The notes beneath the pieces are model-generated. The model saw only the letters and a program-made list of their open reading frames with translations. It made no database searches and had not been told where the DNA came from. Positions 1 through 64,000 of a stretch of 64,000 nucleotides of DNA are shown piece after piece; position 1 is the first letter of the stretch, and every line of letters begins with the position of its first letter. Both the position numbers and the translations under genes were made by a program. This stretch comes from Minisyncoccia bacterium (GTDB taxonomy: Bacteria > Patescibacteriota > Minisyncoccia > Phycocordibacterales > PALSA-1337), in NCBI GenBank assembly GCA_044228445.1, contig JBGAUV010000002.1, positions 19,219-83,218 on the forward strand. Reading direction: 5' to 3'.

Positions 1-8004: not shown

Positions 8005-8823
8005 ATGAATGCCATTAATTATAAAAATAACAAAGGCTTCACACTAATTGAACTTCTTGTAGTAATATCTATTATAGGTATGATGTCTTCTGTTGTTCTT
8101 GCTTCAGTAAATGTAACTAGAGACAAAGCTAGATTGGCAGGTGCTCAGAAATTTAGCGGGTATAATAATAGAACGTTAAGTGCTGACGCTGCAGGAATAT
8201 GGAGTTTTGATGAAGGTTCCGGTTCAATAGCTTATGATACAAGCGGTAATAGTAATAATGTTACATTATCAGCTGGCGCAACGAGATCTTCAGCAGAAAC
8301 TCCAAATAAAGTGGGGTATTCACTTTCTTTGTCTGCTGGTACTTATGCTGGTGCCCCATATTCTCAAAGTTTAGATATATCAAAAGGAACATTATCTACT
8401 TGGGTTAAGACATCTAATCAAGCTATTCAAGCTATTATAGTTAAGGTTGGTTCTTATTCTTTATATACAAGAGTAGGTCAAGCGGTCTTATATGATGCAA
8501 ATAGTAATACGTACAAAGGTAGCAATACTATTGTGGCTGATGATAAATGGCATCATGTAGCTGTATCGTTCAACCACAATGTTGCAAATGGTTTAAATAT
8601 ATATGTTGATGGTTTATTAAAATATACAGGCACAGCCTCAACGCCTAGTGGTGGTGTAAATGGTGTTGGTATTGGTTCCGCATTTTATAATAGTGCAGCT
8701 ACAACATTTACCGGTTATATTGATGAAGTTGCTATATATAACAGTGTGTTAGCACAAGAACAAATAAAAGAAATATATGCTAGAGGTATAGACACTCATT
8801 CAAATCTATCTATAAATAAATAA
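8005..8823 (+). CDS. type IV pilin-like protein with C-terminal LamG/concanavalin-like lectin domain
   Basis: The N-terminus is MNAINYKNNKG|FTLIELLVVISIIGMMSS. The C-terminal region WHHVAVSF...IYVDGLL...FTGYIDEVAIYNSVLAQEQIKEIY is typical of LamG_3 domains. Confidence 0.8.
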   Translation: MNAINYKNNKGFTLIELLVVISIIGMMSSVVLASVNVTRDKARLAGAQKFSGYNNRTLSADAAGIWSFDEGSGSIAYDTSGNSNNVTLSAGATRSSAETPNKVGYSLSLSAGTYAGAPYSQSLDISKGTLSTWVKTSNQAIQAIIVKVGSYSLYTRVGQAVLYDANSNTYKGSNTIVADDKWHHVAVSFNHNVANGLNIYVDGLLKYTGTASTPSGGVNGVGIGSAFYNSAATTFTGYIDEVAIYNSVLAQEQIKEIYARGIDTHSNLSINK

Positions 8824-8867
8824 TAAAAACATTTGCCTTTTTATTAAAAAAGTGTAATATATCACGT

Positions 8868-9536
8868 ATGCTTACTTTAACTGCAGAAAAAAGAAATAAA
8901 AATGAAAGCCCAGAAATTATTAGAGATTCTGGCAAATTACCCGCTGTTTTTTATGGTCCAAAAGAAAAGTCTACTCCTATAACTGTTTCTATGGTTGATT
9001 TTATTAAGGTTTGGAGAAAAGCTGGAGAAAGTTCAGTTATTGTTCTAAAAGAAGGATCAAATGAACATGAAGCTCTAATACACGATATTGATGTTCATCC
9101 AGTATCAGGTAAACCTAGACATGCTGATTTTTATGTAATTGAAAAGGGTAAAAAAGTTAAAGTTAACATTCCTATTGTATTCACTGGTGTAGCACCTGCT
9201 GTTAAAGATAAAGGAGGTATTTTAGTTAAGGTTTTAAGAGAAATAGAGATTGAAGCTAAACCAAAGGATTTGCCACATGAATTCACAGTAGATATTGCTT
9301 CACTTTCGGATCTTACAAGTGTTATTACTGTAAAAGAAATAAAACTACCAAAGGATGTTGATTTGGTAACAAACCCTGATGAAATTGTTGCATCTGTTGC
9401 GACAGCAAAAGAGGAACTTGATGAAGTTAAACCAATAGATATGTCATCTATAGAAGTTGAAAAGAAAGGAAAGATTCCAAAGGAAGGTGAAGAAGATGTT
9501 TCTGCTCCTGCAAAGAAAGAAGATAAAAAGGCTTAA
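8868..9536 (+). CDS. rplY: 50S ribosomal protein L25/general stress protein Ctc
   Basis: The sequence shows similarity to L25/Ctc (LPAVFYG...ITVSMVDF...HDIDVHPVSGKPRHADFY) and has a C-terminal acidic/Lys tail. Confidence 0.85.
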   Translation: MLTLTAEKRNKNESPEIIRDSGKLPAVFYGPKEKSTPITVSMVDFIKVWRKAGESSVIVLKEGSNEHEALIHDIDVHPVSGKPRHADFYVIEKGKKVKVNIPIVFTGVAPAVKDKGGILVKVLREIEIEAKPKDLPHEFTVDIASLSDLTSVITVKEIKLPKDVDLVTNPDEIVASVATAKEELDEVKPIDMSSIEVEKKGKIPKEGEEDVSAPAKKEDKKA

Positions 9537-9570
9537 TAAAACTACGGTTTTTGTGTTAGAATATTTTAGT

Positions 9571-10947
9571 ATGCAAATTATACAAGCATATACAAGAAAT
9601 GCTCTGTTTTCTATTTTTTTATTTTTTCTTATTTCTTTACCTGTTTTATCCAAGGCTCAGACAAATAATTTAATAAATGAAACTCAAGACCAGAAAGAAG
9701 CAAGATTGAGAGCTGAACTAGCTCAGGTTGAAGCAGAACAAAGAGAAACAGAAAAAATATTAGCAGAAGCACAAAATCAATCCTCTTCATTAAAGAGGGA
9801 TATTCTTATTTTAGATACAAAGATAAAAGCGGCTGAATTAAATATTAAAGCTAAGAATATTTTAATAGAAACTCTAGGCAAAGATATAAATCAAAAGGTT
9901 AAAACTATAGATAGTTTATCAGCAAGAATTGATAGAGGTCATGAATCTTTAGCTCAGATACTTAGAAAAACAAATGAAATTGATGATATAACATTACCTG
10001 AGGTTTTTCTTACAAAAAAGAGTATTACAGATATATTTTCTGATTTGGATTCATTTGATTCCGTTCAATCTTCATTGAAAAATACATTTGAACAAGTCAG
10101 AAATACAAAAAATCAAACTGAGACAGAAAAAAATGCTCTGGATAAAAGAAGAAATCAAGAAATGGATGCAAAATACGTTATTGAACAAGAAAGAGTTAAT
10201 ATAAAATCAAATCAAAATGAAAAACAGAGATTGCTTACAATTAGTAAAAATAATGAACAAACTTATAGCCAAATAATATCTGAAAAGCAAAAGCAAGCAG
10301 CAAAGATAAAGGCAGCACTATTTGCCCTAAGAGATAGTGAATCAATTCCTTTCGGCGAAGCTTTAAAATATGCAAACTCCGCTTCAAAAATTACTGGTGT
10401 AAGACCTGCTTTTATACTAGCCATTTTAACTCAAGAATCTTCACTCGGTGCTAATGTGGGTACTTGTTACCTTACTGATACACAGTCTGGTGCAGGTATA
10501 AGTATAAAATCTGGAAATACATATAAAAATGTAATGAAACCTGAAAGAGATGTCACACCATTTTTAAGTATTACAAAGACATTAGGATTGGATCCTATGA
10601 AGACAAAAGTGTCGTGTCCACAATCAGTCGGTTGGGGTGGAGCTATGGGTCCTGCTCAATTTATTCCATCTACTTGGATGTTATTTAAAGATAGAATAGC
10701 TAGTGCAACCGGAAGTAGTTTCCCAAACCCATGGAACCCTCAAGATGCATTTATGGCTTCTGCAATATACTTAGGAGATCTCGGGGCAGTAAATGGCAGT
10801 TATACTGGTGAACAAAATGCGGCATGTAAATACTATTCAGGTAAATCTTGCAGTTCATCAAGTCTAATAAGGACATATGGTACTCAAGTAATGGCAAAAG
10901 CTGATAATATACAAAGAACAATGATAAACCCTCTTAATGGAATATAG
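9571..10947 (+). CDS. secreted coiled-coil protein with C-terminal lytic murein transglycosylase (SLT/MltB-like) domain
   Basis: A signal peptide ([29 protein letters not shown]) is followed by about 230 aa of heptad-rich coiled coil. The C-terminus then carries ESSLG...[13 protein letters not shown], a family-3 lytic transglycosylase motif. The ORF-track start at 9457 would overlap rplY, so it was moved to the ATG at 9571. Confidence 0.7.
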
Positions 10948-10988
10948 TTTATTTGCTAAATATTAACTTTTTTGTTATAGTCTCGTGT

Positions 10989-11276
10989 ATGAAAAAAGAT
11001 ATACATCCAAAGGAATACAGACCTGTAATATTCGTCGATAACTCAAACGGCGAGAAATTTTTAATACCTTCTACAATAAAGACAAAAACAACAGAAAAAT
11101 GGACAGATGGAAAAGAATATCCAGCTTATCACGTTGAAATTTCAAGTTCATCACACCCATTCTATACAAACCAAGAGAAGACTCTAGACAGTGCAGGTCG
11201 TGTAGAAAAATTCAAAGCTCGCCAAGCAAAAGCTTCAGCTAGCACTTCAGCAAAGACTTCAAAAAAGAAGGCTTAA
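10989..11276 (+). CDS. rpmE: 50S ribosomal protein L31 (type B, non-zinc form)
   Basis: The sequence reads [15 protein letters not shown]...[18 protein letters not shown]. The stop overlaps the prfA start (TAATG). Confidence 0.85.
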
Positions 11277-12226
11277 TGAACTTAGAAGAATTAAAGAAAA
11301 ATCATAAAACTTCCTATCTGGCAGAAATATATGAAAAGCTTTTAAAAGAAGAAGCGGAAGTTTTGGCTATGGTAAATGATATTTCTATGAAAGAAATGGC
11401 AGAAGCGGATCTTAGAAATATTGAAATTCAAAAGAAAAATACTGAAGAACAGATAAATGCAATACTTGAATCTGAAAAGGAAGAAGTAGAAAACCCGACA
11501 GAAATGATTCTAGAAGTTCGTGCTGGAGCTGGGGGAGAAGAAGCGGCTTTATTTGCTGAAGAGCTTTTAAATATGTATAAGAAATACGCTGAAATGCAAG
11601 GTTGGGCACCAAAGATAATAGAAAAATCTGAAAGTCCTCTAGGTGGATATAAAGAAGCAAGTCTTGAGGTTCATGGAAAGGGTGCGTACGACGCTTTAAA
11701 ATACGAAACTGGAGTACATAGAATTCAACGTATACCTGAGACAGAAAAAATGGGCAGAGTACATACTTCTACAGCAGCAGTAGCAATACTACCTATTAGA
11801 AGAAAATCAAAAATAGAGATCAATCCTTCTGATATAGAAATGGAATTTTCAAGAGCTGGAGGTAAAGGAGGACAAAATGTGAATAAAGTTGAAACAGCAG
11901 TAAGATTGGTACATAAACCTACAGGTATAGATGTTAGAGCTACAAATGAACGTAGCCAAGCAGCAAACCGTGAACGTGCAATGCAGGTCCTTATTGCAAA
12001 ACTAGAAGCTCTTAAAGAAGAAGAAGAGGCAAAGAAGTTTAGTACAAATAAAAAGAATCAAATAGGTACTGGGGATAGATCAGAAAAGATAAGAACATAC
12101 AATATACTTCAAGATAGAATAACTGATCACAGAATCAAAGAATCATGGCATAATATATCTCATATATTCGAAGGAAACCTTGATCCTATAGTAGAGGCAT
12201 TGAGAGACGTTGCAAAAAAAGCTTGA
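11276..12226 (+). CDS. prfA: peptide chain release factor 1
   Basis: The GGQ motif ([25 protein letters not shown]) is present. The tripeptide region QRIPETE (P-x-T type) is RF1-like, not the SPF of RF2. Confidence 0.85.
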
Positions 12227-12250
12227 TTTTGATATAGTTTGCATCACTTT

Positions 12251-12979
12251 ATGAAAGAAATAAATAACACATCTACAAATCATATTATTGAGGAAATGTT
12301 CAAGGTTGGAGCACATTTCGGTTTTTCAAAGTCTCGTAGACATCCAACAGTAGCAAAATACATTTTTGGATCAAAAAATAATGTAGAAATTTTTGATCTT
12401 GAAAAAACAAAAGATTTATTAGACAAAGCAAAGGATTATGTTAAGGGTCTTGGAAAGGAAGGTAAGACTATACTAGTAGTTGGTGGAAAGAGTGAATCAA
12501 GAAGAGCAGTAAAAAATGCTGCAGAATCAATAAACATGCCTTTTGTTGACGGTAGATGGATAGGAGGTACTCTTACAAATGCTCCGGAAATAAGAAAGAG
12601 AATAGAAAAATATACAAAACTAACAACAGATAAAGAAAAAGGAGAACTAGGAAAGTTTACAAAAAAGGAAAGACTACTTATAGATAAAGAAATAGAAAAT
12701 CTTGAGGCTCTATTTTCAGGAATAGTGTCTATGAAGGAACTTCCAAAGGCAATATTTGTAATTGATCCAAAGAAAGAAAAGAATGCTGTAAAAGAGGCTA
12801 TTGATATGAATATACCTATAATAGCTCTTTGTGGTTCCGATTGTGATTTAACTGGAATTGCTCACCCTATAACTGGAAATGATTCATCTCAATCAAGCAT
12901 ACAATATTTTGTTAATGAAATAACAAAAGCATACAGTGAAGGTAAAACACTAGGAAAGACAGAAGCAAAGAAAGCGTAG
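12251..12979 (+). CDS. rpsB: 30S ribosomal protein S2
   Basis: S2 core motifs FKVGAHFGFSKSRRHPT...VVGGK...PFVDGRWIGGTLTN are present. An alternative TTG start at 12239 is possible. Confidence 0.85.
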   Translation: MKEINNTSTNHIIEEMFKVGAHFGFSKSRRHPTVAKYIFGSKNNVEIFDLEKTKDLLDKAKDYVKGLGKEGKTILVVGGKSESRRAVKNAAESINMPFVDGRWIGGTLTNAPEIRKRIEKYTKLTTDKEKGELGKFTKKERLLIDKEIENLEALFSGIVSMKELPKAIFVIDPKKEKNAVKEAIDMNIPIIALCGSDCDLTGIAHPITGNDSSQSSIQYFVNEITKAYSEGKTLGKTEAKKA

Positions 12980-13024
12980 TATAATATTATTGCTCGTTTT
13001 TATTATATCTAATTTATAATTACC

Positions 13025-13609
13025 ATGATTACAACTGAACAAATAAAGGATTTAAGAGATCAAACTGGAGTTTCTATTATGCAATGTAAAAAAGCTCTAG
13101 AAGAAGCAGGAGGAAGTATAGAAAAAGCTCTAGTTATTTTACGTAAAAAGAGTGGTGATATGGCTTCAAAGAAAGCTGATAGAACTTTTGGAGCAGGAAC
13201 AGTACAAGCATATATACACTCAACAGGTAATGTTGGTTCAGTTGTTGTTCTGATGTGCGAAACTGATTTTGTTTCAGGAAATGAAGGATTCAAAAGTTTA
13301 GCTCGTGATATAGCTATGCATATTACTGCTTCAAATCCAAAATTTTTAAAGAAAGAAGATATTACAGAAGAAGCGAGAAATATTGCTAAAGAAGTATTTA
13401 TAAAAGAAGTAGAGGGTAAACCAAAAGAAATGCAAGATAAGATTCTTGAAGGAAAGTTAAATACATATTTTGCTGAAATGGTTTTGCTTGATCAACCATT
13501 TATTAAGAATCCAGAACTAAGCATTCAAGCACTTATTGATTCAGCCATGCAAAAATTTGGAGAAAAGATTGCTATTGCAAAATTCTCTAGATTTGGTTTG
13601 TTCGAATAA
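13025..13609 (+). CDS. tsf: translation elongation factor Ts
   Basis: The EF-Ts UBA-like N-terminus is present (TTEQIKDLRDQTGVSIMQCKKALEEAGGSIEKA), along with the core GSVVVLMCETDFV. Confidence 0.9.
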   Translation: MITTEQIKDLRDQTGVSIMQCKKALEEAGGSIEKALVILRKKSGDMASKKADRTFGAGTVQAYIHSTGNVGSVVVLMCETDFVSGNEGFKSLARDIAMHITASNPKFLKKEDITEEARNIAKEVFIKEVEGKPKEMQDKILEGKLNTYFAEMVLLDQPFIKNPELSIQALIDSAMQKFGEKIAIAKFSRFGLFE

Positions 13610-13614
13610 AATTA

Positions 13615-14033
13615 TGATACTAGCATTTACTTCATTTACCATATCATTGTTTGTCATAATTGGTATGCTAACAATGAAGGCTCATGAAATAAAGAGTCAA
13701 AATATAAATTTTATTTCAAAGATGATTCAAAAATCAGATAAGTTTTTTTCTGTACTTTTTAGTGATATAAGAAAGTTAGTGTCATATATAAACCGTCATA
13801 CTTTTATCACTATTGTAGAGTGGTTAGCTTATCTGGTATTATCTAAAGCTAGAAAGTTATATATATGGGCATATAATAAAGCACATGAGCACCCACACTC
13901 AAAGAGAGTTATTGATATGGTTCGTGGCAAGGGTGATATAAGTAAAGCAGGAGGTGCGTCCTTTTATTTAAAAAGGATTTCTGATAATGTATATCCTGTG
14001 GAAAGTACAAATCCTTCTTTCATAAAGAAATAA
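13615..14033 (+). CDS. hypothetical membrane protein
   Basis: The N-terminal transmembrane segment MILAFTSFTISLFVIIGMLT is present. The start was chosen at 13615 to avoid overlap with tsf. No recognisable domain was found. Confidence 0.35.
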
Positions 14034-14051
14034 GGTAAAATAATAGTATAC

Positions 14052-14127
14052 GCCACCTTAGCTCAGTTGGTAGAGCAACGCTTTTGTAAAGCGAAGGTCC
14101 CCAGTTCAAATCTGGGAGGTGGCTCCA
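14052..14127 (+). tRNA. tRNA-Thr (anticodon UGU), CCA encoded
   Basis: A cloverleaf was drawn by hand. The acceptor pairs are GCCACCU/AGGUGGC. The D arm is GCUC/GAGC, and the anticodon loop UUUGUAA gives anticodon UGU at positions 34-36. The T arm is CCCAG-UUCAAAU-CUGGG. The discriminator U is followed by CCA. Confidence 0.85.
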
Positions 14128-14158
14128 AAAAAATCTCATAATCTGCTATAGTGTAGCA

Positions 14159-14887
14159 ATGAAAGAACAAGACAAAGGCCACCTACATCCAATTACACAA
14201 TTTACTCGTGAAGTTGTGGGTATTTTTGCTGATATGGGTTTCGTTGTAGCGACAGGTCCAGAACTAGAAAAAGAGCACTATAACTTCGATGCTTTAAATA
14301 TTGCAAAAGATCATCCTTCAAGAGATATGCAGGATACATTTTGGATAAAGTCTAAAGATAAAGAAAATGTAAATGATAAACTCGGTAGACCAGTAATGCG
14401 TACTCAAACATCTGCAGTCCAAGCTAGATTCCTAGAAAAAAATAAAGACAATCTTCCTTGCGCTATTATCGTTCCAGGAAAGGTTTTTCGTAATGAAGCG
14501 ACAGATGCAACACATGAGGTACAATTCTTTCAACTAGAGGCATTATATGTCGATAAAAACGTAAGTATGGGTCATTTGAAGGGTACAGTAGAGCACTTTT
14601 TAAAGAAACTTTATGGAAATGATGTTGTAATACGTTTTAGACCAAGTTTTTTTCCTTTCGTTGAACCTGGAGTAGAGGTTGATATGTTATTTAATGGTAA
14701 ATGGTTAGAAATGGGTGGTGCAGGTATGGTTCACCCGAATGTTTTGCGTGAGGCAGGAATTGATTCTGAAATTTGGAAAGGTTTTGCTTTTGGTTTCGGT
14801 GTAGATAGACTAGTTATGAGACAAAATAATATTCCAGATGTAAGAATGATATATGATGGTGATTTAAGATTTATAAATCAATTTTAA
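14159..14887 (+). CDS. pheS: phenylalanine--tRNA ligase alpha subunit (catalytic core, short form)
   Basis: Class II aaRS motifs are present: RTQTSAVQAR, FRNEATDATHEVQFFQLE, GAGMVHPNVL, GFAFGFGVDRL. Confidence 0.9.
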   Translation: MKEQDKGHLHPITQFTREVVGIFADMGFVVATGPELEKEHYNFDALNIAKDHPSRDMQDTFWIKSKDKENVNDKLGRPVMRTQTSAVQARFLEKNKDNLPCAIIVPGKVFRNEATDATHEVQFFQLEALYVDKNVSMGHLKGTVEHFLKKLYGNDVVIRFRPSFFPFVEPGVEVDMLFNGKWLEMGGAGMVHPNVLREAGIDSEIWKGFAFGFGVDRLVMRQNNIPDVRMIYDGDLRFINQF

Positions 14888-14896
14888 ATTAATTTA

Positions 14897-15064
14897 TGGA
14901 AAATAATAAACATAAACATATAAAAGAGATATCAATTTTAATAATAGCTTTAATTATTATTGGTCTAATTTATCTTTTTGGTTTAAAAATTGTTAATGCA
15001 CCAAATAATAGTAATAGTATAAACTTACCAAGTAAAAGTAATTCATATAATTCTACGATATAAA
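14897..15064 (+). CDS. 56-aa single-transmembrane mini-protein (hypothetical)
   Basis: The ORF ATG..TAA fills the pheS-pheT gap and encodes MENNKHKHIKEISILIIALIIIGLIYLFGLKIVNAPNNS.... It is below the ORF-track cutoff. Confidence 0.25.
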
Positions 15065-17032
15065 ATGAAAGTCCTAAAATCTTGGTTACAAAATCATATA
15101 GTAGAAAATTTACCAAGTGATGAAAAAATCGCTGAGGCTTTTACATTTAAATCAAGTGAAGTTGAAGGAATAGAAAAAGTTAAAGTAAATGGTGTTGATG
15201 ATACAGTTTTTGATCTAAAGGTTTTACCAGATCGTGCACACTATATGCTTTCACATAGAGGTATTGCTTATGATCTATGTGCAATACTTGGTCTAACTTT
15301 AAAAAACCAAGAAATAGTCTTACCTGAAAAAGGTGAGGATATTATATTTAATATAGAAAGTGATATTTGTAAAAGAAATACTGCTACATTGATTACAAAT
15401 ATTGAAAATAGTGATTCACCTATATGGTTAAAAGAAAGATTGGAAGCAATTGGTGCAAGATCAATTAACTTTATAGTTGATGCAACAAACTATGCCACAT
15501 TTGATACCGGTCAACCTTTACACGCTTTTGATAAAGAAAAAGTAAAAGGTAGTTTATACATTAGATTTGCAAAAGAGGGTGAGAGTATTGAGACACTAGA
15601 TGGTAAAAATATAAAATTAAAAACACATCATTTGGTAATTGCCGATGAAATAGGTCCTCTTGATATTGCAGGAATAAAAGGAGGAAAAAGAGCTGAAGTT
15701 ACAAAAGATACAAAAAATATAATTCTCGAGGCGGCAAATTTTGATTCTGTAAGTATTAGAAAAACTTCAATAGAAGTTGGTATTAGAAATGATGCTTCAA
15801 AGAGATTTGAAAATGAAATTACTCCACATATGGTTGAAAAAGGTATTTCTTCATTTTTAACTTTATTGAAACAAGTTAAACCAAGTTCAAAAATCGGTAA
15901 AATAAATGATAAATACAAGACTTTACCAAAACCTTGGTCTATTGAAGTTAATCATTCAGATATTGAAAATATATTAAATATTAAAATAGATAAAGATGAA
16001 GTATTGGGTGTTTTAAATAAATTAAATTGCACTGCAGAAGTAAAAAATAGTGTTTATAATGTTCAACCACCATTTGAAAGATTGGATCTTATAATTAAAC
16101 AAGATATTATTGATGAAATTGGTAGAATATTTGGTTTGGATAAAGTACAAAGTATAGTACCAAATCCTAAAACAAAGAATGAATTTTCTCAGGAATTTCT
16201 ATTAAATGAAAAAATAAAAGATATTTTATATCAAAAAGGTTTTTCTGAAGTAATGACTAGAACATTTACTAATAAGGGTGATATTGAGGTGAGTTATCCA
16301 GTAGCTTCTGATAAAGGATATTTAAGAACAAATCTATATGATGGAATTAATAATTCTATAAATCTTGCAATACAAAATTCTCCGCTTTTAGGTTTAAATG
16401 AAATAAAGGTGTATGAAATAGGAAAGGTGTTTACAAAGATTGGTGAAAAGAATTTATTAGTAGTTGGAATTAAAAATATAAAAAAGAAACAGGAAAAAGA
16501 AAAAGAAAAGATCAAAATCTTGAGAGATGAATTGTTAAAAGAAATAAATATAAATGCAAATATACTTTGTAGCATAGATGATACTGGGGGAATAATATCA
16601 ATTGATGGAAGGACTGTTGGATATACAAATAAAATCGAAGGATTTTTGGAAATAGATCTAGATTTATTGCTTGGAAATATAAAGAATAAATTAAGTTTAA
16701 ATTCAATAACGATTAAAGAGGGAACAAGGACACAGTTTAAGCAGTTTTCAGTTTATCCTTTTATTACTAGGGATATAGCTGTGTTTGTTCACAGTGATAA
16801 TACTTCGGATTCAGTTTTAAAAGATATAAAAAAGAATATTGGGGATTCAGCAGGGATTATATTAGTTAAAGGTCCAGATCTATTTGATGAATTTGAAAAG
16901 GACGGTAAGAGATCTCTTGCTTTCAGAATGATATTTCAATCAAATGAAAGAACATTATCTGATGAAGAAGTAAATTCTTATATGGAAAAACTATATACTT
17001 ACGTAAAAGCAAAAGGTTGGCAGGTTAGATAG
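15065..17032 (+). CDS. pheT: phenylalanine--tRNA ligase beta subunit
   Basis: B3/B4 and B5 region similarity is present (VFDLKVLPDRAHYMLSHRGIAYDL, FDTGQPLHAFD) with a C-terminal FDX-ACB-like domain. A K/E-rich insertion occurs at about aa 470-490. Confidence 0.9.
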   Translation: MKVLKSWLQNHIVENLPSDEKIAEAFTFKSSEVEGIEKVKVNGVDDTVFDLKVLPDRAHYMLSHRGIAYDLCAILGLTLKNQEIVLPEKGEDIIFNIESDICKRNTATLITNIENSDSPIWLKERLEAIGARSINFIVDATNYATFDTGQPLHAFDKEKVKGSLYIRFAKEGESIETLDGKNIKLKTHHLVIADEIGPLDIAGIKGGKRAEVTKDTKNIILEAANFDSVSIRKTSIEVGIRNDASKRFENEITPHMVEKGISSFLTLLKQVKPSSKIGKINDKYKTLPKPWSIEVNHSDIENILNIKIDKDEVLGVLNKLNCTAEVKNSVYNVQPPFERLDLIIKQDIIDEIGRIFGLDKVQSIVPNPKTKNEFSQEFLLNEKIKDILYQKGFSEVMTRTFTNKGDIEVSYPVASDKGYLRTNLYDGINNSINLAIQNSPLLGLNEIKVYEIGKVFTKIGEKNLLVVGIKNIKKKQEKEKEKIKILRDELLKEININANILCSIDDTGGIISIDGRTVGYTNKIEGFLEIDLDLLLGNIKNKLSLNSITIKEGTRTQFKQFSVYPFITRDIAVFVHSDNTSDSVLKDIKKNIGDSAGIILVKGPDLFDEFEKDGKRSLAFRMIFQSNERTLSDEEVNSYMEKLYTYVKAKGWQVR

Positions 17033-17159
17033 TCTGTGTTCTAGTATTAATATTAGAAGCTGTAAATTGTCATTTTTCTGATCTAATAGAGACAAAAAAA
17101 TGGAATCCTATTATTGATTTAAATTACCAGTATCAATAACTGTACATCCTATAATAAAT

Positions 17160-17280
17160 AAAAAAAGCGACACCACACGGCGTCGCTCCCCCTTGCTGCG
17201 CCTAGTAGGTAGATATTTAAGGGGTGGTATGTCGTCTGCACTGTCCGCTTTGCAGATTAGGATGTGCAGACAACAACTTA
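17160..17280 (-). ncRNA. candidate orphan small RNA (~120 nt) with its own promoter and intrinsic terminator
   Basis: On the minus strand there are three consecutive hairpins: GUCUGCAC..GUGCAGAC, then CCCCUU..AAGGGG, then AGCGACGCC-GUGUG-GUGUCGCU followed by U7. This GC-rich patch lies between pheT and gyrB and contains no ORF. Confidence 0.4.
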
Positions 17281-17285
17281 TCAAT

Positions 17286-17313
17286 ATCATATAACAATTT
17301 AACTATATGTCAA
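17286..17313 (-). promoter_or_regulatory. near-consensus sigma-70 promoter on the minus strand (TTGACA, 16 nt, TATGAT)
   Basis: The plus-strand tgtcaa at 17308-17313 and atcata at 17286-17291 give TTGACA-16-TATGAT on the minus strand. The predicted start is about 7 nt downstream, leading into the hairpin RNA. Confidence 0.4.
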
Positions 17314-17372
17314 TGGAGAAAATTACTTAAAAATTTGCTATAATAACTGGACTAAAAACATATAAAAACTGA

Positions 17373-19484
<2,112 letters not shown>

Positions 19485-19551
19485 TTTCTTCGTTTAATTA
19501 AAGTTTAAATTAAAATTTTAATTTATTATTTTATTTATTTAATTTAAAAAT

Positions 19552-21060
19552 ATGAAAAATAAACCAGTAATGCTAATTGTGCTCGATGGTTGGGGATATA
19601 GAGAAGATAAAGAAAATAATGCAGTTCTAGCTTCAAAAAAACCTTTTTTTGATAGTATTTGGAATAAATACCCACATTCATTACTTAAGGCTTCTGGAAA
19701 TGCAGTTGGACTTCCAGAAGGACAAATGGGTAATAGTGAAGTAGGGCATATGACAATTGGTGCTGGTTGTCCTATAGATACAGACCTTGTGAGAATTGAT
19801 AAAGCTATTGAAACAGGAGAATTTGATAAAAATCCTATACTTTTATCTCTATTTGATCATGTAAAGAGAAATAATTCTGTACTACATGTTCAAGGTCTAG
19901 TAAGTCCAGGAGGAGTTCATAGTCACATGAATCACCTTTTTGCTTTTTTAAGACTAGCAAAAAAACAAAATGTAAATAAAGTCGCAATACATGTATTTAC
20001 AGATGGAAGAGATACACCACCACAAAGTGCTAGTGAATATATAAATGAACTTGAAAATGTTTTAAAAGAATTTGGTCCAAGTTATTTTATCGCTACAATA
20101 TCAGGAAGATATTATGCAATGGATAGAGACAATAACTGGGATAGACTAGCAAAAGTAGAACAAGCAATGTTTGAATGTAAAGGAAATGTTTGTGAAATAT
20201 CTCCATCACTTTATTTAAAAGATCAATATAAAACTGGTAAAAAAGATGAACTTCTTGAACCTATAGTTTGTACAAATCTGGATGGTAATGGTTGTGCAAT
20301 ACAAGAGAATGATGCTGTATTTTTCTTTAACTTCCGTGCAGATAGAGCACGCATGCTTTCTGAAAAAATGATGGATAAAAAGGATTTAAAAAATCTATTA
20401 TTTATTACTCTTACTGAATACTGTAAAGATTTTACTTGCCAAATAGTATTTCCACCTATGGCTGTAAAGACAACTTTAGGAGAACAAATAAGTAAATCAG
20501 GTCTAAAGCAAGCTCACATAGCTGAAACAGAAAAGTTTGCACATGCTACATATTTTCTAAATGGAGGAAGAGAAACACCATATGATGGAGAAAGAGATAT
20601 TCTTCTTAATAGTAGAAAAGATATAAAGACTCATGATGAAGCTCCGGAAATGAGAGCGGAGGGTATAGCCGATAAAGCTATAGAAGAGATAAATGCAGGA
20701 ACTGATTTTATATTTATAAACTTTGCCAACCCTGACATGGTAGGACATACAGCAAATGTTCCAGCAATAATTAAAGCTATAGAGACTGTTGATACTCAAT
20801 TAAAAAGAGTTATATCAGCACTAGAAGAAAATGGAGGTGTTGCTGTCATAATAGCTGATCATGGAAATGCAGAAGTAAATATTGACCCAGTTACAGGAGA
20901 AAAACATACAGCACATACTACAAACCCAGTTCCTTGTATACTTACAAGTGCAGATTATAAGGTAAAAAATGGTGGTTTGGCAGATGTTGCACCTACAGTT
21001 CTAGACTTGCTTGGTTTACCAAAGAGTAAGGATATGTCAGGAAATAGTCTTTTAGCTTAG
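19552..21060 (+). CDS. gpmI: 2,3-bisphosphoglycerate-independent phosphoglycerate mutase
   Basis: The iPGM N-terminal phosphatase motifs are present (LIVLDGWGYRE...GNSEVGHMTIGAG), together with the transferase domain. Confidence 0.9.
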   Translation: MKNKPVMLIVLDGWGYREDKENNAVLASKKPFFDSIWNKYPHSLLKASGNAVGLPEGQMGNSEVGHMTIGAGCPIDTDLVRIDKAIETGEFDKNPILLSLFDHVKRNNSVLHVQGLVSPGGVHSHMNHLFAFLRLAKKQNVNKVAIHVFTDGRDTPPQSASEYINELENVLKEFGPSYFIATISGRYYAMDRDNNWDRLAKVEQAMFECKGNVCEISPSLYLKDQYKTGKKDELLEPIVCTNLDGNGCAIQENDAVFFFNFRADRARMLSEKMMDKKDLKNLLFITLTEYCKDFTCQIVFPPMAVKTTLGEQISKSGLKQAHIAETEKFAHATYFLNGGRETPYDGERDILLNSRKDIKTHDEAPEMRAEGIADKAIEEINAGTDFIFINFANPDMVGHTANVPAIIKAIETVDTQLKRVISALEENGGVAVIIADHGNAEVNIDPVTGEKHTAHTTNPVPCILTSADYKVKNGGLADVAPTVLDLLGLPKSKDMSGNSLLA

Positions 21061-21355
21061 TTTTGTATAAAATCATTTTCTAGTATTTTAGGTATAAAAT
21101 TTCTTGATTTTTACCTGGGTTTATTACTTAATTTTACTCATAATTACACCATACCGCAGGAGTACGATTTTATAAGGTTTTTTATATATATGTCTTTGAC
21201 CCAATGTCAAATAAATGAGAAAAAGGGGACTGGCCTTGAATTCATTTTATAATTTATAGCGACGGCTATAACCAACCGTCATTTATAATAAAATGGCAAA
21301 GAAACCAGCTCCAGCTCCAGTTTCACCAACTACTCCTCCACAGGCATAGTTGAAA

Positions 21356-21388
21356 GAAAAACCACCATACGGTGGTTTTTCTTTTGTT
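21356..21388. terminator. bidirectional intrinsic terminator (ACCACC-loop-GGUGGU flanked by A-run and T-run)
   Basis: The sequence aaaaaccaccatacggtggtttttcttttg lies downstream of the eno stop on the minus strand and of the gpmI/small-ORF region on the plus strand. Confidence 0.6.
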
Positions 21389-21418
21389 CGAATTACTCTT
21401 TATGTTTAGTATTTTTTT

Positions 21419-23603
<2,185 letters not shown>

Positions 23604-23684
23604 TTTTATAACTATAAGATTATGAGCCAATTAACCGTTAGAGGTATTGACGTTTACTAATTATTACTATATAATACAGGCATT

Positions 23685-25109
23685 ATGATAAATAAAACTA
23701 ATAAAGTATATAAAGCACTTATCGTCTTTGGAATCGTTTTCCTTGGCTCATTTTTCATATCTATAAATACATCAAAAGCTTTTGATATTACAAATCCTTT
23801 AGATCCATTTTGTCTATTTAGCTGTGACAATAAAGATCAGCCAACAGTTAAAAATATAACTACAAACAATATAAATAGTAATAACAGCACAGTAAATATT
23901 GGTGGTGTGCCGACTGCTTATGCTCAGTCATATACTTATTCAGCTTTAAGTGTTCAGTGTTACCCAGTTCAAACTACTGGTAGTGTTTCAGGTGTTATAA
24001 CTTGGAGAGCTTCTGTAACTGGAGGAAATGGAAATTATTCATATTCTTGGTCAGGTACTGATGGTCTGTCTGGAAGTGGTAATTCAGTGGATATAGTTTA
24101 TTCAAGTTCAGGCACAAAGTCTGCTTCAGTTTCTGTTAGTTCAAATGGTCAAACTGTAAATCGTACTTGTTCATCAATTTCAATAAGTGGCAATAATAAT
24201 TATTATTACGATAATAATTATAATAATGGTTACTATAACTACAATAACAACTATTACTATAACAATACTCCGCTTGTAGTTTCATGTAGAGCTGATAGAA
24301 CAACAGTAAATCCTGGAAGTTCAGTTACATGGTATGCAAGTGTTTCAGGTGGTAATGGTTCATATACATATTCTTGGTCAGGAAATGACAATCTCTATGG
24401 TTATCAAAGTTATGTAAATAAATTTTATGATACTGCAGGACAAAAATATGCAAATCTAATTGTATATTCAGGTAATCAACAAGTTGCTGTTCAATGTACA
24501 AATTCTGTATATGTTTCTTATACAGATTATTATTACAATAACAACACTGGTTCATACAATTATTATTATCCGACAGCAGTTTATCCAAGTTATTATCCTG
24601 TAAATACAACATACCCTACAAACAATATTCAAATAGCTTGTATAGCTTCTGATACTGAAACAAAGACTGGTGATCCAGTAACTTGGAGTGTTGAATCTAC
24701 AGGTGGCTATATATCAAGTTATGCTTGGAAAGGAAGCGAAGGTCTATCTGGTAATCAATCTAGCGTAGTTATAAGCTATCTATTACCAGGTACAAAGACA
24801 GCTTCAATAACTGCTTATACAACAAATGGTCAGACAATATCAAAATCATGTAGCAATAAAGTAGTAGTAAGTGAACAATATGTAAAATCTACACCAAGTA
24901 AAACTAACTATGTTACAGTAAAACCTAGTGCAAATAATGTAAGCATAATAAAATCAAAACCGAATACAAATAAATCTCTAGCAGAAACATTTTCAGTTTC
25001 ATCTCTATTATCTTTAAACAATGTTCCTTGGGCTTGGGTAGCGGTGCTTATGATCATTGTCTTGCTGATAATGGTAATATACCTTGTGATAAATAAGAGT
25101 AAGTTATAA
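23685..25109 (+). CDS. cell-surface repeat protein (three ~100-aa Ig-like/SprB- or PKD-like repeats, N/Y-rich spacers, C-terminal transmembrane anchor)
   Basis: It has a signal peptide. Repeats carry the motif (S/V)(V/S)TGGNG(N/S)Y(S/T)YSWSG...DG/DN. Low-complexity NNYYYNNNY spacers separate them. The C-terminus VPWAWVAVLMIIVLLIMVIYLVI is hydrophobic. Confidence 0.55.
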   Translation: MINKTNKVYKALIVFGIVFLGSFFISINTSKAFDITNPLDPFCLFSCDNKDQPTVKNITTNNINSNNSTVNIGGVPTAYAQSYTYSALSVQCYPVQTTGSVSGVITWRASVTGGNGNYSYSWSGTDGLSGSGNSVDIVYSSSGTKSASVSVSSNGQTVNRTCSSISISGNNNYYYDNNYNNGYYNYNNNYYYNNTPLVVSCRADRTTVNPGSSVTWYASVSGGNGSYTYSWSGNDNLYGYQSYVNKFYDTAGQKYANLIVYSGNQQVAVQCTNSVYVSYTDYYYNNNTGSYNYYYPTAVYPSYYPVNTTYPTNNIQIACIASDTETKTGDPVTWSVESTGGYISSYAWKGSEGLSGNQSSVVISYLLPGTKTASITAYTTNGQTISKSCSNKVVVSEQYVKSTPSKTNYVTVKPSANNVSIIKSKPNTNKSLAETFSVSSLLSLNNVPWAWVAVLMIIVLLIMVIYLVINKSKL

Positions 25110-25111
25110 AA

Positions 25112-25146
25112 AATAAAACCCCACATAATGTGGGGTTTTATTTTGC
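25112..25146. terminator. bidirectional intrinsic terminator
   Basis: The sequence aaaaccccacataatgtggggttttatttt lies between the convergent surface-protein gene and thrS. Confidence 0.65.
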
Positions 25147-25152
25147 TTAATA

Positions 25153-26910
25153 TTATTTTTTATTAGCAATCTCTTTATTTAGTCTTTCAACTACATCATT
25201 TAAATCTAGTTGACCTATCTGTCCATGATCTCTACTCTCTAGAGTTATTTTTCCTGCCTTTACATCTTTATCACCAATAATTATAAAGTATGGAATCTTT
25301 TCTACTTTTGCTTGGCGAATCTTTTTACCGAAACCATTTTCTGAAGTATTAAGTTCTACTCTTATATTATGTTTATTTAGTTCTAGTTTTACAGCTTTTG
25401 CTTGTTCCATTTGATCCTCACTTACAGGTATTACAGCAACTTGAACTGGAGAAAGCCAAAGAGGGAAGTTACCAGCAGTATGTTCTATTATGATTGATAA
25501 AAACCTCTCTATAGATCCCATAATAGCAGCGTGTATCATAACTATTCTTTCTTTTTCACCCTTCTCATTTACACATGTTAGATCGAATCTTTCAGGTTGA
25601 ACCATGTCTAGTTGAATTGTTGCCAACTGCCACTCTCTACCTATAGCGTCTTTTCCCAAGAAGTCTAGTTTTGGTCCATAAAATGCAGCCTCACCTATAC
25701 CGTCTATAAAAGGAACTCCTTTTTCTTTTGCTATTTCTTCTAGTATATTTTCCGCTAGTTTCCAATTTTCTTTACTGCCAAGATATTTTTCAGGATTTTG
25801 TGGATCATGTTTTGATATTCTAAGTTTTAATTCAAAACCAAAACTACCATAGAAAGTATGAACAATATCCCATATTTTTAGAAACTCATCTTTGACTTGA
25901 GACATTCTACAAAATACATGCGCATCATCCTGAGCAAATGCTCTTACTCTAGATAGACCAGAAAGCTCTCCAGTCTGTTCATCACGATAGCAAGTAGTTG
26001 TATTTGCATATCTTTGAGGTAGTTCTCTATAGCTCCAAGGTTTTCTTGCATAAATCTGAGTATGGTGCGGACAGTTCATAGGCTTCATAGCAAATTCATG
26101 TCCTTCTCTAGTTGTGATTTTGAATAATTCATCACTATATTTATCCCAGTGGCCGCTAGTCATGTACAATTCCTTTTTTGTTATGTGAGGAATTTCAACT
26201 CTTTCATAATCTTTCATGCTACGTAGACTCCAGATAAAAGAATCAAGATTGTTTCTAAGTACAGTTCCTTTTGGTGTCCATAATGGTAAACCTTGTCCAA
26301 CCAGTGGAGAGAATGTAAATAGATCCAGTTCCTTTCCTAGTTTTTTATGATCTCTTTTTTCTGCCTCCTCACGCATACTTTCATAATTCTTTAAATCTTC
26401 ATTTGTATCAAAAGCTAGACCATAAATACGAGTAAGCATTTTATTCTTTTCATCTCCTCTCCAGTATGCTCCAGCAACATGTGAAAGTCTCCAACTTCCT
26501 TTTTCAATATCTTTATTTGGATTAGTACTGTGACCTCCACGGCAAAGATCAGTAAAGTTCCCAACAGTATATAGTGTTATTTTTTCACCCTTTTTTGCTA
26601 TCTCTTCTATAAGCTCTATTTTGTATGGGTTATTTTTAAAGATTTCTTTTGCTTCTTTTTCACTTACTTCTCTATGAGTAAATTCTTTCCAAGATTTTAA
26701 AGTCTCTTTCATTTTATCCTCTATGGACTTTATATCCTTTTCAGTAACTGGAGTTTTGAATTCAAAGTCATAATAAAAACCATTGTCTATGCTTGGTCCT
26801 ATGGCATTTTTTGCTTCAGGATAAAGCTCTAGAACAGACGAGCCCAAAAGGTGAGCTAGTGTATGTCTTTTATGTGAAAGATTTTCTATATTGATATTTG
26901 GATTTTTCAT
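25153..26910 (-). CDS. thrS: threonine--tRNA ligase (lacking extended N-terminal TGS domain)
   Basis: The ThrRS-specific RDHKKLGKELDLF, the class II core and the C-terminal anticodon-binding domain are present. The editing-domain HxxxH-like HKRHTLAHLL lies at the N-terminus. Confidence 0.9.
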   Translation of the reverse strand: MKNPNINIENLSHKRHTLAHLLGSSVLELYPEAKNAIGPSIDNGFYYDFEFKTPVTEKDIKSIEDKMKETLKSWKEFTHREVSEKEAKEIFKNNPYKIELIEEIAKKGEKITLYTVGNFTDLCRGGHSTNPNKDIEKGSWRLSHVAGAYWRGDEKNKMLTRIYGLAFDTNEDLKNYESMREEAEKRDHKKLGKELDLFTFSPLVGQGLPLWTPKGTVLRNNLDSFIWSLRSMKDYERVEIPHITKKELYMTSGHWDKYSDELFKITTREGHEFAMKPMNCPHHTQIYARKPWSYRELPQRYANTTTCYRDEQTGELSGLSRVRAFAQDDAHVFCRMSQVKDEFLKIWDIVHTFYGSFGFELKLRISKHDPQNPEKYLGSKENWKLAENILEEIAKEKGVPFIDGIGEAAFYGPKLDFLGKDAIGREWQLATIQLDMVQPERFDLTCVNEKGEKERIVMIHAAIMGSIERFLSIIIEHTAGNFPLWLSPVQVAVIPVSEDQMEQAKAVKLELNKHNIRVELNTSENGFGKKIRQAKVEKIPYFIIIGDKDVKAGKITLESRDHGQIGQLDLNDVVERLNKEIANKK

Positions 26911-27090
26911 AACAGTACTTTAGCATTTTATGTATTTAAAGGGGAGAGGGGGTTGACCATATTATTATAATATTTTATTATTTTATATAGATATAGATTT
27001 ATTGAGTGATCTATCACAAATCAGTCACATAGACTGAAATACTCAATAGGGTTATATAGTTATGTTCCTTAAACAATACTATAAGCACAT

Positions 27091-27441
27091 ATGGATACAG
27101 GAGTTGTCTGGATTGAGAATATTGCTTGTTACGGACCAACAATCAATATTGGTTTCAGAAGTGATTTGCAGTTTCTACCAGGTGGTTCACTGATTTTTCT
27201 TGAGAAAAAAGATATCGCTAAGATAGTTGATCATCATACTAGCTCAAACAGCGATGTGTCTGGTGCCTTTGAAATGGTGTACAATAGACTGAATCCAAGA
27301 ATTTTCAATGATCAACTTGAATTTGTAGAATTCGTTTGGCAGAAAATGGGGAACAGTATCGGTCATGATTGGCACCCCAGTGCTTTAAATGAATTTGTTA
27401 TGTACAAAGGATTCTTGATTCGGGTGTGGTATGTAAGATAA
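27091..27441 (+). CDS. hypothetical protein (orphan, GC-richer than neighbours)
   Basis: The 116-aa ORF has no recognisable motif. It is followed by a hairpin plus T-run terminator at about 27455-27497. Confidence 0.35.
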   Translation: MDTGVVWIENIACYGPTINIGFRSDLQFLPGGSLIFLEKKDIAKIVDHHTSSNSDVSGAFEMVYNRLNPRIFNDQLEFVEFVWQKMGNSIGHDWHPSALNEFVMYKGFLIRVWYVR

Positions 27442-27502
27442 AAATCTCACCACACTTTCAGATCCCGTCTCGATTTATCGAGCGGGGTTTTTCTTTTACA
27501 CA

Positions 27503-30500
27503 CTAAGCCAACCTTTTTACCTTTTCAACTATAATACTTTTTTCACCTTTTCTTTCTGAAACTTTTCCTTTTATTGCTACACAAGCATCTTTTGTAAAAC
27601 TTGATTTGAATTCTACTAAAGTTCTAGGAAATACTACTGCTTCTATACTTCCAGAAAAGTCTGCGAGCTTTATGAAAAGCATAGTGTTACCATCTTTTGT
27701 TGCTATTGGTTTTCCTTCTTCTATAACACAAGCTATGGTGACGATATCATTTGCTTTGCATCTTTCTTTTATTTTTTTTATATCTATATCTTTTTCTTCT
27801 ATTATTTTTCTATATGCATCTAGGGGGTGGCCTGAAACGTACAAACCTAGTAATTCTTTTTCCCAACCTAGTCTTTCTTTTGGACTGATATTGTCTGCTG
27901 GAGCTAGTTTTAGACCAGGAAGTGTAGTTTTATCAGACATGAGACCAAAGAGCGAATCTTGATTGTCTGCTTCTTTTGCTCTTTCTTTATTGTATTCGAG
28001 TAGTGTCTCTATATTTGCAATTAATATTCCTCTATCTATACCGAAACTATCCAAAGCTCCTGATTTTATGAGTGCTTCTAGTGATTTTTTATTTAAATTT
28101 CTATCTTTTACTCTATCTAGGAAGTCTGGTAAAGATTTAAATTTTCCATTCTTTTTTCTTTCATCTATTATTGCTGTTGCAATTCCTTGACCGAAGTTTT
28201 TTATAGTAACTAGTCCAAAACGAATACGGTGTGAAGGTGGTTTCTTGGTGGTATTTGAAGTAGAAGAATCTGATGTGGAAGAAGAAGTATCTTCACGAGT
28301 CCGAGGACTGTCTGAGCGTAGCGATAGCGTAGCGAGTTCCGCAGGACGAAGTGGAGATACTTCTTCTTCCGCATTTTCCTCGGCTTCCACACCAGAAACA
28401 TCCTTAACCACTGTAAACTGACTATAACTTTCATTTATATCCGGTGGAAGGATGGGAATACTCATACGTTTACATTCCGCTACTATTTCTGCAATCTTTT
28501 CTACATCACCAGAATCAGCAGTAAGTACAGCTGACATATATATAGCGGGGAAGTTGGCTTTCATATAGCTTGTTTGATAGGCTACACGACCATAACTAGC
28601 AGCATGAGCTTTGTTAAAACCGTAAGCGGCAAAAGGTTCTATGAGTAACCAAAGCTTTTTTGATTTTGAATCTGAAAGACCTCCTTTTTTAAATCCAGCC
28701 ATGAGTTTGTCTTTCTGTTCGGCCATTTCTTTTGGAATTTTTTTACCCATAGCTTTTCTAAGCTTATCTGCTTCAAGCCAAGAGTATCCCGCAAGTTTAA
28801 TGGCAATCATCATAACGTCGTCTTGATATGTAATAACTCCATAAGACATATCTAGTATGTCTTTCATTCTAGGATCGAGATATTCTACTTTGCTATTATC
28901 ATGTTTTCTTTCTATGTATACAGGAATCATTTCAAGAGGTCCTGGACGATAGAGGGCAACCATCGCATTTATATCGTGTATTCGACTTGGCTTTAGATCA
29001 ATTAAAAATCTAGTCATACCGCTACCATTTAATTGGAATAGGCCTATTGTTTCTCCTCTAGCGAGCATTTCAAAAGTCTTTTTATCATCAAGAGGAATAT
29101 TTTCTATATCAATATCTATATTTTCAATTTTCTTTACTCTATCTACTGCATCAGCAAGTATTGAAAGGTTTTTTATTCCTAGAAAGTCGAACTTGAGTAG
29201 ACCTATTCCATCTTCACCAACATCATGCATGTCGTATTGAGTAATAATTTTCTTTTCACCTTTTGTATCGTATTGAAGTGGAGCATTTTCAATAAGTGGT
29301 GTTGGAGCGATCACAACTCCAGCAGCGTGTACGGAAATGTGTCTGGCACAGCCTTCTATTTTCATAGCCATGTCTATTATTCTTTTTGTATCTGCATTTT
29401 TTTCATATTGTTCTTTTAGTTCAGGAACTTCTGCTAGGGCTCTCTCTATAGTCATAGGGAAACCTTGAGCACCCATGGGTATGAGTTTTGATATTTTATC
29501 GCCAATTTCATATGGATAACCCATACTTCTTGCTACATCCCTCACTGAACCTTTGGCCATCATAGTTCCAAATGTTCCGATCTGAGCAACTTTATCATGA
29601 CCATATTTTCTTCGAGCATATTCTATAACTTCATCGCGACGATTATCGGCAAAGTCCATGTCGATATCGGGAGCAGAAGGACGTTCTGGGTTTAAAAATC
29701 TTTCAAAAGGAAGTTTGTATTCAAGAGGATTAACATTTGTAATACCTGCCAAGTATGTCACTAGAGAACCAGCCACCGAACCTCTGATGTTTGTTAGAAT
29801 TCCATTTGCATGAGAATAGTGCAATAAATCCCATACCACGAGAAAATATTGAGAATATCCTTTATCCTTTATAACTTTTAATTCATATTCAATACGATCA
29901 ATTAATTCTTTTGTTTCTTGAACTTTTCTTTTAGCAATACCCTCAAAAACAATTCTACGAAGTTCATCATCATAAGATAGTCCTGATTCAACTATGAAGT
30001 TTGGGAATATCCATTTACCTAGTGTTATATCAATATTGCACATATCGGCAATCTTTTTTGTATTTGCTATTGCTTCAGGAATATCTTTAAAGAGTTCTTC
30101 GGCTCTTTCTCCTGATATAAAAGAAAAATCTTCATCTTCACTTTCATCTCTTTTATCACTGGCATCTCCAAGTGTATTTACAAGTACTAGAGTATCACGA
30201 GCTTCACGATCCTCCGGGTGAATATAGTAAACATCATGAGCTGCGACAATTTGAGTATTAGTCTCTTTTGCAAAAGCAATCAGGTCTTTCATTAAAGGTT
30301 CATGATTTGGAATTTCTGGGTGACGAGTTATTTCTAAAAAGAAATTGTCACTACCATAAATGGTTTTATAAAAGTTCAATTTAGCCAAGGCTTTCTCTTT
30401 ATTTTTATTCTTTAAAGCCTGAGCAATTTCTCCAGAAAAACTAGGTGATATGCATACTAAGTTTTCATTATATTTTTCTATTAATTCTTCATCAATACGA

Positions 30501-30853
30501 GGTTTATAATAAAAGCCTTCAAGATGTGAAAGTGTTACTAACTTTATTAAGTTTTTATAACCATCATGATTTTTTGCAAGTAAAACTAGTCTTGATCTCT
30601 TATTATCAATACCTGCTTGCATATCAGTTCTAGTTCTTGCCGCTACATAAAAATCTACACCAAGAATTGGCTTTATCTCTTTCTTTTTACATACTTTATA
30701 GAATTCTATAGCACCATACATATTTCCAGCATCAGTTAAAGCTAAAGCCGGCATGCCATATTTTTTTGCTTGTCCTACCAAGTCATCAATCTTCGGTAGG
30801 GCATTCAAAAGTGAATAGTGGCTATGTGTATGAAGGTGTATAAAATCAGACAT
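27503..30853 (-). CDS. dnaE: DNA polymerase III alpha subunit
   Basis: The PHP domain (HLHTHSHYSLL), the polymerase core and a C-terminal OB fold are present. A Ser/acidic low-complexity insertion sits at about aa 820-880. Confidence 0.9.
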   Translation of the reverse strand: MSDFIHLHTHSHYSLLNALPKIDDLVGQAKKYGMPALALTDAGNMYGAIEFYKVCKKKEIKPILGVDFYVAARTRTDMQAGIDNKRSRLVLLAKNHDGYKNLIKLVTLSHLEGFYYKPRIDEELIEKYNENLVCISPSFSGEIAQALKNKNKEKALAKLNFYKTIYGSDNFFLEITRHPEIPNHEPLMKDLIAFAKETNTQIVAAHDVYYIHPEDREARDTLVLVNTLGDASDKRDESEDEDFSFISGERAEELFKDIPEAIANTKKIADMCNIDITLGKWIFPNFIVESGLSYDDELRRIVFEGIAKRKVQETKELIDRIEYELKVIKDKGYSQYFLVVWDLLHYSHANGILTNIRGSVAGSLVTYLAGITNVNPLEYKLPFERFLNPERPSAPDIDMDFADNRRDEVIEYARRKYGHDKVAQIGTFGTMMAKGSVRDVARSMGYPYEIGDKISKLIPMGAQGFPMTIERALAEVPELKEQYEKNADTKRIIDMAMKIEGCARHISVHAAGVVIAPTPLIENAPLQYDTKGEKKIITQYDMHDVGEDGIGLLKFDFLGIKNLSILADAVDRVKKIENIDIDIENIPLDDKKTFEMLARGETIGLFQLNGSGMTRFLIDLKPSRIHDINAMVALYRPGPLEMIPVYIERKHDNSKVEYLDPRMKDILDMSYGVITYQDDVMMIAIKLAGYSWLEADKLRKAMGKKIPKEMAEQKDKLMAGFKKGGLSDSKSKKLWLLIEPFAAYGFNKAHAASYGRVAYQTSYMKANFPAIYMSAVLTADSGDVEKIAEIVAECKRMSIPILPPDINESYSQFTVVKDVSGVEAEENAEEEVSPLRPAELATLSLRSDSPRTREDTSSSTSDSSTSNTTKKPPSHRIRFGLVTIKNFGQGIATAIIDERKKNGKFKSLPDFLDRVKDRNLNKKSLEALIKSGALDSFGIDRGILIANIETLLEYNKERAKEADNQDSLFGLMSDKTTLPGLKLAPADNISPKERLGWEKELLGLYVSGHPLDAYRKIIEEKDIDIKKIKERCKANDIVTIACVIEEGKPIATKDGNTMLFIKLADFSGSIEAVVFPRTLVEFKSSFTKDACVAIKGKVSERKGEKSIIVEKVKRLA

Positions 30854-30897
30854 AGTTGAAGTATATCAAAAAATTTTGTTTATGAGATAATCAGAGT

Positions 30898-31497
30898 ATG
30901 AAATTTATCGTCGGTATAGATGAAGTTGGTCGTGGACCCATAGCCGGACCTGTTGCTGTTGGGGCTTTTGTAATACTCAATAATGATATTTTAAATGACT
31001 TTATTGGAGTTAAAGAGAGTAAACAGCTTTCAGCAAAAAAGCGTGAGATATGGTTTGAAAAAATTCAAAATTTTAAAAAAGATAATAAGGTAAATTTCTC
31101 TGTAAATTTTCAAAGTGAAAAAGTTATAGATAGTATGGGTATATCATATGCAATAAGAACAGCACTTAGTGAATGTTTAAATGAATTAAACTTACAAACA
31201 GACATGGTCGAAGTTTTACTCGATGGAGGACTAAAAGCTCCAGTAAATTATATAAATCAAAAGACTATTATTAAAGGTGATGAAAAAGAAATAGTTATAG
31301 CCCTAGCTTCAATATGTGCAAAAGTTATGAGGGATAGACTGATGATAGATTTATCAAATAAATATGATAAATATGGTTTTGAAAAACATATGGGTTATGG
31401 TACTAAAGCCCACTATAAAGCTATTGAACAATATGGTATAACTCCAGTGCATAGAACCTCTTTTTTATCAAAAATCTTGCAAAAAAAGCACAAATAA
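30898..31497 (+). CDS. rnhB: ribonuclease HII
   Basis: The sequence begins MKFIVGIDEVGRGPIAGPVAVGAFV and has the DSK/HMGYGT catalytic motifs. Confidence 0.9.
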   Translation: MKFIVGIDEVGRGPIAGPVAVGAFVILNNDILNDFIGVKESKQLSAKKREIWFEKIQNFKKDNKVNFSVNFQSEKVIDSMGISYAIRTALSECLNELNLQTDMVEVLLDGGLKAPVNYINQKTIIKGDEKEIVIALASICAKVMRDRLMIDLSNKYDKYGFEKHMGYGTKAHYKAIEQYGITPVHRTSFLSKILQKKHK

Positions 31498-31514
31498 TGT
31501 AATCTAATATCACT

Positions 31515-31739
31515 ATGGTAAACCGAATGAGGGCCACACGTGCCCACAGAGATAATAGAAGATCACACCACGCTCTAACTCCAGTGCGTCTTTCAAAGTG
31601 TCAAAACTGCGGAGCCTCACATATAAGACATACTCTATGTAAAGAATGTGGACACTATAAGGGTAAAAAGGTTATAGATATGACAACACTAGTAGCTAAA
31701 AAGACAGCAAAAGCAAAAGAAAAGGCAAGTGCAAAATAA
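31515..31739 (+). CDS. rpmF: 50S ribosomal protein L32 with Lys-rich C-terminal extension
   Basis: The sequence reads RRSHHALTPVRLSKCQNCGASHIRHTLCKECGHYKGKKV and has a zinc-ribbon CxxC..CxxC. Confidence 0.8.
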   Translation: MVNRMRATRAHRDNRRSHHALTPVRLSKCQNCGASHIRHTLCKECGHYKGKKVIDMTTLVAKKTAKAKEKASAK

Positions 31740-31810
31740 ATAGGATTTAAGTAAGTAGTTCTTCAAAAAAATAAAGATGAAAAATATAAAAGAGAAAAAA
31801 GAATAAAAAA

Positions 31811-32713
31811 ATGGCAAATAGACATCTTTCAAGATCAATAGTTCTCCAAACCCTATTTGAATGGGATTTTCGAGGTCAAAACGATAAAGAAATAAAGGAT
31901 ATTGTAACTAGAGATGCAAAAGAATTTGCTCCAGGGGTAAATGATGTTTCTTTTATTGAAGAATTAACTTCAAATGTACTAGCCAAAAGACCCGATTTGG
32001 ACAAAATAATAGAAAAAGCAGCTCCAGATTGGCCACTTGATAAAATATCAGTCGTCGATAGAAATGTGCTTCGTATAGGTTTATACGAATTACTCTTTGC
32101 CGATAGAGATGAAGTTCCTGCAAAAGTAGCTATAAATGAAGCTATAGAACTAGCAAAAAACTTTGGAGGAGAAAATAGTGGTAAGTTTGTAAACGGTGTA
32201 CTAGGTTCAGTATACAAAGAATTGGGAGAACCAGGAAAGGATGCAACACCAAAAAAGAAAAAGAAGATTGAAGATATTCCTTATGAACAAATGCCAATAC
32301 AAAATCTTGGCGGAGCAGTAGTTTTTGCAAGAGATGGTAGTGATATATATCTAGCTTTTGTTCATGATGTATTCGGACACTGGACATTATCAAAAGGAAA
32401 AATCCCAAATGGTGTCGATATAAAAGAGGGTACAGTAGCAAAAGTAAAAGAAGAAATGGGTTTGGATGTAAAAATAGTTCTAGACCTTGGAAATAATGAA
32501 TATATAGCAAGTGATCCAGAGCTTGGAAAACTTAGAAAACAAGTACATTACTTTTTAGCTGAATCAAAATACTCAGATATAACACTAGCAAAAAAACCTG
32601 GACTAGATGATGGAAAATGGTTCAAACTAGCAGATATACTTGAACTTAATTTTTATAATGATATATTGCCAATAGTTACAAAATCCATAAAGTATTTGAC
32701 TGAAGGAAAGTAG
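31811..32713 (+). CDS. nusB: NusB-family antitermination factor fused to a C-terminal NUDIX-fold domain (degenerate NUDIX box)
   Basis: Amino acids 1-140 form a NusB domain (RSIVLQTLFEWDF...VDRNVLRIGLYELLF...AINEAIELAKNFGGENSGKFVNGVLG). A Lys-rich linker PKKKKK follows. Amino acids ~165-300 then carry GHWTLSKGKIPNGVDIKEGTVAKVKEEMGL, which aligns with the MutT segment [30 protein letters not shown]. Confidence 0.75.
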   Translation: MANRHLSRSIVLQTLFEWDFRGQNDKEIKDIVTRDAKEFAPGVNDVSFIEELTSNVLAKRPDLDKIIEKAAPDWPLDKISVVDRNVLRIGLYELLFADRDEVPAKVAINEAIELAKNFGGENSGKFVNGVLGSVYKELGEPGKDATPKKKKKIEDIPYEQMPIQNLGGAVVFARDGSDIYLAFVHDVFGHWTLSKGKIPNGVDIKEGTVAKVKEEMGLDVKIVLDLGNNEYIASDPELGKLRKQVHYFLAESKYSDITLAKKPGLDDGKWFKLADILELNFYNDILPIVTKSIKYLTEGK

Positions 32714-32724
32714 TAGCAAAATCT

Positions 32725-33420
32725 ATGCCAGATTTCCTAAAACTTGCAAGTAAAATAAAAACTGAATTTAAAGATATAAACCTGCTTCGCCAGGCTTGTA
32801 CTCATCGTTCATATTTAAATGAAAATAAATCTTCAGGTCTTGAACATAATGAAAGACTGGAGTTTCTTGGTGATGCAGTACTTGAACTAGTTGTTACACA
32901 TTTTCTATACAAAAAATTCCCAGGAAGAAATGAAGGTGAACTTACAGCTTATCGTTCAGCAATAGTAAATACCGTAAGCTTATCAAAAGCAGCAAGCTTT
33001 ATGGGTATAAATGAATACTTACTTTTATCAAAAGGAGAATCAAAAGATACAGGAAGAGCAAGATCAATTATTCTTGCAGATACAGTTGAAGCAATTATCG
33101 GATCTATTTATGTAGATCAGGGTTATGATAGTGCAGAGAAATTTATTGCTAACTTTATACTAGAAGTTATTGATATTGATGAAATAATCGATAAGAAACT
33201 TTGGCTTGATGCAAAGAGTCGTTTCCAAGAAAAAGCTCAAGAAGAAACAGGTATAACTCCAACATATAAAACTATGAAAGAAACTGGTCCAGATCATAGC
33301 AAACTCTTTACTCTAGGTGTATTTATAGGTGATAAACAAATAGCTTTAGGAACAGGAATGTCAAAACAAGAAGCAGAACAAAAAGCCGCAGAAAAAGCAC
33401 TAGAGGTAAAAGGGTGGTAA
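32725..33420 (+). CDS. rnc: ribonuclease III
   Basis: The RNase III signature ERLEFLGDAVLELVV and a C-terminal dsRBD are present. Confidence 0.9.
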   Translation: MPDFLKLASKIKTEFKDINLLRQACTHRSYLNENKSSGLEHNERLEFLGDAVLELVVTHFLYKKFPGRNEGELTAYRSAIVNTVSLSKAASFMGINEYLLLSKGESKDTGRARSIILADTVEAIIGSIYVDQGYDSAEKFIANFILEVIDIDEIIDKKLWLDAKSRFQEKAQEETGITPTYKTMKETGPDHSKLFTLGVFIGDKQIALGTGMSKQEAEQKAAEKALEVKGW

Positions 33421-33424
33421 AAAT

Positions 33425-34321
33425 ATGTTAAAAAAGAATAATTTAATTTACATCATTCCGCTCATTTTAATACTTGCTATTTTTTCAAGATATACGATTT
33501 TAAGCATATTTCATTTAGAGAAAGTGGTAGAAAATAAACCAATAATTAATAATATTAAAGAGGGTAAGGATGAAACACAAAAAAAGAATATAGATAATAG
33601 ACTATTATCTGATGAACTTTATGATTATAAAATAATAGGAGGAAAATATTTATATAAATATGTTGCAAATATCGATCCTGATAAATTTAAAATCATTGAT
33701 AACGGACTTGCAGTAGATGATGTATGGACATATTGGAATGGGTCACGAATAGATATTACTCCAAGTAAAATGGTTGTGATAAGAAATAAGGATATAATAT
33801 CGGCACTAAAGGATGACTATAGAGTTTTTGTTGCACCGAATAATGATCCAATACAAGTAAAGGGTGCTGATCCAGTTAGTTTCGATTTTAATAATGGAAA
33901 TCAATATCCTAGTGATAAAAATCATGTTTATTATATGAAGTATAACTACGATGATTCAGGTATAAGTATATTACAAGATGCAGACCCAAAATCATTTAAA
34001 GTTTTAGGAGAGTGTCGAATGATTGAAATATATGGAACATTGCTAGCAAAGGATTCAAAACATGTTTATGTGGAGAATAAAATAATTCCATATATAGATA
34101 CAGAAAGTTTTAATTTTATTACTAAATTTTCACTTGATAGTGTAGATTTGCCAGCTATGTTTAGTTTTTCTAAGGATAAAAATAATATATATTATAATTG
34201 CGGTAAGATTTTAGAAGGTGCTGATTATAATACATTTGAATATATTGGAAACGGTGTAGCGCAGGATAAGAATTATACTTATAAATTGGGAGAATTTAAT
34301 TCATTTAGAGTTAAGAGATAG
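33425..34321 (+). CDS. DKNYY-domain repeat protein with N-terminal membrane anchor
   Basis: An N-terminal transmembrane segment is present. The motif DKN(H/N)(V/I)YY recurs (DKNHVYYMKY, SKHVYVENK, DKNNIYYNCG), consistent with the DKNYY family. Confidence 0.6.
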   Translation: MLKKNNLIYIIPLILILAIFSRYTILSIFHLEKVVENKPIINNIKEGKDETQKKNIDNRLLSDELYDYKIIGGKYLYKYVANIDPDKFKIIDNGLAVDDVWTYWNGSRIDITPSKMVVIRNKDIISALKDDYRVFVAPNNDPIQVKGADPVSFDFNNGNQYPSDKNHVYYMKYNYDDSGISILQDADPKSFKVLGECRMIEIYGTLLAKDSKHVYVENKIIPYIDTESFNFITKFSLDSVDLPAMFSFSKDKNNIYYNCGKILEGADYNTFEYIGNGVAQDKNYTYKLGEFNSFRVKR

Positions 34322-34331
34322 TTTGCTAGTT

Positions 34332-34500
34332 TTTTATAAAAAAATAGCCCCGTCTACAGGATTTCCAGCTAGGCTGGGCTGTAGACGGGTGTTGCAACCA
34401 TGGTAAACATTTGACTTAAGGTCAGGCTTCGGCGAATACGGCCGATAGTTGATATTTACCTACGTTTTTTATGCAACGGGATGTTTAGTGTTCATCCCCC
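34332..34500 (-). ncRNA. candidate structured small RNA (~170 nt); strand assignment from terminator orientation, identity unknown (weak SRP-RNA-like 8-mer on the opposite strand)
   Basis: This is a GC-rich island with no ORF. On the minus strand it has the hairpins GGGAUG..CAUCCC and CGGC..GCCG, and a long terminal hairpin (CCCGUCUACAG...CUGUAGACGGG) followed by U7. A possible minus-strand promoter TGGACA-17-TAGTAT lies at 34507-34535. The plus strand folds into a long extended hairpin that contains AGGUCAGG. Confidence 0.35.
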
Positions 34501-34627
34501 AAATCAATACTAGTTTAAACTATTATATTTGTCCACAACATAAATACAAAATACAACAAAGTCTTGACCATACCTTTTAAATGTATTAACTTAAAAATAA
34601 ATACATGCACAAATAGAAAGGAAAGTT

Positions 34628-34831
34628 ATGCAAAAGTTAAATCCTATCCAGACCAAACTCATTCAAAAAATGACGAGAGCATCAATTTTAATTGAAAGGC
34701 TCAAAAAGGAACATGGTGATCAATGCCCACACAATGATCCGCATGTACCTGGACCATGCAAATGCGGTGCTATTGAGCATAACGCATTAATTGATCATGT
34801 TTTGAGGATACTTGATCCTCTTTTGGACTAA
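34628..34831 (+). CDS. small Cys/His-rich protein (possible zinc-binding), hypothetical
   Basis: The 67-aa ORF has a CPHNDPH...PCKCGAIEH cluster. It is followed by the terminator CTGCC...GGCAG plus T-run at about 34846-34893. Confidence 0.4.
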   Translation: MQKLNPIQTKLIQKMTRASILIERLKKEHGDQCPHNDPHVPGPCKCGAIEHNALIDHVLRILDPLLD

Positions 34832-34925
34832 TCTCATTTTGTTTACTAGAACTGCCTTGCACTTGCGCGACGGCAGTTTTATTTTATTAATAGCTCACTT
34901 TTAAACTTCACGATATAATATATTC

Positions 34926-37166
34926 ATGTATCTCAAATCACTCGAGATTGTGGGTTTTAAGTCATTTGCAAAAAAGGCAAGTCTAAATTTTACTTCACCT
35001 ATATCAAGTATTGTAGGGCCCAATGGTTCTGGAAAAAGTAATGTTGCAGAAGCATTTCGTTTTGTACTTGGTGAACAATCCATAAAAAGCATGAGAGGTA
35101 AGAGAGGAGAGGATCTTATTTTTAATGGTGGAGGTGAAGGAAATAGAGTAAATAGCGCTTCAGTAAAAGTAGTTTTTGATAATAGAAAAAAGATTTTAAA
35201 TATAGATTTTCCTGAAGTAAGTTTGGAAAGAAGAGTTCATAGAGATAATTCAAATGAGTATTTTATAAATGGAAGCCAAGTAAGACTTAAGGATATTATA
35301 GAATTACTTTCAGGGGCACATATAGGTGCTTCAGGACATCATATTATTTCACAAGGTGAAGCCGATAGAATATTGAATGCAAATATTCGTGAAAGAAAAG
35401 AAATGATAGAAGATGCACTTGGTCTTAAAATTTATCAATATAAAAAGACAGAAAGTCAAAAGAAACTAGAAAAAACTGATGAAAATATGAAATCAGTAGA
35501 GTCTCTACGCCGTGAACTAGCTCCACATTTAAAATTCCTAAAAAAGCAGGTTGAAAAAGTAGAAAAAGTTGCTGAACTTAGAAGAGAATTGGAAGAAGTA
35601 TATAAACAATACATAAAGACTGAAGAGATATATGTAAAAAATGAAAAAGAAAAAATAAATATAGAGAAACAACCTTTAATAAAAGAAACAGAAATACTAG
35701 ATAAAGAAATTGCCAATGCCAGAAAAGTCCTTGAAACTTCAAGTCATAGAGATATATCTTCAGATGAATTAATTTCAATAGAAGGAAAACTAGCTGAAAT
35801 AAGAAAAGAAAAAGACGGAATATTTCATGAAAGTGGAAAAATAGAAGGAGAAATTACAGTTTTAAATAGAGCCCTTGAAAGAGAAAAGCAAGCTCATGCT
35901 AGGGATGAACATAAGACAGTATATGTAAGCCAAGTAGAAGAAATTGGTCTAAAAATAGAGAGTTTAAAAGATATACTTGATGCAAAAACATTATTTACAG
36001 AAGTAAAAAGGATATTTACTGATTTTATTTTATTTCATAAAGGTAATAGAGATAATTCTAGAATTGAAGACATAAATAAAGAATTAAAATTACTCATTTC
36101 TCAAAAGCAGGATTTAGAAAAATCTTTACAAAAAATAAAAGAAAAAGAAGATAATACGACAGTGGATTATCTTGAACTTAGAAAAAAGATAGAAAGAGAA
36201 AAAGATACAAATAGAGATGCAGAAAAACAAGTTTTCCAAATAATAGCTCGTCAAAATGAAATTAGAGGACAATTAAATGCAATAAGGACTAGAGAAACAA
36301 ATCTTGTTATAGATGAAGAAAATTTGAAGAAAGAAATAGAACAAGCGTATATGTTTGTTGGAAGAAGTGCTGTGGATTTTGGTGACTTAGTTGTGGATAC
36401 TAATGAAGATAGAAGTATTCAACATGATAGATTGAGAAAAATTGAAAAAATAAAGATAAGAATAGAAGATTCTGGTGCTGGAAATGGTGGAGAAATTTTA
36501 AAAGAGTATAAAGAAGCAGAAGAACGCGATGCATTTTTAGCAAAGGAACTTTCAGATTTATTTGCTTCAAAGAAATCTTTATATGATTTAATTGCAGATT
36601 TAGATATGAGAATATCTATAGAGTTTAAAGAGGGAATATTGAAAATAAATAGTCAATTTCAAGAATTCTTTTCACTTATGTTTGGTGGAGGAAATGCTTC
36701 ATTATCAGTTGTAAAAGAAAAGAAAAAGAAAAGATCTCTAACAGATTTGGGGGCAATATTAAATAATGAAGAAAGTATTCCAGAATCAGAAATAGATGAT
36801 GAAAATGGGGAAGAAGGAATAGAAATACAAGTTAGTCTACCAAGAAAGAAAATAAAAAATCTAATGATGCTTTCAGGTGGAGAAAGAGCACTTACTTCGA
36901 TCGCTCTTCTTTTTGCTGTATCTCAAGTGAATCCTCCACCTTTTATTATTCTAGATGAAACAGATGCAGCACTAGATGAAGCAAATTCAAGAAAGTATGG
37001 AGATATGATTGCTAATCTTTCAAAATATTCTCAATTAATTTTAATTACACACAATAGAGAAACAATGTCTCGAGCGGGAGTAATATATGGGGTAACTATG
37101 GATGGGGGAGGTAGTTCAAAATTATTATCAATACAGTTTGAAGAGGCAGTAAAGGTGGCGAAATAA
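34926..37166 (+). CDS. SMC-family ATPase, short (746 aa) with no recognisable hinge domain
   Basis: The N-terminal head is SMC-like (LEIVGFKSFA...IVGPNGSGKSNVAEAFRFVLGEQSIKSMRG). The C-terminal head has the signature/Walker B motifs (LSGGERALTSIALLFAV...PFIILDETDAALDEAN). The centre is about 400 aa of coiled coil with no Gly-rich hinge motif. Confidence 0.75.
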   Translation: MYLKSLEIVGFKSFAKKASLNFTSPISSIVGPNGSGKSNVAEAFRFVLGEQSIKSMRGKRGEDLIFNGGGEGNRVNSASVKVVFDNRKKILNIDFPEVSLERRVHRDNSNEYFINGSQVRLKDIIELLSGAHIGASGHHIISQGEADRILNANIRERKEMIEDALGLKIYQYKKTESQKKLEKTDENMKSVESLRRELAPHLKFLKKQVEKVEKVAELRRELEEVYKQYIKTEEIYVKNEKEKINIEKQPLIKETEILDKEIANARKVLETSSHRDISSDELISIEGKLAEIRKEKDGIFHESGKIEGEITVLNRALEREKQAHARDEHKTVYVSQVEEIGLKIESLKDILDAKTLFTEVKRIFTDFILFHKGNRDNSRIEDINKELKLLISQKQDLEKSLQKIKEKEDNTTVDYLELRKKIEREKDTNRDAEKQVFQIIARQNEIRGQLNAIRTRETNLVIDEENLKKEIEQAYMFVGRSAVDFGDLVVDTNEDRSIQHDRLRKIEKIKIRIEDSGAGNGGEILKEYKEAEERDAFLAKELSDLFASKKSLYDLIADLDMRISIEFKEGILKINSQFQEFFSLMFGGGNASLSVVKEKKKKRSLTDLGAILNNEESIPESEIDDENGEEGIEIQVSLPRKKIKNLMMLSGGERALTSIALLFAVSQVNPPPFIILDETDAALDEANSRKYGDMIANLSKYSQLILITHNRETMSRAGVIYGVTMDGGGSSKLLSIQFEEAVKVAK

Positions 37167-37459
37167 AAAATAAAAAAAGGGAGCTCCTACATAATCGTAG
37201 AAAAGCTCCTCTTTGTTTCTTCAGAGAAACGTATATTTAAATACTTCCCTGAGTAAGGAATAGTTCGGCTATTCCCGACAAACAAGTGATTTTACACGCC
37301 CCGTAGCTACGGATAATTCCATAATGTTTATCGAGCTATATTTATAACATATATGTATAATATTGGCAATAGCTAACTATTTCGACTTTTATTTCGAATT
37401 GATTAAAACTTCATAACTTTTTCATTATTTCTTTATCACTGTTTTGCTACATTGATTTT

Positions 37460-37816
37460 ATGTATAGCAACGAAGAGATAATTAATAATGCCAAATCTTT
37501 TTATTTAAAAATAGGAAGTATACCTTGTTCTGCCTTAGGAAATATGAATATTGTATTTGGCAGTGTTGGATGGAGGCATATTTTATGGAAAAACAGATTA
37601 CCAAGAAATACCAGTGATAAATTAAGGAGAATAAAGTTATTGAAATACGCTCCGGTTGTAGTCAATAAAGGGTGTTTAATTTTTTATAGACAGGATTACA
37701 AAAATGGTATTTTAGGTAAATTTTGGAAGTTAAAAATGAAAATAAATAATAAAGAAGTAAAAGTTGTAATCAGACAGATTGGCGGTGGCGATATAAATTT
37801 TTTTAGCATTATGTAA
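37460..37816 (+). CDS. hypothetical protein (orphan island gene)
   Basis: This 118-aa basic protein has no recognisable motif. It lies in a 1.2-kb non-housekeeping gap between smc and rnr. Confidence 0.35.
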   Translation: MYSNEEIINNAKSFYLKIGSIPCSALGNMNIVFGSVGWRHILWKNRLPRNTSDKLRRIKLLKYAPVVVNKGCLIFYRQDYKNGILGKFWKLKMKINNKEVKVVIRQIGGGDINFFSIM

Positions 37817-37987
37817 ACTAAAATCTCCCATTAAATAAATTTAAGGGAGACTCTAGTCTTGCTCTCAACGATAATGTCGAGGGAGATCCATACAATTTCT
37901 TGTATATCCCACAAGATTTATAGATTATATACCAAAAATTATAGAAATCAAACTACTTTTATTTAAGTGCGGATTAAATGTTAAGTA

Positions 37988-38016
37988 TTGACATAAAGAC
38001 TAAAAAGTTTTAGTCT
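37988..38016 (+). promoter_or_regulatory. sigma-70-like promoter (TTGACA, 17 nt, TAGTCT) overlapped by a perfect 9-bp inverted repeat (candidate operator)
   Basis: TTGACA lies at 37988-37993. The inverted repeat AGACTAAAA-ag-TTTTAGTCT (37997-38016) covers the spacer and the -10, about 55 nt upstream of the ORF at 38071. Confidence 0.4.
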
Positions 38017-38070
38017 GATTCGTAGAAGAAAACCACTAAAACCAGTAAGAAAACCAAAACCCTAGTAAAT

Positions 38071-38331
38071 ATGGCTAAGACTACTTTTTCACCTGGCGAT
38101 CGATTTATTTGTTACAAAGGTCAAGAAAAACGCTACGGCATAGTTCTCCCAGATATGAAAGCACTTATCATTTCTGGAAGAGGAGGACGTTCGGGTTATA
38201 GTTTGGAAAAAAAAGATATTCCCAGTGATGCAATTACTGCACAATCATACAGCTGGCCACATGAAATTACTTTTGCTTTTGATTGCGCTGCTTTTGCACT
38301 CGATTTGAACATATCAACTGCAAGATTCTGA
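38071..38331 (+). CDS. hypothetical protein (orphan island gene, GC-richer)
   Basis: This is an 86-aa ORF. A terminator follows it (AAGACCTTC...GAAGGTCTT plus T-run, 38335-38392) and is shared with the convergent rnr. Confidence 0.35.
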   Translation: MAKTTFSPGDRFICYKGQEKRYGIVLPDMKALIISGRGGRSGYSLEKKDIPSDAITAQSYSWPHEITFAFDCAAFALDLNISTARF

Positions 38332-38385
38332 AGACCTTCATGGGACTGACCTTTAATAGGGCTTTCCACGAAGGTCTTTCTCTTT

Positions 38386-40323
38386 TTACCCCACAATTCC
38401 AAAATCTAGTGTTTTTCTATCTAGATCTGCACCTGTTACTTTAAACTTTATATCATCACCAAGAGTAAACTTTTTCTTTGTCCTTTGACCAGTTATGGAA
38501 TAAGTCTTTTTATTAAATTCATAAAAATCATTTCCAAGATCACGAATCTTTATCATACCTTCACACTTTGTTTCTTTTTCTTCAACATAAACACCCCATT
38601 CAGTTACACCAGATATAGTACCAAGGAATTCTTGACCAATTTTATCTGCCATGTATTCAACTTGTTTTAGCTTCTTTGACGCTCTTTCAGCTTCTGCTGC
38701 ATCTATTTCGCGAGCTGTGGATGATTCTGCTATGTTTTGGAATTCTATTATCTCACGGTCTTTAAAAGGCTCATGATGTAAATGCTTTGCAAGTATTCTA
38801 TGTACTAAAAGATCAGGATAACGACGAATAGGGGAAGTAAAATGTGTATAGTATTCGAAAGCTAGACCAAAATGTCCAATATTCTTTGTTGAATATATAG
38901 CTTTTTGCATAGAACGAATTGCTGCGGTTTTTATAAGTGTTTCATGAGGTGTACCTTCAACTTGTTTCAAAAGATTTTTTATACTATGCGCATTTACATG
39001 ACCTTTTTTAGTATTCAAATCATAACCAAGTGCTTTTACGAATTGCTCTAGTTCAAGCATTTTTTCTGGGTCCGGAATATCGTGAATTCTGTAAATTGAT
39101 CCAGTATCTTTTGTGCCTTTCTTTTTTATTGAATCATAAATATGTCTTGCAACTTCACGATTTGCAAGTAGCATGTATTCTTCAACTAGTTTATGGGTAT
39201 CTAGTCTTTCTTTTTTATATACTCCAATAGGCTTACCATTTTCATCAAGCTTAAACTTTATTTCATCTTGCTCAAATTCTATAGCACCTTTATTAAATTT
39301 TTCTTTTTGAAGTATTTTTGCAATTCTATTTAGAGTAATTAATTCATTTGCATAAGGACCATTTTTATTATCTATACTTTCTTGAGCAGTTTCATAAGTA
39401 AAACGATAATCAGAGTGCATTACAGTTCTTCCAAACCAACGATCTTTTATTTGAGCTTTTTCATTCATTATGAAAATTGCTGAAAAAGTCAGTTTGTCTT
39501 CATTTGGGTTTAGACTACAAAGGTCATTTGAAAGTATTTCTGGAAGCATGGGTATAGTTCTATCTACTAGGTAAATAGAGCAACCGCGTTTGCGAGCTTC
39601 TTTATCAAGTGGTTGGCCTTCGCGTACATAGTGACTTACATCAGCAATATGTACTCCTATTTCATATAGTTTTTCTCCATCTTTTTCTCCCAATTCTTTA
39701 TATGAAATTGCATCATCAAAATCTTTTGCATCAAAAGGATCTATTGTAAATGTTAGTGTGTCGCGAATATCACGACGCTTTTGTATTTCTTGTTGTGGAA
39801 TTTTTCCTTCTTTTCTTGATATTTCTTCAGCTTCATCTTCTACGGCATGAGGGAATTTTGTTTCAAAACCACTTTCAAGAACAATAGCTTCCATTTCTAC
39901 ATTATTATTTCCTTTTTTACCTATTACTTTTACTATATCTCCATAAAGTCTTTCTTTTGGGTTTGTCCATGTATTTATCTTTACAAAGACACGATCACCT
40001 GGTTGAACTTTTTTTGTTTCTGTGGGAGAAAGCATAATATTTGCATACATTTTTCTTTCATCTGGAACTATACCTAGTATACCTTCACGCTCTTCTACAG
40101 TACCTACAAAATGATCCCTATATCTTTCCAAGACTTTTGTAACTCTAGCACTTTTATTTTCTCCGCTTTTCACTAGTATTTCTACTTCAACTGTATCTTG
40201 ATTTAAAGCACAGTTTAAATTGCCTTCTTCTATGAAAAAGTCATTTTCTAAATCATTCGGATCTGGTATAAAACCAAGGCCTTTTCTTGTAGTTGTAACT
40301 GTTCCTGTTATCCTATTATTCAT
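38386..40323 (-). CDS. rnr: ribonuclease R / exoribonuclease II family (RNB domain plus C-terminal S1)
   Basis: N-terminal OB/cold-shock domains are followed by the RNB catalytic region (HIADVSHYV, DRTIPMLPE, SNDLCSLNP) and a C-terminal S1 domain. Confidence 0.9.
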   Translation of the reverse strand: MNNRITGTVTTTRKGLGFIPDPNDLENDFFIEEGNLNCALNQDTVEVEILVKSGENKSARVTKVLERYRDHFVGTVEEREGILGIVPDERKMYANIMLSPTETKKVQPGDRVFVKINTWTNPKERLYGDIVKVIGKKGNNNVEMEAIVLESGFETKFPHAVEDEAEEISRKEGKIPQQEIQKRRDIRDTLTFTIDPFDAKDFDDAISYKELGEKDGEKLYEIGVHIADVSHYVREGQPLDKEARKRGCSIYLVDRTIPMLPEILSNDLCSLNPNEDKLTFSAIFIMNEKAQIKDRWFGRTVMHSDYRFTYETAQESIDNKNGPYANELITLNRIAKILQKEKFNKGAIEFEQDEIKFKLDENGKPIGVYKKERLDTHKLVEEYMLLANREVARHIYDSIKKKGTKDTGSIYRIHDIPDPEKMLELEQFVKALGYDLNTKKGHVNAHSIKNLLKQVEGTPHETLIKTAAIRSMQKAIYSTKNIGHFGLAFEYYTHFTSPIRRYPDLLVHRILAKHLHHEPFKDREIIEFQNIAESSTAREIDAAEAERASKKLKQVEYMADKIGQEFLGTISGVTEWGVYVEEKETKCEGMIKIRDLGNDFYEFNKKTYSITGQRTKKKFTLGDDIKFKVTGADLDRKTLDFGIVG

Positions 40324-40388
40324 CAGCTTTTGATTTGAATACTATACAGCATATTGCCTTTTTTTAACAGTTCTGTTATATTTCTCCC

Positions 40389-40760
40389 ATGTTAATGATA
40401 AGACTTCAAAGAGTAGGACGCGTACACGAGCCAACATTCAGGCTTGTTTTAACCGATTCAAAAAATGGCCCAAAGAGCGGAAAGTATATTGAAGTACTAG
40501 GCTCATATGATCCAAGAAGAGAAAATAAGCTAGAACAATTTGATACAGAAAAGATAAAGTATTGGATAAGTAAAGGAGCAAAGCTTTCAGATACAGTTCA
40601 TAACTATCTAGTATCAAAGAAACTAATTGCTGGAAAAAAGATAAATGCTCTTCCAAAAAAGAGACCTATAGTTAAAGAAAAAACAGAAGAAGAAAAGAAA
40701 GCTGAAGCCGCAAAAGCAGAAGCAGAAAAACTAGCACAATCAACTCCGGCCACAGCTTAG
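40389..40760 (+). CDS. rpsP: 30S ribosomal protein S16 with Ala/Lys/Glu-rich C-terminal tail
   Basis: The sequence begins MIRLQRVGRVHEPTFRLVLTDSKNGPKSGKYIEVLGSYDP. Confidence 0.85.
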   Translation: MLMIRLQRVGRVHEPTFRLVLTDSKNGPKSGKYIEVLGSYDPRRENKLEQFDTEKIKYWISKGAKLSDTVHNYLVSKKLIAGKKINALPKKRPIVKEKTEEEKKAEAAKAEAEKLAQSTPATA

Positions 40761-40804
40761 TTAATAAAACTTAGATAATACTATATTATCTGTGTAAAAC
40801 TCAT

Positions 40805-40833
40805 TTGACCACTTTCCTGATTGAAAGTAAAAT
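40805..40833 (+). promoter_or_regulatory. sigma-70-like promoter (TTGACC, 17 nt, TAAAAT) upstream of the KH-domain gene
   Basis: ttgacc lies at 40805-40810 and taaaat at 40828-40833. Confidence 0.4.
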
Positions 40834-40887
40834 TGTAATGAAAGTAATGTTGCTGAAAAGATATTAAAAGTACTTAAATGAAAAAAT

Positions 40888-41199
40888 ATGAATAATGATC
40901 AACAGTTTTTGGAATATGTAGTTAAAGCTCTAGTTGAAAATCCAAATGAAGTAAAAATAACTAGAACAGTAGATGAAATGGGAGTTCTTATGACTTTGGA
41001 AGTAGGGGCAGCTGATATGGGAAAGGTGATTGGAAGATCTGGAAATACTGCAAAGGCCATTAGAACACTATTACGTGTTGTTGGAATGAAAAATAACTCT
41101 AGAGTTAATTTGAAGATTAATGAACCAGAGGGAAGTGTAAGACCAAGTGAAAAAGCTTCAAAGACAGTAGATGAAGCAATGGCAGATCTAAAGATATAA
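40888..41199 (+). CDS. KH-domain RNA-binding protein (KhpA/YlqC-like, UPF0109)
   Basis: The KH fold carries GKVIGRSGNTAKAIRTLL (a GxxG loop). The gene holds the conserved position after rpsP. Confidence 0.75.
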   Translation: MNNDQQFLEYVVKALVENPNEVKITRTVDEMGVLMTLEVGAADMGKVIGRSGNTAKAIRTLLRVVGMKNNSRVNLKINEPEGSVRPSEKASKTVDEAMADLKI

Positions 41200-41208
41200 A
41201 GATAAGAA

Positions 41209-41240
41209 AAACAAAAAATACCGAAAGGTATTTTTTGTTT
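41209..41240 (+). terminator. intrinsic terminator
   Basis: The sequence is aaaaaataccgaaaggtattttttgtttt. Confidence 0.6.
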
Positions 41241-41286
41241 TATATAACAATAGTGTTACAATAGGTTTTTAGAAAGGGAAAGTACC

Positions 41287-41613
41287 ATGAAAACAAAAAC
41301 AGTAGTGGTTACAATGTGTTTACCTTTAAATCTAGAGCAAGAAAGGAGGGGTAGTATATTTACTAAGAGATTTGATATTGAACCCGATTCAGAATTTTTT
41401 GATAGGATTTCTATTGGACAAATCGTATCTTTAGGAGGAAGGTGGTGTACTATAGAAAGAGAGAATTATGGAATATTCTATGCAATCACTTTTTTAAATA
41501 AAAGGGAAGTGGAAGATGATAAAATAGATAAACTAGTTGAACAAGGTTGGGTAGTTCATACTGAAAGTCCTAGACAGTATGAATATACAAGAGATTTTTC
41601 GGTAACACATTAA
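41287..41613 (+). CDS. hypothetical protein (orphan gene inserted in rpsP-khpA-trmD cluster)
   Basis: The 108-aa ORF has its own terminator (CAAACCCC...GGGGTTTG, 41617-41652). Confidence 0.4.
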   Translation: MKTKTVVVTMCLPLNLEQERRGSIFTKRFDIEPDSEFFDRISIGQIVSLGGRWCTIERENYGIFYAITFLNKREVEDDKIDKLVEQGWVVHTESPRQYEYTRDFSVTH

Positions 41614-41723
41614 CCCAACAAACCCCGGTAGTTTCTATTGGGGTTTGTGTATTTACTAATTTAAGTTAAAGGTGTATTGTTTTTCTTAAAAAGCACATAA
41701 AATTCAAAAAGAGAAAGGGAGGT

Positions 41724-42032
41724 ATGAAGGTTACATTCAAGATGTCGGTATATAGACTGAAGGATGATAATGGTGATGAAATTCGTGGGAACAAAACTCC
41801 ATTAATGATTGGGGAATATTTCGATGATATCAATTCTTCAGATTATCAGGTAGGTCAAAATATGGCCCTTCTACGTAATTGTTGGATAATTACAGGTTTT
41901 GATAAGAAGAATCTCGTCGTTACTTTGGAAAAGAATGTTAGTGACGGATATGGTTTACATTGCCTTAAAACTGATTTCGGATTCCTTGTAGATGAAACTC
42001 AGGCAACTGGAGTATTTTCCAGCCTGAAATGA
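41724..42032 (+). CDS. hypothetical protein (orphan gene inserted in rpsP-khpA-trmD cluster)
   Basis: The 102-aa ORF has its own terminator (CCGTGGT-acaatgtg-ACCACGG plus T7, 42063-42095), which abuts the trmD start. Confidence 0.4.
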   Translation: MKVTFKMSVYRLKDDNGDEIRGNKTPLMIGEYFDDINSSDYQVGQNMALLRNCWIITGFDKKNLVVTLEKNVSDGYGLHCLKTDFGFLVDETQATGVFSSLK

Positions 42033-42093
42033 GAAATCGAAATGATTTACAACTCAAAAAATCCGTGGTACAATGTGACCACGGTATTTTTTT

Positions 42094-42744
42094 ATGACAT
42101 TTCATATAATTTCACTTTTCCCAGACTCTTTTACCTCATATTTAAATGAGTCTATTTTAAAGCGTGCAATAAATAATAAAAAGATAAAGGTTAAATTCTA
42201 TAACCCAAGGGATTTTAGTAATGTAGAAAGAGCAAGGGTAGATGATAAACCTTATGGTGGTGGTCCAGGTATGGTTATTCAGGCTTTACCAGTTATAAAA
42301 GCTATAGAAAAAGCTATCGGTAAAAAGAGTACAAAAAAGAAGATTAAAATAGTCTGGCTAACACCTAGTGGTAAACAATTTGATACAAAGTATGCAAAAG
42401 ATATAGCAAATAAATATACAGATATAATAATTATTTGTGGTAGATATGAAGGCATAGATGCGCGTGTAAAAAAAGTATATAAAGTTGAAGAGATTTCAGT
42501 TGGTCCTTTTGTATTAACAGGTGGAGAACTACCCGCAATGATAATGATTGATTGTATAGGAAGACAAGTCGAAGGAGTTTTGGGAGATTTTAATTCTTTA
42601 GAAGAAAATAGAATAGCTTCAAGTGATGTTTATACAAGACCTGAAATTATAGTGTATAAAGGTAAAAAGATAAGAGTTCCAAAAATACTTCTTTCAGGTG
42701 ATCATAAAAAGATAGAGGAGTGGAGACAAAATAGAGATAAATAA
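42094..42744 (+). CDS. trmD: tRNA (guanine37-N1)-methyltransferase
   Basis: The sequence reads MTFHIISLFPDSF...RVDDKPYGGGPGMV and carries the SPOUT knot motifs. Confidence 0.9.
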   Translation: MTFHIISLFPDSFTSYLNESILKRAINNKKIKVKFYNPRDFSNVERARVDDKPYGGGPGMVIQALPVIKAIEKAIGKKSTKKKIKIVWLTPSGKQFDTKYAKDIANKYTDIIIICGRYEGIDARVKKVYKVEEISVGPFVLTGGELPAMIMIDCIGRQVEGVLGDFNSLEENRIASSDVYTRPEIIVYKGKKIRVPKILLSGDHKKIEEWRQNRDK

Positions 42745-42752
42745 ATTTATAT

Positions 42753-43169
42753 TTGAATTTAATCAATACATGTAGTAATGTTTCCTTCAGACAACTTAGG
42801 AGGGAATATATGGGTGATTCAATTACCGACTTTATCGATTCATTGTATGGGGAATCCACATTTAGTTTTACATTCATGAATATACCATTCTGTGGAGACA
42901 TCTGTGATATGTGGTATTACCCAAGACATGAAAAGGGTCAGAAGAAACTGGTAATTCAGTTAAGCACACTACGGATGCTAATTCTTTACGGAACAAATGA
43001 GAGATGTCGACCAAGATTCAGGTACGTTTTGATACTTAATGGATCGCATATTGAGACAAGAGGTAGAGAATTGATAATATCTCTAAATACAAGAATTCAA
43101 GAAAATGGTCACATGATAGGACCAATAGTATCAATTAGGAAGTTGGATGATACTATATACACAACATAA
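42753..43169 (+). CDS. hypothetical protein (orphan gene; occupies position where rplS usually follows trmD)
   Basis: The ORF is 138 aa, or about 119 aa from the internal ATG at 42811. It is GC-richer than its neighbours. Confidence 0.4.
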   Translation: MNLINTCSNVSFRQLRREYMGDSITDFIDSLYGESTFSFTFMNIPFCGDICDMWYYPRHEKGQKKLVIQLSTLRMLILYGTNERCRPRFRYVLILNGSHIETRGRELIISLNTRIQENGHMIGPIVSIRKLDDTIYTT

Positions 43170-43202
43170 CCCCGACGAAATAAGTCGGGGTTGGTTTTTA
43201 TA
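43170..43202 (+). terminator. intrinsic terminator
   Basis: The sequence is aaCCCCGACgaaataaGTCGGGGttggttttta. Confidence 0.6.
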
Positions 43203-43260
43203 ACTTATCCCCTTGACTTTTAAATGGGGTTTTGATAGGCTCAGGAGAACTTCAATCTGA

Positions 43261-46200
43261 TTGAGTTACTCCTTATTTGAAGGATTAATTGGCTTAACAT
43301 TATCCTTTTTCATGCAAAAGACAAAAAAGTATTTTAGTCGTTTCAAACAACCTTTAACGACTATACCTAACCTTGTTGAATCACAAATAAATTCATTCAA
43401 CTGGCTAATAGAAAATGGTATAGGAGAAGTACTAAAAGAGTTTTCACCAATAAGAGACTATGCTGGTAAGAAGTTTGAACTATCTTTTACAAATTTCAAA
43501 CTTACAAAGCCAAAGTTTGACGAACATTATGCAAAAGTAAATAAACTTTCATATGAAGGTCAAATAGAAGTAACTGTTAAATTAAAGAATAAAACAATAG
43601 GAGAAGAGAAAGAGCAGGAGATTTTCCTTGCTGATTTTCCAATGATGACAGATCACGGTACTTTCATTATAAACGGTATTGAAAGAGTAATATCACCACA
43701 ACTAGCGCGTTCATTCGGTATTTTCTTTACAGTAAATGATGTTAAAGGAAAGAATTATTTCGGAGCAAAGGTAATACCAGCTCGTGGGGTGTGGATGGAA
43801 ATAGAAACAGATACAGATGGTACTGTTTATGCTCGTATAGATAGAAAGAGAAAGTTTCCAATTACTTCTCTAATGAGAATACTTGGTGCAGATACAAATG
43901 AAAAAATCCTTGAACTATTTAAAAATGATGAAAAAGCTAAAAAAGTAATTGAACTTACACTTGCAAAGGATCATGCAAAGAATACTGATGATGCATATAT
44001 AGAAATACATAAGAGACTTCGTGATGGAGATCCAGCTACAGCTGATAATGCTCGTGAATTTATTGGAGGTATATTTAATGCTGATAGATACGATATTTCA
44101 AGAGTAGGACGTTTCCGTTTCAATAAGCGTTTCGGAAAGTCTATGGATGAAAAGGAAATGGAAAGAAAGACAGTAGATGTAAATGATATTGCTACAATAA
44201 TATCTCATATAACTACTCTAAATAATACTCCAGATGCAGTAGAAGATGATATTGATCACCTTGGTTCAAGACGTGTTAGATATGTTGGTGAACTTCTACA
44301 ACAAAAACTACGTTTAGGGGTTACACAAATGAAGAGAAATATTCAGGATAAAATGTCTACAGTTGAACCTGATGTTACTTTACCTGTTACATTTATTTAC
44401 CCTCGTCCTCTTCAAGCTCGTATAAAAGAATTTTATACTACAAACCAGTTATCACAGTTTATGCAACAAGAAAATGTTCTAACAGAAATAGAACATCTTC
44501 GTACTCTTACAGCTCTAGGTCCTGGAGGTCTAACTCGTGAAAGAGCAGGCTTTGAAGTTCGTGACGTACACCCATCACACTACGGTCGTCTATGTCCTAT
44601 ACATACACCAGAAGGTCCAAACATTGGTCTTGTGCTACGTCTATCTACTTTTGCAAGAATAAATGATTTTGGAATGATTGAAACTCCATATGCAAAAGTA
44701 AAGAATGGAAAAGTAACTGATGAAATTGTTTATTTGAATGCTCTAGAAGAAGAGAATTATAGAATTGCACACGCCGCAACACCTTATGATACAAATGGAA
44801 AAATATCTGTAGATGAAGTGGAAGTTCGTATAAATGGTAAACCAGGACTTTCAAAGAAAGAAGAAGTTGACTATATAGACGTATCTACAAATCAAGCTTT
44901 CTCTATTGCTACATCACTTATTCCTTTCCTAAACCACGACGATGCAAACCGTGCACTCATGGGATCAAACATGCAAAAGCAAGCTACACCTTGTCTTATA
45001 CCAGAAGCACCTCTAGTTGCTACAGGAATTGAAAAGAAATCTGTAATTGATACAGGAAGAATTGTATTGGCACCAGAAGATGGAGAAATTACTTATGTAG
45101 ATTCAAGAAAAGTAGTTTTGAATGATAAAAAAGGTAAAAAACATGAATATAACCTTGTTCATTATTCAAGAACAAATGGTTTCACTGCTTTCCATCAAAG
45201 ACCTATTATTTCTCTTGGAGATAAAGTAAAGAAGGGTGATGTTCTAGTAGATACATCAACTTCAGATGGTGGAGAAATTGCTCTAGGACAAAACATGCTA
45301 GTTGCTTTCATGTCTTGGTCAGGAAATAACTATGAAGACGCTATTATTCTTTCAGAAAGAGTAGTAAAGGATAGTAAGTGGAGTTCAATACACATAGAAG
45401 AATTCGTTGTAAATGTTCGTGATACAAAACTAGGTCCAGAAGTTACAACTTGTGATATTCCAAACGTTGGTGAAGCAAAACTAAAAAATCTAGCAGAAGA
45501 TGGAGTGATTCGTGTTGGAGCAGAAGTACGTTCAGGAGATATCTTGGTTGGAAAAATCTCTCCAAAAGGCGAAACACAACTTACACCTGAAGAAAGACTA
45601 CTTAGATCAATATTCGGAGAAAAAGCTCGTGATGTAAAAGATACATCAAAGAGAATGGAAGGAGGAAAGAAAGGACGTGTTATATCAGTAAAAATATTCT
45701 CAAGAGATAAAGGAGATAAACTAGAATCAGGAATTATAAAGAAAATATATATTGAAGTTGCTCAAGTAAGAAATGTTTCTGTGGGAGACAAGCTTGCTGG
45801 TCGTCACGGTAACAAAGGAGTTATTTCAAAGATTTTACCAGAAGAAGATATGCCATGTATGGAAGATGGTCGTCCTATCGATGTTATTCTTACACCACTT
45901 GGAGTTCCAAGCCGTATGAACCTTGGACAGATACTAGAACTTCACCTTGGTCTTGCTGCAAATACTCTGGGTTATCAAGCTATAGTTCCACCATTTGCAG
46001 GAGCTACAGATATTGAAATAAAAGAAGAATTAAAGAAAGCTGGTTTTGCTGAAAACGGAAAAATGAAACTACGTGATGGTAGAACAGGAGAATACTTTGA
46101 TCAACCAATTGCAGTTGGATACATGTATATATTGAAACTTCATCACATGGTGGAAGATAAGATACACATGCGTTCTATCGGACCTTACTCACTTATTACT

Positions 46201-46482
46201 CAACAGCCACTTGGAGGAAAAGCTCAAGGAGGAGGACAGAGATTTGGAGAAATGGAAGTCTGGGCACTACTTGGTCACGGAGCTGCTTATACTCTACGTG
46301 AAATATTGACTATAAAGTCAGACGATATACAAGGACGTTCACAGGCATTCGATTCTATAGTTAAGGGTGAAAGATTGAAGCAACCAAACCTTCCTGCATC
46401 ATTCAATGTTCTTTTGAAATCACTTCGTGGATTGGCACTAGATGTCGAACTAGTTAAGAAAGATGGTGAAGAGATTGAATAA
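43261..46482 (+). CDS. rpoB: DNA-directed RNA polymerase subunit beta
   Basis: Conserved rpoB regions run throughout (RF..ERV, GPGGLTRERAGFEVRDVH, NMQKQA, GRHGNKGV...). The start is ambiguous between TTG at 43261 and ATG at 43312. Confidence 0.9.
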   Translation: MSYSLFEGLIGLTLSFFMQKTKKYFSRFKQPLTTIPNLVESQINSFNWLIENGIGEVLKEFSPIRDYAGKKFELSFTNFKLTKPKFDEHYAKVNKLSYEGQIEVTVKLKNKTIGEEKEQEIFLADFPMMTDHGTFIINGIERVISPQLARSFGIFFTVNDVKGKNYFGAKVIPARGVWMEIETDTDGTVYARIDRKRKFPITSLMRILGADTNEKILELFKNDEKAKKVIELTLAKDHAKNTDDAYIEIHKRLRDGDPATADNAREFIGGIFNADRYDISRVGRFRFNKRFGKSMDEKEMERKTVDVNDIATIISHITTLNNTPDAVEDDIDHLGSRRVRYVGELLQQKLRLGVTQMKRNIQDKMSTVEPDVTLPVTFIYPRPLQARIKEFYTTNQLSQFMQQENVLTEIEHLRTLTALGPGGLTRERAGFEVRDVHPSHYGRLCPIHTPEGPNIGLVLRLSTFARINDFGMIETPYAKVKNGKVTDEIVYLNALEEENYRIAHAATPYDTNGKISVDEVEVRINGKPGLSKKEEVDYIDVSTNQAFSIATSLIPFLNHDDANRALMGSNMQKQATPCLIPEAPLVATGIEKKSVIDTGRIVLAPEDGEITYVDSRKVVLNDKKGKKHEYNLVHYSRTNGFTAFHQRPIISLGDKVKKGDVLVDTSTSDGGEIALGQNMLVAFMSWSGNNYEDAIILSERVVKDSKWSSIHIEEFVVNVRDTKLGPEVTTCDIPNVGEAKLKNLAEDGVIRVGAEVRSGDILVGKISPKGETQLTPEERLLRSIFGEKARDVKDTSKRMEGGKKGRVISVKIFSRDKGDKLESGIIKKIYIEVAQVRNVSVGDKLAGRHGNKGVISKILPEEDMPCMEDGRPIDVILTPLGVPSRMNLGQILELHLGLAANTLGYQAIVPPFAGATDIEIKEELKKAGFAENGKMKLRDGRTGEYFDQPIAVGYMYILKLHHMVEDKIHMRSIGPYSLITQQPLGGKAQGGGQRFGEMEVWALLGHGAAYTLREILTIKSDDIQGRSQAFDSIVKGERLKQPNLPASFNVLLKSLRGLALDVELVKKDGEEIE

Positions 46483-46515
46483 GATTAACAGTATAGAAAT
46501 AATAAAAACAAAACC

Positions 46516-49500
46516 ATGCAAAATAATATAAATAAAAATATGGACATAAAAGATTTCGATGCTGTTCGTCTTGGTGTAGCAAGCCCAGAGAGAATTGCAG
46601 AATGGTCATACGGTGAGATTACTCGCCCTGAGACTATAAACTATAGAACTCAAAGATCTGAAAAAGGAGGACTTTTTGATGAAAAAATCTTCGGTCCAGA
46701 TCATGACTATGAATGTTACTGTGGAAAGTATAGAGGAATAAGATATAAGGGAATAGTTTGTGAAAAATGTGGAGTTGAAATAACACGCTCAATAGTTCGT
46801 CGTGAAAGAATGGGACATATAGAGCTAGCAACACCGGTATCACATATATGGTTCCTACGTTCTATGCCATCTCGTATAGGACTTGTAATGGGTATGTCTA
46901 CAAGCGATCTTGAAAAAGTAGTTTATTTCGCTGGATATATCGTTACAAAGGTTCATGAAGAAGAAAAAGAAAAATTCATTAAAGATCTAGATAGTGAATA
47001 TAAGTCAAAGGTAAAACAAGCACAGGATGATAAGACAAAAGAAATGTTAAAAGAGCTTGTTGTTACTGCTAGAAAAGAAATAGAAAACCTAACTCCAGGT
47101 TTTGTTATGGATGAAGTTGAATATCATAAATATTCAATGAAATATGGCTCACTATTCGAAGCAAATATAGGTGCTGAAGCTATATTTGAAATTCTAAAGA
47201 AACTTGATTTGAAGAAACTTCATGCAGATCTAGAAAAAGAATTTACAGAAGCAAGTACACTTGATAAAGAAAAACTTGCAAAGAGAATTTCTTTGATAAA
47301 ATCAATGATAACATCAGGAATAAGACCAGAATGGATGTTCTTAACACGTATTCCAGTTATTCCACCAGCACTTCGTCCTATGGTTGCTCTAGATGGAGGT
47401 AGATATGCAACTTCAGATATAAACGACCTATACAGAAGAGTAATAAATAGAAATAATCGTCTATTAAAGCTAAAAGAAATTTCAGCCCCAGATGTTATTT
47501 TGAGAAATGAAAAGAGAATTCTACAAGAAGCAGTCGATGCCCTTATAGACAATTCAATAAGACATGGAAGTACAACAGGTGTATCTGCAATACAAGCTCA
47601 AAAGCATGCTCTAAAATCACTTTCAGATAATTTAAAGAGTAAGAGAGGTTTGTTCCGTCAAAACCTTCTAGGTAAGCGTGTGGACTATTCAGGACGTTCA
47701 GTTATTGTTGTTGGTCCAGAACTTGCTCTTGATCAGTGTGGTCTACCAAAACACATGGCTCTTGAACTATTTAAACCTTTCATAATTTCAGGTCTTCTAA
47801 AGAGAGAACTAGCATATAACATAAGAGGCGCAGGAAAATTGATCGATGAAGGAGCAAAAGAAGTTTGGGAAATTCTAGAAGAAGTAATACAAGGTAAATA
47901 TGTACTTCTAAACCGTGCTCCAACTCTACACAGACTTGGTATTCAAGCTTTCCGTCCAGTTCTAATAGAAGGTAATGCTATTCAAGTTCACCCACTTGTA
48001 TGTACAGCTTTCAATGCTGACTTCGATGGAGACCAAATGGCCGTTCACGTTCCACTTGGAGTTGAAGCTCAACTAGAAGCAAAAGAAATCATGGCTTCTG
48101 ATAAGAATATTCTAAAGCCAGGAAATGGAGATCCTACAGTTGCTTCAAAACTTCTAGATATAGTTCTAGGTTGTTTCTGGGTAACAAAAACTGTTACAGG
48201 AGATAAAGGAGAGGGAATGATATTTGAAAGTCCAGAAGATGCAGTTATTGCACATAACTTCGGAGTTGTTGGATATAGAGCAAAAATAAAAGTATTGCCT
48301 CCACAAAATTCTCAAAAGTATGCACAATTTGAAGGAAAAGTATTTGAAACTACAGTTGGACGTATATTATTCAATGAAATACTTCCTATAGAATATTCAT
48401 TCATAAATAAAGAAATAAACCGTGATAAATTGTCAGGAATAATTGATGATTTATTAACTCAAAATGGAATGGAAAAGCTTCCACAAGTTCTAGATAAGAT
48501 AAAGGCTTTCGGTTTCAAGTACGCAACACACTCAGGTACAACTTGGGGTATTGATGATGTTGTTATACCAAAGGGTAAAGCTGCAGTTATTACAGCTGCA
48601 AAGATTAAGTCAGAAGAAATTGTAAATCAATTCAATGAAGGTCTACTTTCTGAAGATGAAAGAATGAGAAAGAATATTGAAATATGGCATAAGACAAAGA
48701 ATGAAGTTGAAAAACTTATTCCAGATGCTCTAGATAAAATGGGTTCAGTTTATGATATGGTTTATTCAAAGGCTAGAGGATCTCTATCACAGATTACACA
48801 AATGGTAGGTATGAAAGGTCTTATTTCATCAACTTCAGGACAAACAATTGAATTCCCAATTATATCTTGTTCAAAAGAAGGACTTACACCTATTGAATAC
48901 TTCATTACAACTCACGGTTCAAGAAAAGGTCTTACAGATACAGCTTTGAATACTGCAAAAGCAGGTTATCTAACAAGAAAACTATTCGTTGTTGCTCAAG
49001 ATGTAATGGTAAGTGAAACTGATTGTGGAACAAAGGATTCAATAGTAATAAATAAACAAACAGCTTCAGGTATCGATATACCATTATCAAAGAATATAAG
49101 AGGAAGAGTAATTGCTTCTGATATTGAAACTCCAGATGGAAATGTAATATTCAAGAAAGGACATCTTCTTTCAAAACAAGATGCACTTAAGGTAGAAGAA
49201 TCAGGAGTTACATCAGTAAGAGTTCGTTCACCACTATCATGTAAGAGTGTAAGAGGTGTTTGTGCACTATGTTACGGTACAGATCTAGGAAAGAATAAAC
49301 TAGTAGAAGTAGGAGAAGCAGTAGGTACTGTTGCAGGACAAGCAATTGGAGAACCAGGAACACAGCTTACAATGAGAACATTCCATGCCGGAGGAACAGC
49401 TTCACAAGGAGGAGATATTGTTAGTGGTCTACCAAGAGTTGAAGAAGTTTTTGAAAAGAGAAGACCAAAGAATCCTGCTGTAGTTGCTACTGTTGACGGT

Positions 49501-50193
49501 GTTGTAAGTGAAGTAAAAGATCTAGGAAAAGAAAAGGTAATAAGAGTAATTCCAGAACTAGAAGATAGATCAAAATCAAAGAAAGGAAGTGAAATTGAAT
49601 ATCTATTCAATAATAAAAGAGTTGCACTTGTAAAGGCAGGAGATCATGTTAAAAAAGGAGATATATTAACAGATGGTTCTGCTGATATTGATGATGTATT
49701 CACATATGGAGGTTCTGATAAAGCAAAAGAATACGTTATTAATGAAGTTGGAAAGATTTATGAACTACAAGGAGAAACAGTTTCAAGAAAGCATATTGAG
49801 ATAATAGTAAGACAAATGTTCTCAAGAAAGAAGGTTGTAGCTTCAGGAGATACAGATTTAGTTGAAGGTATGTTGGTGGATGATACTTATCTACAAGAAG
49901 AGAATATGAAGGCAAAGAAAGATGGGTTAGAACCTGCAAAAGCTGAAGGAGTAGTAATGGGTATTGCTGAAGTGTCACTATCAAGAAAGAGTTTCCTATC
50001 TGCAGCTTCATTCCAACACACTACAAAAGTGCTTATAAATAGTGCAATAAGAGGTGCTGAAGACGATCTAGTTGGTTTGATGGAGAATGTTATAATCGGA
50101 AGATTAATACCAGCAGGTACAGGATTTGCAGGAAGTGAAAAGCAAAAACTAATGGAAACAATACAACCAGTAGAACAAGTTGAAATCGAATAG
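46516..50193 (+). CDS. rpoC: DNA-directed RNA polymerase subunit beta'
   Basis: The zinc finger CYCGKYRGIRYKGIVCEKCG, the catalytic NADFDGDQMAVHVP and the trigger-loop region are present. Confidence 0.95.
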   Translation: MQNNINKNMDIKDFDAVRLGVASPERIAEWSYGEITRPETINYRTQRSEKGGLFDEKIFGPDHDYECYCGKYRGIRYKGIVCEKCGVEITRSIVRRERMGHIELATPVSHIWFLRSMPSRIGLVMGMSTSDLEKVVYFAGYIVTKVHEEEKEKFIKDLDSEYKSKVKQAQDDKTKEMLKELVVTARKEIENLTPGFVMDEVEYHKYSMKYGSLFEANIGAEAIFEILKKLDLKKLHADLEKEFTEASTLDKEKLAKRISLIKSMITSGIRPEWMFLTRIPVIPPALRPMVALDGGRYATSDINDLYRRVINRNNRLLKLKEISAPDVILRNEKRILQEAVDALIDNSIRHGSTTGVSAIQAQKHALKSLSDNLKSKRGLFRQNLLGKRVDYSGRSVIVVGPELALDQCGLPKHMALELFKPFIISGLLKRELAYNIRGAGKLIDEGAKEVWEILEEVIQGKYVLLNRAPTLHRLGIQAFRPVLIEGNAIQVHPLVCTAFNADFDGDQMAVHVPLGVEAQLEAKEIMASDKNILKPGNGDPTVASKLLDIVLGCFWVTKTVTGDKGEGMIFESPEDAVIAHNFGVVGYRAKIKVLPPQNSQKYAQFEGKVFETTVGRILFNEILPIEYSFINKEINRDKLSGIIDDLLTQNGMEKLPQVLDKIKAFGFKYATHSGTTWGIDDVVIPKGKAAVITAAKIKSEEIVNQFNEGLLSEDERMRKNIEIWHKTKNEVEKLIPDALDKMGSVYDMVYSKARGSLSQITQMVGMKGLISSTSGQTIEFPIISCSKEGLTPIEYFITTHGSRKGLTDTALNTAKAGYLTRKLFVVAQDVMVSETDCGTKDSIVINKQTASGIDIPLSKNIRGRVIASDIETPDGNVIFKKGHLLSKQDALKVEESGVTSVRVRSPLSCKSVRGVCALCYGTDLGKNKLVEVGEAVGTVAGQAIGEPGTQLTMRTFHAGGTASQGGDIVSGLPRVEEVFEKRRPKNPAVVATVDGVVSEVKDLGKEKVIRVIPELEDRSKSKKGSEIEYLFNNKRVALVKAGDHVKKGDILTDGSADIDDVFTYGGSDKAKEYVINEVGKIYELQGETVSRKHIEIIVRQMFSRKKVVASGDTDLVEGMLVDDTYLQEENMKAKKDGLEPAKAEGVVMGIAEVSLSRKSFLSAASFQHTTKVLINSAIRGAEDDLVGLMENVIIGRLIPAGTGFAGSEKQKLMETIQPVEQVEIE

Positions 50194-50227
50194 TTATTTA
50201 GGTTTTAATAAAAGGGTATAACCCTAT

Positions 50228-52033
50228 ATGTCTACAACAGTAGAAAAAATAAAAAAGAAGTTAACTATTGAGGATGTAGTTACTTCATATATAAAAGTGG
50301 AAAGGGCTGGCAAAAATCTAAAGGCCAAGTGTCCTTTTCATAATGAAAAAACTCCAAGCTTTTATATATCTCCAGATAGGGGTAGCTATTATTGTTTCGG
50401 TTGTGGAGCAAAAGGGGATATATTTACTTTTGTTGAACAGTTTGAGGGTCTGGATTTTATGGGGGCTATGAAATTGCTTGCTGATAGAGCAGGTGTGCCT
50501 ATTGTAATTGAAAAACCTGAACATGCTAGTGAAAAAGAAAGACTTTATTCAATTATGGAAGAAAGTACAAAATTTTTTGAAGAAAATCTAAAAAATTCAA
50601 AACTAGCACAAGACTATATAAGATCTAGAGGTATAAAATATGAAACAATAAAATTATTTAGAATTGGTTATGCACAAAATGAATGGAGAACTCTGTATAA
50701 TCATTTGAGAAATAAAAAATTCAGTGATTCTGATATCGAAAAAGCTGGTCTAGTAAAACGTCCTGAACAAGAGAATAGTGATTATAAAAAACAAATAGAA
50801 AAAACACCTTACGACAGATTCAGAGGCAGGGTAATGTTTCCTATATCCGATTCTAGTGGAAGGGTTATTGCTTTTTCTGGAAGAATAATAGTTGATGATG
50901 GTAAATCTGCAAAATATCTAAACAGTCCTGATACTCCACTGTATACAAAATCTACAGTTCTATACGGTATTGATAAAGCAAAACATGATATAAGGGTTAA
51001 AAATTATTCAATTATGGTTGAAGGTCAAATGGATCTTGTATTATCACACCAAGCAGGAGTAAAAAATACTGTAGCAGTTTCTGGTACAGCGCTTTCCGAT
51101 TCTATTTTTTCAAAAGAGAATATAGTAAATAACTTGGGTATTGTGCGCCGCCTTTCGCAAAACATTATTTTGGCTTTTGACTCCGATAGTGCGGGGCGAA
51201 AGGCGGCACTTCGTTCAGCAAAAATCGCTTTAGGAATAGGTATGGATGTAAAGATTGCAGATTTACCAGAAGGAAAAGATCCAGCAGATCTGGTAAGAGA
51301 AGATGTGGAACAGTGGAAAAACGTTTTGCGCAAAGCAAAACATGTGGTAGAATTTGAACTTGACGCCGTCATGCGGGATTCAGGACAAGCAAAGCTTGAT
51401 CCAAGGAAAATTCCTACCGCAATTCGGATACATATACTTCCATTTATAGCCTCCATATCTGGGGCGATGGAAAAATCACATTTTATAAAGCTAATTAGTG
51501 AAAGAACCGGTCTTTCATATTCTTCTATTACTGAAGATCTTTTAAAAGTTGAAGAAGAAATTCAATTAAAAGAAAAAGATGAAGTAAAAAAAGATAATGG
51601 AAATAAAACACAAAATTCAATAAAGAATGAAATAAATAGAATTGATGCAGTAACATTAAGACTATTTGGTTTATTATTTTATATTGAAAAAAATAATATT
51701 AAAGATATAGACCTTCAAAAAGAGTATGAGTTTATAGAAAATATATTGGGAAAAGAGCGGTTTATTAAACTAAAAGAGGATAATGAAATTATAAAGGATA
51801 ACTTACTCATTGAAGCAGAGGTTTTATATGAAAAAAATAAAAATATAAATAATGAATTGAATGAACTTAAGTTAAATTTTGAAGAAGATTATACAAAACA
51901 AGATTTTATGAAAGCAATGAGTGAACTCAGTAAGGCAGAAAGAGGAAAAGATGAAATAAAAATTGATGAAATAGGAAAGAAAATACAAGCACTTACAGTA
52001 AGACTAAATGAACTTTCAAAGAGACGAAAATAA
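50228..52033 (+). CDS. dnaG: DNA primase
   Basis: The CHC2 zinc finger (CPFHNEKTPSFYIS...YYCFGCGAKGD), the RNA polymerase domain and TOPRIM (MVEGQMDLVLS, AFDSDSAG) are present. Confidence 0.9.
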   Translation: MSTTVEKIKKKLTIEDVVTSYIKVERAGKNLKAKCPFHNEKTPSFYISPDRGSYYCFGCGAKGDIFTFVEQFEGLDFMGAMKLLADRAGVPIVIEKPEHASEKERLYSIMEESTKFFEENLKNSKLAQDYIRSRGIKYETIKLFRIGYAQNEWRTLYNHLRNKKFSDSDIEKAGLVKRPEQENSDYKKQIEKTPYDRFRGRVMFPISDSSGRVIAFSGRIIVDDGKSAKYLNSPDTPLYTKSTVLYGIDKAKHDIRVKNYSIMVEGQMDLVLSHQAGVKNTVAVSGTALSDSIFSKENIVNNLGIVRRLSQNIILAFDSDSAGRKAALRSAKIALGIGMDVKIADLPEGKDPADLVREDVEQWKNVLRKAKHVVEFELDAVMRDSGQAKLDPRKIPTAIRIHILPFIASISGAMEKSHFIKLISERTGLSYSSITEDLLKVEEEIQLKEKDEVKKDNGNKTQNSIKNEINRIDAVTLRLFGLLFYIEKNNIKDIDLQKEYEFIENILGKERFIKLKEDNEIIKDNLLIEAEVLYEKNKNINNELNELKLNFEEDYTKQDFMKAMSELSKAERGKDEIKIDEIGKKIQALTVRLNELSKRRK

Positions 52034-52056
52034 ATTTAAATAATAATTAAAATAAA

Positions 52057-53268
52057 ATGGCAAAAAAACAAATAAAAAAAGCAAAAGTAAATAAAGTTTC
52101 AAAGAATGTAAAAAAGGTCTCATTTAAAACAAAGACAAAAAAATCAGCTCATAAGTCAGAAAAACAGACAAAAAAGACTGGAAATTCAAAAAAGGAAATA
52201 GAAATAAAAGCAGAAAAACTTATATCAAAGGGTAAAGAAAGAGGTTTCGTTACTTATGATGAAATTTTGAAGGAATTTCCAAATGTAGAACAAGATATAA
52301 ACTTTCTTGATGATCTATACTCAAAATTATCTACAGCCGGAATAGATATTTTAGAGGGAGGGGGTTTGCTTGAGGTAGAAGCACCAGAACCAGTAGTAAA
52401 GAAATATTCTTATGGTTCAAGAGGTGGTGATTCTTCTTATGATTCAATTCAAATGTATTTGAAAGAGATAGGACAATATCCACTTATATCAGCTGGTTCA
52501 GAAAAAGATTTGGCAAAAAGAATTCAAGCAGGGGACATGGAAGCAAAAAATCTTCTAGCTAGAGCAAACCTACGTCTTGTAGTTTCTATTGCAAAAAAAT
52601 ATGTAGGAAGAAGTCCAGACTTAACACTACTTGATCTTATTCAAGAAGGTAATCTAGGTCTATTTAAAGCAGTAGATAAATTTGATTGGTCAAAGGGTTT
52701 TAAATTTTCTACATATGCTACATGGTGGATACGCCAAGCTATTACTCGTGCACTAGCTGATCAATCAAGAACAATTCGTGTTCCAGTACATATGGTTGAA
52801 ACAATAGCAAAGTATAAACAAGTAGTACGTAGATTGTCTCAAGAACTAGGTCGTGAACCACTTGCAGAAGAAATTGCAATAGAAATGGGTCTTGATGTTG
52901 ATAAAATATACAACATTGAAAAGATTGATCAGGATGTGGTATCACTTGAAACTCCAATAGGAGAAGATAGTGAAGATGGTAAATCAACACTAGGAGATTT
53001 TCTTTCAGATGATAAAATTCTTTCACCAGATCAAGAATCTTCAAGAAGAATATTACGTGATCAAGTAAATATGATAATGAATGATCTTTCAGAAAAAGAG
53101 AGAAAGATACTAGAAATGCGTCATGGTCTAAATGATGGAATAACACACACACTAGAAGAAGTAGGAAAAGAGTTCGGAGTTACTCGTGAACGTATACGTC
53201 AGATTGAAGCAAAAGCTCATGAAAAGATCCGCCAGCACGATAAAGTAAATCAGCTAAAGAATTACTAA
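52057..53268 (+). CDS. rpoD: RNA polymerase sigma-70 family primary sigma factor with Lys-rich N-terminal region
   Basis: Region 1.2/2 ([15 protein letters not shown]), region 2.4 ([17 protein letters not shown]...[16 protein letters not shown]) and region 4 ([19 protein letters not shown]) are present. The N-terminal 60 aa are poly-Lys. Confidence 0.9.
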
Positions 53269-53319
53269 TAGCAATTTGCTTTTCCAACTAGGTTTGCCAT
53301 AATTGTCATATAATATTGT

Positions 53320-56265
53320 ATGACTGATAACTTTACCAACCTATATAAAAGACTAAATAAAGCTCAAAAGGACGCTGTAGACTCTATAGAAGGCCCTATA
53401 ATGGTCATAGCAGGTCCAGGAACCGGTAAGACGACTATTCTAACATTGCGTATAGCAAATATACTAAAACAGACGGATACACCGCCAAATGGTATTTTGG
53501 CTATTACATATACAGATGCAGGTGTAAAAGCTATGAGAGAAAAGCTAGTTTCAATAATAGGTGATAGAGCTCATGAAGTAAGAATACACACATTTCATGG
53601 TTTCGCTTCTTCAATAATAAATGAACACCCAGATCATTTTATTCATATTCAAGATATGAAACAGATGACAGAAATTGAACAAGAACTCTTAATAAAAAAT
53701 ATAATAGATAAACCAGAATTTTCTGATATTAGACCTTTAGGAAAACCAGATGCATATATAAGATCAATTATTGGTAGTATAGACGACGCAAAAAGGGATA
53801 ATTTAAAACCAAGTGATGTAAAATCTTTTGCAGAAAAAGAAATAAAAAGAATAGAAAATGATGAAGACTCAATATCAAGTAGAGGAGTAACAAAGGGTAA
53901 GTTAAAGGCTTTAGCAATTGAAAATATAGAAAAATGTAAAAAGACAATTCTATTTTCAAAAGTCTATGAAATATATGAAATAGAAAAAGAAAAAAATAAG
54001 AGATTAGATTTCAATGATTTAATCACAAACCTTGTACAAGGATTAAAAAATGATGAACAATTATTGAGATTAATTCAAGAACAATATTTGTATATACATA
54101 TTGATGAACATCAAGATACAAATGATTCTCAAAATTCAATAATATCAATGATTGCAGATTTCTTTGATACACCAAATATTTTTATTGTAGGTGATGAAAA
54201 GCAAGCAATTTATCGTTTTCAAGGAGCTTCAGTAGAAAACTTCCTTTTACTTAAAAAGAAATGGCCAGATATGAAGCTTATTTCTCTTGATACGAACTAT
54301 CGTTCAAAACAAAATATTTTGGATGCTAGTTTTAAAATGATAGAAAATAATTATGAAGAAAATGAAAATAAAGAATTAAGAATTCCATTGAAGGGACATA
54401 AAATAAATTCTGATATAGAAGAAGATAAAAATAGTGTAACTATAGTAAATGGAAATGATATAGGTTCGATAGAACATTATTTAATACAAGAAGTACAAAA
54501 TATAAGAAAAGCTAAACCTGAATCTAGTATTGCTATTATAACTAGAAGAAATAGAGAACTCGATAGAGTAATAAGGTTATTTGAACAAAATAATATACCC
54601 ATATCTTCAGAAAGAAGTATAGATATTTTTCATCATCCTATTGGAATATTGTATTTTGATTTACTTGAATATGTATATGATTCCAATCGTATAGATATGC
54701 TTTCAAAAACTATTGTTTCAGGAATGTGGAATATATCATTTGAGAAATCACTAAAAGTCTTAAAAGATATTAAAAGTGGAAATATAGAAAATATTGAAGA
54801 AGTTTTATCTGGAATTTCAAAAATCAGAAAAGAAATAAATAATGATAGCTCTATTAACTTTTTAATAAATATAGCAAGTTATTCTGGTTATATTGATATA
54901 GTTGCAAAAGATCCAATATATATAAATGTTTGGAAGGGTATATTGTCTTTGGCTGAATCCTTGGTTAATGATGCAAATATTCACAGTCCACTGGAAATAG
55001 TAAAAAGTTTACTTGCATATAGAACTTCCGCTGAGACAAAGATGATAAAGGTCTCTGTTGGAACTCCAGATACAAGTATATTTGCTATGACAGCACATGG
55101 AAGTAAGGGTTTGGAATTTGATTATGTATTTATTCCTTATGCAAATGAAGATACTTGGATAGGTAAAAATCGTGGAAGCTCTTTTGTTTTACCAAAAAAG
55201 CAAGCAAGTTTTAGTGATGTAAAAGATTTAAGAAGATTGTTCTATGTTGCAATAACTAGAGCAAAAAACAGGGTAATTATACTAAATTCTCTTGAAGAAA
55301 TAGATGGAAAAATACTCACACCACTTAGATTTTTATCTGAACTACCAAGTGAAAATATAGAATATATAAGTATAGAAGAAAGTAATAATGAAAAGTTATT
55401 AAATAAAAAAGAAAAAGATTTCGATAAAGAAAGAGAAAATAAAATAATTGATATTTCAAAAAATGTTCTATTAGAAAAAGGTCTTTCAGTTACAGCGCTC
55501 AATCACTTTTTAAATTGTGAAAATACTTTTATATATCAAAGCATATTAAAACTTCCTCAACCGCTTACAACTTCTTCAGAAAAAGGTAATGCTATGCATG
55601 ATGCAATTTCTAAAGTATGGACTTTAAGTGAAAAAACAGAAGAAAATATACTTAATAAAATTTTAGAAAGAATAAATGAATATTTAAAACAAAGCTATTT
55701 AGAAACTCAAGATAAAGAAAGGGTAAAAAAAGAATTAATTGAAAATGCTCCGAGTGTTGCAAATTCATTATTAAGTCATTTCCAAACAAAAGGTAGTGTA
55801 TATACTGAACATTGGGTTGAAAATAGTTTTTCATATAAATATAAAGATCAAATAATTAAAATACCAATTCATGGAAAACTAGACGCTATTATTGATAATG
55901 GTAATGTAGTTTATGTTTTTGATTATAAAACTAGAAAAGCAATGTCTGAATCTAGTATAAAAGGTGATACAAAAAATAGTGATGGGGGTTATTTTAGACA
56001 ACTTGTATTTTATTATATTTTATTGAAACAAGATCCAAGGTTTAAAACTAGAAGAATAATTCCAAGCCTTGTATTTATTAGTCCAGATGAAAAGGGCAGA
56101 TGCCCTATTATTAGTCTACCTATTTCTGACGATGATATTAAAAAGGTAAATGAAGAAATAAATAGCCTTATTGAAAGTGTTTGGAGTGGTGATATTGTAA
56201 AACAATACTGTGATGATAGTGCTTGTGAATGGTGTTCTCTAAAAAGAGCTGTTTTGAATTTATAA
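53320..56265 (+). CDS. UvrD/PcrA-family superfamily-1 helicase fused to a C-terminal Cas4/AddB-like PD-(D/E)XK nuclease with Cys cluster
   Basis: The N-terminus has Q-motif and Walker A (AQKDAV...IAGPGTGKTT) and helicase motifs (DEHQDTN, VGDEKQAIYRFQGA). The C-terminus has GKLDAI...YVFDYKTRK...YFRQLVFYY (nuclease motifs II/III and QxxxY) and Cys residues NCENT...CDDSACEWC, consistent with a 4Fe-4S site. Confidence 0.8.
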   Translation: MTDNFTNLYKRLNKAQKDAVDSIEGPIMVIAGPGTGKTTILTLRIANILKQTDTPPNGILAITYTDAGVKAMREKLVSIIGDRAHEVRIHTFHGFASSIINEHPDHFIHIQDMKQMTEIEQELLIKNIIDKPEFSDIRPLGKPDAYIRSIIGSIDDAKRDNLKPSDVKSFAEKEIKRIENDEDSISSRGVTKGKLKALAIENIEKCKKTILFSKVYEIYEIEKEKNKRLDFNDLITNLVQGLKNDEQLLRLIQEQYLYIHIDEHQDTNDSQNSIISMIADFFDTPNIFIVGDEKQAIYRFQGASVENFLLLKKKWPDMKLISLDTNYRSKQNILDASFKMIENNYEENENKELRIPLKGHKINSDIEEDKNSVTIVNGNDIGSIEHYLIQEVQNIRKAKPESSIAIITRRNRELDRVIRLFEQNNIPISSERSIDIFHHPIGILYFDLLEYVYDSNRIDMLSKTIVSGMWNISFEKSLKVLKDIKSGNIENIEEVLSGISKIRKEINNDSSINFLINIASYSGYIDIVAKDPIYINVWKGILSLAESLVNDANIHSPLEIVKSLLAYRTSAETKMIKVSVGTPDTSIFAMTAHGSKGLEFDYVFIPYANEDTWIGKNRGSSFVLPKKQASFSDVKDLRRLFYVAITRAKNRVIILNSLEEIDGKILTPLRFLSELPSENIEYISIEESNNEKLLNKKEKDFDKERENKIIDISKNVLLEKGLSVTALNHFLNCENTFIYQSILKLPQPLTTSSEKGNAMHDAISKVWTLSEKTEENILNKILERINEYLKQSYLETQDKERVKKELIENAPSVANSLLSHFQTKGSVYTEHWVENSFSYKYKDQIIKIPIHGKLDAIIDNGNVVYVFDYKTRKAMSESSIKGDTKNSDGGYFRQLVFYYILLKQDPRFKTRRIIPSLVFISPDEKGRCPIISLPISDDDIKKVNEEINSLIESVWSGDIVKQYCDDSACEWCSLKRAVLNL

Positions 56266-56295
56266 ATTGTTATACACATACCAAGTACGAACTAT

Positions 56296-56323
56296 TTGAC
56301 TTTATTTTATTTTGTGATATAAA
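56296..56323 (+). promoter_or_regulatory. sigma-70-like promoter (TTGACT, 16 nt, TATAAA)
   Basis: The promoter lies upstream of the 73-aa membrane ORF, which also has a clear Shine-Dalgarno AAAGGAG 7 nt before the ATG. Confidence 0.4.
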
Positions 56324-56354
56324 GTTAGAGAACTGTTCAACAAAGGAGTAAAAA

Positions 56355-56576
56355 ATGAATTTTTTCAATATTAGTTGGTTTGTGGTCGGTTTTGTCACAG
56401 CTGTGCTAATCTATTACAGGTCAGATAGATTCAGTGGTAAGCTGGATTTTGATAAGAGGGATATTTTTATAATATCTCTTGTAACAATGTTCGGATATCT
56501 TTCTTTACTATCTGTGGTTGGCACATCTATTTTGGACAAGTACTGGCCGACGAGTGATGGTGAAAGAGAAGAGTAA
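56355..56576 (+). CDS. small two-transmembrane protein (hypothetical)
   Basis: The 73-aa ORF has hydrophobic N- and C-terminal segments. It has its own promoter, a Shine-Dalgarno sequence and a terminator. Confidence 0.45.
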   Translation: MNFFNISWFVVGFVTAVLIYYRSDRFSGKLDFDKRDIFIISLVTMFGYLSLLSVVGTSILDKYWPTSDGEREE

Positions 56577-56580
56577 CCAA

Positions 56581-56618
56581 AGCCCCGCGTGATGCAATCA
56601 CGCGGGGCTGGTTTTTAT
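56581..56618. terminator. bidirectional intrinsic terminator
   Basis: The sequence is aaaGCCCCGCGTGATgcaaTCACGCGGGGCtggttttta. Confidence 0.65.
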
Positions 56619-56636
56619 CTTTTAAAATTTAATAAA

Positions 56637-57410
56637 CTATAAACCCAAAATACCTTTCGAACTATCTTCTTTTATAATCGCATCCAAAGCTTGTTTTAAA
56701 CTATCATATGATTGAGCGCCTTCTACTTTAATACTTTGTTTACCTTTCGAAATAATAAAACTTGTAGGAGTACCTTCAATACCAAGATTTATTCCATCAT
56801 TATACTGGCTTTCAATTTTTTCTTTGAACTTACCACTAACCATACAATTATTAAAATCATCAACATCAATACCAACGCTTTTTGCAATTATTGGAAGTTG
56901 TTTTTGATCAAGACCATTTGGAGTATCATTTGTAACTGAAGGAGTAACTTCATATACCTTATTTATAAAATTCCAAAATTTTTCATTACCACCAAGTGAA
57001 GCAACACATTCACTAGCATGAGCTTCATTTCCCGCATTTGGGTGAAGTGCGCTACCATCAGGTCTAGTGCCTTGTTTATCAATAGGAAAATGACGATAAA
57101 CCCAAGCAACCTTACCAGATCTACCATATTCATTGATAATCTTTCTCATACTTGAATGAAACATTTTACAAAATGGACAAGAAGTATCAGAATATTCAAC
57201 TATTTTAATTAAAGCATTAGGATTACCTAAAATATGATCACTTGCAGTAACTGCTTTTACAGCATTTGCTTCAAGTCCCGCTATTGGATTGCCACCACTA
57301 GGTATAGTTTGATTTTTTGAAGTCCATATTATTGAACCAGCTATTATCGCTCCTGCAATTACAATAGCAGTGGGGATATTTAATATTGAACCTTGTTTAT
57401 TTTGTTCCAT
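56637..57410 (-). CDS. DsbA-family thiol:disulfide oxidoreductase (thioredoxin fold, CPFC active site) with N-terminal membrane anchor
   Basis: The sequence has SCPFCKMFH, an N-terminal transmembrane helix and a cis-Pro region. Confidence 0.75.
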   Translation of the reverse strand: MEQNKQGSILNIPTAIVIAGAIIAGSIIWTSKNQTIPSGGNPIAGLEANAVKAVTASDHILGNPNALIKIVEYSDTSCPFCKMFHSSMRKIINEYGRSGKVAWVYRHFPIDKQGTRPDGSALHPNAGNEAHASECVASLGGNEKFWNFINKVYEVTPSVTNDTPNGLDQKQLPIIAKSVGIDVDDFNNCMVSGKFKEKIESQYNDGINLGIEGTPTSFIISKGKQSIKVEGAQSYDSLKQALDAIIKEDSSKGILGL

Positions 57411-57444
57411 TTTATTTATTATTATATTTGTATTGTAACATTTA

Positions 57445-58029
57445 TTAAAAAGGTAGAGTAAATGTCATAGCGGTTTCCATTTTTTCTTCCCATTTTTCTG
57501 GATTTAACTTTATTTCTTTAATTTGTCCTTGTGCACCTAGATCTTTATATAATAGTTTTTTATTCTTGATTGCATAATCATAAAGTTCTTTTGTAATCCT
57601 TACATCTTCTATACAATACTTTATTATTTTATCTATTTCACCATTTTGCCACCATGTAATAGCTTCAAGACCATGTCCAGCTTTATTTTTACCGAGAGTA
57701 GCTTCTGCCAAAGTATCGAGTTTTATTCTTCTACCTAGTGAATTCCTAACCTCAACCAAAAGATCAAGACTTTTTATTTTTGTTAAATCTCCAGTGTAGT
57801 ATTTATTTAATAAAGGAATATCAAAATGATCACCATTGAAAGTTATAAGCATATCTGCTTGCTCAAGAATAGGCCAAAGTTTCGGAAAATCATTTTCTAA
57901 ATAGCTAGTATATGTATCAGTTAATGAATCATGAATACATACCACAGATATATCGAGAGCAGCTGGATCATTTGAACCAACATCACTAAAAAGATTTTTT
58001 GTTTCAATATCAAATGTAATCTTTCTCAT
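57445..58029 (-). CDS. RNase H-like 3'-5' exonuclease (PolB-exonuclease-like/YprB family)
   Basis: The sequence has FDIETKNL, FNGDHFDIPLL and YCIEDVRITKELY, a DEDD-type acidic residue pattern. The start abuts the hisS stop. Confidence 0.6.
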   Translation of the reverse strand: MRKITFDIETKNLFSDVGSNDPAALDISVVCIHDSLTDTYTSYLENDFPKLWPILEQADMLITFNGDHFDIPLLNKYYTGDLTKIKSLDLLVEVRNSLGRRIKLDTLAEATLGKNKAGHGLEAITWWQNGEIDKIIKYCIEDVRITKELYDYAIKNKKLLYKDLGAQGQIKEIKLNPEKWEEKMETAMTFTLPF

Positions 58030-59292
58030 TTAATTTTCTTCTATTTTTCCTGTTTTTAAATTCTTTACTTTATATTTTCCTGTTTTAACTTCTTCTTCAC
58101 CGATTACTATAAGTCTCTCAACATTTCTTTTATCAGCAGATTTTATTTGTTCACCTATTTTCTTATAACTAAAATCTACTATTACTTTTTTACCATTTTT
58201 CCTTAAATCCTGAGCAATATCATTTGCAAAAGGGGATTGTTCTTTACTAATTACAGCAATATATATATCTGCATTTGAATGAACCTGAGGTAAAGTCTTA
58301 TAAGTTTCCATAACATCTTTTGCAGTTACATCTCCTAGTCCAAAACCGACAGCAGGTACCTTTTCTCCACCAAAAAGTGATAATAAATCATCATATCTTC
58401 CTCCACCGCATAATGATCTTCTATTTTCTGGATTTTTATCGAATATTTCAAATACAATACCTGTATAATAATCAAAACCACGCATTAATGTTTGATCAAA
58501 AACAGCATTTGTGATTCCAAGTTTTTCAAGCATGTCTATAACTTGTCTTATTTCACTTATGCCCTCATGTTCGTCTTTTGTTTGAGGAAGATTTTTTGTA
58601 AATTCTTCAAAGTTTCTTGAATTCAATAAAGCCATCATTATAGGAGCCTTTTCACCAGTTAATTTAACTATTTCTTCTTTAAAGGTATTACCATCAATCT
58701 TTCTTTTTTTATCAATTAATTTTGAAATAGCATGACTATTTTTACTATCAAGACCTAGCACATCTCTAGTAACATAGTTCATTAACTTTCTATTATTTAT
58801 ACGTATTTCAAAATCTGTATCCTTAAGACCGCTCGCTTTTGTAATATCATAAGCGATTTGAATTACTTCAGTTTCAGCATTTAGACTCTCAACACCAAAG
58901 ATATCTACATTTAATTGCCAGTGTTCGCGTAGTCTACCTTTTTGAGGTTGTTCATAACGAAATAGATTTGGTATTGAATACCAACGAAGAGGGAAAGCGA
59001 GTTCTCTTTTTTTACCCGCAACCATACGAGCTACAGTCGGTGTCATTTCTGGTCTCAATGTCACCTCTCTTTCGCCACGGTCTATAAAAGTATATGTTTG
59101 TTCATTTACTATTTCTTCACCAGACTTTGCTTTATATAGTTCAGCGGGTTCAAGTACAGAAGCCCCGTATTCTTCATAACCATATTTTTCAACACATTTT
59201 CTCCATATTCCAAATATATGGTTTTGTACAGCCATTTCATTCGGATAAAAATCTCTAACCCCTTTATAACTCTCAGTTGATAGCTTTTTCAT
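58030..59292 (-). CDS. hisS: histidine--tRNA ligase
   Basis: Class II motifs are present (GVRDFYPNE, FRYEQPQKGRLREHWQLNVDIFG, GGGRYD) with a C-terminal anticodon-binding domain. Confidence 0.9.
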   Translation of the reverse strand: MKKLSTESYKGVRDFYPNEMAVQNHIFGIWRKCVEKYGYEEYGASVLEPAELYKAKSGEEIVNEQTYTFIDRGEREVTLRPEMTPTVARMVAGKKRELAFPLRWYSIPNLFRYEQPQKGRLREHWQLNVDIFGVESLNAETEVIQIAYDITKASGLKDTDFEIRINNRKLMNYVTRDVLGLDSKNSHAISKLIDKKRKIDGNTFKEEIVKLTGEKAPIMMALLNSRNFEEFTKNLPQTKDEHEGISEIRQVIDMLEKLGITNAVFDQTLMRGFDYYTGIVFEIFDKNPENRRSLCGGGRYDDLLSLFGGEKVPAVGFGLGDVTAKDVMETYKTLPQVHSNADIYIAVISKEQSPFANDIAQDLRKNGKKVIVDFSYKKIGEQIKSADKRNVERLIVIGEEEVKTGKYKVKNLKTGKIEEN

Positions 59293-59324
59293 TTTTTTGT
59301 ATTAATATAGGTATATTAACAAAA

Positions 59325-60047
59325 ATGATTACTCTTTACAAAAATATAGGTGAAACACCTTTGGAATGTCTTGAAAGGTATAGAAAGACAAAGCCTGAAT
59401 TAAAAGATATTCCTATGACATATGCAGGAAGACTAGATCCTATGGCTCAAGGATTGCTTTTGATTTTAATAGGAGATGAATGTAAAGAAAAAGAAAAATA
59501 TCTTGGTTTTGATAAAGTTTATGATATTGAAGTTTTATTTGGAATAAAAACAGATACCGGTGATGTTTTAGGAATAATTAGTGAAGTTAAAACTGATAAA
59601 GTTAATATCAATAATATAAATTTAAATAAATATAAAGGAAGTTTTGAACAAAGTTATCCTATTTATTCATCAAAAACTGTAAATGGTGAACAACTCCATA
59701 CTTTGGCTAGAAGGGGAGATTTACCCGATGAAATACCAACAAAAAGTGTTGAAATATATGACATTATAAACCTTGGTCAATATGATATTTTAGGTAAAGA
59801 TCTTTCAAATAATTCGATTTCAAATATAAATAAAGTTAATGGAGATTTCCGACAGAAAGAAATAATAGGTAAATGGGAAAACTTTAAACAACAGCATGGT
59901 GATATTACTTTTCAAGTAATAAAACTTAGAGTTTCATGTAGCAGTGGTACATATATGAGATCATTAGCTGAAAGAATAGCAAAGGAACTGGGTAGTATAG
60001 GGATTGCTATTAGTATAAATAGGATAAGACTTGGGGATTTTGTTTAG
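59325..60047 (+). CDS. truB: tRNA pseudouridine(55) synthase
   Basis: The TruB catalytic motif is TYAGRLDPMAQGLLLILIG, where Asp is the nucleophile. The start was moved to ATG 59325 because the ORF-track start at 59277 overlaps the hisS start. Confidence 0.85.
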   Translation: MITLYKNIGETPLECLERYRKTKPELKDIPMTYAGRLDPMAQGLLLILIGDECKEKEKYLGFDKVYDIEVLFGIKTDTGDVLGIISEVKTDKVNINNINLNKYKGSFEQSYPIYSSKTVNGEQLHTLARRGDLPDEIPTKSVEIYDIINLGQYDILGKDLSNNSISNINKVNGDFRQKEIIGKWENFKQQHGDITFQVIKLRVSCSSGTYMRSLAERIAKELGSIGIAISINRIRLGDFV

Positions 60048-60059
60048 TTTGATGTCTTT

Positions 60060-60758
60060 CTATTTTAAAACCAAATCCTCAAGGTTTTTTATCCTAGGTT
60101 TATGATCTTCTATAAGTATAAGCTCAATATTTTGCGCTCTAATCTCATATCTACCAATATGAGCTTGTATTTTTTCCATATTTATACCCAATTCTTCCAT
60201 ATCATAATGTAAGCCAGATATATCATCTCTGATTTCAGATATATCACCAGACATTTTATTCATACTTGTTCCCATTCTATCTATTTCATTTTTTGTCATC
60301 ATTGCCAAACCCTCAATTTCTCTATGAACTCCATCAAATCTTTCATTCATTTCAGATCTTAAATCTGATACTTCTATTTTAATACCCTTTATTTCATCTT
60401 TAATTGAATTAATCTCAGTTTTGATTTCATTAATCTCACTCTTGATACCAGTTATCTCACTCTTGATACCAGTTATCTCACTCTTGATGTCATTAATCTC
60501 ACTTTTTATTCCTTCAATTTCTCTATGAACTCCATCAAATCTTTCATTCATTTCAGACCTCAAATCTGATATTTCTATTTTGATACTCTTTATTTCATCT
60601 TTCATTGAATTAATCTCACTTTTTATACCATTTATCTCACCTTTAATTCCATTTATCTCAACTTTTAAATTACTAATCTCAATTTTAATTCCATTGATCT
60701 CTTTTGTAATAAAACTTTGCAAATCAATTATGTATTGCGGTGCTTTTTCTATAACCAT
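60060..60758 (-). CDS. heptad-repeat coiled-coil protein (tandem EI(N/T)GIKS repeats) with internal duplication
   Basis: There are more than 15 copies of the 7-aa unit EIxGIKS/EIKxIKx. A 67-aa segment (...SDLRSEMNERFDGVHREIEG...) occurs twice, 201 bp apart. Confidence 0.5.
   Translation of the reverse strand: MVIEKAPQYIIDLQSFITKEINGIKIEISNLKVEINGIKGEINGIKSEINSMKDEIKSIKIEISDLRSEMNERFDGVHREIEGIKSEINDIKSEITGIKSEITGIKSEINEIKTEINSIKDEIKGIKIEVSDLRSEMNERFDGVHREIEGLAMMTKNEIDRMGTSMNKMSGDISEIRDDISGLHYDMEELGINMEKIQAHIGRYEIRAQNIELILIEDHKPRIKNLEDLVLK
60300..60640. repeat. intragenic direct repeat (two ~120-bp near-identical copies 201 bp apart, plus 21-bp tandem duplicate at 60441-60482)
   Basis: The copies are ccctcaatttctctatgaactccatcaaatctttcattcatttcaga at 60310-60356 and ccttcaatttctctatgaactccatcaaatctttcattcatttcaga at 60511-60557. 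The sequence ccagttatctcactcttgata occurs twice in tandem. Confidence 0.6.
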
Positions 60759-61002
60759 AATTTTATTTATTTAATTTATAATACTTGCGAGATGTAGGTC
60801 TACTACGTTTACGTTTAGTTTGTTTTGAACCATTATATTAAATACACTTTATTAAAACAATAGCTATTTTTACAAAAATTTTATCAAAACTTTATCTTTT
60901 GTGGATAACTTTAGATATAAAATAAATTTTAATAAATAGAATGAAAATCCTTGACTTATATATACTTTTTGTGTTACTGTATTGTAAACTTGAAAATTTA
61001 AT

Positions 61003-61464
61003 ATGATGAATCAAAATGCGGTAAATTGCGAGTTAAAACTCGCTGAAGTTATCTATCATTTGGTTTTACTTAAGAAGTGGAGAGATGGGCATTGTTTGGG
61101 TGAGACAAGGTTGTTGGATGATGAAGTTGATATGCTTGGTGTAGTGGAAATTTGTCCAGGAATTACAATTTCAAATCTTGCAAAGTATATAGGAATTTCA
61201 TTAACAACAGCAATTGAAAAACTTGAAAAGCTAATTAGATTGTCCTATGTAACTCAAGAGGGTGAAGGTAGAAAATTACCAATTCATCTGACTGAAAGTG
61301 GGAAACAAACTCTTTTACAAGCAAAGCTCAGGTATTTACACCAAGTAATACTTGGATCACATCTGGAAGGTAAGAGTGCAACAACAGAACTGCATGATCT
61401 TTTAGGAGAGATAGATAATAAAGTTACAGAAAAACTTCTTGAACCATTTAATCCAGTTTACTAA
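61003..61464 (+). CDS. MarR-family-like winged-helix transcriptional regulator
   Basis: The helix-turn-helix region is ITISNLAKYIGISLTTAIEKLEKLIRLSYV, followed by a wing (EGEGRKLPIHLTESG). It is transcribed divergently from the coiled-coil repeat gene. Confidence 0.6.
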   Translation: MMNQNAVNCELKLAEVIYHLVLLKKWRDGHCLGETRLLDDEVDMLGVVEICPGITISNLAKYIGISLTTAIEKLEKLIRLSYVTQEGEGRKLPIHLTESGKQTLLQAKLRYLHQVILGSHLEGKSATTELHDLLGEIDNKVTEKLLEPFNPVY

Positions 61465-61479
61465 GTGAGATAACAAAAA

Positions 61480-61520
61480 AAGCCGGGTTGCTTATGCACA
61501 CCCGGCTTCGCTTTTTATAT
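61480..61520. terminator. bidirectional intrinsic terminator
   Basis: The sequence is aaaaaaAGCCGGGTtgcttatgcacACCCGGCTtcgcttttt. Confidence 0.6.
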
Positions 61521-61530
61521 TTTATTTTAC

Positions 61531-63318
61531 CTAAGCCTTTCTTCCTGCTTTTGCTCTATCTGTATTTGTTAAATACTTCTTTCTCAATCTTATATTTAAT
61601 GGAGTAATTTCTAGATATTCATCTTCACGCATTGTTTCCAAACCTTTTTCTATATCTAGTTTCCAGGCTGGAGTAAGCATAATATGTTCATCATTTCCTG
61701 ATGATCTCATATTTGTAAGTTGTTTACCTTTACATGGGTTAACATCCATATCTTCACCCTTTGATACATCTCCTACAACCATTCCTTCATAAACCTCTGT
61801 TGTTGGTTCAATAAATATTCTTCCACGTTCCTGTAGATTCCATAGTGCAAAAGCCAAAGCTTTTCCTGTCATCATAGATGTCATAGAACCTGTTGTATGC
61901 TTTTCTATATTTCCTGCATATTCTTTGAAACCTATAAATCTACTTGCCATTATTCCTTCACCCTTTGTATCGATAACGAAAACACCTCTATAACCTAGTA
62001 AACCACGAGTTGGCACTTCAAAAAGCATTCTTGCTTGACCGTCCTTTGTTTTCATATCAGTCATCATAGCTTTTCTCATACCTAGTTTTTCTATAATAGC
62101 TCCTGTGAATTCTTCTGGTGTATCAATAGTTAATTCTTCAAATGGTTCTGTCTTTACGCCATTTTCTTCTTTTATAATAACTTGTGGTTGTGATACTTGA
62201 AGTTCATATCCTTCACGTCTCATATTTTCAAGTAAAACAGCAATATGTAATTCACCACGACCGAATACTCTATAGTATTCATTTGATGAAAAATCTACTT
62301 TAAGACCCACGTTTATTTCTAGTTCTTTTTCTAGTCTTTCTCTTATTTGGCGTCCTGTTACAAATTTTCCTTCACGTCCTGCAAAAGGGGAATTGTTAAC
62401 AAGGAAGTTTAGGGAAATAGTTGGTTCATCTATTTTAATAGCAGGTAGGGCAGGAGTAGCTTCATTATCTGTTAGAGTTTCTCCAATATAAATATTTGGG
62501 AATCCTGCTATTGTTACTATATCTCCGGCACTTGCTTGTTCAATTTCAACTCTCTTTTTACCTTCAAATGTAAATAGTTTTGTAACTTTTCCTGTGGCTA
62601 CTGTACCATCAATTTTCTTTTCAAAAACTGTTTGTCCTGTCTTTATTGTTCCATCATATATACGTCCAATAGCTAAACGACCAAGGAAGTTATCATATCC
62701 AAGGTTAAATGTTTGTACAGTAAGAGGTGCAATTTCACTATGATTTTTATTTGCAGGTGGAACATGCTCAATAATCATATCTAAAAGAGGTGTAAGATCC
62801 TTTCTTTCATCTGTAAGATTTCTCATTGCAACTCCTTCACGACCAATTGCATATATAGTAGGGAAGTCTAGTTGTTTATCATTTGCTCCAAGTTCCATAA
62901 ATAGTTCAAGAACCATTTCATGAGTATGGTTTGGGTTTGCGGCAGGTTTGTCTATTTTATTTATAATAACTATAGGTTTAAGTCCTAGTTCTAGTGATTT
63001 CTTCAAAACGAATCTAGTCTGTGGCATAGGTCCTTCCTGAGCATCTACTACTAGTAGAACTGTATCAATTGAACGTAATACTCTTTCTACCTCAGAACCG
63101 AAGTCGGCATGTCCTGGTGTATCTACGATGTTTATCTTTGTTCCTTTATATTCTATTGATGTATTTTTAGCATAAATAGTAATACCACGCTCTTGTTCTA
63201 GAGCGTTTGAGTCCATGGATCCATCGTCACCATGACCACACTGTGTCATTATAGCGTCTGTTAATGTTGTTTTTCCGTGGTCTACGTGCGCAATTATTGC
63301 AATATTTCTTATATCCAT
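61531..63318 (-). CDS. typA: translational GTPase TypA/BipA
   Basis: The G-domain reads [17 protein letters not shown]...DTPGHADFG...NKID. The length is BipA-type at 595 aa and it has the C-terminal basic tail. Confidence 0.9.
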
Positions 63319-63358
63319 ATGTCGTTAAATTAGACATATAGTAAAACACAAAAATATA

Positions 63359-64000
63359 TTAAAAGTCAAATACCCTAAAAGCATTGCTCACAAGAGCTCT
63401 TTTTACTACATCTATATCCTCATTTCTAATCTCCGCTATTCTTTTTACAATTTCTTTTACATAGACTGGTTCATTTCTCTTTCCTCTATAAGGAATAGGG
63501 GATACGAAAGGGCAATCGGTCTCAGACATTATCATATTTAATGGAATGTTCTTTATTACTTCATCATATGAATTTGCAAATGTAATTACTCCAGTAAAAG
63601 ATAAAGTAAAACCAAGTTCTATAAATTGTTTTGCTATTTCATAATTTCCAGCAAAAAAGTGGACATTACCTCTAGCTTTTGGATATTGTTTTAAAACTAA
63701 TAATGCATCTTCGTAAGCATCTCTAATATGAAGCATTAAAGGTTTATTAACTTGTATTGAAAGTTCTATTTGTTTTCTAAAAATATCTATTTGTTTATCT
63801 TTACTATCTTTTTCCATTCTAAAATAATCAAGGCCACATTCTCCTATTGCTTTTACTTTTGGGTCTAGGGCTAGTTTTGTGTATTGTTCAATATTAAAAA
63901 TTTCATCTTTACTATGTGTTGGATGAAGTCCTATACAGCTATATACTCCTTTCCCATATTTATTTGCTATTTCTAGTGTTTTTTCTGAAGTCTTTAAATC
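63359..64000 (-). CDS. tatD: TatD-family metal-dependent DNase, N-terminus beyond window end
   Basis: The reading frame stays open past 63817 to the window edge. The sequence has GLHPTHSKDE...IGECGLDYF, and later SETDCPF in the C-terminal half. Confidence 0.8.
   Translation of the reverse strand, partial: DLKTSEKTLEIANKYGKGVYSCIGLHPTHSKDEIFNIEQYTKLALDPKVKAIGECGLDYFRMEKDSKDKQIDIFRKQIELSIQVNKPLMLHIRDAYEDALLVLKQYPKARGNVHFFAGNYEIAKQFIELGFTLSFTGVITFANSYDEVIKNIPLNMIMSETDCPFVSPIPYRGKRNEPVYVKEIVKRIAEIRNEDIDVVKRALVSNAFRVFDF

Follow-up and report, generated by a model that had tools for sequence, protein, structure and literature searches.

A lineage-specific small RNA gene candidate back-to-back with gyrB in a Patescibacteria bacterium

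Generic trans-acting small RNAs (sRNAs) ending in Rho-independent terminators, such as the three-hairpin, C-rich-loop RsaE/RoxS of low-GC Firmicutes, are encoded by stand-alone intergenic genes with their own sigma-70-type promoter. They are about 100-130 nt long, comprise two body hairpins and a terminator with its U-tract, expose a C/U-rich apical loop, and combine a fast turnover of sequence with a kept structure over a narrow phylogenetic range. The SRP RNA (4.5S; RF00169) and 6S RNA (RF00013) are likewise small, GC-rich, strongly promoted and terminator-ended, and type I/III RNA antitoxins (e.g., RatA, RF01776) are small structured RNAs lying beside toxin-antitoxin genes. HicAB is a type II system, based on protein-protein interaction, for which we know of no RNA component. 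The stimulation of gyrase gene transcription by relaxation and the twin-domain coupling of transcription to supercoiling are both established. CPR bacteria have tiny genomes and few regulators, and we found no published work on regulatory RNAs of CPR/Patescibacteria/Parcubacteria in our literature searches.

The DNA analyzed here, referred to as the window, is a 64,000-nt stretch from a Paceibacteria (Taylorbacteria-like) CPR/Patescibacteria bacterium. A preliminary description had proposed an orphan sRNA gene on the minus strand between pheT and gyrB, with a near-consensus promoter and an intrinsic terminator (Table 1). The promoter TTGACA-16-TATGAT is indeed found on that strand, from 17313 to 17286, and matches the consensus at 11 of 12 positions. 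In such AT-rich DNA this match alone is not above chance, since the window contains 3 promoter matches of at least 11/12 compared to 4.2 ± 2 expected from shuffles; the chance expectation for a promoter lying 40-300 nt upstream of a same-strand terminator is roughly 10%, by our estimate for a single sequence. The case for an sRNA gene is built on conservation in relatives and not on single-sequence statistics. The other two matches of at least 11/12 both lie just upstream of ORF starts, one at 22768(-) before the ORF starting at 22705 (the enolase gene, judging from the gene calls of L001/L101) and one at 23647(+) before the ORF at 23685, suggesting that such sites behave as real promoters in the window. 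The -10 TTATATGAT and the spacer length are kept in eight of the alleles described below, and in L005 the -10 reads TATAGT. Only 25 nt separate the sRNA -35 from the extended -10 of gyrB, which places the two promoters back-to-back; most of the gyrB upstream regions read have the same (T)TTGCTATAAT-type -10 box.

The terminator consists of the stem AGCGACGCC / GGUGUCGCU in a hairpin from 17188 to 17165, followed by exactly seven U at 17166-17160, as previously described; the loop is the 4-nt GUGU instead of the 5-nt GUGUG given before. It is the sole terminator-like site between 16000 and 18500 and one of only 14 strong terminators in the whole window, as scored by our own script. As the hairpin lacks a U-tract when read on the plus strand, it is expected to act on the minus strand only, and neither upstream nor downstream of the candidate is there a minus-strand gene that it could serve. 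The locus has in this way an intrinsic terminator of its own, which would end a short transcript and serves no upstream ORF, as in a stand-alone sRNA gene.

The region downstream of the promoter had been described as roughly 120 nt folding into three hairpins. When 126 nt starting 6 nt past the -10 were folded, three hairpins were obtained with a minimum free energy (MFE) of -48 kcal/mol (z = -4.7; 0/200 shuffles as stable), and the body without the terminator still gave a z of -3.9. The covariance models R1, R2 and R3 match positions 17156-17284. The GC-richness that had been pointed out was borne out as well: GC content is 0.53 over 17170-17279, compared to a window mean of 0.32 ± 0.06 (99.95th percentile), making the candidate the most GC-rich non-coding stretch of the window. 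The other GC peak examined, at 452-641, belongs to a long ORF and corresponds to a Gly/Ser-rich stretch of its product. In AT-rich genomes a high GC content between genes can signal non-coding RNA, which is the rationale of the GC-IGR pipeline. GC-IGR has been published as a tool for ncRNA discovery (PMC6429828).

Table 1. Positions in the window of the sRNA candidate, its signals and its genomic context.
Feature	Position	Strand	Basis or remark
sRNA -35 hexamer TTGACA	17308-17313	-	Consensus match; unchanged in L005 and in every type 1 and type 2 allele
sRNA -10 hexamer TATGAT, 16-nt spacer	17286-17291	-	Consensus match; conserved in alleles
Predicted transcript, about 115-120 nt	17160-17279	-	Start A17279/A17278 (7-8 nt after -10), end in U-tract; promoter/terminator geometry
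Hairpin 1, 12-bp outer stem, internal loop, small apical hairpin	17230-17275	-	MFE and centroid structures
Apical motif UGCAAAG (U-GNAA-AG) in hairpin 1	17248-17254	-	Allele comparison
Hairpin 2, CCCCUU/AAGGGG outer stem, C/U-rich apical region (CUACCUACU)	17189-17224	-	MFE and centroid structures
Intrinsic terminator, 9-10-bp GC-rich stem, GUGU loop, U7	17160-17188	-	Fold and terminator scan
hicB-like antitoxin gene relic	17046-17126	+	Between pheT and sRNA terminator; nucleotide identity to relatives' ORFs; context
gyrB promoter, extended -10 TGCTATAAT	17336-17344	+	Read from sequence; divergent from sRNA promoter; context, outside RNA
pheT	15065-17032	+	Left flank of sRNA candidate
gyrB	17379-19484	+	Right flank of sRNA candidate

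The absence of any ORF, previously reported for this region, stands only in part. A mechanical ORF of 59 aa (17290-17111, minus strand) overlaps it. Its ATG falls within the -10 hexamer, before any possible transcript start, and the frame continues past the terminator; the ORF has no Pfam match and is not conserved in relatives. The possible short frames, compared by eye, differ completely between alleles, and no frame led by an AUG or a Shine-Dalgarno (SD) sequence is conserved. A same-strand promoter of its own, recognized by consensus match and conservation, thus goes together with no conserved coding potential, as in a stand-alone sRNA gene.

The candidate was compared with 4227 Rfam families. 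At the gathering threshold the whole window gave only a tRNA-Thr; for 17000-17450 at E≤10 only noise matches to frnS and RatA were obtained, the latter (18.8 bits against a gathering score of 49, E = 9.3) on the opposite strand and outside the RNA; and nothing relevant was found on six homologous loci at E≤1. The cmscan that had been proposed as a check returned, in short, no SRP RNA, 6S RNA or other family, and ARAGORN detected no tRNA or tmRNA at the candidate. It is extremely unlikely that the locus encodes a very divergent universal housekeeping RNA (4.5S/SRP RNA, 6S RNA, 5S rRNA) or a tiny protein. Its size of about 115-120 nt, strong promoter and GC-richness are similar to those of housekeeping RNAs, and by our own comparison hairpin 2 GCAGCAAGG faintly recalls SRP domain IV AGCAGCCAAGG; the AGCA-like element, however, is not conserved (L089 has GCGACAAAGG), and there is no GNAR-capped long hairpin. 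The three separate hairpins and the lack of a match to RF00169 at E≤10 agree with the previous exclusion of SRP RNA. For 6S RNA, the length compares with a rod of about 180 nt, and the 5′ and 3′ ends of the candidate are unpaired, unlike those of 5S or 6S RNA. Moreover, the candidate changes much faster than a housekeeping RNA should, and close relatives lack it; a tiny protein gene is opposed by the lack of a conserved AUG- or SD-led frame. A riboswitch or cis-acting 5′ leader was rejected as well: the 3′ side on the sRNA strand is always a convergent pheT or hicA, never a same-strand gene, in the window and in all relatives, and no Rfam riboswitch matched.

Reading of the syntenic regions together with covariance models, the only way in which homologues were found, revealed nine distinct alleles, which all occupy the site beside the divergent gyrB promoter and belong to at least three species-level lineages: the window lineage (L102-106/L109, the L088 group and the L089 group), the L095/L110/L111/L113 lineage and L005, whose GyrB is 82% identical. 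Every carrier has retained the -35 and -10 with their spacing, a transcript of about 115-135 nt, the layout of three hairpins and the terminator, over a changing body sequence. The body splits into two barely alignable types, type 1 and type 2, diverging at about the neutral rate. Short motifs are nevertheless conserved: UGCAAAG is invariant in the four type 1 alleles, and of the four type 2 alleles L110, L111 and L113 have it in the recognizable form UGAAAG and L095 has AGAAAG, and the alleles further share an AUA-rich linker and, in type 1, a C/U-rich hairpin 2 apex (CUACCUACU, CCUCUCAC). By blastn the RNA had no sequence homologues or paralogues among 80 GTDB gyrB loci and in the window. 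The model R2, built from type 2 alleles only, finds the window (E 1.6e-5), L088, L089, L103 and L005 at the syntenic site and nothing else below E = 0.39 over about 1.07 Mb. On nine sources (about 0.12 Mb) it gave a weak match at 21348-21444 of the window (21.6 bits, E 0.0012), which was rejected as a second copy as it matches essentially through the terminator hairpin only. R1, R2 and R3 added no members to this set over about 1 Mb of Paceibacteria loci, nor did they show a second copy in the window.

The unit is missing in the close relatives L098-100 and L114 (GyrB 84-85%) and in about 75 other Paceibacteria gyrB loci, where the slot holds a small protein gene or nothing, suggesting that it is dispensable. 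The slot gene of L114 is an ORF of 81 aa. Between L088 and L089, 19 of the 100 positions of the RNA body differ, compared to about 1% in the flanks. Hypervariability or targeted diversification was rejected as the cause, L110 and L111 showing no such excess; the pheT 3′ end and the gyrB 5′ end are equally patchy, which points to mosaic recombination. The pheT-gyrB region is an indel and recombination hot spot, in which hicBA cassettes are gained and lost and the pheT 3′ end is mosaic. Neither a mobile-element origin nor an integron attC-like site was retained: IMG/VR viral contigs do not contain the promoter pattern, no R′/R″ boxes were seen by eye and no integrase occurs among the pheS-to-dnaE neighbours checked. 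An oriC or a skew switch was looked for at the sRNA site and not seen.

The evolution of the stems was examined on several alignments. Structure-blind MAFFT alignments within each type contain compensatory changes at 7 pairs (type 1) and 4 pairs (type 2). When all nine alleles are fitted to the model, 96% of the alignment cells are paired and both sides have changed in 26 of 37 pairs, a count inflated by the fitting of the alignment to the model structure and by the relatedness of the alleles; 0/500 shuffles reach the observed value, and slid controls are 43-57% paired. The hairpin 1 stem covaries (GUCUGC/GCAGAC, GUCUAA/UUAGAC, GUUCACA/UGUGAAC), with 7/8 pairs of model helix 1 changed on both sides; in hairpin 2 the outer stem shows a U-A to A-U change in L103, and model helix 3 has 10/16 such pairs. 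The terminator stem is 100% paired across the nine alleles, 6 of its 10 pairs with compensatory changes. Folding of the body only is weak for several alleles (z from -0.5 to -2.2, with -1.2, -0.6, -1.45 and -0.5 not significantly better than shuffles). Loss of the hairpins in relatives had been named as evidence against the gene; instead the layout is kept and covariation extends to up to nine alleles, so that structure is maintained as in a stand-alone sRNA gene, on few and related sequences.

The main rival to a functional RNA is divergent transcription beside gyrB, in which the act of transcription matters and not its product. It would modulate gyrB through local negative supercoiling, by twin-domain coupling at a relaxation-sensitive gyrase promoter, or through RNA polymerase competition; it could further block or pair with pheST(-hicBA) read-through into gyrB, the hairpins and terminator just stopping antisense transcription into pheT/hicA. 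We regard this as unlikely overall. In its favour, the spacing of 23-26 nt between the -35 and the gyrB -10 is found again upstream of gyrB in the other Paceibacteria whose regions were read; a TTGACT box is still present in L098-100, where pheT abuts gyrB without a divergent gene; and the slot is filled by unrelated small protein genes in L006, L063, L080 and L114, which suggests that the promoter is the constant feature. Within the unit, promoter and terminator are the best conserved parts and the body turns over, its neutral-rate divergence and barely alignable types also fitting a spacer of irrelevant sequence. No plus-strand terminator, that is, no hairpin followed by a U-tract, lies between pheT/hicA and gyrB. 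A neutral spacer in a genome of 32% GC should, however, drift to AT, and the body has 38-49% GC in all alleles. The stems outside the terminator are kept by compensatory changes, at 20 of 27 pairs in helices 1-3, and the short unpaired motifs are conserved too.

A further possibility is a decaying or non-functional leftover: the conserved divergent promoter would have served a small protein gene in the past, of the kind seen in L114, L006 or L063, with a short non-coding stub and a terminator remaining. This appears quite improbable. The slot is highly variable among lineages and its surroundings are the indel and recombination hot spot mentioned above, the unit is absent in many relatives, and the weak folding z of some alleles would suit a stub; but the same length class and three-hairpin layout persist across lineages with GyrB only 82% and PheT 75% identical, GC enrichment and compensatory pairs are maintained, and none of the alleles shows remains of an earlier ORF.

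The neighbourhood of toxin-antitoxin genes raised the possibility that the RNA is a partner of these cassettes, as an antisense to hicA read-through or an RNA antitoxin, stranded in the window by deletion of the cassette. In most close relatives the sRNA terminator adjoins the 3′ end of a convergent hicA, whose stop codon lies 5-12 nt from the U-tract, and at the position of the hicB-like relic intact hicB-hicA cassettes are found in close relatives. Over 83 nt the relic itself matches an internal part of an L082 ORF (5603-5836) at 90% identity, and it is 84% identical to an L110 ORF (1809-2024). On the other hand, HicAB acts through proteins, and the unit is present without a cassette in the window and L005 and stays while cassettes vary in number and type. 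Alleles largely do not co-vary with cassette type: L089 and L107 share allele C, yet their hicB calls differ slightly, and hicBA accompanies allele A′ but not the near-identical allele of the window. Nor does the unit overlap hic coding sequence, and the sole Rfam antitoxin-RNA match, RatA, is noise. A cassette partner is accordingly very unlikely, and a type I/III toxin-antitoxin RNA was rejected on the same grounds, the window having no cassette and RatA falling below the gathering score.

On balance, and with modest confidence, we favour a genuine, lineage-specific, independently transcribed small non-coding RNA gene whose RNA is the functional product. The independent orphan gene first proposed is supported by the signals, layout and covariation kept in relatives and by the lack of coding potential. 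The near-consensus sigma-70-type promoter, back-to-back with that of gyrB, would drive a transcript of about 115-120 nt that is predicted to fold into two body hairpins and the intrinsic terminator and to be released at U7. We infer transcription of the locus, a role for the RNA itself rather than for its synthesis, and an action in trans. A trans-acting regulatory RNA is suggested by the GC-rich, structure-preserving evolution and the short conserved unpaired motifs; the exposed U-GNAA-AG apex, AUA-rich linker and C/U-rich hairpin 2 apex may recognize an RNA or protein partner. Complementarity of each allele to its own locus was not above chance, and pairing with the gyrB 5′ region was no better than that of shuffled RNAs. 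Most window genes carry no SD sequence, which weakens SD occlusion, the commonest sRNA mechanism.

A more speculative possibility, which we hold to be decidedly improbable, is a dimorphic regulatory RNA locus, in which two types shuffled by recombination between near-identical flanks are locked to the gyrB promoter, and the RNA or its transcription tunes gyrase expression or supercoiling or marks a toxin-antitoxin insertion hot spot. Such a locus, if true, would represent a type of regulation that is not described for gyrase genes, and its RNA would be among the first functional sRNAs in Patescibacteria. For the favoured sRNA gene, the fixed position against the gyrB promoter provides a testable hypothesis, and nine natural alleles offer a concrete entry to metatranscriptomic validation and to gene regulation in CPR bacteria.

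Compared with described systems, the partner transcript of the back-to-back promoters is a structured, GC-rich RNA with covarying stems and not an arbitrary gene, unlike in supercoiling-coupled divergent pairs; the likeness to these pairs and to the relaxation-stimulated gyrA/gyrB promoters comes from the promoter layout alone, two promoters within about 30 bp, one of them the gyrB extended -10. With type I/III RNA antitoxins the candidate shares a small structured RNA beside, and in relatives convergent with, toxin-antitoxin genes; it differs in that these neighbours are type II hicBA, which it does not overlap and without which it persists, and in having no Rfam match. It resembles SRP and 6S RNA in the general features listed at the outset, at a similar or somewhat smaller size, but it has no single long hairpin, domain IV loops, central bubble, 5′/3′ closing stem or cmscan match, evolves rapidly and is missing in near relatives. 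The RsaE/RoxS-type sRNAs are alike in gene organization, length, hairpin layout, C/U-rich apical loop and mode of evolution; the candidate differs in resembling no described sRNA family by sequence or covariance model, and an anti-SD mode is doubtful in a CPR host whose genes mostly have no SD. On present evidence the locus is one lineage-specific orphan sRNA candidate, of the kind found in most bacterial genomes.

The promoter, the folded body and the U-tract directly after the last hairpin, all proposed in the preliminary description for the minus strand between pheT and gyrB, are present in this candidate small RNA gene (the sRNA unit; see table), in which two body hairpins, H1 and H2, precede the terminator hairpin; the terminator loop, previously read as GUGUG, is the 4-nt GUGU. 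The ~120-nt stretch folds with -48 kcal/mol (z = -4.7; 0 of 200 dinucleotide shuffles as stable), and the body minus the terminator has a z of -3.9. Its conspicuous GC-richness was borne out, with 0.53 against a window mean of 0.32 ± 0.06 (99.95th percentile of 110-nt windows); a second GC peak inspected, at 452-641, lies within a long ORF, where it codes for a stretch rich in Gly and Ser. GC-rich intergenic regions of AT-rich genomes are reportedly the signal used by the GC-IGR pipeline. GC-IGR is a published pipeline for ncRNA discovery (PMC6429828).

Components of the sRNA unit, its flanking genes and the related cassettes
Feature	Position	Strand	Basis
pheT	15065-17032	+	Pfam assignment
gyrB	17379-19484	+	Pfam assignment
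gyrB extended -10 promoter TGCTATAAT	17336-17344	+	
-35 hexamer TTGACA of the sRNA unit	17313-17308	-	sequence
-10 hexamer TATGAT, 16 nt after TTGACA	17291-17286	-	sequence
Predicted transcript start, 7-8 nt past TATGAT; ~120-nt stretch from there	A17279/A17278	-	
H1: 12-bp stem, internal loop, small apical hairpin	17275-17230	-	RNAfold
H2: outer stem CCCCUU/AAGGGG	17224-17189	-	RNAfold
Terminator hairpin, then U7	17188-17165, then 17166-17160	-	RNAfold
Intact hicB-like ORF, relative L082	5603-5836		
hic cassette region, relative L088	1828-2281		
hic cassette region, relative L110	1246-2247		

The terminator is one of 14 strong intrinsic terminators identified in the 64 kb by a custom script, and among the promoter-plus-terminator units of the window the sRNA unit alone is free of an ORF. 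The other such unit (promoter 56296, end 56618, plus strand) joins a promoter-like site, an SD-led ORF of ~80 aa with a hydrophobic N-terminus and the strongest terminator in the window (-26 kcal/mol), and represents a small protein gene rather than an sRNA. Promoter matches of at least 11/12 are not rare in this AT-rich window (3 observed, 4.2 ± 2 expected from shuffles), so that the single-sequence case is only suggestive, not compelling. The other two matches both lie just upstream of ORF starts, 22768(-) ahead of 22705, the start of enolase by correspondence with genes called in loci L001/L101, and 23647(+) ahead of 23685, which is consistent with real promoters in this organism. The earlier statement that the segment holds no ORF does not stand literally, since a mechanical 59-aa minus-strand ORF (17290-17111) overlaps it, its ATG inside the -10 hexamer and its frame crossing the terminator; the ORF is unconserved and has no Pfam match. 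A protein gene was rejected, as no frame is conserved among the alleles of relatives.

These alleles were collected from loci obtained through GyrB relatives and through PheT. Plain blastn with the RNA found no homologue, and homologues were detected by reading the syntenic intergenic regions. Nine distinct alleles emerged, each of them directly upstream of gyrB and on the opposite strand: four of type 1 (that of the window; L102-106 and L109, the nearest to the window; L088/092/093/094; L089/090/107/108), four of type 2 (L095/096/097, on the same contig as L082; L110; L111/112; L113) and a more distant one in L005, a GTDB MAG with a GyrB 82% identical. All nine keep TTGACA and the spacer length, a length of 115-135 nt, a GC-rich terminator with U-tract and, in each allele's own minimum-energy fold, three hairpins; the -10 is TTATATGAT, except TATAGT in L005. 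The bodies are highly divergent, and between types 1 and 2 only short motifs can be matched up by eye. Common to both are a U-GNAA-AG motif at the H1 apex (type 1, UGCAAAG; type 2, UGAAAG in three alleles of four and AGAAAG in L095), an ACAG(A/U)-like element in the H1 interior, on its 3′ side, an AUA-rich H1-H2 linker and ...AGGGG(G)AG at the terminator junction. R2, a covariance model made from type 2 only, matches the window (32 bits, E 1.6e-5) and L088, L089, L103 and L005 exactly at the syntenic site, the terminator contributing part of each score. Such matches at syntenic places support, at the level of the model, the homology of the two types despite the divergence of their bodies.

The hairpins were also recovered when structure-blind MAFFT alignments of each type were analysed separately with RNAalifold: seven pairs changed on both sides in type 1 (four in H1, three in the terminator) and four in type 2. 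Such changes can be seen by eye in the H1 stem (window, GUCUGC/GCAGAC; L088, GUCUAA/UUAGAC; L089, GUUCACA/UGUGAAC; and, among type 2, L095, GUAGCC/GGCUAU, and L110, GUGGCC/GGCCAU) and in the outer stem of H2 (window, CCCCUU/AAGGGG; L103, UCCCAU/AUGGGG). With the nine alleles, few and related, aligned by fitting to the R2 structure, 96.3% of cells hold standard pairs, and both partners have changed in 26 of 37 pairs, values reached by 0 of 500 shuffles; controls in which the 3′ partner was slid by 1-3 columns gave 43-57% paired and 5-11 such pairs. Folding z values of the body only are weak in L103 (-1.2), L088 (-0.6), L095 (-1.45) and L005 (-0.5). Overall, the evidence for a selected RNA structure is good but not conclusive.

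The sRNA unit is limited to a small clade. In L098-100 (GyrB 84%) pheT abuts gyrB and the unit is absent, and in L114 (GyrB 85%) an 81-aa ORF occupies the slot upstream of gyrB; that the unit is the decayed stub of a former small gene appears improbable. A promoter-plus-terminator scan of 76 GTDB gyrB loci returned sRNA-like units only in L005 and L052, and small ORFs in L063 and L080. The L052 unit, from a Zambryskibacteria MAG, has a promoter, ~100 nt and a terminator at ~3640-3780 on the minus strand, in the same divergent slot (gyrB at 3907); it is non-homologous to the window RNA by covariance model, has no Rfam match, and may be an analogous sRNA. R2 gave no further match below E = 0.39 over ~1.07 Mb, and R3, the broadest model, built on all nine alleles, no additional member over ~1 Mb. 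A weak R2 match at window 21348-21444 (21.6 bits, E 0.0012 over nine sources, ~0.12 Mb) is essentially the terminator hairpin only. The long intergenic region around it, downstream of iPGM (21060-21460), carries a tiny possible ORF, MAKKPAPAPVSPTTPPQA, right behind a TATAAT-like box, and a terminator hairpin between A and T runs, AAAAACCACCATACGGTGGTTTTT, through which alone the covariance models apparently match.

L088 and L089 encode identical GyrB and differ by ~1% overall, with 19 of 100 positions different in the RNA body and ~33% in the final 300 nt of pheT. Pairwise profiles revealed a recombination mosaic over the whole pheT-RNA-gyrB region: the pheT 3′ end (window 16730-17032, ~300 nt, FDX-ACB anticodon-binding domain) occurs as three allele types, 20-50% apart, between strains otherwise ~1% apart (L088, L089, L103 and L095 compared), and the window gyrB is L103-like at its 5′ end (17379-17980) and L088-like in the remainder. 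L110 and L111 show no divergence excess in the RNA. The patchiness therefore reflects imported alleles, and targeted diversification of the body was rejected. In relatives, one or two hicB-hicA cassettes, varied in number and decay state, lie between pheT and the RNA terminator, which marks this gap as an insertion/deletion hot spot; all that the window retains is an 81-nt remnant of a hicB-like antitoxin gene (17046-17126, plus strand; 90% nucleotide identity to the intact L082 gene). That the RNA is tied to these cassettes seems very improbable, and nothing indicates a mobile element origin. One cassette of L082 is bordered by a ~37-nt direct repeat, AATTATTAATATACGCAATATAACAAACCGAGATAAA.

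The gyrB extended -10 box is found again in most of the regions inspected upstream of gyrB, and only 25 nt separate the gyrB -10 hexamer from the sRNA -35, so that the two promoters stand back-to-back. A TTGAC(A/T) box 23-26 nt from the gyrB extended -10 is conserved in the Paceibacteria upstream regions read, even without a divergent gene or RNA, with equivalents of window 17308-17313 in L098-100, L006, L008, L017 and L114; the box may double as a divergent -35 and a gyrB operator or UP-like element. In L098 it forms a palindrome, TTGACTCGGGTCAA. The main rival explanation, which we hold to be a minority possibility, is that divergent transcription itself matters and not the RNA, through supercoiling coupling, polymerase competition at the gyrB promoter or insulation of gyrB from pheST(-hicBA) read-through, the last proposed because no plus-strand terminator lies between them. 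The conserved geometry of the promoters and the freely changing RNA body agree with this rival, which does not account for the high GC content or for the compensated stems beyond the terminator.

Rfam 15 recognised only tRNA-Thr in the whole window; at E≤10, positions 17000-17450 gave noise only (frnS, 15 bits against a gathering threshold of 60; RatA, on the other strand, 19 against 49), and at E≤1 six homologous loci gave nothing. SRP, 6S and 5S RNA were excluded by fold, missing family motifs, fast evolution and absence in near relatives; for SRP RNA, already discounted on its fold in the preliminary description, the three-hairpin structure, the non-conservation of family motifs and the lack of an Rfam match agree. 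A riboswitch or leader was rejected, since no gene follows on the sRNA strand in any relative, and a divergent housekeeping RNA or a tiny ORF is hardly credible. The surrounding genes have housekeeping roles (EF-Ts, tRNA-Thr, pheS, pheT, gyrB, iPGM, enolase, ThrRS, DnaE), and the site shows no GC-skew switch and thus no hint of a replication origin. PheS (14159-14887), with 242 aa, comprises just the catalytic core; both it and PheT (655 aa) are below the typical bacterial PheRS subunit size, with a 55-aa ORF (14896-15063) between their genes.

What the alleles share is a conserved unit of promoter, body and terminator whose stems covary and which has stayed GC-rich; this comparative evidence supports the earlier reading of an independent orphan sRNA gene. 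We infer that it is transcribed into a stable RNA of ~115-120 nt which is itself the functional product, and we lean slightly towards a functional RNA gene. The predicted RNA would be a trans-acting regulator working through conserved exposed motifs; base-pairing in trans specifically is, in our view, less likely than not. No target complementarity above chance was detected in the window or the relatives' loci, and pairing with the gyrB 5′ region was no better than for shuffled RNAs. Judged from the starts of 45 ORFs (120 aa or longer) across the window, most genes have no recognisable Shine-Dalgarno sequence, a few carry AAGGAG (e.g., the small ORF at ~56354), and many have a TATAAT-like box just 5-20 nt ahead of the ATG, which suggests leaderless mRNAs or very short leaders and makes classical SD occlusion unlikely.

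The window GyrB was found on a Logan contig from SRR28480390, and among GTDB genomes its nearest relatives come from MAGs that carry the labels Paceibacterota, Taylorbacteria or Parcubacteria, i.e., CPR/Patescibacteria. Our literature searches turned up neither a description of Parcubacteria or Paceibacteria sRNAs nor any sRNA study on CPR bacteria. Unannotated and in no described family, the sRNA unit is in kind an ordinary lineage-specific orphan sRNA candidate, made noteworthy by its CPR host, its two deeply diverged allele types and its fixed back-to-back layout with the gyrB promoter.

Follow-up and report, generated by a model that had tools for sequence, protein, structure and literature searches.

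The stretch of DNA analysed here (hereafter the window, 64,000 nucleotides in length) contains, at positions 31811..32713 of the + strand, a nusB::nudix coding sequence that runs from ATG to stop as a single open reading frame of 300 amino acids, closed by a TAG codon with a second TAG immediately after it. The encoded protein consists of an N-terminal NusB domain (aa 1-143, 31811..32239), a Lys-rich flexible linker (aa 144-162, 32240..32296) and a C-terminal Nudix-fold domain of the Ap4A-hydrolase type (aa 163-298, 32297..32704), all on the + strand. On the 5′ side lies rpmF, the gene for ribosomal protein L32 (31515..31739, + strand; Pfam Ribosomal_L32p), and only 11 nt downstream begins rnc, the gene for RNase III (32725..33420, + strand; Pfam Ribonucleas_3_3, Ribonuclease_3 and dsrm).

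This arrangement is strongly conserved. Among the 80 loci fetched from other genomes, rnc directly follows nusB::nudix in every one and rpmF precedes it in 74; rnc also holds its place in two divergent loci (L081 and L087). No terminator-like site was found on the + strand between nusB::nudix and rnc, and a promoter and terminator scan around the gene gave only background-level signals; the two genes are probably co-transcribed. Within the 64-kb window there is neither an rRNA operon nor an rRNA leader (the Rfam matches there amount to one tRNA), and neither a second NusB gene nor a related Nudix gene.

NusB, linker and Nudix fold

NusB is classically a stand-alone protein of ~140 aa which almost never carries extra domains; few bacterial transcription factors are as conserved, and it binds ribosomal protein S10 (NusE) and boxA RNA in the complex responsible for rRNA transcription and antitermination. 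The N-terminal half of the window protein is a bona fide NusB. Specifically, aa 7-136 match Pfam PF01029 (NusB) with an E-value of 7.7e-37 and 127.1 bits against a cutoff of 23.1, and the NCBIfam model TIGR01951 (nusB) scores 128.2 bits, above its cutoff of 88.35. The AF2 model shows the seven-helix, all-alpha NusB fold (helices from H2-20 to H121-138), and Foldseek gives TMt 0.86 and rmsd 2.1 for Aquifex NusB 3r2d_B and TMt 0.82 for M. tuberculosis NusB 1eyv. A profile search aligns this half over its whole length with the NusB chains of Thermotoga, Aquifex and E. coli, some of them in large complexes (5ms0, 6tqn). Conserved elements include the aromatic residue of helix 1 (F16, against Y18 of E. 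coli in our own numbering) and the segment FGGENSGKFVNGVLG.

The linker, DATPKKKKKIEDIPYEQMP, is preceded by a conserved GEPGK motif, and a PY-x-x-MP motif is likewise conserved. It is poorly predicted (pLDDT <50 over aa 143-151), and AF2 places the two domains relative to each other without confidence (pTM 0.59). Its run of Lys/Arg residues is a constant feature, being kept across 77 orthologues irrespective of codon usage or GC content.

The original prediction described this protein as a canonical NusB joined through a Lys-rich linker to a domain of the Nudix fold, and both profile and structure searches bear this out. For the C-terminal half, PF00293 (NUDIX) matches aa 171-283 with an E-value of 7.2e-07 and 29.7 bits (31.7 bits for the domain alone), above its gathering score of 21.1. 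AF2 predicts an alpha/beta/alpha Nudix fold with pLDDT values, in blocks of 10 residues, of 83-97 over aa 161-290 and 87 over aa 291-300. With Foldseek, many Nudix structures are matched at a probability of 1.00; the Ap4A hydrolase of Aquifex (3i7u) ranks first (TMt 0.89, rmsd 2.1), followed in order by Rv2985, the Nudix domain of NrtR (3gz8), MutT1, CT771, Ndx1, NUDT2 and Dcp2. A profile search against the PDB points in the same direction, its best matches being CT771 (2.4e-09), aq_158 (3.4e-07), the C. elegans enzyme (7.5e-06) and NUDT2 (2.5e-05).

Distribution and authenticity of the fusion

The fusion belongs to a large group of bacteria with very small genomes (Patescibacteria/Paceibacteria) and is the rule in this lineage. 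With each species represented by one genome in the collection searched, a relative is encoded in at least 594 of the 600 matched genome stretches. A protein search gave 434 protein clusters, and there are 38 near-full-length fused representatives at identities down to ~25%. The fusion was originally presented as unusual, which is true of bacteria in general but not of this lineage. The searchable literature (queried for NusB with Nudix, for Patescibacteria and for the candidate phyla radiation) yielded no description of it. Databases name these fused proteins simply NusB, and for some divergent members, such as P0191, the precomputed Pfam matches no longer include NUDIX.

An intact fused reading frame of 296-333 aa is present in 76 of the 80 fetched loci, all of them from independent genomes, where tblastn recovers one unbroken HSP from query residue 1 to ~297; three of the other four loci end at a contig edge, and the last (L012) gives two HSPs in different frames. 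The joint between the domains is thus not a product of misassembly or of a frameshift, the possibility against which the original prediction was to be checked. Short forms (<=275 aa) without the NusB N-terminus, which a protein-database search listed, were rejected as a biological variant, since the genome DNA and the representative library give full-length forms of 290-330 aa.

The two halves evolve under comparable constraint. The Nudix half averages a pairwise identity of 0.754, the NusB half one of 0.756. The dN/dS ratio of the degenerate Nudix half is 0.034 (window gene against L001), 0.008 (L002 against L003) and 0.037 (L002 against L017), that of the NusB half is 0.03-0.06, and the overall range is 0.008-0.13. 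Purifying selection on the degenerate Nudix domain is therefore as strong as on the NusB half.

A degenerate box and a conserved pocket

The peptide that drew attention to this domain, GHWTLSKGKIPNGVDIKEGTVAKVKEEMGL, lies at aa 189-218, and includes the degenerate Nudix box GKIPNGVDIKEGTVAKVKEEMGL (aa 196-218, 32396..32464, + strand). Read against the consensus GX5EX7REUXEEXGU, the box offers G196, V202 (for E), A210 (for R), K211 (for E), V212 (a fitting U), E214, E215, G217 and L218 (likewise U), so that 6 of the 9 positions are kept and the complete signature is absent from the window protein. Direct reading confirms the replacement of the Arg-Glu pair by Ala-Lys with retention of EExG, on which the box was first called partly degenerate; the degeneracy goes further, however, as three residues are gone rather than two, the earlier reading having missed E202V. 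The lost first Glu corresponds to E44 of MutT, and the three replacements (E202V, R210A, E211K) affect three of the five acidic or basic positions by which the signature binds the catalytic metals, RExxEE being the metal-binding motif of Nudix proteins (PMC5526541).

Canonical and degenerate boxes coexist, and degeneracy is a family-wide trend rather than a peculiarity of the window gene. Within the set of 77 orthologues, E202, R210 and E211 are all kept in 30, R210 is missing from 37, and E211 alone is missing from 10. The net charge of the box segment is -0.8 in degenerate orthologues versus -4.0 in canonical ones. A second segment co-varies with the state of the box, namely the loop AKKPGLDD (aa 260-267, 32588..32611, + strand), which reads KKPGLDD alongside a degenerate box and xxGGLDD alongside a canonical one; its G264 occupies the position of C. 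elegans E103 and human E110, as K211 occupies that of human E58. AT bias was considered as the source of the degenerate box and rejected, since such boxes occur in loci of 31% to 55% GC.

The same trend appears over greater distances. Compared with a small set of 14 putative stand-alone representatives, at least one of which (P0131, located at a contig start and followed by rnc) is a fragment of a contig-cut fusion, as others may be, the 38 divergent fused representatives less often keep Glu at the NUDT2 E58 equivalent (10/38 vs 11/14), E214 (20/38 vs 13/14) and R210 (26/38 vs 12/14). In the more divergent fused lineages the EE pair itself is gone (boxes such as GGDGNEN and NAETDEG), with the domain and the synteny still present.

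The positions expected to contact a ligand behave differently from the box. By profile alignment at 20-25% identity (HMMER, to 1kt9 and 3u53), and with the roles of the human Ap4A hydrolase residues taken from PMC4734340, three segments of the pocket can be assigned, all on the + strand: (i) the HWTLSK motif (aa 190-195, 32378..32395), whose H190 and K195 align with the phosphate-binding human H37 and K42; (ii) the stretch from Y231 to K243, YIASDPELGKLRK (32501..32539), whose Y231 aligns with human Y82 (adenine stacking and P1 phosphate), in a register that is off by one in the C. elegans alignment, and whose K243 aligns with human K89; and (iii) Y282-N283-D284 (32654..32662), with Y282 at the position of human F128, the second adenine-stacking residue, and D284 at that of human E130, which contacts the adenine N6. 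H190, K195, Y231, K243, Y282 and D284 are invariant in all 77 orthologues, and the clade of the window shows no variation at E214, E215 or the D266-D267 pair. Among the 38 divergent fused representatives, W191 is found in all, K195 in 37, Y282 in 36 and D284 in 30; the position of Y231 is aromatic in 37 (33 Y, 4 F) and that of K243 basic in 34 (28 K, 6 R). The position of H190 is His in only 3 of them and mostly Tyr or Lys in the others.

Possible function of the Nudix module

It was originally suggested that an impaired Nudix module could sense an RNA 5′ end or a nucleotide within the Nus complex, and the conservation pattern agrees with this idea, residues assigned to binding being kept and catalytic ones lost. 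There is about an even chance that the domain serves the rRNA Nus complex as a catalytically impaired, ligand-binding Nudix module, analogous to NrtR. The gene would then encode the organism's NusB with a permanently attached Ap4A-hydrolase-type domain which, judging from its motif, would have lost most or all of its hydrolytic activity in the clade of the window, and which may bind an adenine-nucleotide 5′-polyphosphate moiety. In the box segment the active site has gained about +3 in charge, so that lysines instead of Mg2+ would face the phosphates.

The candidate ligands, an RNA 5′ end or free Ap4A/ATP, are equally compatible with the data. The favoured one is the 5′ end (a triphosphate or an Np4A-type cap) of the leader of nascent pre-rRNA, to which NusB would be bound at boxA. 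As this leader is looped back to RNA polymerase by the Nus complex and receives its first cuts from RNase III, the product of the next gene, the module would serve to anchor the 5′ end or to sense it. Mutations in rnc suppress nusB defects in E. coli, and the Nus factors there loop boxA RNA to RNA polymerase (PMC4807359). Orthologues with an intact box would probably still hydrolyse the 5′ end, and degenerate ones would only bind it. Taken to its full extent, this becomes a tentative and on balance doubtful proposal, in which the NusB of Paceibacteria is a two-part device whose pseudo-Ap4A-hydrolase captures the 5′ nucleoside polyphosphate of pre-rRNA (triphosphate or Np4A cap) or senses free Ap4A, thereby coupling the status of the 5′ end or of the alarmone to co-transcriptional looping and RNase III processing, and whose active site, made up of two non-contiguous segments (aa 196-225 and 256-270), would have been swapped in catalytic and binding-only versions between close relatives by recombination.

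The simultaneous loss of three signature residues, including the equivalent of NUDT2 E58, argues against the alternative that the module is an active hydrolase with a remodelled site (acting on Ap4A, decapping Np4A ends or resembling RppH), which is brought to the nascent rRNA leader to leave a 5′ monophosphate. The replacements affect the metal-binding motif and are charge-reversing, the structures matched by Foldseek include an E58A mutant of human Ap4A hydrolase, and a similarly perturbed signature leaves NrtR proteins with a barely detectable kcat: they bind ADP-ribose and hardly hydrolyse it, and restoring the signature raises kcat 600-fold (PMC2330246). Divergent fused lineages, moreover, retain domain and synteny without even the EE pair. 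Purifying selection would nonetheless fit an enzyme equally well, and the nearest relatives of solved structure are without exception active Ap4A/ApnA hydrolases. The clade keeps E214, E215, D266 and D267 throughout, and a reduced metal site could therefore remain; the full box persists in 30 of the 77 orthologues, and hydrolysis may therefore be ancestral and still important. An active hydrolase is judged unlikely.

Equally unlikely is a domain that senses a free small molecule allosterically, be it Ap4A or another dinucleoside polyphosphate, ATP or an alarmone. Such a sensor would adjust NusB, and through it the synthesis of rRNA, to the nucleotide or stress state, and would be the counterpart of NrtR among elongation factors. 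NrtR is an earlier instance of a Nudix domain used as an effector domain despite its patchy signature (PMC2330246), with canonical and degenerate versions coexisting as they do here, and the adenine-stacking pair, the N6-contacting acid and the phosphate ligands are all conserved in the 77 orthologues. The flexible and poorly predicted linker, however, offers no obvious allosteric route to the NusB domain, and its conserved Lys-rich character, together with the strict adjacency of rnc, favours RNA over a metabolite.

It is also conceivable, and distinctly improbable, that the ligand is irrelevant and that the fold is a purely structural Nus subunit, bridging NusB/S10/boxA to RNA polymerase or NusA in the manner of SuhB. 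SuhB has an inositol-monophosphatase fold and bridges the E. coli complex, its enzymatic activity not being regarded as its primary function (PMC4807359; see also PMC6614797 and PMC6614801), and many fused lineages of the present family do without the catalytic residues; a pure scaffold would not be expected, on the other hand, to keep the ligand-contacting W191, K195, Y231, K243, Y282 and D284 so well. The remaining alternative, that misassembly or a frameshift has joined separate nusB and nudix genes, or that a programmed -1 frameshift at A_AAA_AAG gives a NusB-only product, has a negligible chance of being correct: the intact reading frames in 76 of 80 genomes from many studies reject an artefact, and the dnaX-like slippery heptamer A AAA AAG, in phase at 32251-32257 with a stop four codons on in the -1 frame, recurs in phase in the linker of only ~18 of the 77 orthologues, many of which alternate AAG and AAA and so avoid it, the Lys-rich peptide being conserved and the nucleotide motif not.

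As regards the catalytically impaired, ligand-binding module, a species-rich lineage of ultra-small bacteria has retained a second domain on NusB, repeatedly discarding its catalytic residues and preserving most of its ligand pocket. Should an RNA 5′ end or a dinucleotide alarmone indeed be its ligand, sensing of this kind would for the first time be part of the Nus/rRNA transcription complex itself, giving at the level of elongation and processing a counterpart of what NrtR does at promoters. The family offers natural pairs of putatively catalytic and non-catalytic proteins that differ only in two short segments, as well as a defined set of back-mutations. Canonical-box relatives of the L029 and L032 type, for instance, are ~90% identical in their NusB halves to their degenerate-box sisters L009 and L008/L020. 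In addition, hundreds of database entries named NusB conceal a second functional domain.

Comparison with known systems

Classical NusB proteins (TIGR01951/PF01029; E. coli 5ms0/6tqn, Aquifex 3r2c/3r2d) share with the N-terminus of the window protein the same profile, the seven-helix fold and an alignment over their full length. The differences lie in the size of the window protein, whose 300 aa exceed the ~140 aa of the single-domain form by an extra ~155 aa at the C-terminus (GEPGK, Lys-rich linker and Nudix domain), and in the placement of its gene between rpmF and rnc. To our knowledge, the 16S rRNA methyltransferase RsmB/Sun is the sole well-known fusion of a NusB-like domain to a catalytic domain directed at rRNA. 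It resembles the window protein in having its NusB-like domain at the N-terminus, joined to another domain, and gives weak NCBIfam matches over aa 37-152, the best model reaching 55.3 bits against a cutoff of 319. The window protein, however, has a Nudix domain and no methyltransferase domain, and its N-terminus is a true NusB equivalog, whereas that of RsmB/Sun is an RsmB-type paralogue.

For the C-terminal half, the nearest relatives by both sequence and structure are the Ap4A hydrolases of the animal-archaeal type (aq_158 3i7u, CT771 4ilq/4mpo, C. elegans 1kt9 and NUDT2 3u53), which have in common with the window domain an xHWTxxKG motif, a K-x-V-x-Y-[FW]-L-A strand and an aromatic residue at each position that stacks on adenine. 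Unlike the window domain, they stand alone. Human E58, the Glu of the RE pair, has become Lys in the window protein, which has also lost the Arg and the signature's first Glu, and the loop Glu (C. elegans E103/human E110) has become Gly in nearly all fused forms. RppH/NudH is another Nudix enzyme, which acts on RNA 5′ ends and strips Np4 caps (PMC8833179, PMC7044304). The window domain matches its model NF001936 only weakly (E 6e-04, 19.7 bits against a cutoff of 118); RppH has an intact box, and the window domain is nearer to the NUDT2/CT771 type.

Two further systems offer likenesses of role. SuhB is an enzyme fold recruited to NusB/S10/boxA in E. coli rRNA antitermination, with catalysis not regarded as its primary function and with a genetic link to rnc (PMC4807359); it differs in being a separate subunit of an unrelated fold (inositol monophosphatase), whereas the Nudix domain is fused to NusB and its bridging to RNA polymerase would be hypothetical. 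NrtR, like the window protein, places a Nudix-derived domain on a nucleic-acid-binding transcription factor, in a family where intact and perturbed signatures are mixed (PMC2330246). It differs in that its Nudix domain is of ADP-ribose pyrophosphatase origin, that it carries a C-terminal winged-helix DNA-binding domain and that it represses at initiation, whereas the window protein lacks a wHTH, combines an N-terminal NusB with an Ap4A-hydrolase-like Nudix domain, and belongs with RNA-binding elongation and antitermination factors. The resemblance to NrtR would thus be functional and architectural only.

Domain composition and predicted structure

The NusB::Nudix protein of the window is encoded by an uninterrupted reading frame of 300 codons (31811-32713, plus strand), followed by two TAG stops in tandem. 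Pfam assigns residues 7-136 to NusB (PF01029, E = 7.7e-37) and residues 171-283 to NUDIX (PF00293, E = 7.2e-07, 29.7 bits, gathering score 21.1), and TIGR01951, the equivalog model of NusB in NCBIfam, is matched with 128.2 bits (cutoff 88.35). In profile searches of PDB sequences, the NusB half aligns end-to-end with the NusB proteins of Thermotoga, Aquifex and E. coli, and the aligned chains include those of the large complex entries 5ms0, 6gov and 6tqn. The tripeptide ENS (residues 121-123, window 32172-32180) is found at the same spot in 3imq (E. coli NusB chain) and in Thermotoga NusB, and we take its Asn to occupy the position of D118 in E. coli numbering.

An AlphaFold2 model built from a 64-sequence alignment (mean pLDDT 88.7) consists of seven helices (residues 2-138), a disordered segment (residues 143-151, pLDDT < 50) and an alpha/beta/alpha domain (residues 163-298); because the pTM is only 0.59, it gives no prediction for the mutual placement of the two domains. 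When compared to the PDB with Foldseek, the C-terminal half is closest to the Aquifex Ap4A hydrolase 3i7u (target TM 0.89, rmsd 2.1), followed by M. tuberculosis Rv2985, the Nudix domain of NrtR, MutT1, Chlamydia CT771, Thermus Ndx1, the Ap4A hydrolases of C. elegans and human, and Dcp2. For the N-terminal half, the matches are NusB of Aquifex (3r2d_B, TM 0.86) and of M. tuberculosis (1eyv). Profile searches against PDB sequences are concordant on both halves, the best matches of the Nudix half being CT771 (2.4e-09) and aq_158 (3.4e-07), followed by Rv2985, the C. elegans Ap4A hydrolase and NUDT2. Both folds are genuine.

The Lys-rich linker contains, in phase, a dnaX-type slippery heptamer (A_AAA_AAG, window 32251-32257), where a -1 shift would lead to a stop four codons on (…PKKEKED*) and a NusB-only product. 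Only about 18 of 77 orthologues have an in-phase slippery heptamer in their linkers, so the motif probably just follows from the Lys codons.

Distribution of the fusion

The fusion is real and extends throughout the lineage. A first protein search, with the C-terminal domain, returned 434 protein clusters (those with names are from Taylorbacteria, Kaiserbacteria, Paceibacterota and Patescibacteria), and nearly all clusters of judgeable length contain both Pfam domains; the forms listed in this search were all N-terminally truncated and at most 275 aa long. Scanning GTDB r232, with one genome per species, produced at least 600 matched stretches, of which at least 594 were confirmed by tblastn. 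A single uninterrupted reading frame of 296-333 aa covers query residues 1 to about 297 in 76 of the 80 fetched loci, so that a frameshift or an assembly error joining two genes, which the original prediction had named as a possible source of the fusion, is ruled out; three of the other four loci end at a contig edge and in one (L012) the match breaks into two HSPs in different frames. Many records of metagenome-assembled genomes are titled ‘uncultured Candidatus Saccharibacteria bacterium’, a label that looks generic because their sequences share about 80% identity with those labelled Taylorbacteria.

When 1.84 billion representatives (50% identity) were scanned with HMMER, 561 relatives emerged, 38 of which are near-full-length fused proteins that share only 25-50% identity with the query in the Nudix domain. 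One relative of 1140 aa (P0194) contains seven tandem copies, spaced by 48 aa, that resemble the first ~40 residues of the Nudix domain; this could be a repeat protein or the result of faulty assembly.

Genomic context

In the window, the gene order is dnaE (minus strand), rnhB, rpmF, nusB::nudix, rnc, a DKNYY-family gene and a short smc. The RNase III gene rnc directly follows the fusion in all 80 loci (in the window after a gap of 11 nt, in which no terminator-like site was found), and rpmF precedes it in 74, a contig end lying close upstream in at least some of the others. Gene order is identical in the very divergent lineages represented by loci L081 and L087. One divergent member of 315 aa (P0212, L088 6001-6948) is located elsewhere and does not adjoin rnc; a few kb upstream on its contig are the NAD-metabolism genes for NAD synthase, quinolinate phosphoribosyltransferase and an isochorismatase-family protein.

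The DKNYY-family protein (298 aa, 33425-34321, plus strand) has a hydrophobic stretch at its start and is encoded between rnc and smc, whose distance varies from ~10 nt to ~2.7 kb across the 80 loci, making this a variable insertion point. The SMC homologue (746 aa, 34926-37166, plus strand) has SMC_N matches at both ends, with no hinge-domain family reported; its counterpart in L087 has 735 aa (5348-7555), and the SMC of this lineage looks unusually short. The order rpmF ... rnc-smc (window 31515-37166 and the 80 loci) presumably resembles the rpmF-plsX-fab-acpP-rnc-smc-ftsY cluster of Firmicutes, except that nusB::nudix takes the place of the lipid-synthesis genes.

Erosion of the Nudix box

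The peptide on which the original prediction was based is present as residues 189-218. Against the signature GX5EX7REUXEEXGU, the query retains G196, V212, E214, E215, G217 and L218, so the reported replacement of Arg-Glu by Ala-Lys (A210, K211) with EExG kept is correct, but the loss was slightly understated: three signature residues have gone rather than two, the first Glu being replaced by V202. E202, R210 and E211 are all present in 30 of the 77 full-length orthologues, E211 alone is lost (to K, A or G) in 10, and R210 is absent from 37, the query among them, where position 202 is hydrophobic or a gap, 210 is A, N or S and 211 is K; neither E214 nor E215 varies among the 77. The box segment carries a net charge of -4.0 in canonical and of -0.8 in degenerate orthologues. 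AT bias is ruled out as a cause, as degenerate boxes occur in loci of 31-55% GC.

Erosion is deeper in the 38 divergent fused representatives, which retain E211 in 10, E214 in 20, R210 in 26 and E202 in 27 cases. Some of their boxes are unrecognisable (GGDGNEN, NAETDEG), with gene and synteny still present. For one such protein of 295 aa (P0191, box NAETDEG, L087 3785-4672), the C-terminal domain is so diverged that the precomputed Pfam annotation lists NusB only, without NUDIX; this domain matches the family HMM at 3.9e-38. Free-standing relatives of ~140 aa occur in unrelated genomic contexts, such as an ordinary chromosomal locus (L085) or the phage- or mobile-element-like surroundings (integrase, DNA methylase, a faint Phage_rep_O match) of P0164, which has a canonical box and 37% identity (L084 4001-4453). 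The canonical triad is found in 11 of 14 stand-alone relatives, a small set with at least one fusion fragment, so that the contrast with fused proteins is indicative rather than a formal statistic.

The degenerate domain shows no decay. Mean pairwise identity is 0.754 in the Nudix half versus 0.756 in the NusB half of the degenerate group (0.686 versus 0.690 in the canonical group). For pairs with unsaturated synonymous divergence, dN/dS in the degenerate Nudix half is 0.034 (query and L001), 0.008 (L002 and L003), 0.037 (L002 and L017) and 0.126 (query and L010), and 0.03-0.09 in the NusB half of the same four pairs.

In trees from the NusB half alone, two canonical-box orthologues (L029 and L032) nest within the degenerate clade. 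L029 is 96-100% identical to its sister L009 over residues 51-143 and 271-298, versus 43% over the box segment (residues 196-225) and 53% over a loop (residues 256-270); L032 shows the same pattern against L008 and L020, and L029 and L032 are alike in exactly these two segments. The NusB halves of these close relatives (L029 and L009; L032 and L008/L020) are 89-92% identical, and differences are almost confined to box and loop, the loop being KKPGLDD with degenerate and (G/S)GGLDD with canonical boxes. Such a switch between a canonical and a degenerate active site would reflect either recombinational exchange of a ~75-codon tract or repeated, concerted convergent change.

Retention of the putative ligand pocket

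In the Ap4A hydrolases of Plasmodium, human and C. elegans, the P1 phosphate is held by His, Lys, Tyr and Lys, adenine is sandwiched between a Tyr and a Tyr/Phe, and Glu130 touches the adenine amino group (PMC4734340). HMMER alignments to the C. elegans and human enzymes, with roles taken from that study, place H190, K195, Y231, K243, Y282 and D284 of the query at the ligand positions, and none of the six varies among the 77 orthologues. Five of them, together with W191 (38/38), are strongly conserved among the fused representatives: K195 in 37/38, Y231 (as an aromatic) in 37/38, K243 (as a basic residue) in 34/38, Y282 in 36/38 and D284 in 30/38. H190 departs from this, with His in only 3/38 and mostly Tyr or Lys in the others. 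The metal-binding motif of Nudix enzymes is RExxEE (PMC5526541). Human E58, whose E58A mutant is the solved entry 4ijx, corresponds to K211 in the query, and C. elegans E103/human E110 to G264.

Possible function and known parallels

It is established that the window protein is the NusB of its lineage with a fixed Ap4A-hydrolase-type Nudix domain, and that its clade combines a broken catalytic motif with an intact putative ligand pocket and strong constraint on the domain. Hydrolysis has probably been lost or much reduced in this clade, and the module is predicted to bind an adenine-nucleotide polyphosphate. We favour, tentatively and as speculation, the 5′ end of the nascent pre-rRNA leader as the putative ligand, because NusB already binds boxA in this leader, the Lys-rich character of the linker is conserved, the gene that follows always encodes RNase III, which is known to interact genetically with nusB in E. 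coli rRNA maturation (PMC4807359), and ppp- and Np4-capped RNA ends are substrates of related Nudix enzymes (PMC8833179, PMC7044304). Free Ap4A or ATP as the effector is nearly as likely. The domain may also have residual catalysis, given that E214, E215, D266 and D267 persist.

The NusB-Nudix architecture was undescribed in the literature searched for NusB and Nudix, Patescibacteria, Parcubacteria and candidate phyla radiation, and source databases name the fusion proteins ‘transcription antitermination factor NusB’ or ‘ADP-ribose pyrophosphatase / MutT (NUDIX family)’. Both kinds of domain are already known, and so is the idea of an effector domain derived from Nudix; the novelty seems to lie in the fusion to NusB, in its fixation beside rnc across the lineage and in the systematic catalytic erosion with most of the pocket retained. 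The closest functional precedent is NrtR, in which a Nudix-derived domain is fused to a transcription factor, and both families mix intact and perturbed Nudix signatures; perturbed NrtR members bind ADP-ribose and barely hydrolyse it, and restoring the signature raises kcat 600-fold (PMC2330246). SuhB, whose fold is that of an enzyme, offers a second parallel, since the E. coli rRNA Nus complex employs it as a subunit (PMC4807359).

What the first reader, a model, noticed from the sequence alone, without database searches (positions are those of the whole stretch)
34926..37166. Hinge-less, short (746 aa) SMC-family ATPase
The N- and C-terminal head halves are unmistakably SMC-type (FKSF...GPNGSGKSN, and LSGGE...ILDETDAALD). 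The protein is about 400 aa shorter than canonical SMC, and the central region is continuous coiled coil with no Gly-rich hinge motif. It is either a minimal condensin for a reduced genome or an SMC-like protein of a different functional class, for example Sph/ClsN-like or a defence-associated SMC-like ATPase. No ScpA/ScpB genes are adjacent.
Basis: partly seen in the sequence, partly recalled or inferred. Interest (0 to 1): 0.5.

Follow-up and report, generated by a model that had tools for sequence, protein, structure and literature searches.

The report
Hinge-less, half-length bacterial Smc condensin
This gene is the normal chromosome-organising Smc ATPase of a large group of tiny-genome bacteria (Parcubacteria/Paceibacteria), but it has naturally lost its hinge domain and the outer half of both arms while keeping its usual partner proteins, so it shows in nature how much of an SMC machine is dispensable.

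Summary
ORF 34926-37166 (+) encodes a 746-aa protein with genuine Smc heads, neck and joint. It has no hinge, and its arms are about 170 aa instead of about 344 aa. A roughly 55-aa two-helix cap replaces about 500 canonical residues.

It is not an artefact. More than 270 distinct sequence clusters, identity down to 40%, keep the same length. At least 543 species-level genomes match it, and the best 80 all show the short form. None of 66 diverse members has an SMC_hinge match.

It sits in the conserved rnc-smc position, so it is the resident Smc and not a defence or mobile gene.

That is true, but they are encoded elsewhere. On one 729-kb contig of a relative, the short Smc coexists with canonical ScpA and ScpB in a trpS-aspS-scpA-scpB cluster. 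Six further contigs show ScpA with the short Smc.

Best reading: a natural mini Smc-ScpAB condensin, resembling engineered Mini-Smc and hinge-swap constructs. How it dimerises without a hinge is unresolved.

A hinge-less SMC was reported in 2025 for marine Actinobacteria. I found no description of this much larger CPR family.

The parts
34926..37166 (+). smc, the short hinge-less form (746 aa plus stop codon)
   Evidence: ORF confirmed. SMC_N. TIGR02168 523 bits. Bs Smc head structures E 6e-91.
34926..35426 (+). N-terminal half of the ATPase head (aa 1-167). Includes Walker A GPNGSGKS (aa 31-38, nt 35016-35039), R57 and Q-loop Q143.
   Evidence: Invariant columns. Alignment to Bs Smc head. AF2 strands and helices.
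35427..35900 (+). N-terminal arm helix (aa 168-325), co-linear with Bs Smc up to about residue 325. The neck part (aa 170-230) is moderately conserved.
   Evidence: AF2 helices 168-272 and 277-325. Conservation profile. HMM alignment to Bs Smc. Length of the 167-304 segment is 138 aa, p5-p95 135-143.
35832..35855 (+). Conserved island in the distal N-arm (aa 303-310, family consensus phi-G-[KR]-phi-E-G-x-phi). It has two glycines four residues apart (G304, G308, each 87%). It aligns with 'KLEGR' of Bs Smc at about residue 300.
35901..36062 (+). Apex cap that replaces the hinge and distal arms (aa 326-379). It consists of a loop, helix A (334-345), a loop, helix B (353-371) and a loop. A heptad-like hydrophobic pattern is conserved at positions 332, 337, 340, 344, 350, 353, 357, 360, 364 and 367 (74-99% hydrophobic). 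There is no CxxC motif.
   Evidence: AF2 (pLDDT 55-72 in this stretch). Family length median 59 aa, p5-p95 47-64, and CxxC in 4 of 144. Hydrophobicity profile. No hinge HMM hit.
36063..36356 (+). Distal part of the returning C-terminal arm helix (aa 380-477), corresponding to Bs Smc about 833-930.
   Evidence: AF2 helix 380-477. Anchor G479-R480 aligns with Bs G932-R933. Length 97.5 aa, p5-p95 91-101.
36357..36485 (+). Joint interruption of the C-terminal arm (aa 478-520). Includes the conserved 'I-E-[KR]-[IL]-K-I-R-[IL]-E..G' stretch.
   Evidence: AF2 break at 478-495 and helix 496-516. The best Foldseek hit is the Pyrococcus Smc head + coiled coil + joint, 5xei, E 1e-30. Alignment to Bs 'LIKLAIEELG'.
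36486..36683 (+). Head-proximal C-terminal neck helix (aa 521-586), ending in FGGG (aa 586-589). In canonical Smc this region binds the kleisin N-terminal domain.
   Evidence: AF2 helix 521-586. Conservation 2.1-3.0 bits. The 496-586 segment is 91 aa long, p5-p95 90-92. The kleisin-binding role is inferred from PDB 3zgx (title shown).
36684..37163 (+). C-terminal half of the ATPase head (aa 587-746). Includes signature LSGGE (aa 649-653, nt 36870-36884), Walker B/D-loop ILDETDAALD (aa 675-684) and H709. It carries a variable acidic loop at aa 598-629 (nt 36717-36812).
   Evidence: loop gap fraction 0.13-0.53. (pLDDT below 50 at 611-617). (loop length 11-41 aa across the family).
32725..33420 (+). 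rnc (RNase III), the conserved upstream neighbour that marks the orthologous smc position.
   Evidence: rnc lies at position -1 or -2 in 54 loci and within 4 genes in 68 of 83 loci. The same rnc-smc adjacency appears in the Parcubacteria core-gene table.

Best explanation
This is the resident, orthologous Smc of Parcubacteria/Paceibacteria (CPR). An internal, register-matched deletion removed the hinge and the distal half of both coiled-coil strands, about 500 residues (Bs Smc ~326-832). A folded two-helix cap of about 55 aa took their place. What remains is a complete, catalytically competent ABC head, the neck, the joint, and an arm of about 170 residues per strand (about 25 nm, against about 344 residues and 47-49 nm in B. 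subtilis).

It most likely still works as an Smc-ScpAB condensin. ATP-driven head engagement and disengagement would be bridged by the kleisin ScpA together with ScpB, which are encoded elsewhere in the genome. The complex would load onto and organise the small (0.5-0.8 Mb) chromosome.

What is shown: the identity and orthology of the gene, what was deleted, the tightly constrained arm length, the intact ATPase motifs, and the co-occurrence of ScpA and ScpB in relatives.

What is inferred: (i) the helical cap, possibly together with the nearby G-x-x-x-G island, provides the constitutive Smc-Smc dimer contact that the hinge normally provides; (ii) the 170-aa arm is a 'legal' arm length, about two coiled-coil super-helical periods shorter than the canonical arm; (iii) the complex entraps or extrudes DNA like canonical Smc-ScpAB, with a smaller lumen and step.
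For: Identity and orthology. TIGR02168 scores 523 bits against 34 bits for recN. Heads match the Bs Smc head at E 6e-91. The best structural match is prokaryotic Smc head + coiled coil + joint, 5xei, E 1e-30. The rnhB-rpmF-nusB/NUDIX-rnc-smc synteny holds in 70 of 83 loci and in published Parcubacteria genomes, which list one smc locus tag each.

Real and ancient. The 120 closest clusters are 733-756 aa. The 150 best 50%-identity representatives, down to 41% identity, are 594-782 aa. At least 543 GTDB species genomes match, and the best 80 all show the short form. 66 of 66 members have SMC_N and none has SMC_hinge.

Deletion mapping. This used a Bs Smc reference validated against PDB fragments. 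The family is co-linear with Bs 1 to about 325 and with about 833-1186.

Arm tuning. Segment lengths are tightly constrained although sequence conservation is only about 1 bit per site. Bürmann et al. [quoted passage not shown]

Partners. On JGI contig Ga0558126_00083 (728,797 bp) a 736-aa short Smc coexists with trpS-aspS-ScpA (PF02616)-ScpB (PF04079). Contig Ga0642624_00510 carries both a short Smc and ScpA. Five more exact contig-length matches link ScpA to the short Smc. The published table shows scpA and scpB in 14 and 15 Parcubacteria genomes.

Conservation. The neck/joint and the C-terminal head strands, which are the kleisin-binding regions in canonical Smc, are the best-conserved non-catalytic parts. 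The cap has a conserved amphipathic pattern, so it is a folded module rather than a loop.
Against: No dimer model or experiment exists, so how two subunits are held together at the apex is unknown. The cap has only moderate model confidence (pLDDT 55-72) and low sequence conservation. ScpA/ScpB could not be read in the window's own genome, because its probable 245-kb source contig was not retrievable. Their presence there rests on synteny with relatives. A second, full-length SMC elsewhere in these genomes was not excluded by a whole-genome scan. The support is limited to none being found in 1.46 Mb of held DNA and one smc locus tag per genome in the published table. The arm-length periodicity argument depends on domain boundaries that I estimated to within about 10 aa.
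Confidence: 0.78

Rival explanations
1. It is an Smc-kleisin machine whose arms do not dimerise at the tip. The cap merely closes each hairpin, and the two subunits are held together only by ATP-engaged heads, the ScpA bridge and perhaps arm-arm contacts. Such a complex would lack a closed inter-arm (S) compartment and would work through the head-kleisin compartment alone.
For: The cap is small (median 59 aa), poorly conserved in sequence (about 1 bit per site), variable in loop length and only moderately confident in the monomer model. There is no zinc hook. ScpA and ScpB are present to bridge the heads.
Against: Every characterised SMC-like protein (Smc, MukB, Rad50, RecN) has a constitutive apical dimer contact; this rests on established knowledge, not on a test here. 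The cap keeps a strongly conserved wide hydrophobic face and lies near a G-x-x-x-G island, which is more than a simple hairpin turn would need. Arm length is tightly constrained, and Bürmann 2017 links that constraint to communication between the head and the dimerisation end.
Confidence: 0.15
2. It is a DNA-repair SMC-like ATPase of the RecN or Rad50/SbcC type that has been mis-taken for Smc.
For: Its length (746 aa) and hinge-less hairpin architecture resemble RecN and SbcC. Weak hits to Rad50 and RecN models exist.
Against: recN TIGR00634 scores 34 bits against a 408-bit cutoff. Rad50 models score at most 42 bits against cutoffs of 700 or more. Bacterial Smc scores 523 bits. CxxC is present in only 4 of 144 members. 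No Mre11/SbcD-type neighbour occurs in 83 loci. The gene holds the conserved rnc-smc position, and the genomes encode ScpAB.
Confidence: 0.04
3. It is a defence-associated or mobile SMC-like ATPase, such as Lamassu LmuB, Wadjet JetC, Gabija GajA or MADS mad3.
For: PADLOC hits: mad3 193 bits, LmuB 39 bits, JetC 32 bits, GajA 45 bits.
Against: All these hits fall on the shared ABC/SMC head and score far below bacterial Smc (523 bits). No neighbouring gene hits any defence model. The neighbourhood is conserved housekeeping. Only one fragment of the family is found in 2.9 million viral contigs.
Confidence: 0.02
4. It is an assembly artefact, frameshift or decaying pseudogene.
For: None was found.
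Against: The reading frame is intact. Five relatives at 92-93% identity from independent assemblies (JGI, Logan, NCBI) have the identical 746-aa length. Hundreds of divergent homologues have the same architecture, invariant catalytic residues and constrained segment lengths.
Confidence: 0.01

Closest known systems
Bacterial Smc of the Smc-ScpAB condensin (B. subtilis type; NCBIfam TIGR02168)
   Same: Head sequence and fold, ATPase motifs, neck, joint, the N-arm up to about residue 325 including the 'LEGR'-type island, the genomic position after rnc, and co-occurrence with ScpA (kleisin) and ScpB (kite).
   Different: No hinge domain (PF06470). About 500 residues are missing. Arms are about 170 aa per strand rather than about 344 aa. 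A two-helix cap of about 55 aa sits at the apex. There is a variable acidic loop in the C-terminal head. The protein scores below the curated TIGR02168 cutoff, and NCBI entries for the family are often named only 'AAA family ATPase'.
Engineered Mini-Smc and Smc(Zh) zinc-hook chimeras of B. subtilis (Bürmann et al. 2017, PMC5344682)
   Same: Shortened arms, and replacement of the hinge by an unrelated apical module, both compatible with function. The natural arm length here (about 170 aa) falls where the next 'legal' window is expected by extrapolation: 344, then 253-267, then about 162-190, close to their natural minor mode at 163 aa.
   Different: Those are laboratory constructs. They went down only to about 250-aa arms and always kept a proven dimerisation domain (hinge or Zn hook). 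This is a natural protein, with arms a further period shorter and an uncharacterised cap. Their sequence survey required a recognisable hinge, so proteins like this one would have been excluded.
'Hinge-less' SMC cluster of marine Actinomycetes-like bacteria (Sussfeld et al. 2025, PMC12153180)
   Same: A natural SMC by head sequence and fold, lacking a hinge and lacking a CxxC hook. Described as apparently not co-occurring with a regular SMC.
   Different: A different lineage (Actinobacteria against CPR/Parcubacteria). A small oceanic cluster, against hundreds of species here. That paper gives no partner, synteny or arm-length analysis.
RecN and Rad50/SbcC (hinge-less SMC-like repair ATPases)
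   Same: A head plus antiparallel coiled-coil hairpin without an SMC hinge, and a comparable overall size.
   Different: The heads here are Smc-type by a wide margin. There is no zinc hook. The joint and neck are Smc-like. The partner genes are ScpAB, not Mre11/SbcD.

Membership tests
Bacterial Smc (Smc-ScpAB condensin) | SMC-type ABC ATPase head split between the N and C termini, with Walker A, Q-loop, signature motif, Walker B, D-loop and H-loop | tested here: met
   SMC_N E 4.7e-60. Bs Smc head 5xg3 E 6e-91. The motifs are invariant in 144 representatives.
Bacterial Smc (Smc-ScpAB condensin) | Full-length match above the curated cutoff of the equivalog model TIGR02168 | tested here: not met
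   523.3 bits against a cutoff of 567.35. The shortfall corresponds to the missing middle, since only the ends of the model are matched.
Bacterial Smc (Smc-ScpAB condensin) | Central hinge dimerisation domain (Pfam SMC_hinge, PF06470) | tested here: not met
   No hit at E<=1. None of 66 diverse members has one. No precomputed PF06470 in the 120 closest clusters. The AF2 model leaves only about 54 aa between the arm helices.
Bacterial Smc (Smc-ScpAB condensin) | Long antiparallel coiled-coil arm of about 340 aa per strand (about 47-49 nm) | tested here: not met
   About 170 aa per strand. The coiled coil is present but half as long.
Bacterial Smc (Smc-ScpAB condensin) | Head-proximal neck and joint architecture | tested here: met
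   Foldseek top hit 5xei, 'Smc head domain with a coiled coil and joint', E 1e-30. Co-linear alignment to Bs Smc about 930-1186.
Bacterial Smc (Smc-ScpAB condensin) | Kleisin ScpA and kite ScpB encoded in the same genome | tested here: met
   Met for relatives. Ga0558126_00083 carries a short Smc plus ScpA and ScpB. Ga0642624_00510 carries a short Smc plus ScpA. Five more contig-length matches link the two. Not readable for the window's own genome; neither gene is in the 64-kb window.
Bacterial Smc (Smc-ScpAB condensin) | Conserved chromosomal position downstream of rnc | tested here: met
   plus the Parcubacteria table.
Bacterial Smc (Smc-ScpAB condensin) | Homodimer formation, ScpA binding, and DNA entrapment or loop extrusion | not testable with these tools
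   This needs multimer modelling or biochemistry. Only monomer prediction was available.
RecN | Match to equivalog TIGR00634 | tested here: not met
   33.7 bits against a cutoff of 407.85.
Rad50/SbcC | CxxC zinc hook at the coiled-coil apex, and an Mre11/SbcD nuclease partner | tested here: not met
   CxxC is in the apex of 4 of 144 members. Rad50 models score at most 42 bits against cutoffs of 700 or more. No nuclease partner among the conserved neighbours.
MukB/MksB/JetC (MukBEF-like, Wadjet) | MukB-type head and adjacent MukE/F- or JetA/B/D-like genes | tested here: not met
   PF04310 is matched weakly by 2 of 66 members. JetC scores 32 bits. No such neighbours.
Defence SMC-like ATPases (Lamassu LmuB, Gabija GajA, PARIS AriA, MADS mad3) | Best match to the defence model, and co-located system partners | tested here: not met
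   mad3 scores 193 bits, limited to the head. LmuB scores 39 bits and GajA 45 bits. The five neighbouring proteins tested have no PADLOC hit.
Archaeal SMC-related proteins (ASRP; the Sph/ClsN-like suggestion) | Match to NF045487 | tested here: not met
   26.9 bits against a cutoff of 300. The organism is bacterial (CPR). Sph and ClsN models themselves were not available.
'Hinge-less SMC' as described by Sussfeld et al. 2025 | SMC by head sequence and fold, no hinge, no CxxC hook | tested here: met

The most novel reading that the evidence does not exclude
The cap does not dimerise. On this reading Paceibacteria run a two-subunit Smc-ScpAB machine that has no closed inter-arm ring and is held together only at the head-kleisin end. 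That would mean chromosome organisation by an SMC complex needs only the head-kleisin compartment plus a short rigid arm. A slightly less radical version is that the two-helix cap, together with the G-x-x-x-G island, is a previously unknown minimal SMC dimerisation fold.
Probability: 0.17. Interest if true: 0.85.

Novelty: new variant of a known kind. Interest (0 to 1): 0.62.

Why it matters
The hinge and the roughly 50-nm arms are textbook, near-universal features of SMC complexes. They are assigned roles in dimerisation, DNA binding, DNA entry and setting the size of the DNA-holding lumen.

Here a very large bacterial radiation, with at least 543 species-level genomes matching, appears to use as its Smc a protein with no hinge and half-length arms. 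It retains the canonical kleisin and kite partners.

This is a natural counterpart of the engineered Mini-Smc and hinge-swap experiments. It offers a minimal Smc-ScpAB complex (about 740 + 245 + 185 aa) for structural and single-molecule work on three questions: what the hinge and arm length are really needed for, whether arm length is quantised in nature, and how small a loop-extruding or DNA-entrapping SMC machine can be.

There is also a practical point. The family scores below the curated Smc model cutoff, and NCBI entries for it are often labelled only 'AAA family ATPase'. Surveys of gene content could therefore wrongly score these genomes as lacking Smc.

Tried and rejected
1. Frameshift or assembly artefact. 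Rejected on conservation of the architecture.

2. ScpA/ScpB in the window or near smc. I searched with motif regexes, phmmer, HMMs from 5 PDB-verified seeds, and then HMMs from 80 ScpB and 56 ScpA metagenome sequences, against all ORFs of the window plus 82 smc loci (1.46 Mb). Nothing scored better than E about 0.1. Pfam on essentially all window ORFs of 100 aa or more found only housekeeping genes.

3. A conserved unknown partner next to smc. None was found in 83 loci.

4. Getting a CPR ScpB seed from the metagenome scan. It returned generic bacteria. Two loci that looked CPR-like only shared the universal dnaG-rpoD operon. The viral-contig ScpB scan gave two high-GC loci. All were dead ends.

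5. The route that worked. Locus tags in the Parcubacteria core-gene table showed a trpS-aspS-scpA-scpB cluster about 10 genes past typA/bipA. BipA homologues then led to locus L167 with ScpA, to ScpA homologues, and to ScpB.

6. Retrieving the window's own source contig beyond 64 kb. Only a 4.6-kb Logan contig was available.

7. The defence or mobile reading. Rejected.

8. afdb50 fold search. The library was not installed.

9. Model coordinates are not exposed, so the geometry of the cap could not be measured. No multimer prediction was available.

10. Literature. No paper describing the CPR form was found.
Full report
**1.

The window contains an intact ORF at 34926..37166 (+) of 746 aa. Pfam finds SMC_N spanning residues 2-728 (E 4.7e-60) and no SMC_hinge even at E<=1. 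NCBIfam's best model is bacterial Smc TIGR02168 at 523 bits, just below its 567-bit cutoff. RecN scores 34 bits, Rad50 models at most 42 bits, and the archaeal SMC-related ASRP model 27 bits. Against PDB sequences, the two head halves match B. subtilis and Geobacillus Smc heads (5xg3, E 6e-91).

**2. It is not an artefact but a large, old family**

- The 120 closest clusters (67-99% identity) are all 733-756 aa. None has a precomputed hinge domain.
- An exhaustive search of 1.84 billion cluster representatives gives 150 best hits at 41-59% identity, all 594-782 aa with median 744.
The best 80 all have match spans of 2.1-2.4 kb and are labelled Taylorbacteria, Paceibacterota or Parcubacteria.
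- The most divergent members looked up are still Parcubacteria/Paceibacterota. NCBI frequently names them only 'AAA family ATPase'.
- Pfam run on 66 diverse members gives SMC_N in 66 and SMC_hinge in none.

**3. Anatomy**

An AlphaFold2 model built on 144 diverse sequences is good (pLDDT 87.3, pTM 0.71). It shows, in order:

- the N-terminal head;
- helices 168-272 and 277-325;
- an apex of two short helices (334-345 and 353-371);
- helix 380-477;
- a break at 478-495;
- helices 496-516 and 521-586;
- the C-terminal head.

Foldseek's best PDB match is the Pyrococcus 'Smc head domain with a coiled coil and joint' (5xei, E 1e-30).

I validated it against PDB fragments with matching numbering: 5xg3, 5nnv, 5nmo and 5h66, plus hinge structures mapping to residues 465-719. 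A family HMM aligns reliably to Bs 1 to about 305, including the island 'G-[KR]-phi-E-G' against Bs 'KLEGR'. It also aligns to Bs about 930-1186, with G479-R480 matching Bs G932-R933 and N520 matching Bs N987. Extending along the modelled helices, the protein retains Bs ~1-325 and ~833-1186. About 500 residues, comprising both distal half-arms and the hinge, are replaced by about 54 aa.

**4. Constraints across the family**

Conservation is high in the heads (3-4 bits per site). It is intermediate in the neck and joint (2-3 bits at aa 170-230 and 500-590). It is about 1 bit in the distal arm and cap, except for the island at 301-310.

Despite that, segment lengths are tightly fixed:

| Segment | Median | p5-p95 |
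|---|---|---|
| 167 to 304 | 138 aa | 135-143 |
| 380 to 477 | 97.5 aa | 91-101 |
| 496 to 586 | 91 aa | 90-92 |
| cap | 59 aa | 47-64 |

The cap is not a zinc hook, since CxxC occurs in only 4 of 144 members. It keeps a heptad-like hydrophobic pattern, with positions 332, 337, 340, 344, 350, 353, 357, 360, 364 and 367 hydrophobic in 74-99% of members. The island has two glycines four residues apart, each 87% conserved. The cap is therefore a folded helical module rather than a linker.

**5. Arm length in context**

I used head and hinge boundaries back-calculated from Bürmann et al. 2017: a wild-type arm of 344 aa and a hinge piece spanning 487-684. This is my own estimate, good to about 10 aa. 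On that basis each strand here is about 170 aa (156-325 and 380-549).

That paper reports four relevant findings (PMC5344682):

- Natural prokaryotic Smc arm lengths have modes at 238, 341 and 515 aa, with minor ones at 163 and 423 aa.
- The functional period is about 91 aa.
- Functional truncations occur only at 253-267 aa.

Extrapolating one more period gives a window of about 162-190 aa, which contains 170. Their survey required an alignable hinge, so it would have excluded this family. The link to arm-length quantisation is an inference.

**6. Genomic context and partners**

The window is housekeeping throughout. In order it carries pheST, gyrB, eno, thrS, dnaE, rnhB, rpmF, a nusB-NUDIX fusion, rnc, a DKNYY protein, smc, rnr, rpsP, a KH protein, trmD, rpoBC, dnaG, rpoD, an addA-like gene, hisS, truB and bipA. 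Across 83 loci the block rnhB-rpmF-nusB/NUDIX-rnc-smc ... rnr-rpsP-KH-trmD is conserved. No unknown gene is consistently adjacent.

No ScpA or ScpB is present in the window or in 1.46 Mb of smc-flanking DNA. This used profiles built from PDB-verified seeds and then from 80 and 56 real sequences.

The supplementary core-gene table of Nelson & Stegen 2015 (PMC4508563) shows three things for Parcubacteria genomes:

- one smc locus tag per genome, adjacent to rnc;
- scpA in 14 genomes and scpB in 15;
- a trpS-aspS-scpA-scpB cluster which, in genome AB201, lies about 10 genes beyond hisS and typA.

I followed that lead. BipA homologues sit on contigs whose exact lengths equal those carrying short Smc proteins. 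Contig Ga0642624_00510 (89 kb) carries the 742-aa short Smc. With the same gene order as the window, it also carries an AspS-type synthetase and a 253-aa SMC_ScpA gene about 10 kb past bipA.

ScpA homologues (120 hits, all PF02616, 240-292 aa) share exact contig lengths with short Smc entries at 728797, 667545, 656986, 164781, 114152 and 29965 bp. For the 728,797-bp contig Ga0558126_00083 the record names were verified. The short Smc (736 aa, after rnhB-nusB/NUDIX-rnc) lies in record range 496-505 kb. The cluster trpS-aspS-ScpA (243 aa)-ScpB (184 aa, PF04079)-ftsW-murG lies in range 623-644 kb.

So the hinge-less Smc coexists with a canonical kleisin and kite. For the window's own genome this is inferred by synteny. 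Only 1.1 kb beyond the window (tatD, adk) could be fetched.

**7. Rivals**

- Defence or mobile readings fail. PADLOC's best hit (mad3, 193 bits) covers only the shared head, neighbouring genes have no defence hits, and only one fragment occurs in IMG/VR.
- RecN and Rad50 readings fail on scores, on the absence of a hook, and on partners.
- No second SMC-family gene occurs in the held Paceibacteria DNA, but whole genomes could not be scanned.
- The live uncertainty is mechanistic. Either the cap dimerises, which I judge more likely given its conserved amphipathic pattern and the universal apical dimerisation of SMC-like proteins. Or the complex is held together only at the head-kleisin end.

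**8. Novelty**

One paper, Sussfeld et al. 2025 (PMC12153180), reports 'hinge-less' SMC variants in an abundant marine Actinomycetes-like clade. [quoted passage not shown] It offers no partner, synteny or arm-length analysis.

Eight full-text searches found no description of the CPR/Parcubacteria form.

I therefore rate this as a new variant of a known kind. It is a bona fide Smc by descent and by partners, but it fails two textbook defining features, the hinge and the arm length.

**9. Verdict**

The interest is real for SMC biology. This is a natural, widespread, minimal Smc-ScpAB complex whose apical closure mechanism is unknown and could be tested directly.

Noticed in passing
window 31811-32713 (+): NusB is fused to a C-terminal NUDIX hydrolase domain (300 aa). 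The fusion is conserved upstream of rnc-smc in 68 of 83 related loci (Pfam NusB plus weak NUDIX in relatives). A NusB-NUDIX fusion is unusual and I did not look into its function.
   Followed up: partly
window 34926-37166; family-wide: The family scores 523 bits against TIGR02168's 567-bit cutoff. NCBI records often name members only 'AAA family ATPase' or 'hypothetical protein'. Automated gene-content surveys could therefore score these CPR genomes as lacking Smc.
   Followed up: partly
window 36717-36812 (aa 598-629 of Smc): A variable, acidic, low-confidence loop is inserted in the C-terminal head between two beta-strands. It is 11-41 aa long across the family, where B. subtilis Smc has about 9 residues. 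Its role is unknown.
   Followed up: partly
window 27503-30853 (-): The DnaE (Pol III alpha, 1116 aa) carries a low-complexity Glu/Ser/Thr-rich insertion ('...EEEVSPLRPAELATLSLRSDSPRTREDTSSSTSDSSTSNTTKKPPSHR...') in its C-terminal third. This is visible in the translation.
   Followed up: no
window 33425-34321 (+) and 37167-38385: The flanks of smc are variable. In this genome a membrane-anchored DKNYY-family protein sits between rnc and smc, whereas rnc is directly adjacent in 30 loci. The smc-rnr gap holds orphan ORFs (118 aa and 86 aa, with no Pfam or PADLOC hit). Relatives carry an acetyltransferase there.
   Followed up: partly
window 60060-60758 (-) and 61003-61464 (+): A 232-aa protein that is almost entirely coiled coil (many weak coiled-coil Pfam hits) lies next to a 153-aa protein with a faint winged-helix hit (DUF6293_C, E 7e-4). 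They sit between truB and bipA. Function is unknown, and neither matches the ScpA or ScpB profiles.
   Followed up: partly
window 42753-43169 (+): The 138-aa ORF directly after trmD, where rplS (L19) is usually found, has no Pfam hit at E<=1e-4. It has a TTG start.
   Followed up: no
window 21419-22945 (-): The enolase ORF is 508 aa with a GTG start, and Enolase_N begins only at residue 84. Either it has an N-terminal extension of about 80 aa or the true start is downstream. Its 5' end overlaps the methyltransferase ORF at 22797-23603 on the other strand.
   Followed up: no
L163 (IMGVR_UViG_3300009285_002250): An IMG/VR 'viral' contig of 6.9 kb carries a fragment 65-69% identical to this Smc family. 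It is most likely a CPR chromosomal fragment misfiled as viral.
   Followed up: partly
window 7493-8823 (+): Two adjacent type IV pilin-like genes with N-terminal methylation motifs. The second carries a Laminin_G_3/ConA-like lectin domain. This fits the surface-attachment lifestyle proposed for CPR bacteria.
   Followed up: no
L168 (Ga0558126_00083, 622925-643656) and the Parcubacteria table of PMC4508563: The scpA-scpB pair is embedded in a conserved trpS-aspS-scpA-scpB-ftsW-murG arrangement in Parcubacteria. This places the kleisin genes next to cell-wall and division genes rather than next to smc.
   Followed up: partly

Follow-up and report, generated by a model that had tools for sequence, protein, structure and literature searches.

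Three small, fast-evolving genes flank trmD at probable gene-turnover junctions in a Patescibacterium

In Escherichia coli, the trmD operon has the order rpsP-rimM-trmD-rplS and, in Bacillus subtilis, the corresponding cluster has the order rpsP-ylqC(khpA)-ylqD-rimM-trmD-rplS. Bacteria are also known to harbour chromosomal turnover hot spots between core genes, such as integration hot spots and 'defence islands'. The locus described here, which lies in a 64-kb stretch of DNA from a Minisyncoccia bacterium (hereafter the window), resembles each of these systems in part.

The gene order at this locus is rpsP, khpA, orfA, orfB, trmD, orfC and rpoB. Like in the E. coli and B. subtilis clusters, rpsP and trmD (and the gene of a KH protein) follow each other in the same order and on the same strand. 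However, whereas those clusters hold rimM and rplS, neither gene is found here, in agreement with the original prediction, and trmD is followed by rpoB. Furthermore, hairpin terminators part khpA, orfA, orfB/trmD and orfC/rpoB, whereas the genes of E. coli and B. subtilis form one polycistronic operon. This altered layout is common to 80 related Patescibacteria.

The left-hand core gene, rpsP (40389..40760, + strand), encodes ribosomal protein S16 (Pfam PF00886 Ribosomal_S16, E=9.9e-17). The gene at the edge of the first variable slot (40888..41199, +) adjoins rpsP and encodes a small, single-domain KH protein of the KhpA type that matches PF13083 (KH_KhpA-B, E=6e-20) with 71.4 bits for a gathering cut-off of 32.1; since the NCBIfam equivalog models remain below their cut-offs, 'KhpA-like' is the safe name. 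The core gene separating both variable slots, trmD (42094..42744, +), encodes the tRNA (m1G37) methyltransferase (PF01746, E=5e-40), as indicated by the scores obtained with NF000648 (229.8 bits, cut-off 220) and TIGR00088 (220.4 bits, cut-off 195). The second slot is closed by rpoB, called as an ORF at 43261..46482 (+). The small ORFs claimed to surround trmD are all present on the + strand: orfA (41287..41613, 108 aa), orfB (41724..42032, 102 aa) and orfC (42810..43169), which encodes 119 aa from the ATG at 42810 or 138 aa from a TTG at 42753. An Rfam scan identified a tRNA (14052-14124) as the sole RNA gene of the window.

The locus was compared with those of the 80 closest genomes by TrmD, all of which belong to the Patescibacteria (Paceibacteria-type). 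Their standard order is RNase R (- strand), rpsP (found in 64 related loci), khpA, trmD, a variable segment and rpoB. KhpA is encoded upstream of TrmD in 66 of the 80 genomes, with a gap of at most 160 nt in 42 of these 66 and of more than 450 nt in 16; no gene is found in this gap in 42 of the 66. RpoB is encoded downstream of TrmD in 50 of the 80, with gaps of 102-4462 nt. Both gaps carry unrelated genes from genome to genome: their 244 ORFs fall into 211 clusters, including 188 singletons, and encode, among others, NUDIX, cytidine deaminase, NYN, YecM, PspC and PsbP-like proteins and a DHH hydrolase matching a PADLOC model. Far from being invariant, as had been claimed, the locus therefore includes two hypervariable junctions, khpA-trmD and trmD-rpoB. 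As the khpA-trmD gap is empty in most relatives, as the cargo of the others is unrelated and as the order khpA-trmD-rpoB is ancestral, the small genes are insertions in variable slots and not substitutions. The usual arrangement in Paceibacteria (Patescibacteria/CPR) would be RNase R (-) followed by rpsP-khpA-trmD-rpoB-rpoC, and the two junctions would be lineage-wide hot spots of gene turnover, holding here the genes of three small, soluble, non-basic proteins. Globally, this locus is thus quite probably an ordinary Paceibacteria layout with two turnover junctions that hold three real, fast-evolving small genes.

Like hot spots and defence islands elsewhere, these slots have fixed core flanks and a cargo unrelated from one genome to another (a likeness to what is generally known of such regions). 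As in defence islands, this cargo includes nucleases (NYN), NUDIX proteins, a deaminase and the PADLOC-matching DHH hydrolase. Unlike known hot spots, however, the slots span only 0-4.5 kb and are bounded by no integrase, tRNA or repeat. They also differ from sites where mobile units are swapped, since two of the families found there seem to diverge in situ between conserved promoter and Shine-Dalgarno flanks.

The first small gene, orfA, is a clade-restricted accessory gene encoding an acidic protein (pI 5.4), with a GC3 (0.18) typical of the window. Its only homologues are P0001-P0003 (76-100% identity), whose genes all adjoin khpA, which suggests that orfA would be an insertion present only in the closest relatives. 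No family match was found for orfA in Pfam, NCBIfam, PHROG or PADLOC. The AF2 model is of low confidence (pLDDT 49.5, pTM 0.37), and a Foldseek search of the PDB with this model, which is too poor to discount a two-domain beta-barrel like that of RimM, retrieved nothing at E<=0.001 and no RimM. The top PDB sequence match of the orfA profile is the anti-CRISPR AcrIIA13 (PDB 7ENI chain C), a similarly small protein aligned over 66 columns; as this match is not significant (E=0.069, domain i-E 2.1), no membership in the AcrIIA13 family is claimed. A paralogy of orfA and orfB, based on motifs seen by eye ('EQGWVV', 'FGFLVD'), was rejected (BLASTP E=0.28, Smith-Waterman z=-0.1, hhalign E=0.25).

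The product of orfB (pI 5.2) matches nothing in Pfam, NCBIfam or PADLOC. It is probably, judging from its sequence and position, a truncated and very diverged member of a family of 146-148 aa (family B) encoded at the same position in the related loci L001, L004 and L084. The alignment of orfB with this family is collinear and almost full-length (hhalign E=0.0054, 92 columns), its Smith-Waterman z-score is 5.0 (1 of 500 shuffles scoring equally high), and orfB is the top non-member match of the family-B HMM over all ORFs. In absolute terms, the similarity is weak (BLASTP E=12, HMM E=0.17), and the link gains weight mainly from the shared position. Upstream of orfB, a TAAAAT -10-like box (41698-41703, +) precedes a GGGAGG Shine-Dalgarno site (41717-41722, +), and the layout TAAAAT...AAGGAGG recurs before the family-B genes of L001, L004 and L084. 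The DNA homology between the window and L001 ends at 41710 and restarts at 42045. The related locus L002, which is 95% identical at the DNA level, departs from the window around codon 5 of orfB; as L002 is a low-coverage contig of 2.5 kb, this divergence at its end might stem from the assembly. orfB would be a shortened, highly diverged allele of the 146-aa family that fills the khpA-trmD slot in this sub-clade.

The product of orfC (pI 7.7) has two paralogous homologues in L001 (BLASTP E=5e-20 and 2e-08), and an exhaustive HMMER search retrieved only P0006 (42% identity) and P0007 (37%). Family C has only about four members among 1.84 billion representative proteins, and orfC is one member of this small, clade-restricted family of the trmD-rpoB slot, which has two paralogues in one relative. 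No match was obtained in Pfam, NCBIfam or PADLOC, nor at E<=10 among PDB sequences, and the AF2 model is of low confidence (pLDDT 36). Matches to giant surface proteins (P0008-P0010), which would have made orfC one of their repeat units, were rejected, as they are sums of short alignments to identical tandem repeats in unrelated proteins. The ATG of orfC comes after AGGAGGG; the AGGAGG Shine-Dalgarno site (42798..42803, +), located 6 nt upstream of this ATG, is conserved in every family-C gene. The HMMs of families A, B and C, searched over every ORF of the window and of the related loci, retrieved no additional members. The three genes had been described as orphans; this holds in that they belong to no detectable known family, but close relatives carry homologues of orfA and orfC, and probably of orfB.

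As originally predicted, each small gene, like khpA, is followed by its own terminator; a terminator scan identified 6 sites, compared with 1.2 +/- 1.2 in shuffled sequences. The terminator after khpA (41208..41241) is a hairpin formed by a perfect 15-bp palindrome, with an A-run and a T-run (-16.6 kcal/mol, z=-8.2), and the one after orfA (41618..41648, +), a 14-bp hairpin (-20.1 kcal/mol, z=-4.0), is conserved in L001, L002 and L003. The orfB terminator (42056..42093, +, z=-3.5) consists of an A-run, a CCGTGGT/ACCACGG hairpin (42063-42084 in the scan) and a T-run extending to just before the ATG of trmD; its region also carries TGGTACAAT, an extended -10-like box. At least 10 relatives share this A-run/hairpin/T-run architecture before trmD. 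The hairpin after orfC (43167..43193, +) has a free energy of -18.8 kcal/mol (z=-4.5). The promoter attributed to khpA is less clear: a motif TTGACC-17-TAAAAT does occur at 40805-40833, but promoter-like matches in the region are no commoner than in shuffles (15 versus 14.1), so that this promoter is unproven. An extended -10-like box, TGTTACAAT (41254..41262, +), lies 24 nt upstream of the orfA start and is followed by the purine-rich AGAAAGGGAAAG; this arrangement is conserved in L001, L002 and L003. A Shine-Dalgarno site is conserved in all genes of families A, B and C, whereas only about 5 of the 51 genes of the window have a Shine-Dalgarno-like motif. Each orf would form a self-contained unit, in which a putative -10-like box and a short leader with a Shine-Dalgarno site of the GGAGG type precede the ORF and a hairpin terminator follows it.

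The dN/dS ratio is 0.30-0.34 for orfA (the whole of this range), family B and orfC (0.32), compared with 0.025-0.13 for KhpA (0.025 for khpA versus L001), S16 and TrmD. The genes orfA, orfB and orfC are real genes under purifying selection that evolve 3 to 10 times faster, in terms of dN/dS, than their neighbours. Aligned with L001, the window loses homology at the Shine-Dalgarno site or the ATG and regains it past the stop codon; the coding sequences of orfB and orfC appear to have diverged beyond recognition at the DNA level, with promoter and Shine-Dalgarno flanks that can still be aligned.

Alternatively, the small genes could be a recent mobile or phage-derived cargo, maybe anti-defence-like, received horizontally from a virus or an organism whose genes use Shine-Dalgarno sites. 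Several features are consistent with such an origin: the GC3 of orfB (0.31) and orfC (0.32), which ranks second and third among the 51 genes of the window (mean 0.18, sd 0.05), the GGAGG sites that are rare in the window, the variable presence of the genes among close relatives and the weak, non-significant match between orfA and AcrIIA13 (E=0.069). However, the GC3 of orfA is typical, no integrase, transposase or meaningful flanking direct or inverted repeat was found, tblastn against 50,697 phage genomes gave no match, and IMG/VR gave no relative. None of the three proteins was assigned to a PADLOC or PHROG family, the sole PHROG match having an E-value of 0.016. Furthermore, the families keep the same chromosomal slot and conserved regulatory flanks across relatives, which looks like vertical descent with rapid divergence; a mobile origin is therefore rather unlikely.

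It is more doubtful still that one or more of these ORFs, orfB above all, would be a decaying remnant or a chance ORF. In favour of this reading, orfB encodes 102 aa instead of the 146-148 aa of family B and lacks the conserved C-terminal FIPLTxLSDTPE tail of this family, its dN/dS versus L001 reaches 0.67 in a comparison that is saturated, and a word-indexed protein search retrieved only orfB itself. However, the ORF is intact, is preceded by a -10-like box and a strong Shine-Dalgarno site, is followed by a terminator of its own, and aligns collinearly and over nearly its full length with family B; moreover, orfA and orfC are under clear purifying selection and have conserved homologues.

The original prediction regarded the small genes as replacing housekeeping genes, whereas the 80 relatives share an order devoid of rimM and rplS near trmD. 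According to two studies, CPR/Patescibacteria have lost ribosome-biogenesis factors including RimM, RimP and RsfS, and most CPR bacteria lack RimM (Meheust et al. 2019, PMC6744442; Mol Biol Evol 2025, PMC12641178); the present locus, devoid of rimM, fits this lineage-wide absence. These studies report gene presence and absence and are not known to describe the junctions as variable slots or their small genes. As bL19 is reported to be present in CPR (PMC9297842), rplS is probably encoded elsewhere in the genome. Neither RimM nor L19 was detected in the window by tblastn with approximate E. coli and B. subtilis queries or by Pfam scans of small ORFs, nor within 6 kb of trmD in the 80 relatives using approximate E. 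coli/B. subtilis seeds and no CPR positive control. Sequence profile searches also identified none of the presumed orphans as a divergent RimM or L19: with no Pfam or NCBIfam match at E<=1, orfA, orfB and orfC show no similarity to RimM (N-terminal domain PF01782, C-terminal PRC-barrel), nor do the family-B proteins of L001, L004 and L084, and orfC, with its pI of 7.7 and its tiny family, does not match bL19 (PF01245), which is basic and universal. Profile searches of the PDB, which is believed to include solved RimM chains, retrieved no RimM at E<=10. A conserved gene between rpsP/khpA and trmD, as expected of RimM, is not seen either, since 42 of the 66 gaps do not exceed 160 nt and the others hold unrelated genes. 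Therefore, a non-orthologous displacement in which orfA/orfB would functionally stand in for RimM and orfC for L19 is highly improbable and already largely refuted by synteny: although orfA/orfB and family B (146 aa) occupy the rimM position of other bacteria and orfC the rplS position, although the loss of RimM makes a substitute conceivable and although the AF2 models of orfA and orfC, however poor, are rich in beta-strands like RimM barrels, khpA and trmD are direct neighbours in 42 of 66 relatives and are separated by unrelated genes (e.g. NUDIX or deaminase) in the rest, the families occur in only very few genomes, the proteins, unlike ribosomal ones, evolve fast (dN/dS about 0.3) and have an acidic or neutral pI, bL19 is kept in CPR, and Pfam and PDB sequence profiles give neither RimM nor L19.

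The products of the three genes may tentatively be regarded as accessory proteins that vary between strains and serve in conflict or host interaction (immunity or anti-defence-like) and not in ribosome biogenesis. More speculatively, the junctions flanking trmD could be dedicated 'cassette' sites where small proteins, translated from Shine-Dalgarno sites that few other genes of the window possess, diversify in place between conserved promoter and Shine-Dalgarno flanks, families A, B and C being rapidly co-evolving factors of conflict or host interaction (immunity or anti-defence-like) of an episymbiotic Patescibacterium. In a less likely variant, these families would be ribosome-associated proteins that compensate for the lost biogenesis factors.

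A displacement of core translation genes, as first posed, is thus not the case. The missing rimM is already a published CPR-wide trait, and the layout of the locus is standard for the class. What remains is three tiny, previously unnamed protein families and a clear case of reduced genomes that carry two hypervariable micro-slots between essential genes. The contrast between accessory genes that bear Shine-Dalgarno sites and core genes, most of which have none, could aid the study of translation initiation and of gene birth and turnover in Patescibacteria.

The three small genes flank trmD with the coordinates and order originally predicted. RNase R is encoded on the minus strand (38386-40323), followed by rpsP (40389-40760), khpA (40888-41199), orfA (41287-41613, 108 aa), orfB (41724-42032, 102 aa), trmD (42094-42744), orfC (42810-43169; 119 aa from an ATG behind AGGAGGG, 138 aa with an upstream TTG) and rpoB (43261-46482), the S16, KhpA/B-type KH and TrmD assignments coming from Pfam/NCBIfam. 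PHROGs and PADLOC searches of orfA, orfB and orfC give no useful match, and no kinship is detectable among the three, in line with the original description of orfA and orfB as unrelated. Elsewhere in the window, ribosomal protein L31 is called from a TTG start (10953-11276; PF01197, E=1e-23), near EF-Ts (13025-13609).

The original prediction held that these genes replace rimM and rplS at a normally invariant cluster. Both are absent from the locus, neither RimM nor L19 being detected in the whole 64-kb window. Furthermore, Pfam and NCBIfam searches of the three small proteins return zero matches, the test set beforehand, and none of them is detectably a divergent RimM or L19 by sequence. Profile searches of all PDB sequences with the small proteins returned neither RimM nor L19. 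The proteins are acidic or neutral (pI 5.4 for orfA, 5.2 for orfB and 7.7 for orfC). The AF2 models are unreliable (pLDDT 36 for orfC, 49.5 for orfA), and a Foldseek search of the PDB with such an unreliable model was empty. The weak match of orfA to AcrIIA13 (E=0.069) is only a lead.

Replacement itself is unsupported. A TrmD scan of GTDB species representatives yielded 80 loci, all from Patescibacteria (labelled Paceibacterota, Nomurabacteria, Taylorbacteria and similar; TrmD identity 47-85%). ORFs were called in every locus and labelled by phmmer, using as seeds the window's own proteins and the Escherichia coli and Bacillus subtilis sequences of L19 and RimM. The labels comprise 64 ORFs for S16, 70 for KhpA, 52 for RpoB and 40 for RNase R; the L19 and RimM seeds have no match in the 80 loci, and the basic small ORFs 3' of trmD in relatives show no L19 resemblance. 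The recurring order, RNase R(-), S16, KhpA, TrmD, a variable segment and RpoB, makes the layout lineage-typical. This synteny and the agreeing literature indicate that rimM was lost long before the small genes arrived (passages on RimM absence from most CPR bacteria in PMC6744442 and PMC12641178) and that rplS is probably encoded elsewhere (bL19 retention in CPR, PMC9297842). Several relatives labelled 'Candidatus Saccharibacteria' group with Paceibacteria-type loci, and these labels therefore look unreliable.

Nor is the locus invariant, since both gaps around trmD are hypervariable in relatives. KhpA lies 5' of TrmD in 66 of them, with a gap of at most 160 nt in 42 and of more than 450 nt in 16. 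RpoB is found 3' of trmD within the fetched DNA in 50, across a gap of 102 to 4462 nt (median 1085). Grouped by similarity, the 244 non-core ORFs of at least 70 aa in both gaps of all loci make 211 clusters, 188 of them singletons. In relatives, the khpA-trmD cargo consists of NUDIX hydrolases, a cytidine deaminase or unknown proteins, with no RimM-like protein among them, and the trmD-rpoB cargo includes PspC-domain, YecM, NYN and PsbP-like proteins and one DHH hydrolase. In the related locus L001, a 286-aa ORF of the latter slot (13523-14383), adjoining orfC paralogues, matches the PADLOC models C3a116 (E=1.6e-37) and DHH_CorA, which describe a DHH-family hydrolase tied to candidate defence clusters.

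Homologues of the small genes are confined to a few relatives. Among 5.8 billion clusters, orfA has only three relatives (identical, 88% and 76% copies), all directly 3' of khpA. At the orfA position of L088, between khpA and a family-B gene, lies an unrelated 214-aa ORF (336-980), which shows turnover at this sub-slot too. When 1.84 billion representatives were searched exhaustively with HMMER, orfC had only two true homologues, P0006 (42%) and P0007 (37%); three further matches were rejected as artefacts of identical tandem repeats. P0006 lies in the trmD-rpoB gap of L084, and that of L001 holds two copies, P0007 and a more distant one (BLASTP E=5e-20 and 2e-08). A word-indexed search with orfB gave no match. 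Precisely at its position, a family of mutually conserved 146-148 aa proteins (family B) occurs in L001, L004 and L084. orfB is collinear with family B over about 90 residues (Smith-Waterman z 5.0, 1/500 shuffles equally high; hhalign E 0.0054) and outranks every other non-member ORF of the window and of all fetched loci in a search with the family-B HMM, and it is missing the conserved C-terminal tail. From this alignment, HMM rank, position and missing tail, orfB can be read with moderate confidence as a shortened, strongly diverged family-B allele.

Nei-Gojobori dN/dS values are 0.30-0.34 for orfA, 0.31-0.34 for family B and 0.32 for orfC against L084, compared with 0.025-0.057 for KhpA, 0.09 for S16 and 0.13 for TrmD; the three thus behave as real, fast-evolving genes. 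The window and L001 share 83-92% DNA identity across core genes. Their homology ends at 41710, just 5' of the orfB Shine-Dalgarno site, and returns at 42045, past the orfB stop; it ends again exactly at the orfC ATG (42809) and returns at 43205, 5' of rpoB. L002, which matches the window at 95% identity along 2.4 kb, departs from it after the first few codons of the gene in the orfB slot, at a low-coverage contig end. These breaks indicate much quicker turnover in the coding cassettes than in the regulatory flanks around them.

Terminator-like hairpins lie 3' of khpA, orfA, orfB and orfC (folding z-scores -3.5 to -8.2; six sites in the scan versus 1.2 +/- 1.2 expected), so the prediction that each small gene has its own terminator stands. 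That of a khpA promoter stands in part: the motif is present, but promoter-like matches are as frequent in shuffled sequence. An A-run, hairpin and T-run (42056-42093) end right before the ATG of trmD, which is without a Shine-Dalgarno site. Within the 5' arm and loop of this hairpin lies an extended -10-like motif, the conserved TGGTAnAnT, and the upstream gene's terminator and a putative trmD promoter therefore appear to overlap; the trmD leader would then be only about 12 nt. The same layout is seen in L001, L004, L084, L006, L007, L008, L009, L013, L022 and L031, this architecture recurring in many relatives with a different stem sequence.

In all members of families A (orfA and homologues), B and C (orfC and homologues), a Shine-Dalgarno site, either purine-rich or GGAGG, precedes the start codon by 4-7 nt, and in most a -10-like box lies about 20-25 nt upstream of it. 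Only about 5 of the 51 long ORFs of the window have a Shine-Dalgarno-like motif, and in 14 a near-consensus TATAAT hexamer stops 3-11 nt short of the start codon (peak 6 nt), a spacing that suggests leaderless transcripts and widespread leaderless or Shine-Dalgarno-independent initiation. About half of Parcubacteria are without an anti-Shine-Dalgarno motif, according to a published survey. The GC3 of orfB and orfC (0.31-0.32) ranks second and third highest (window mean 0.18 +/- 0.05), and that of orfA is typical. Shine-Dalgarno use and raised GC3 are compatible with a foreign origin or a distinct expression class; searches for a phage, IMG/VR or mobile-element signature of the small genes found none. 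Two small ORFs without a Pfam match, 27091-27441 (+) (116 aa, GC3 0.34, the window maximum) and 37460-37816 (+) (118 aa, GC3 0.26), may be additional lineage-specific genes.

The small proteins are thus lineage-specific, as predicted: clade-restricted, rapidly evolving accessory genes. Each would form a self-contained transcription and translation unit, housed in one of two lineage-wide variable slots, one on each side of trmD. Because CPR genomes abound in small lineage-specific proteins that are uncharacterised, the overall significance is modest. With low to moderate confidence, these genes may have a strain-variable role in conflict or host interaction rather than in ribosome biogenesis.
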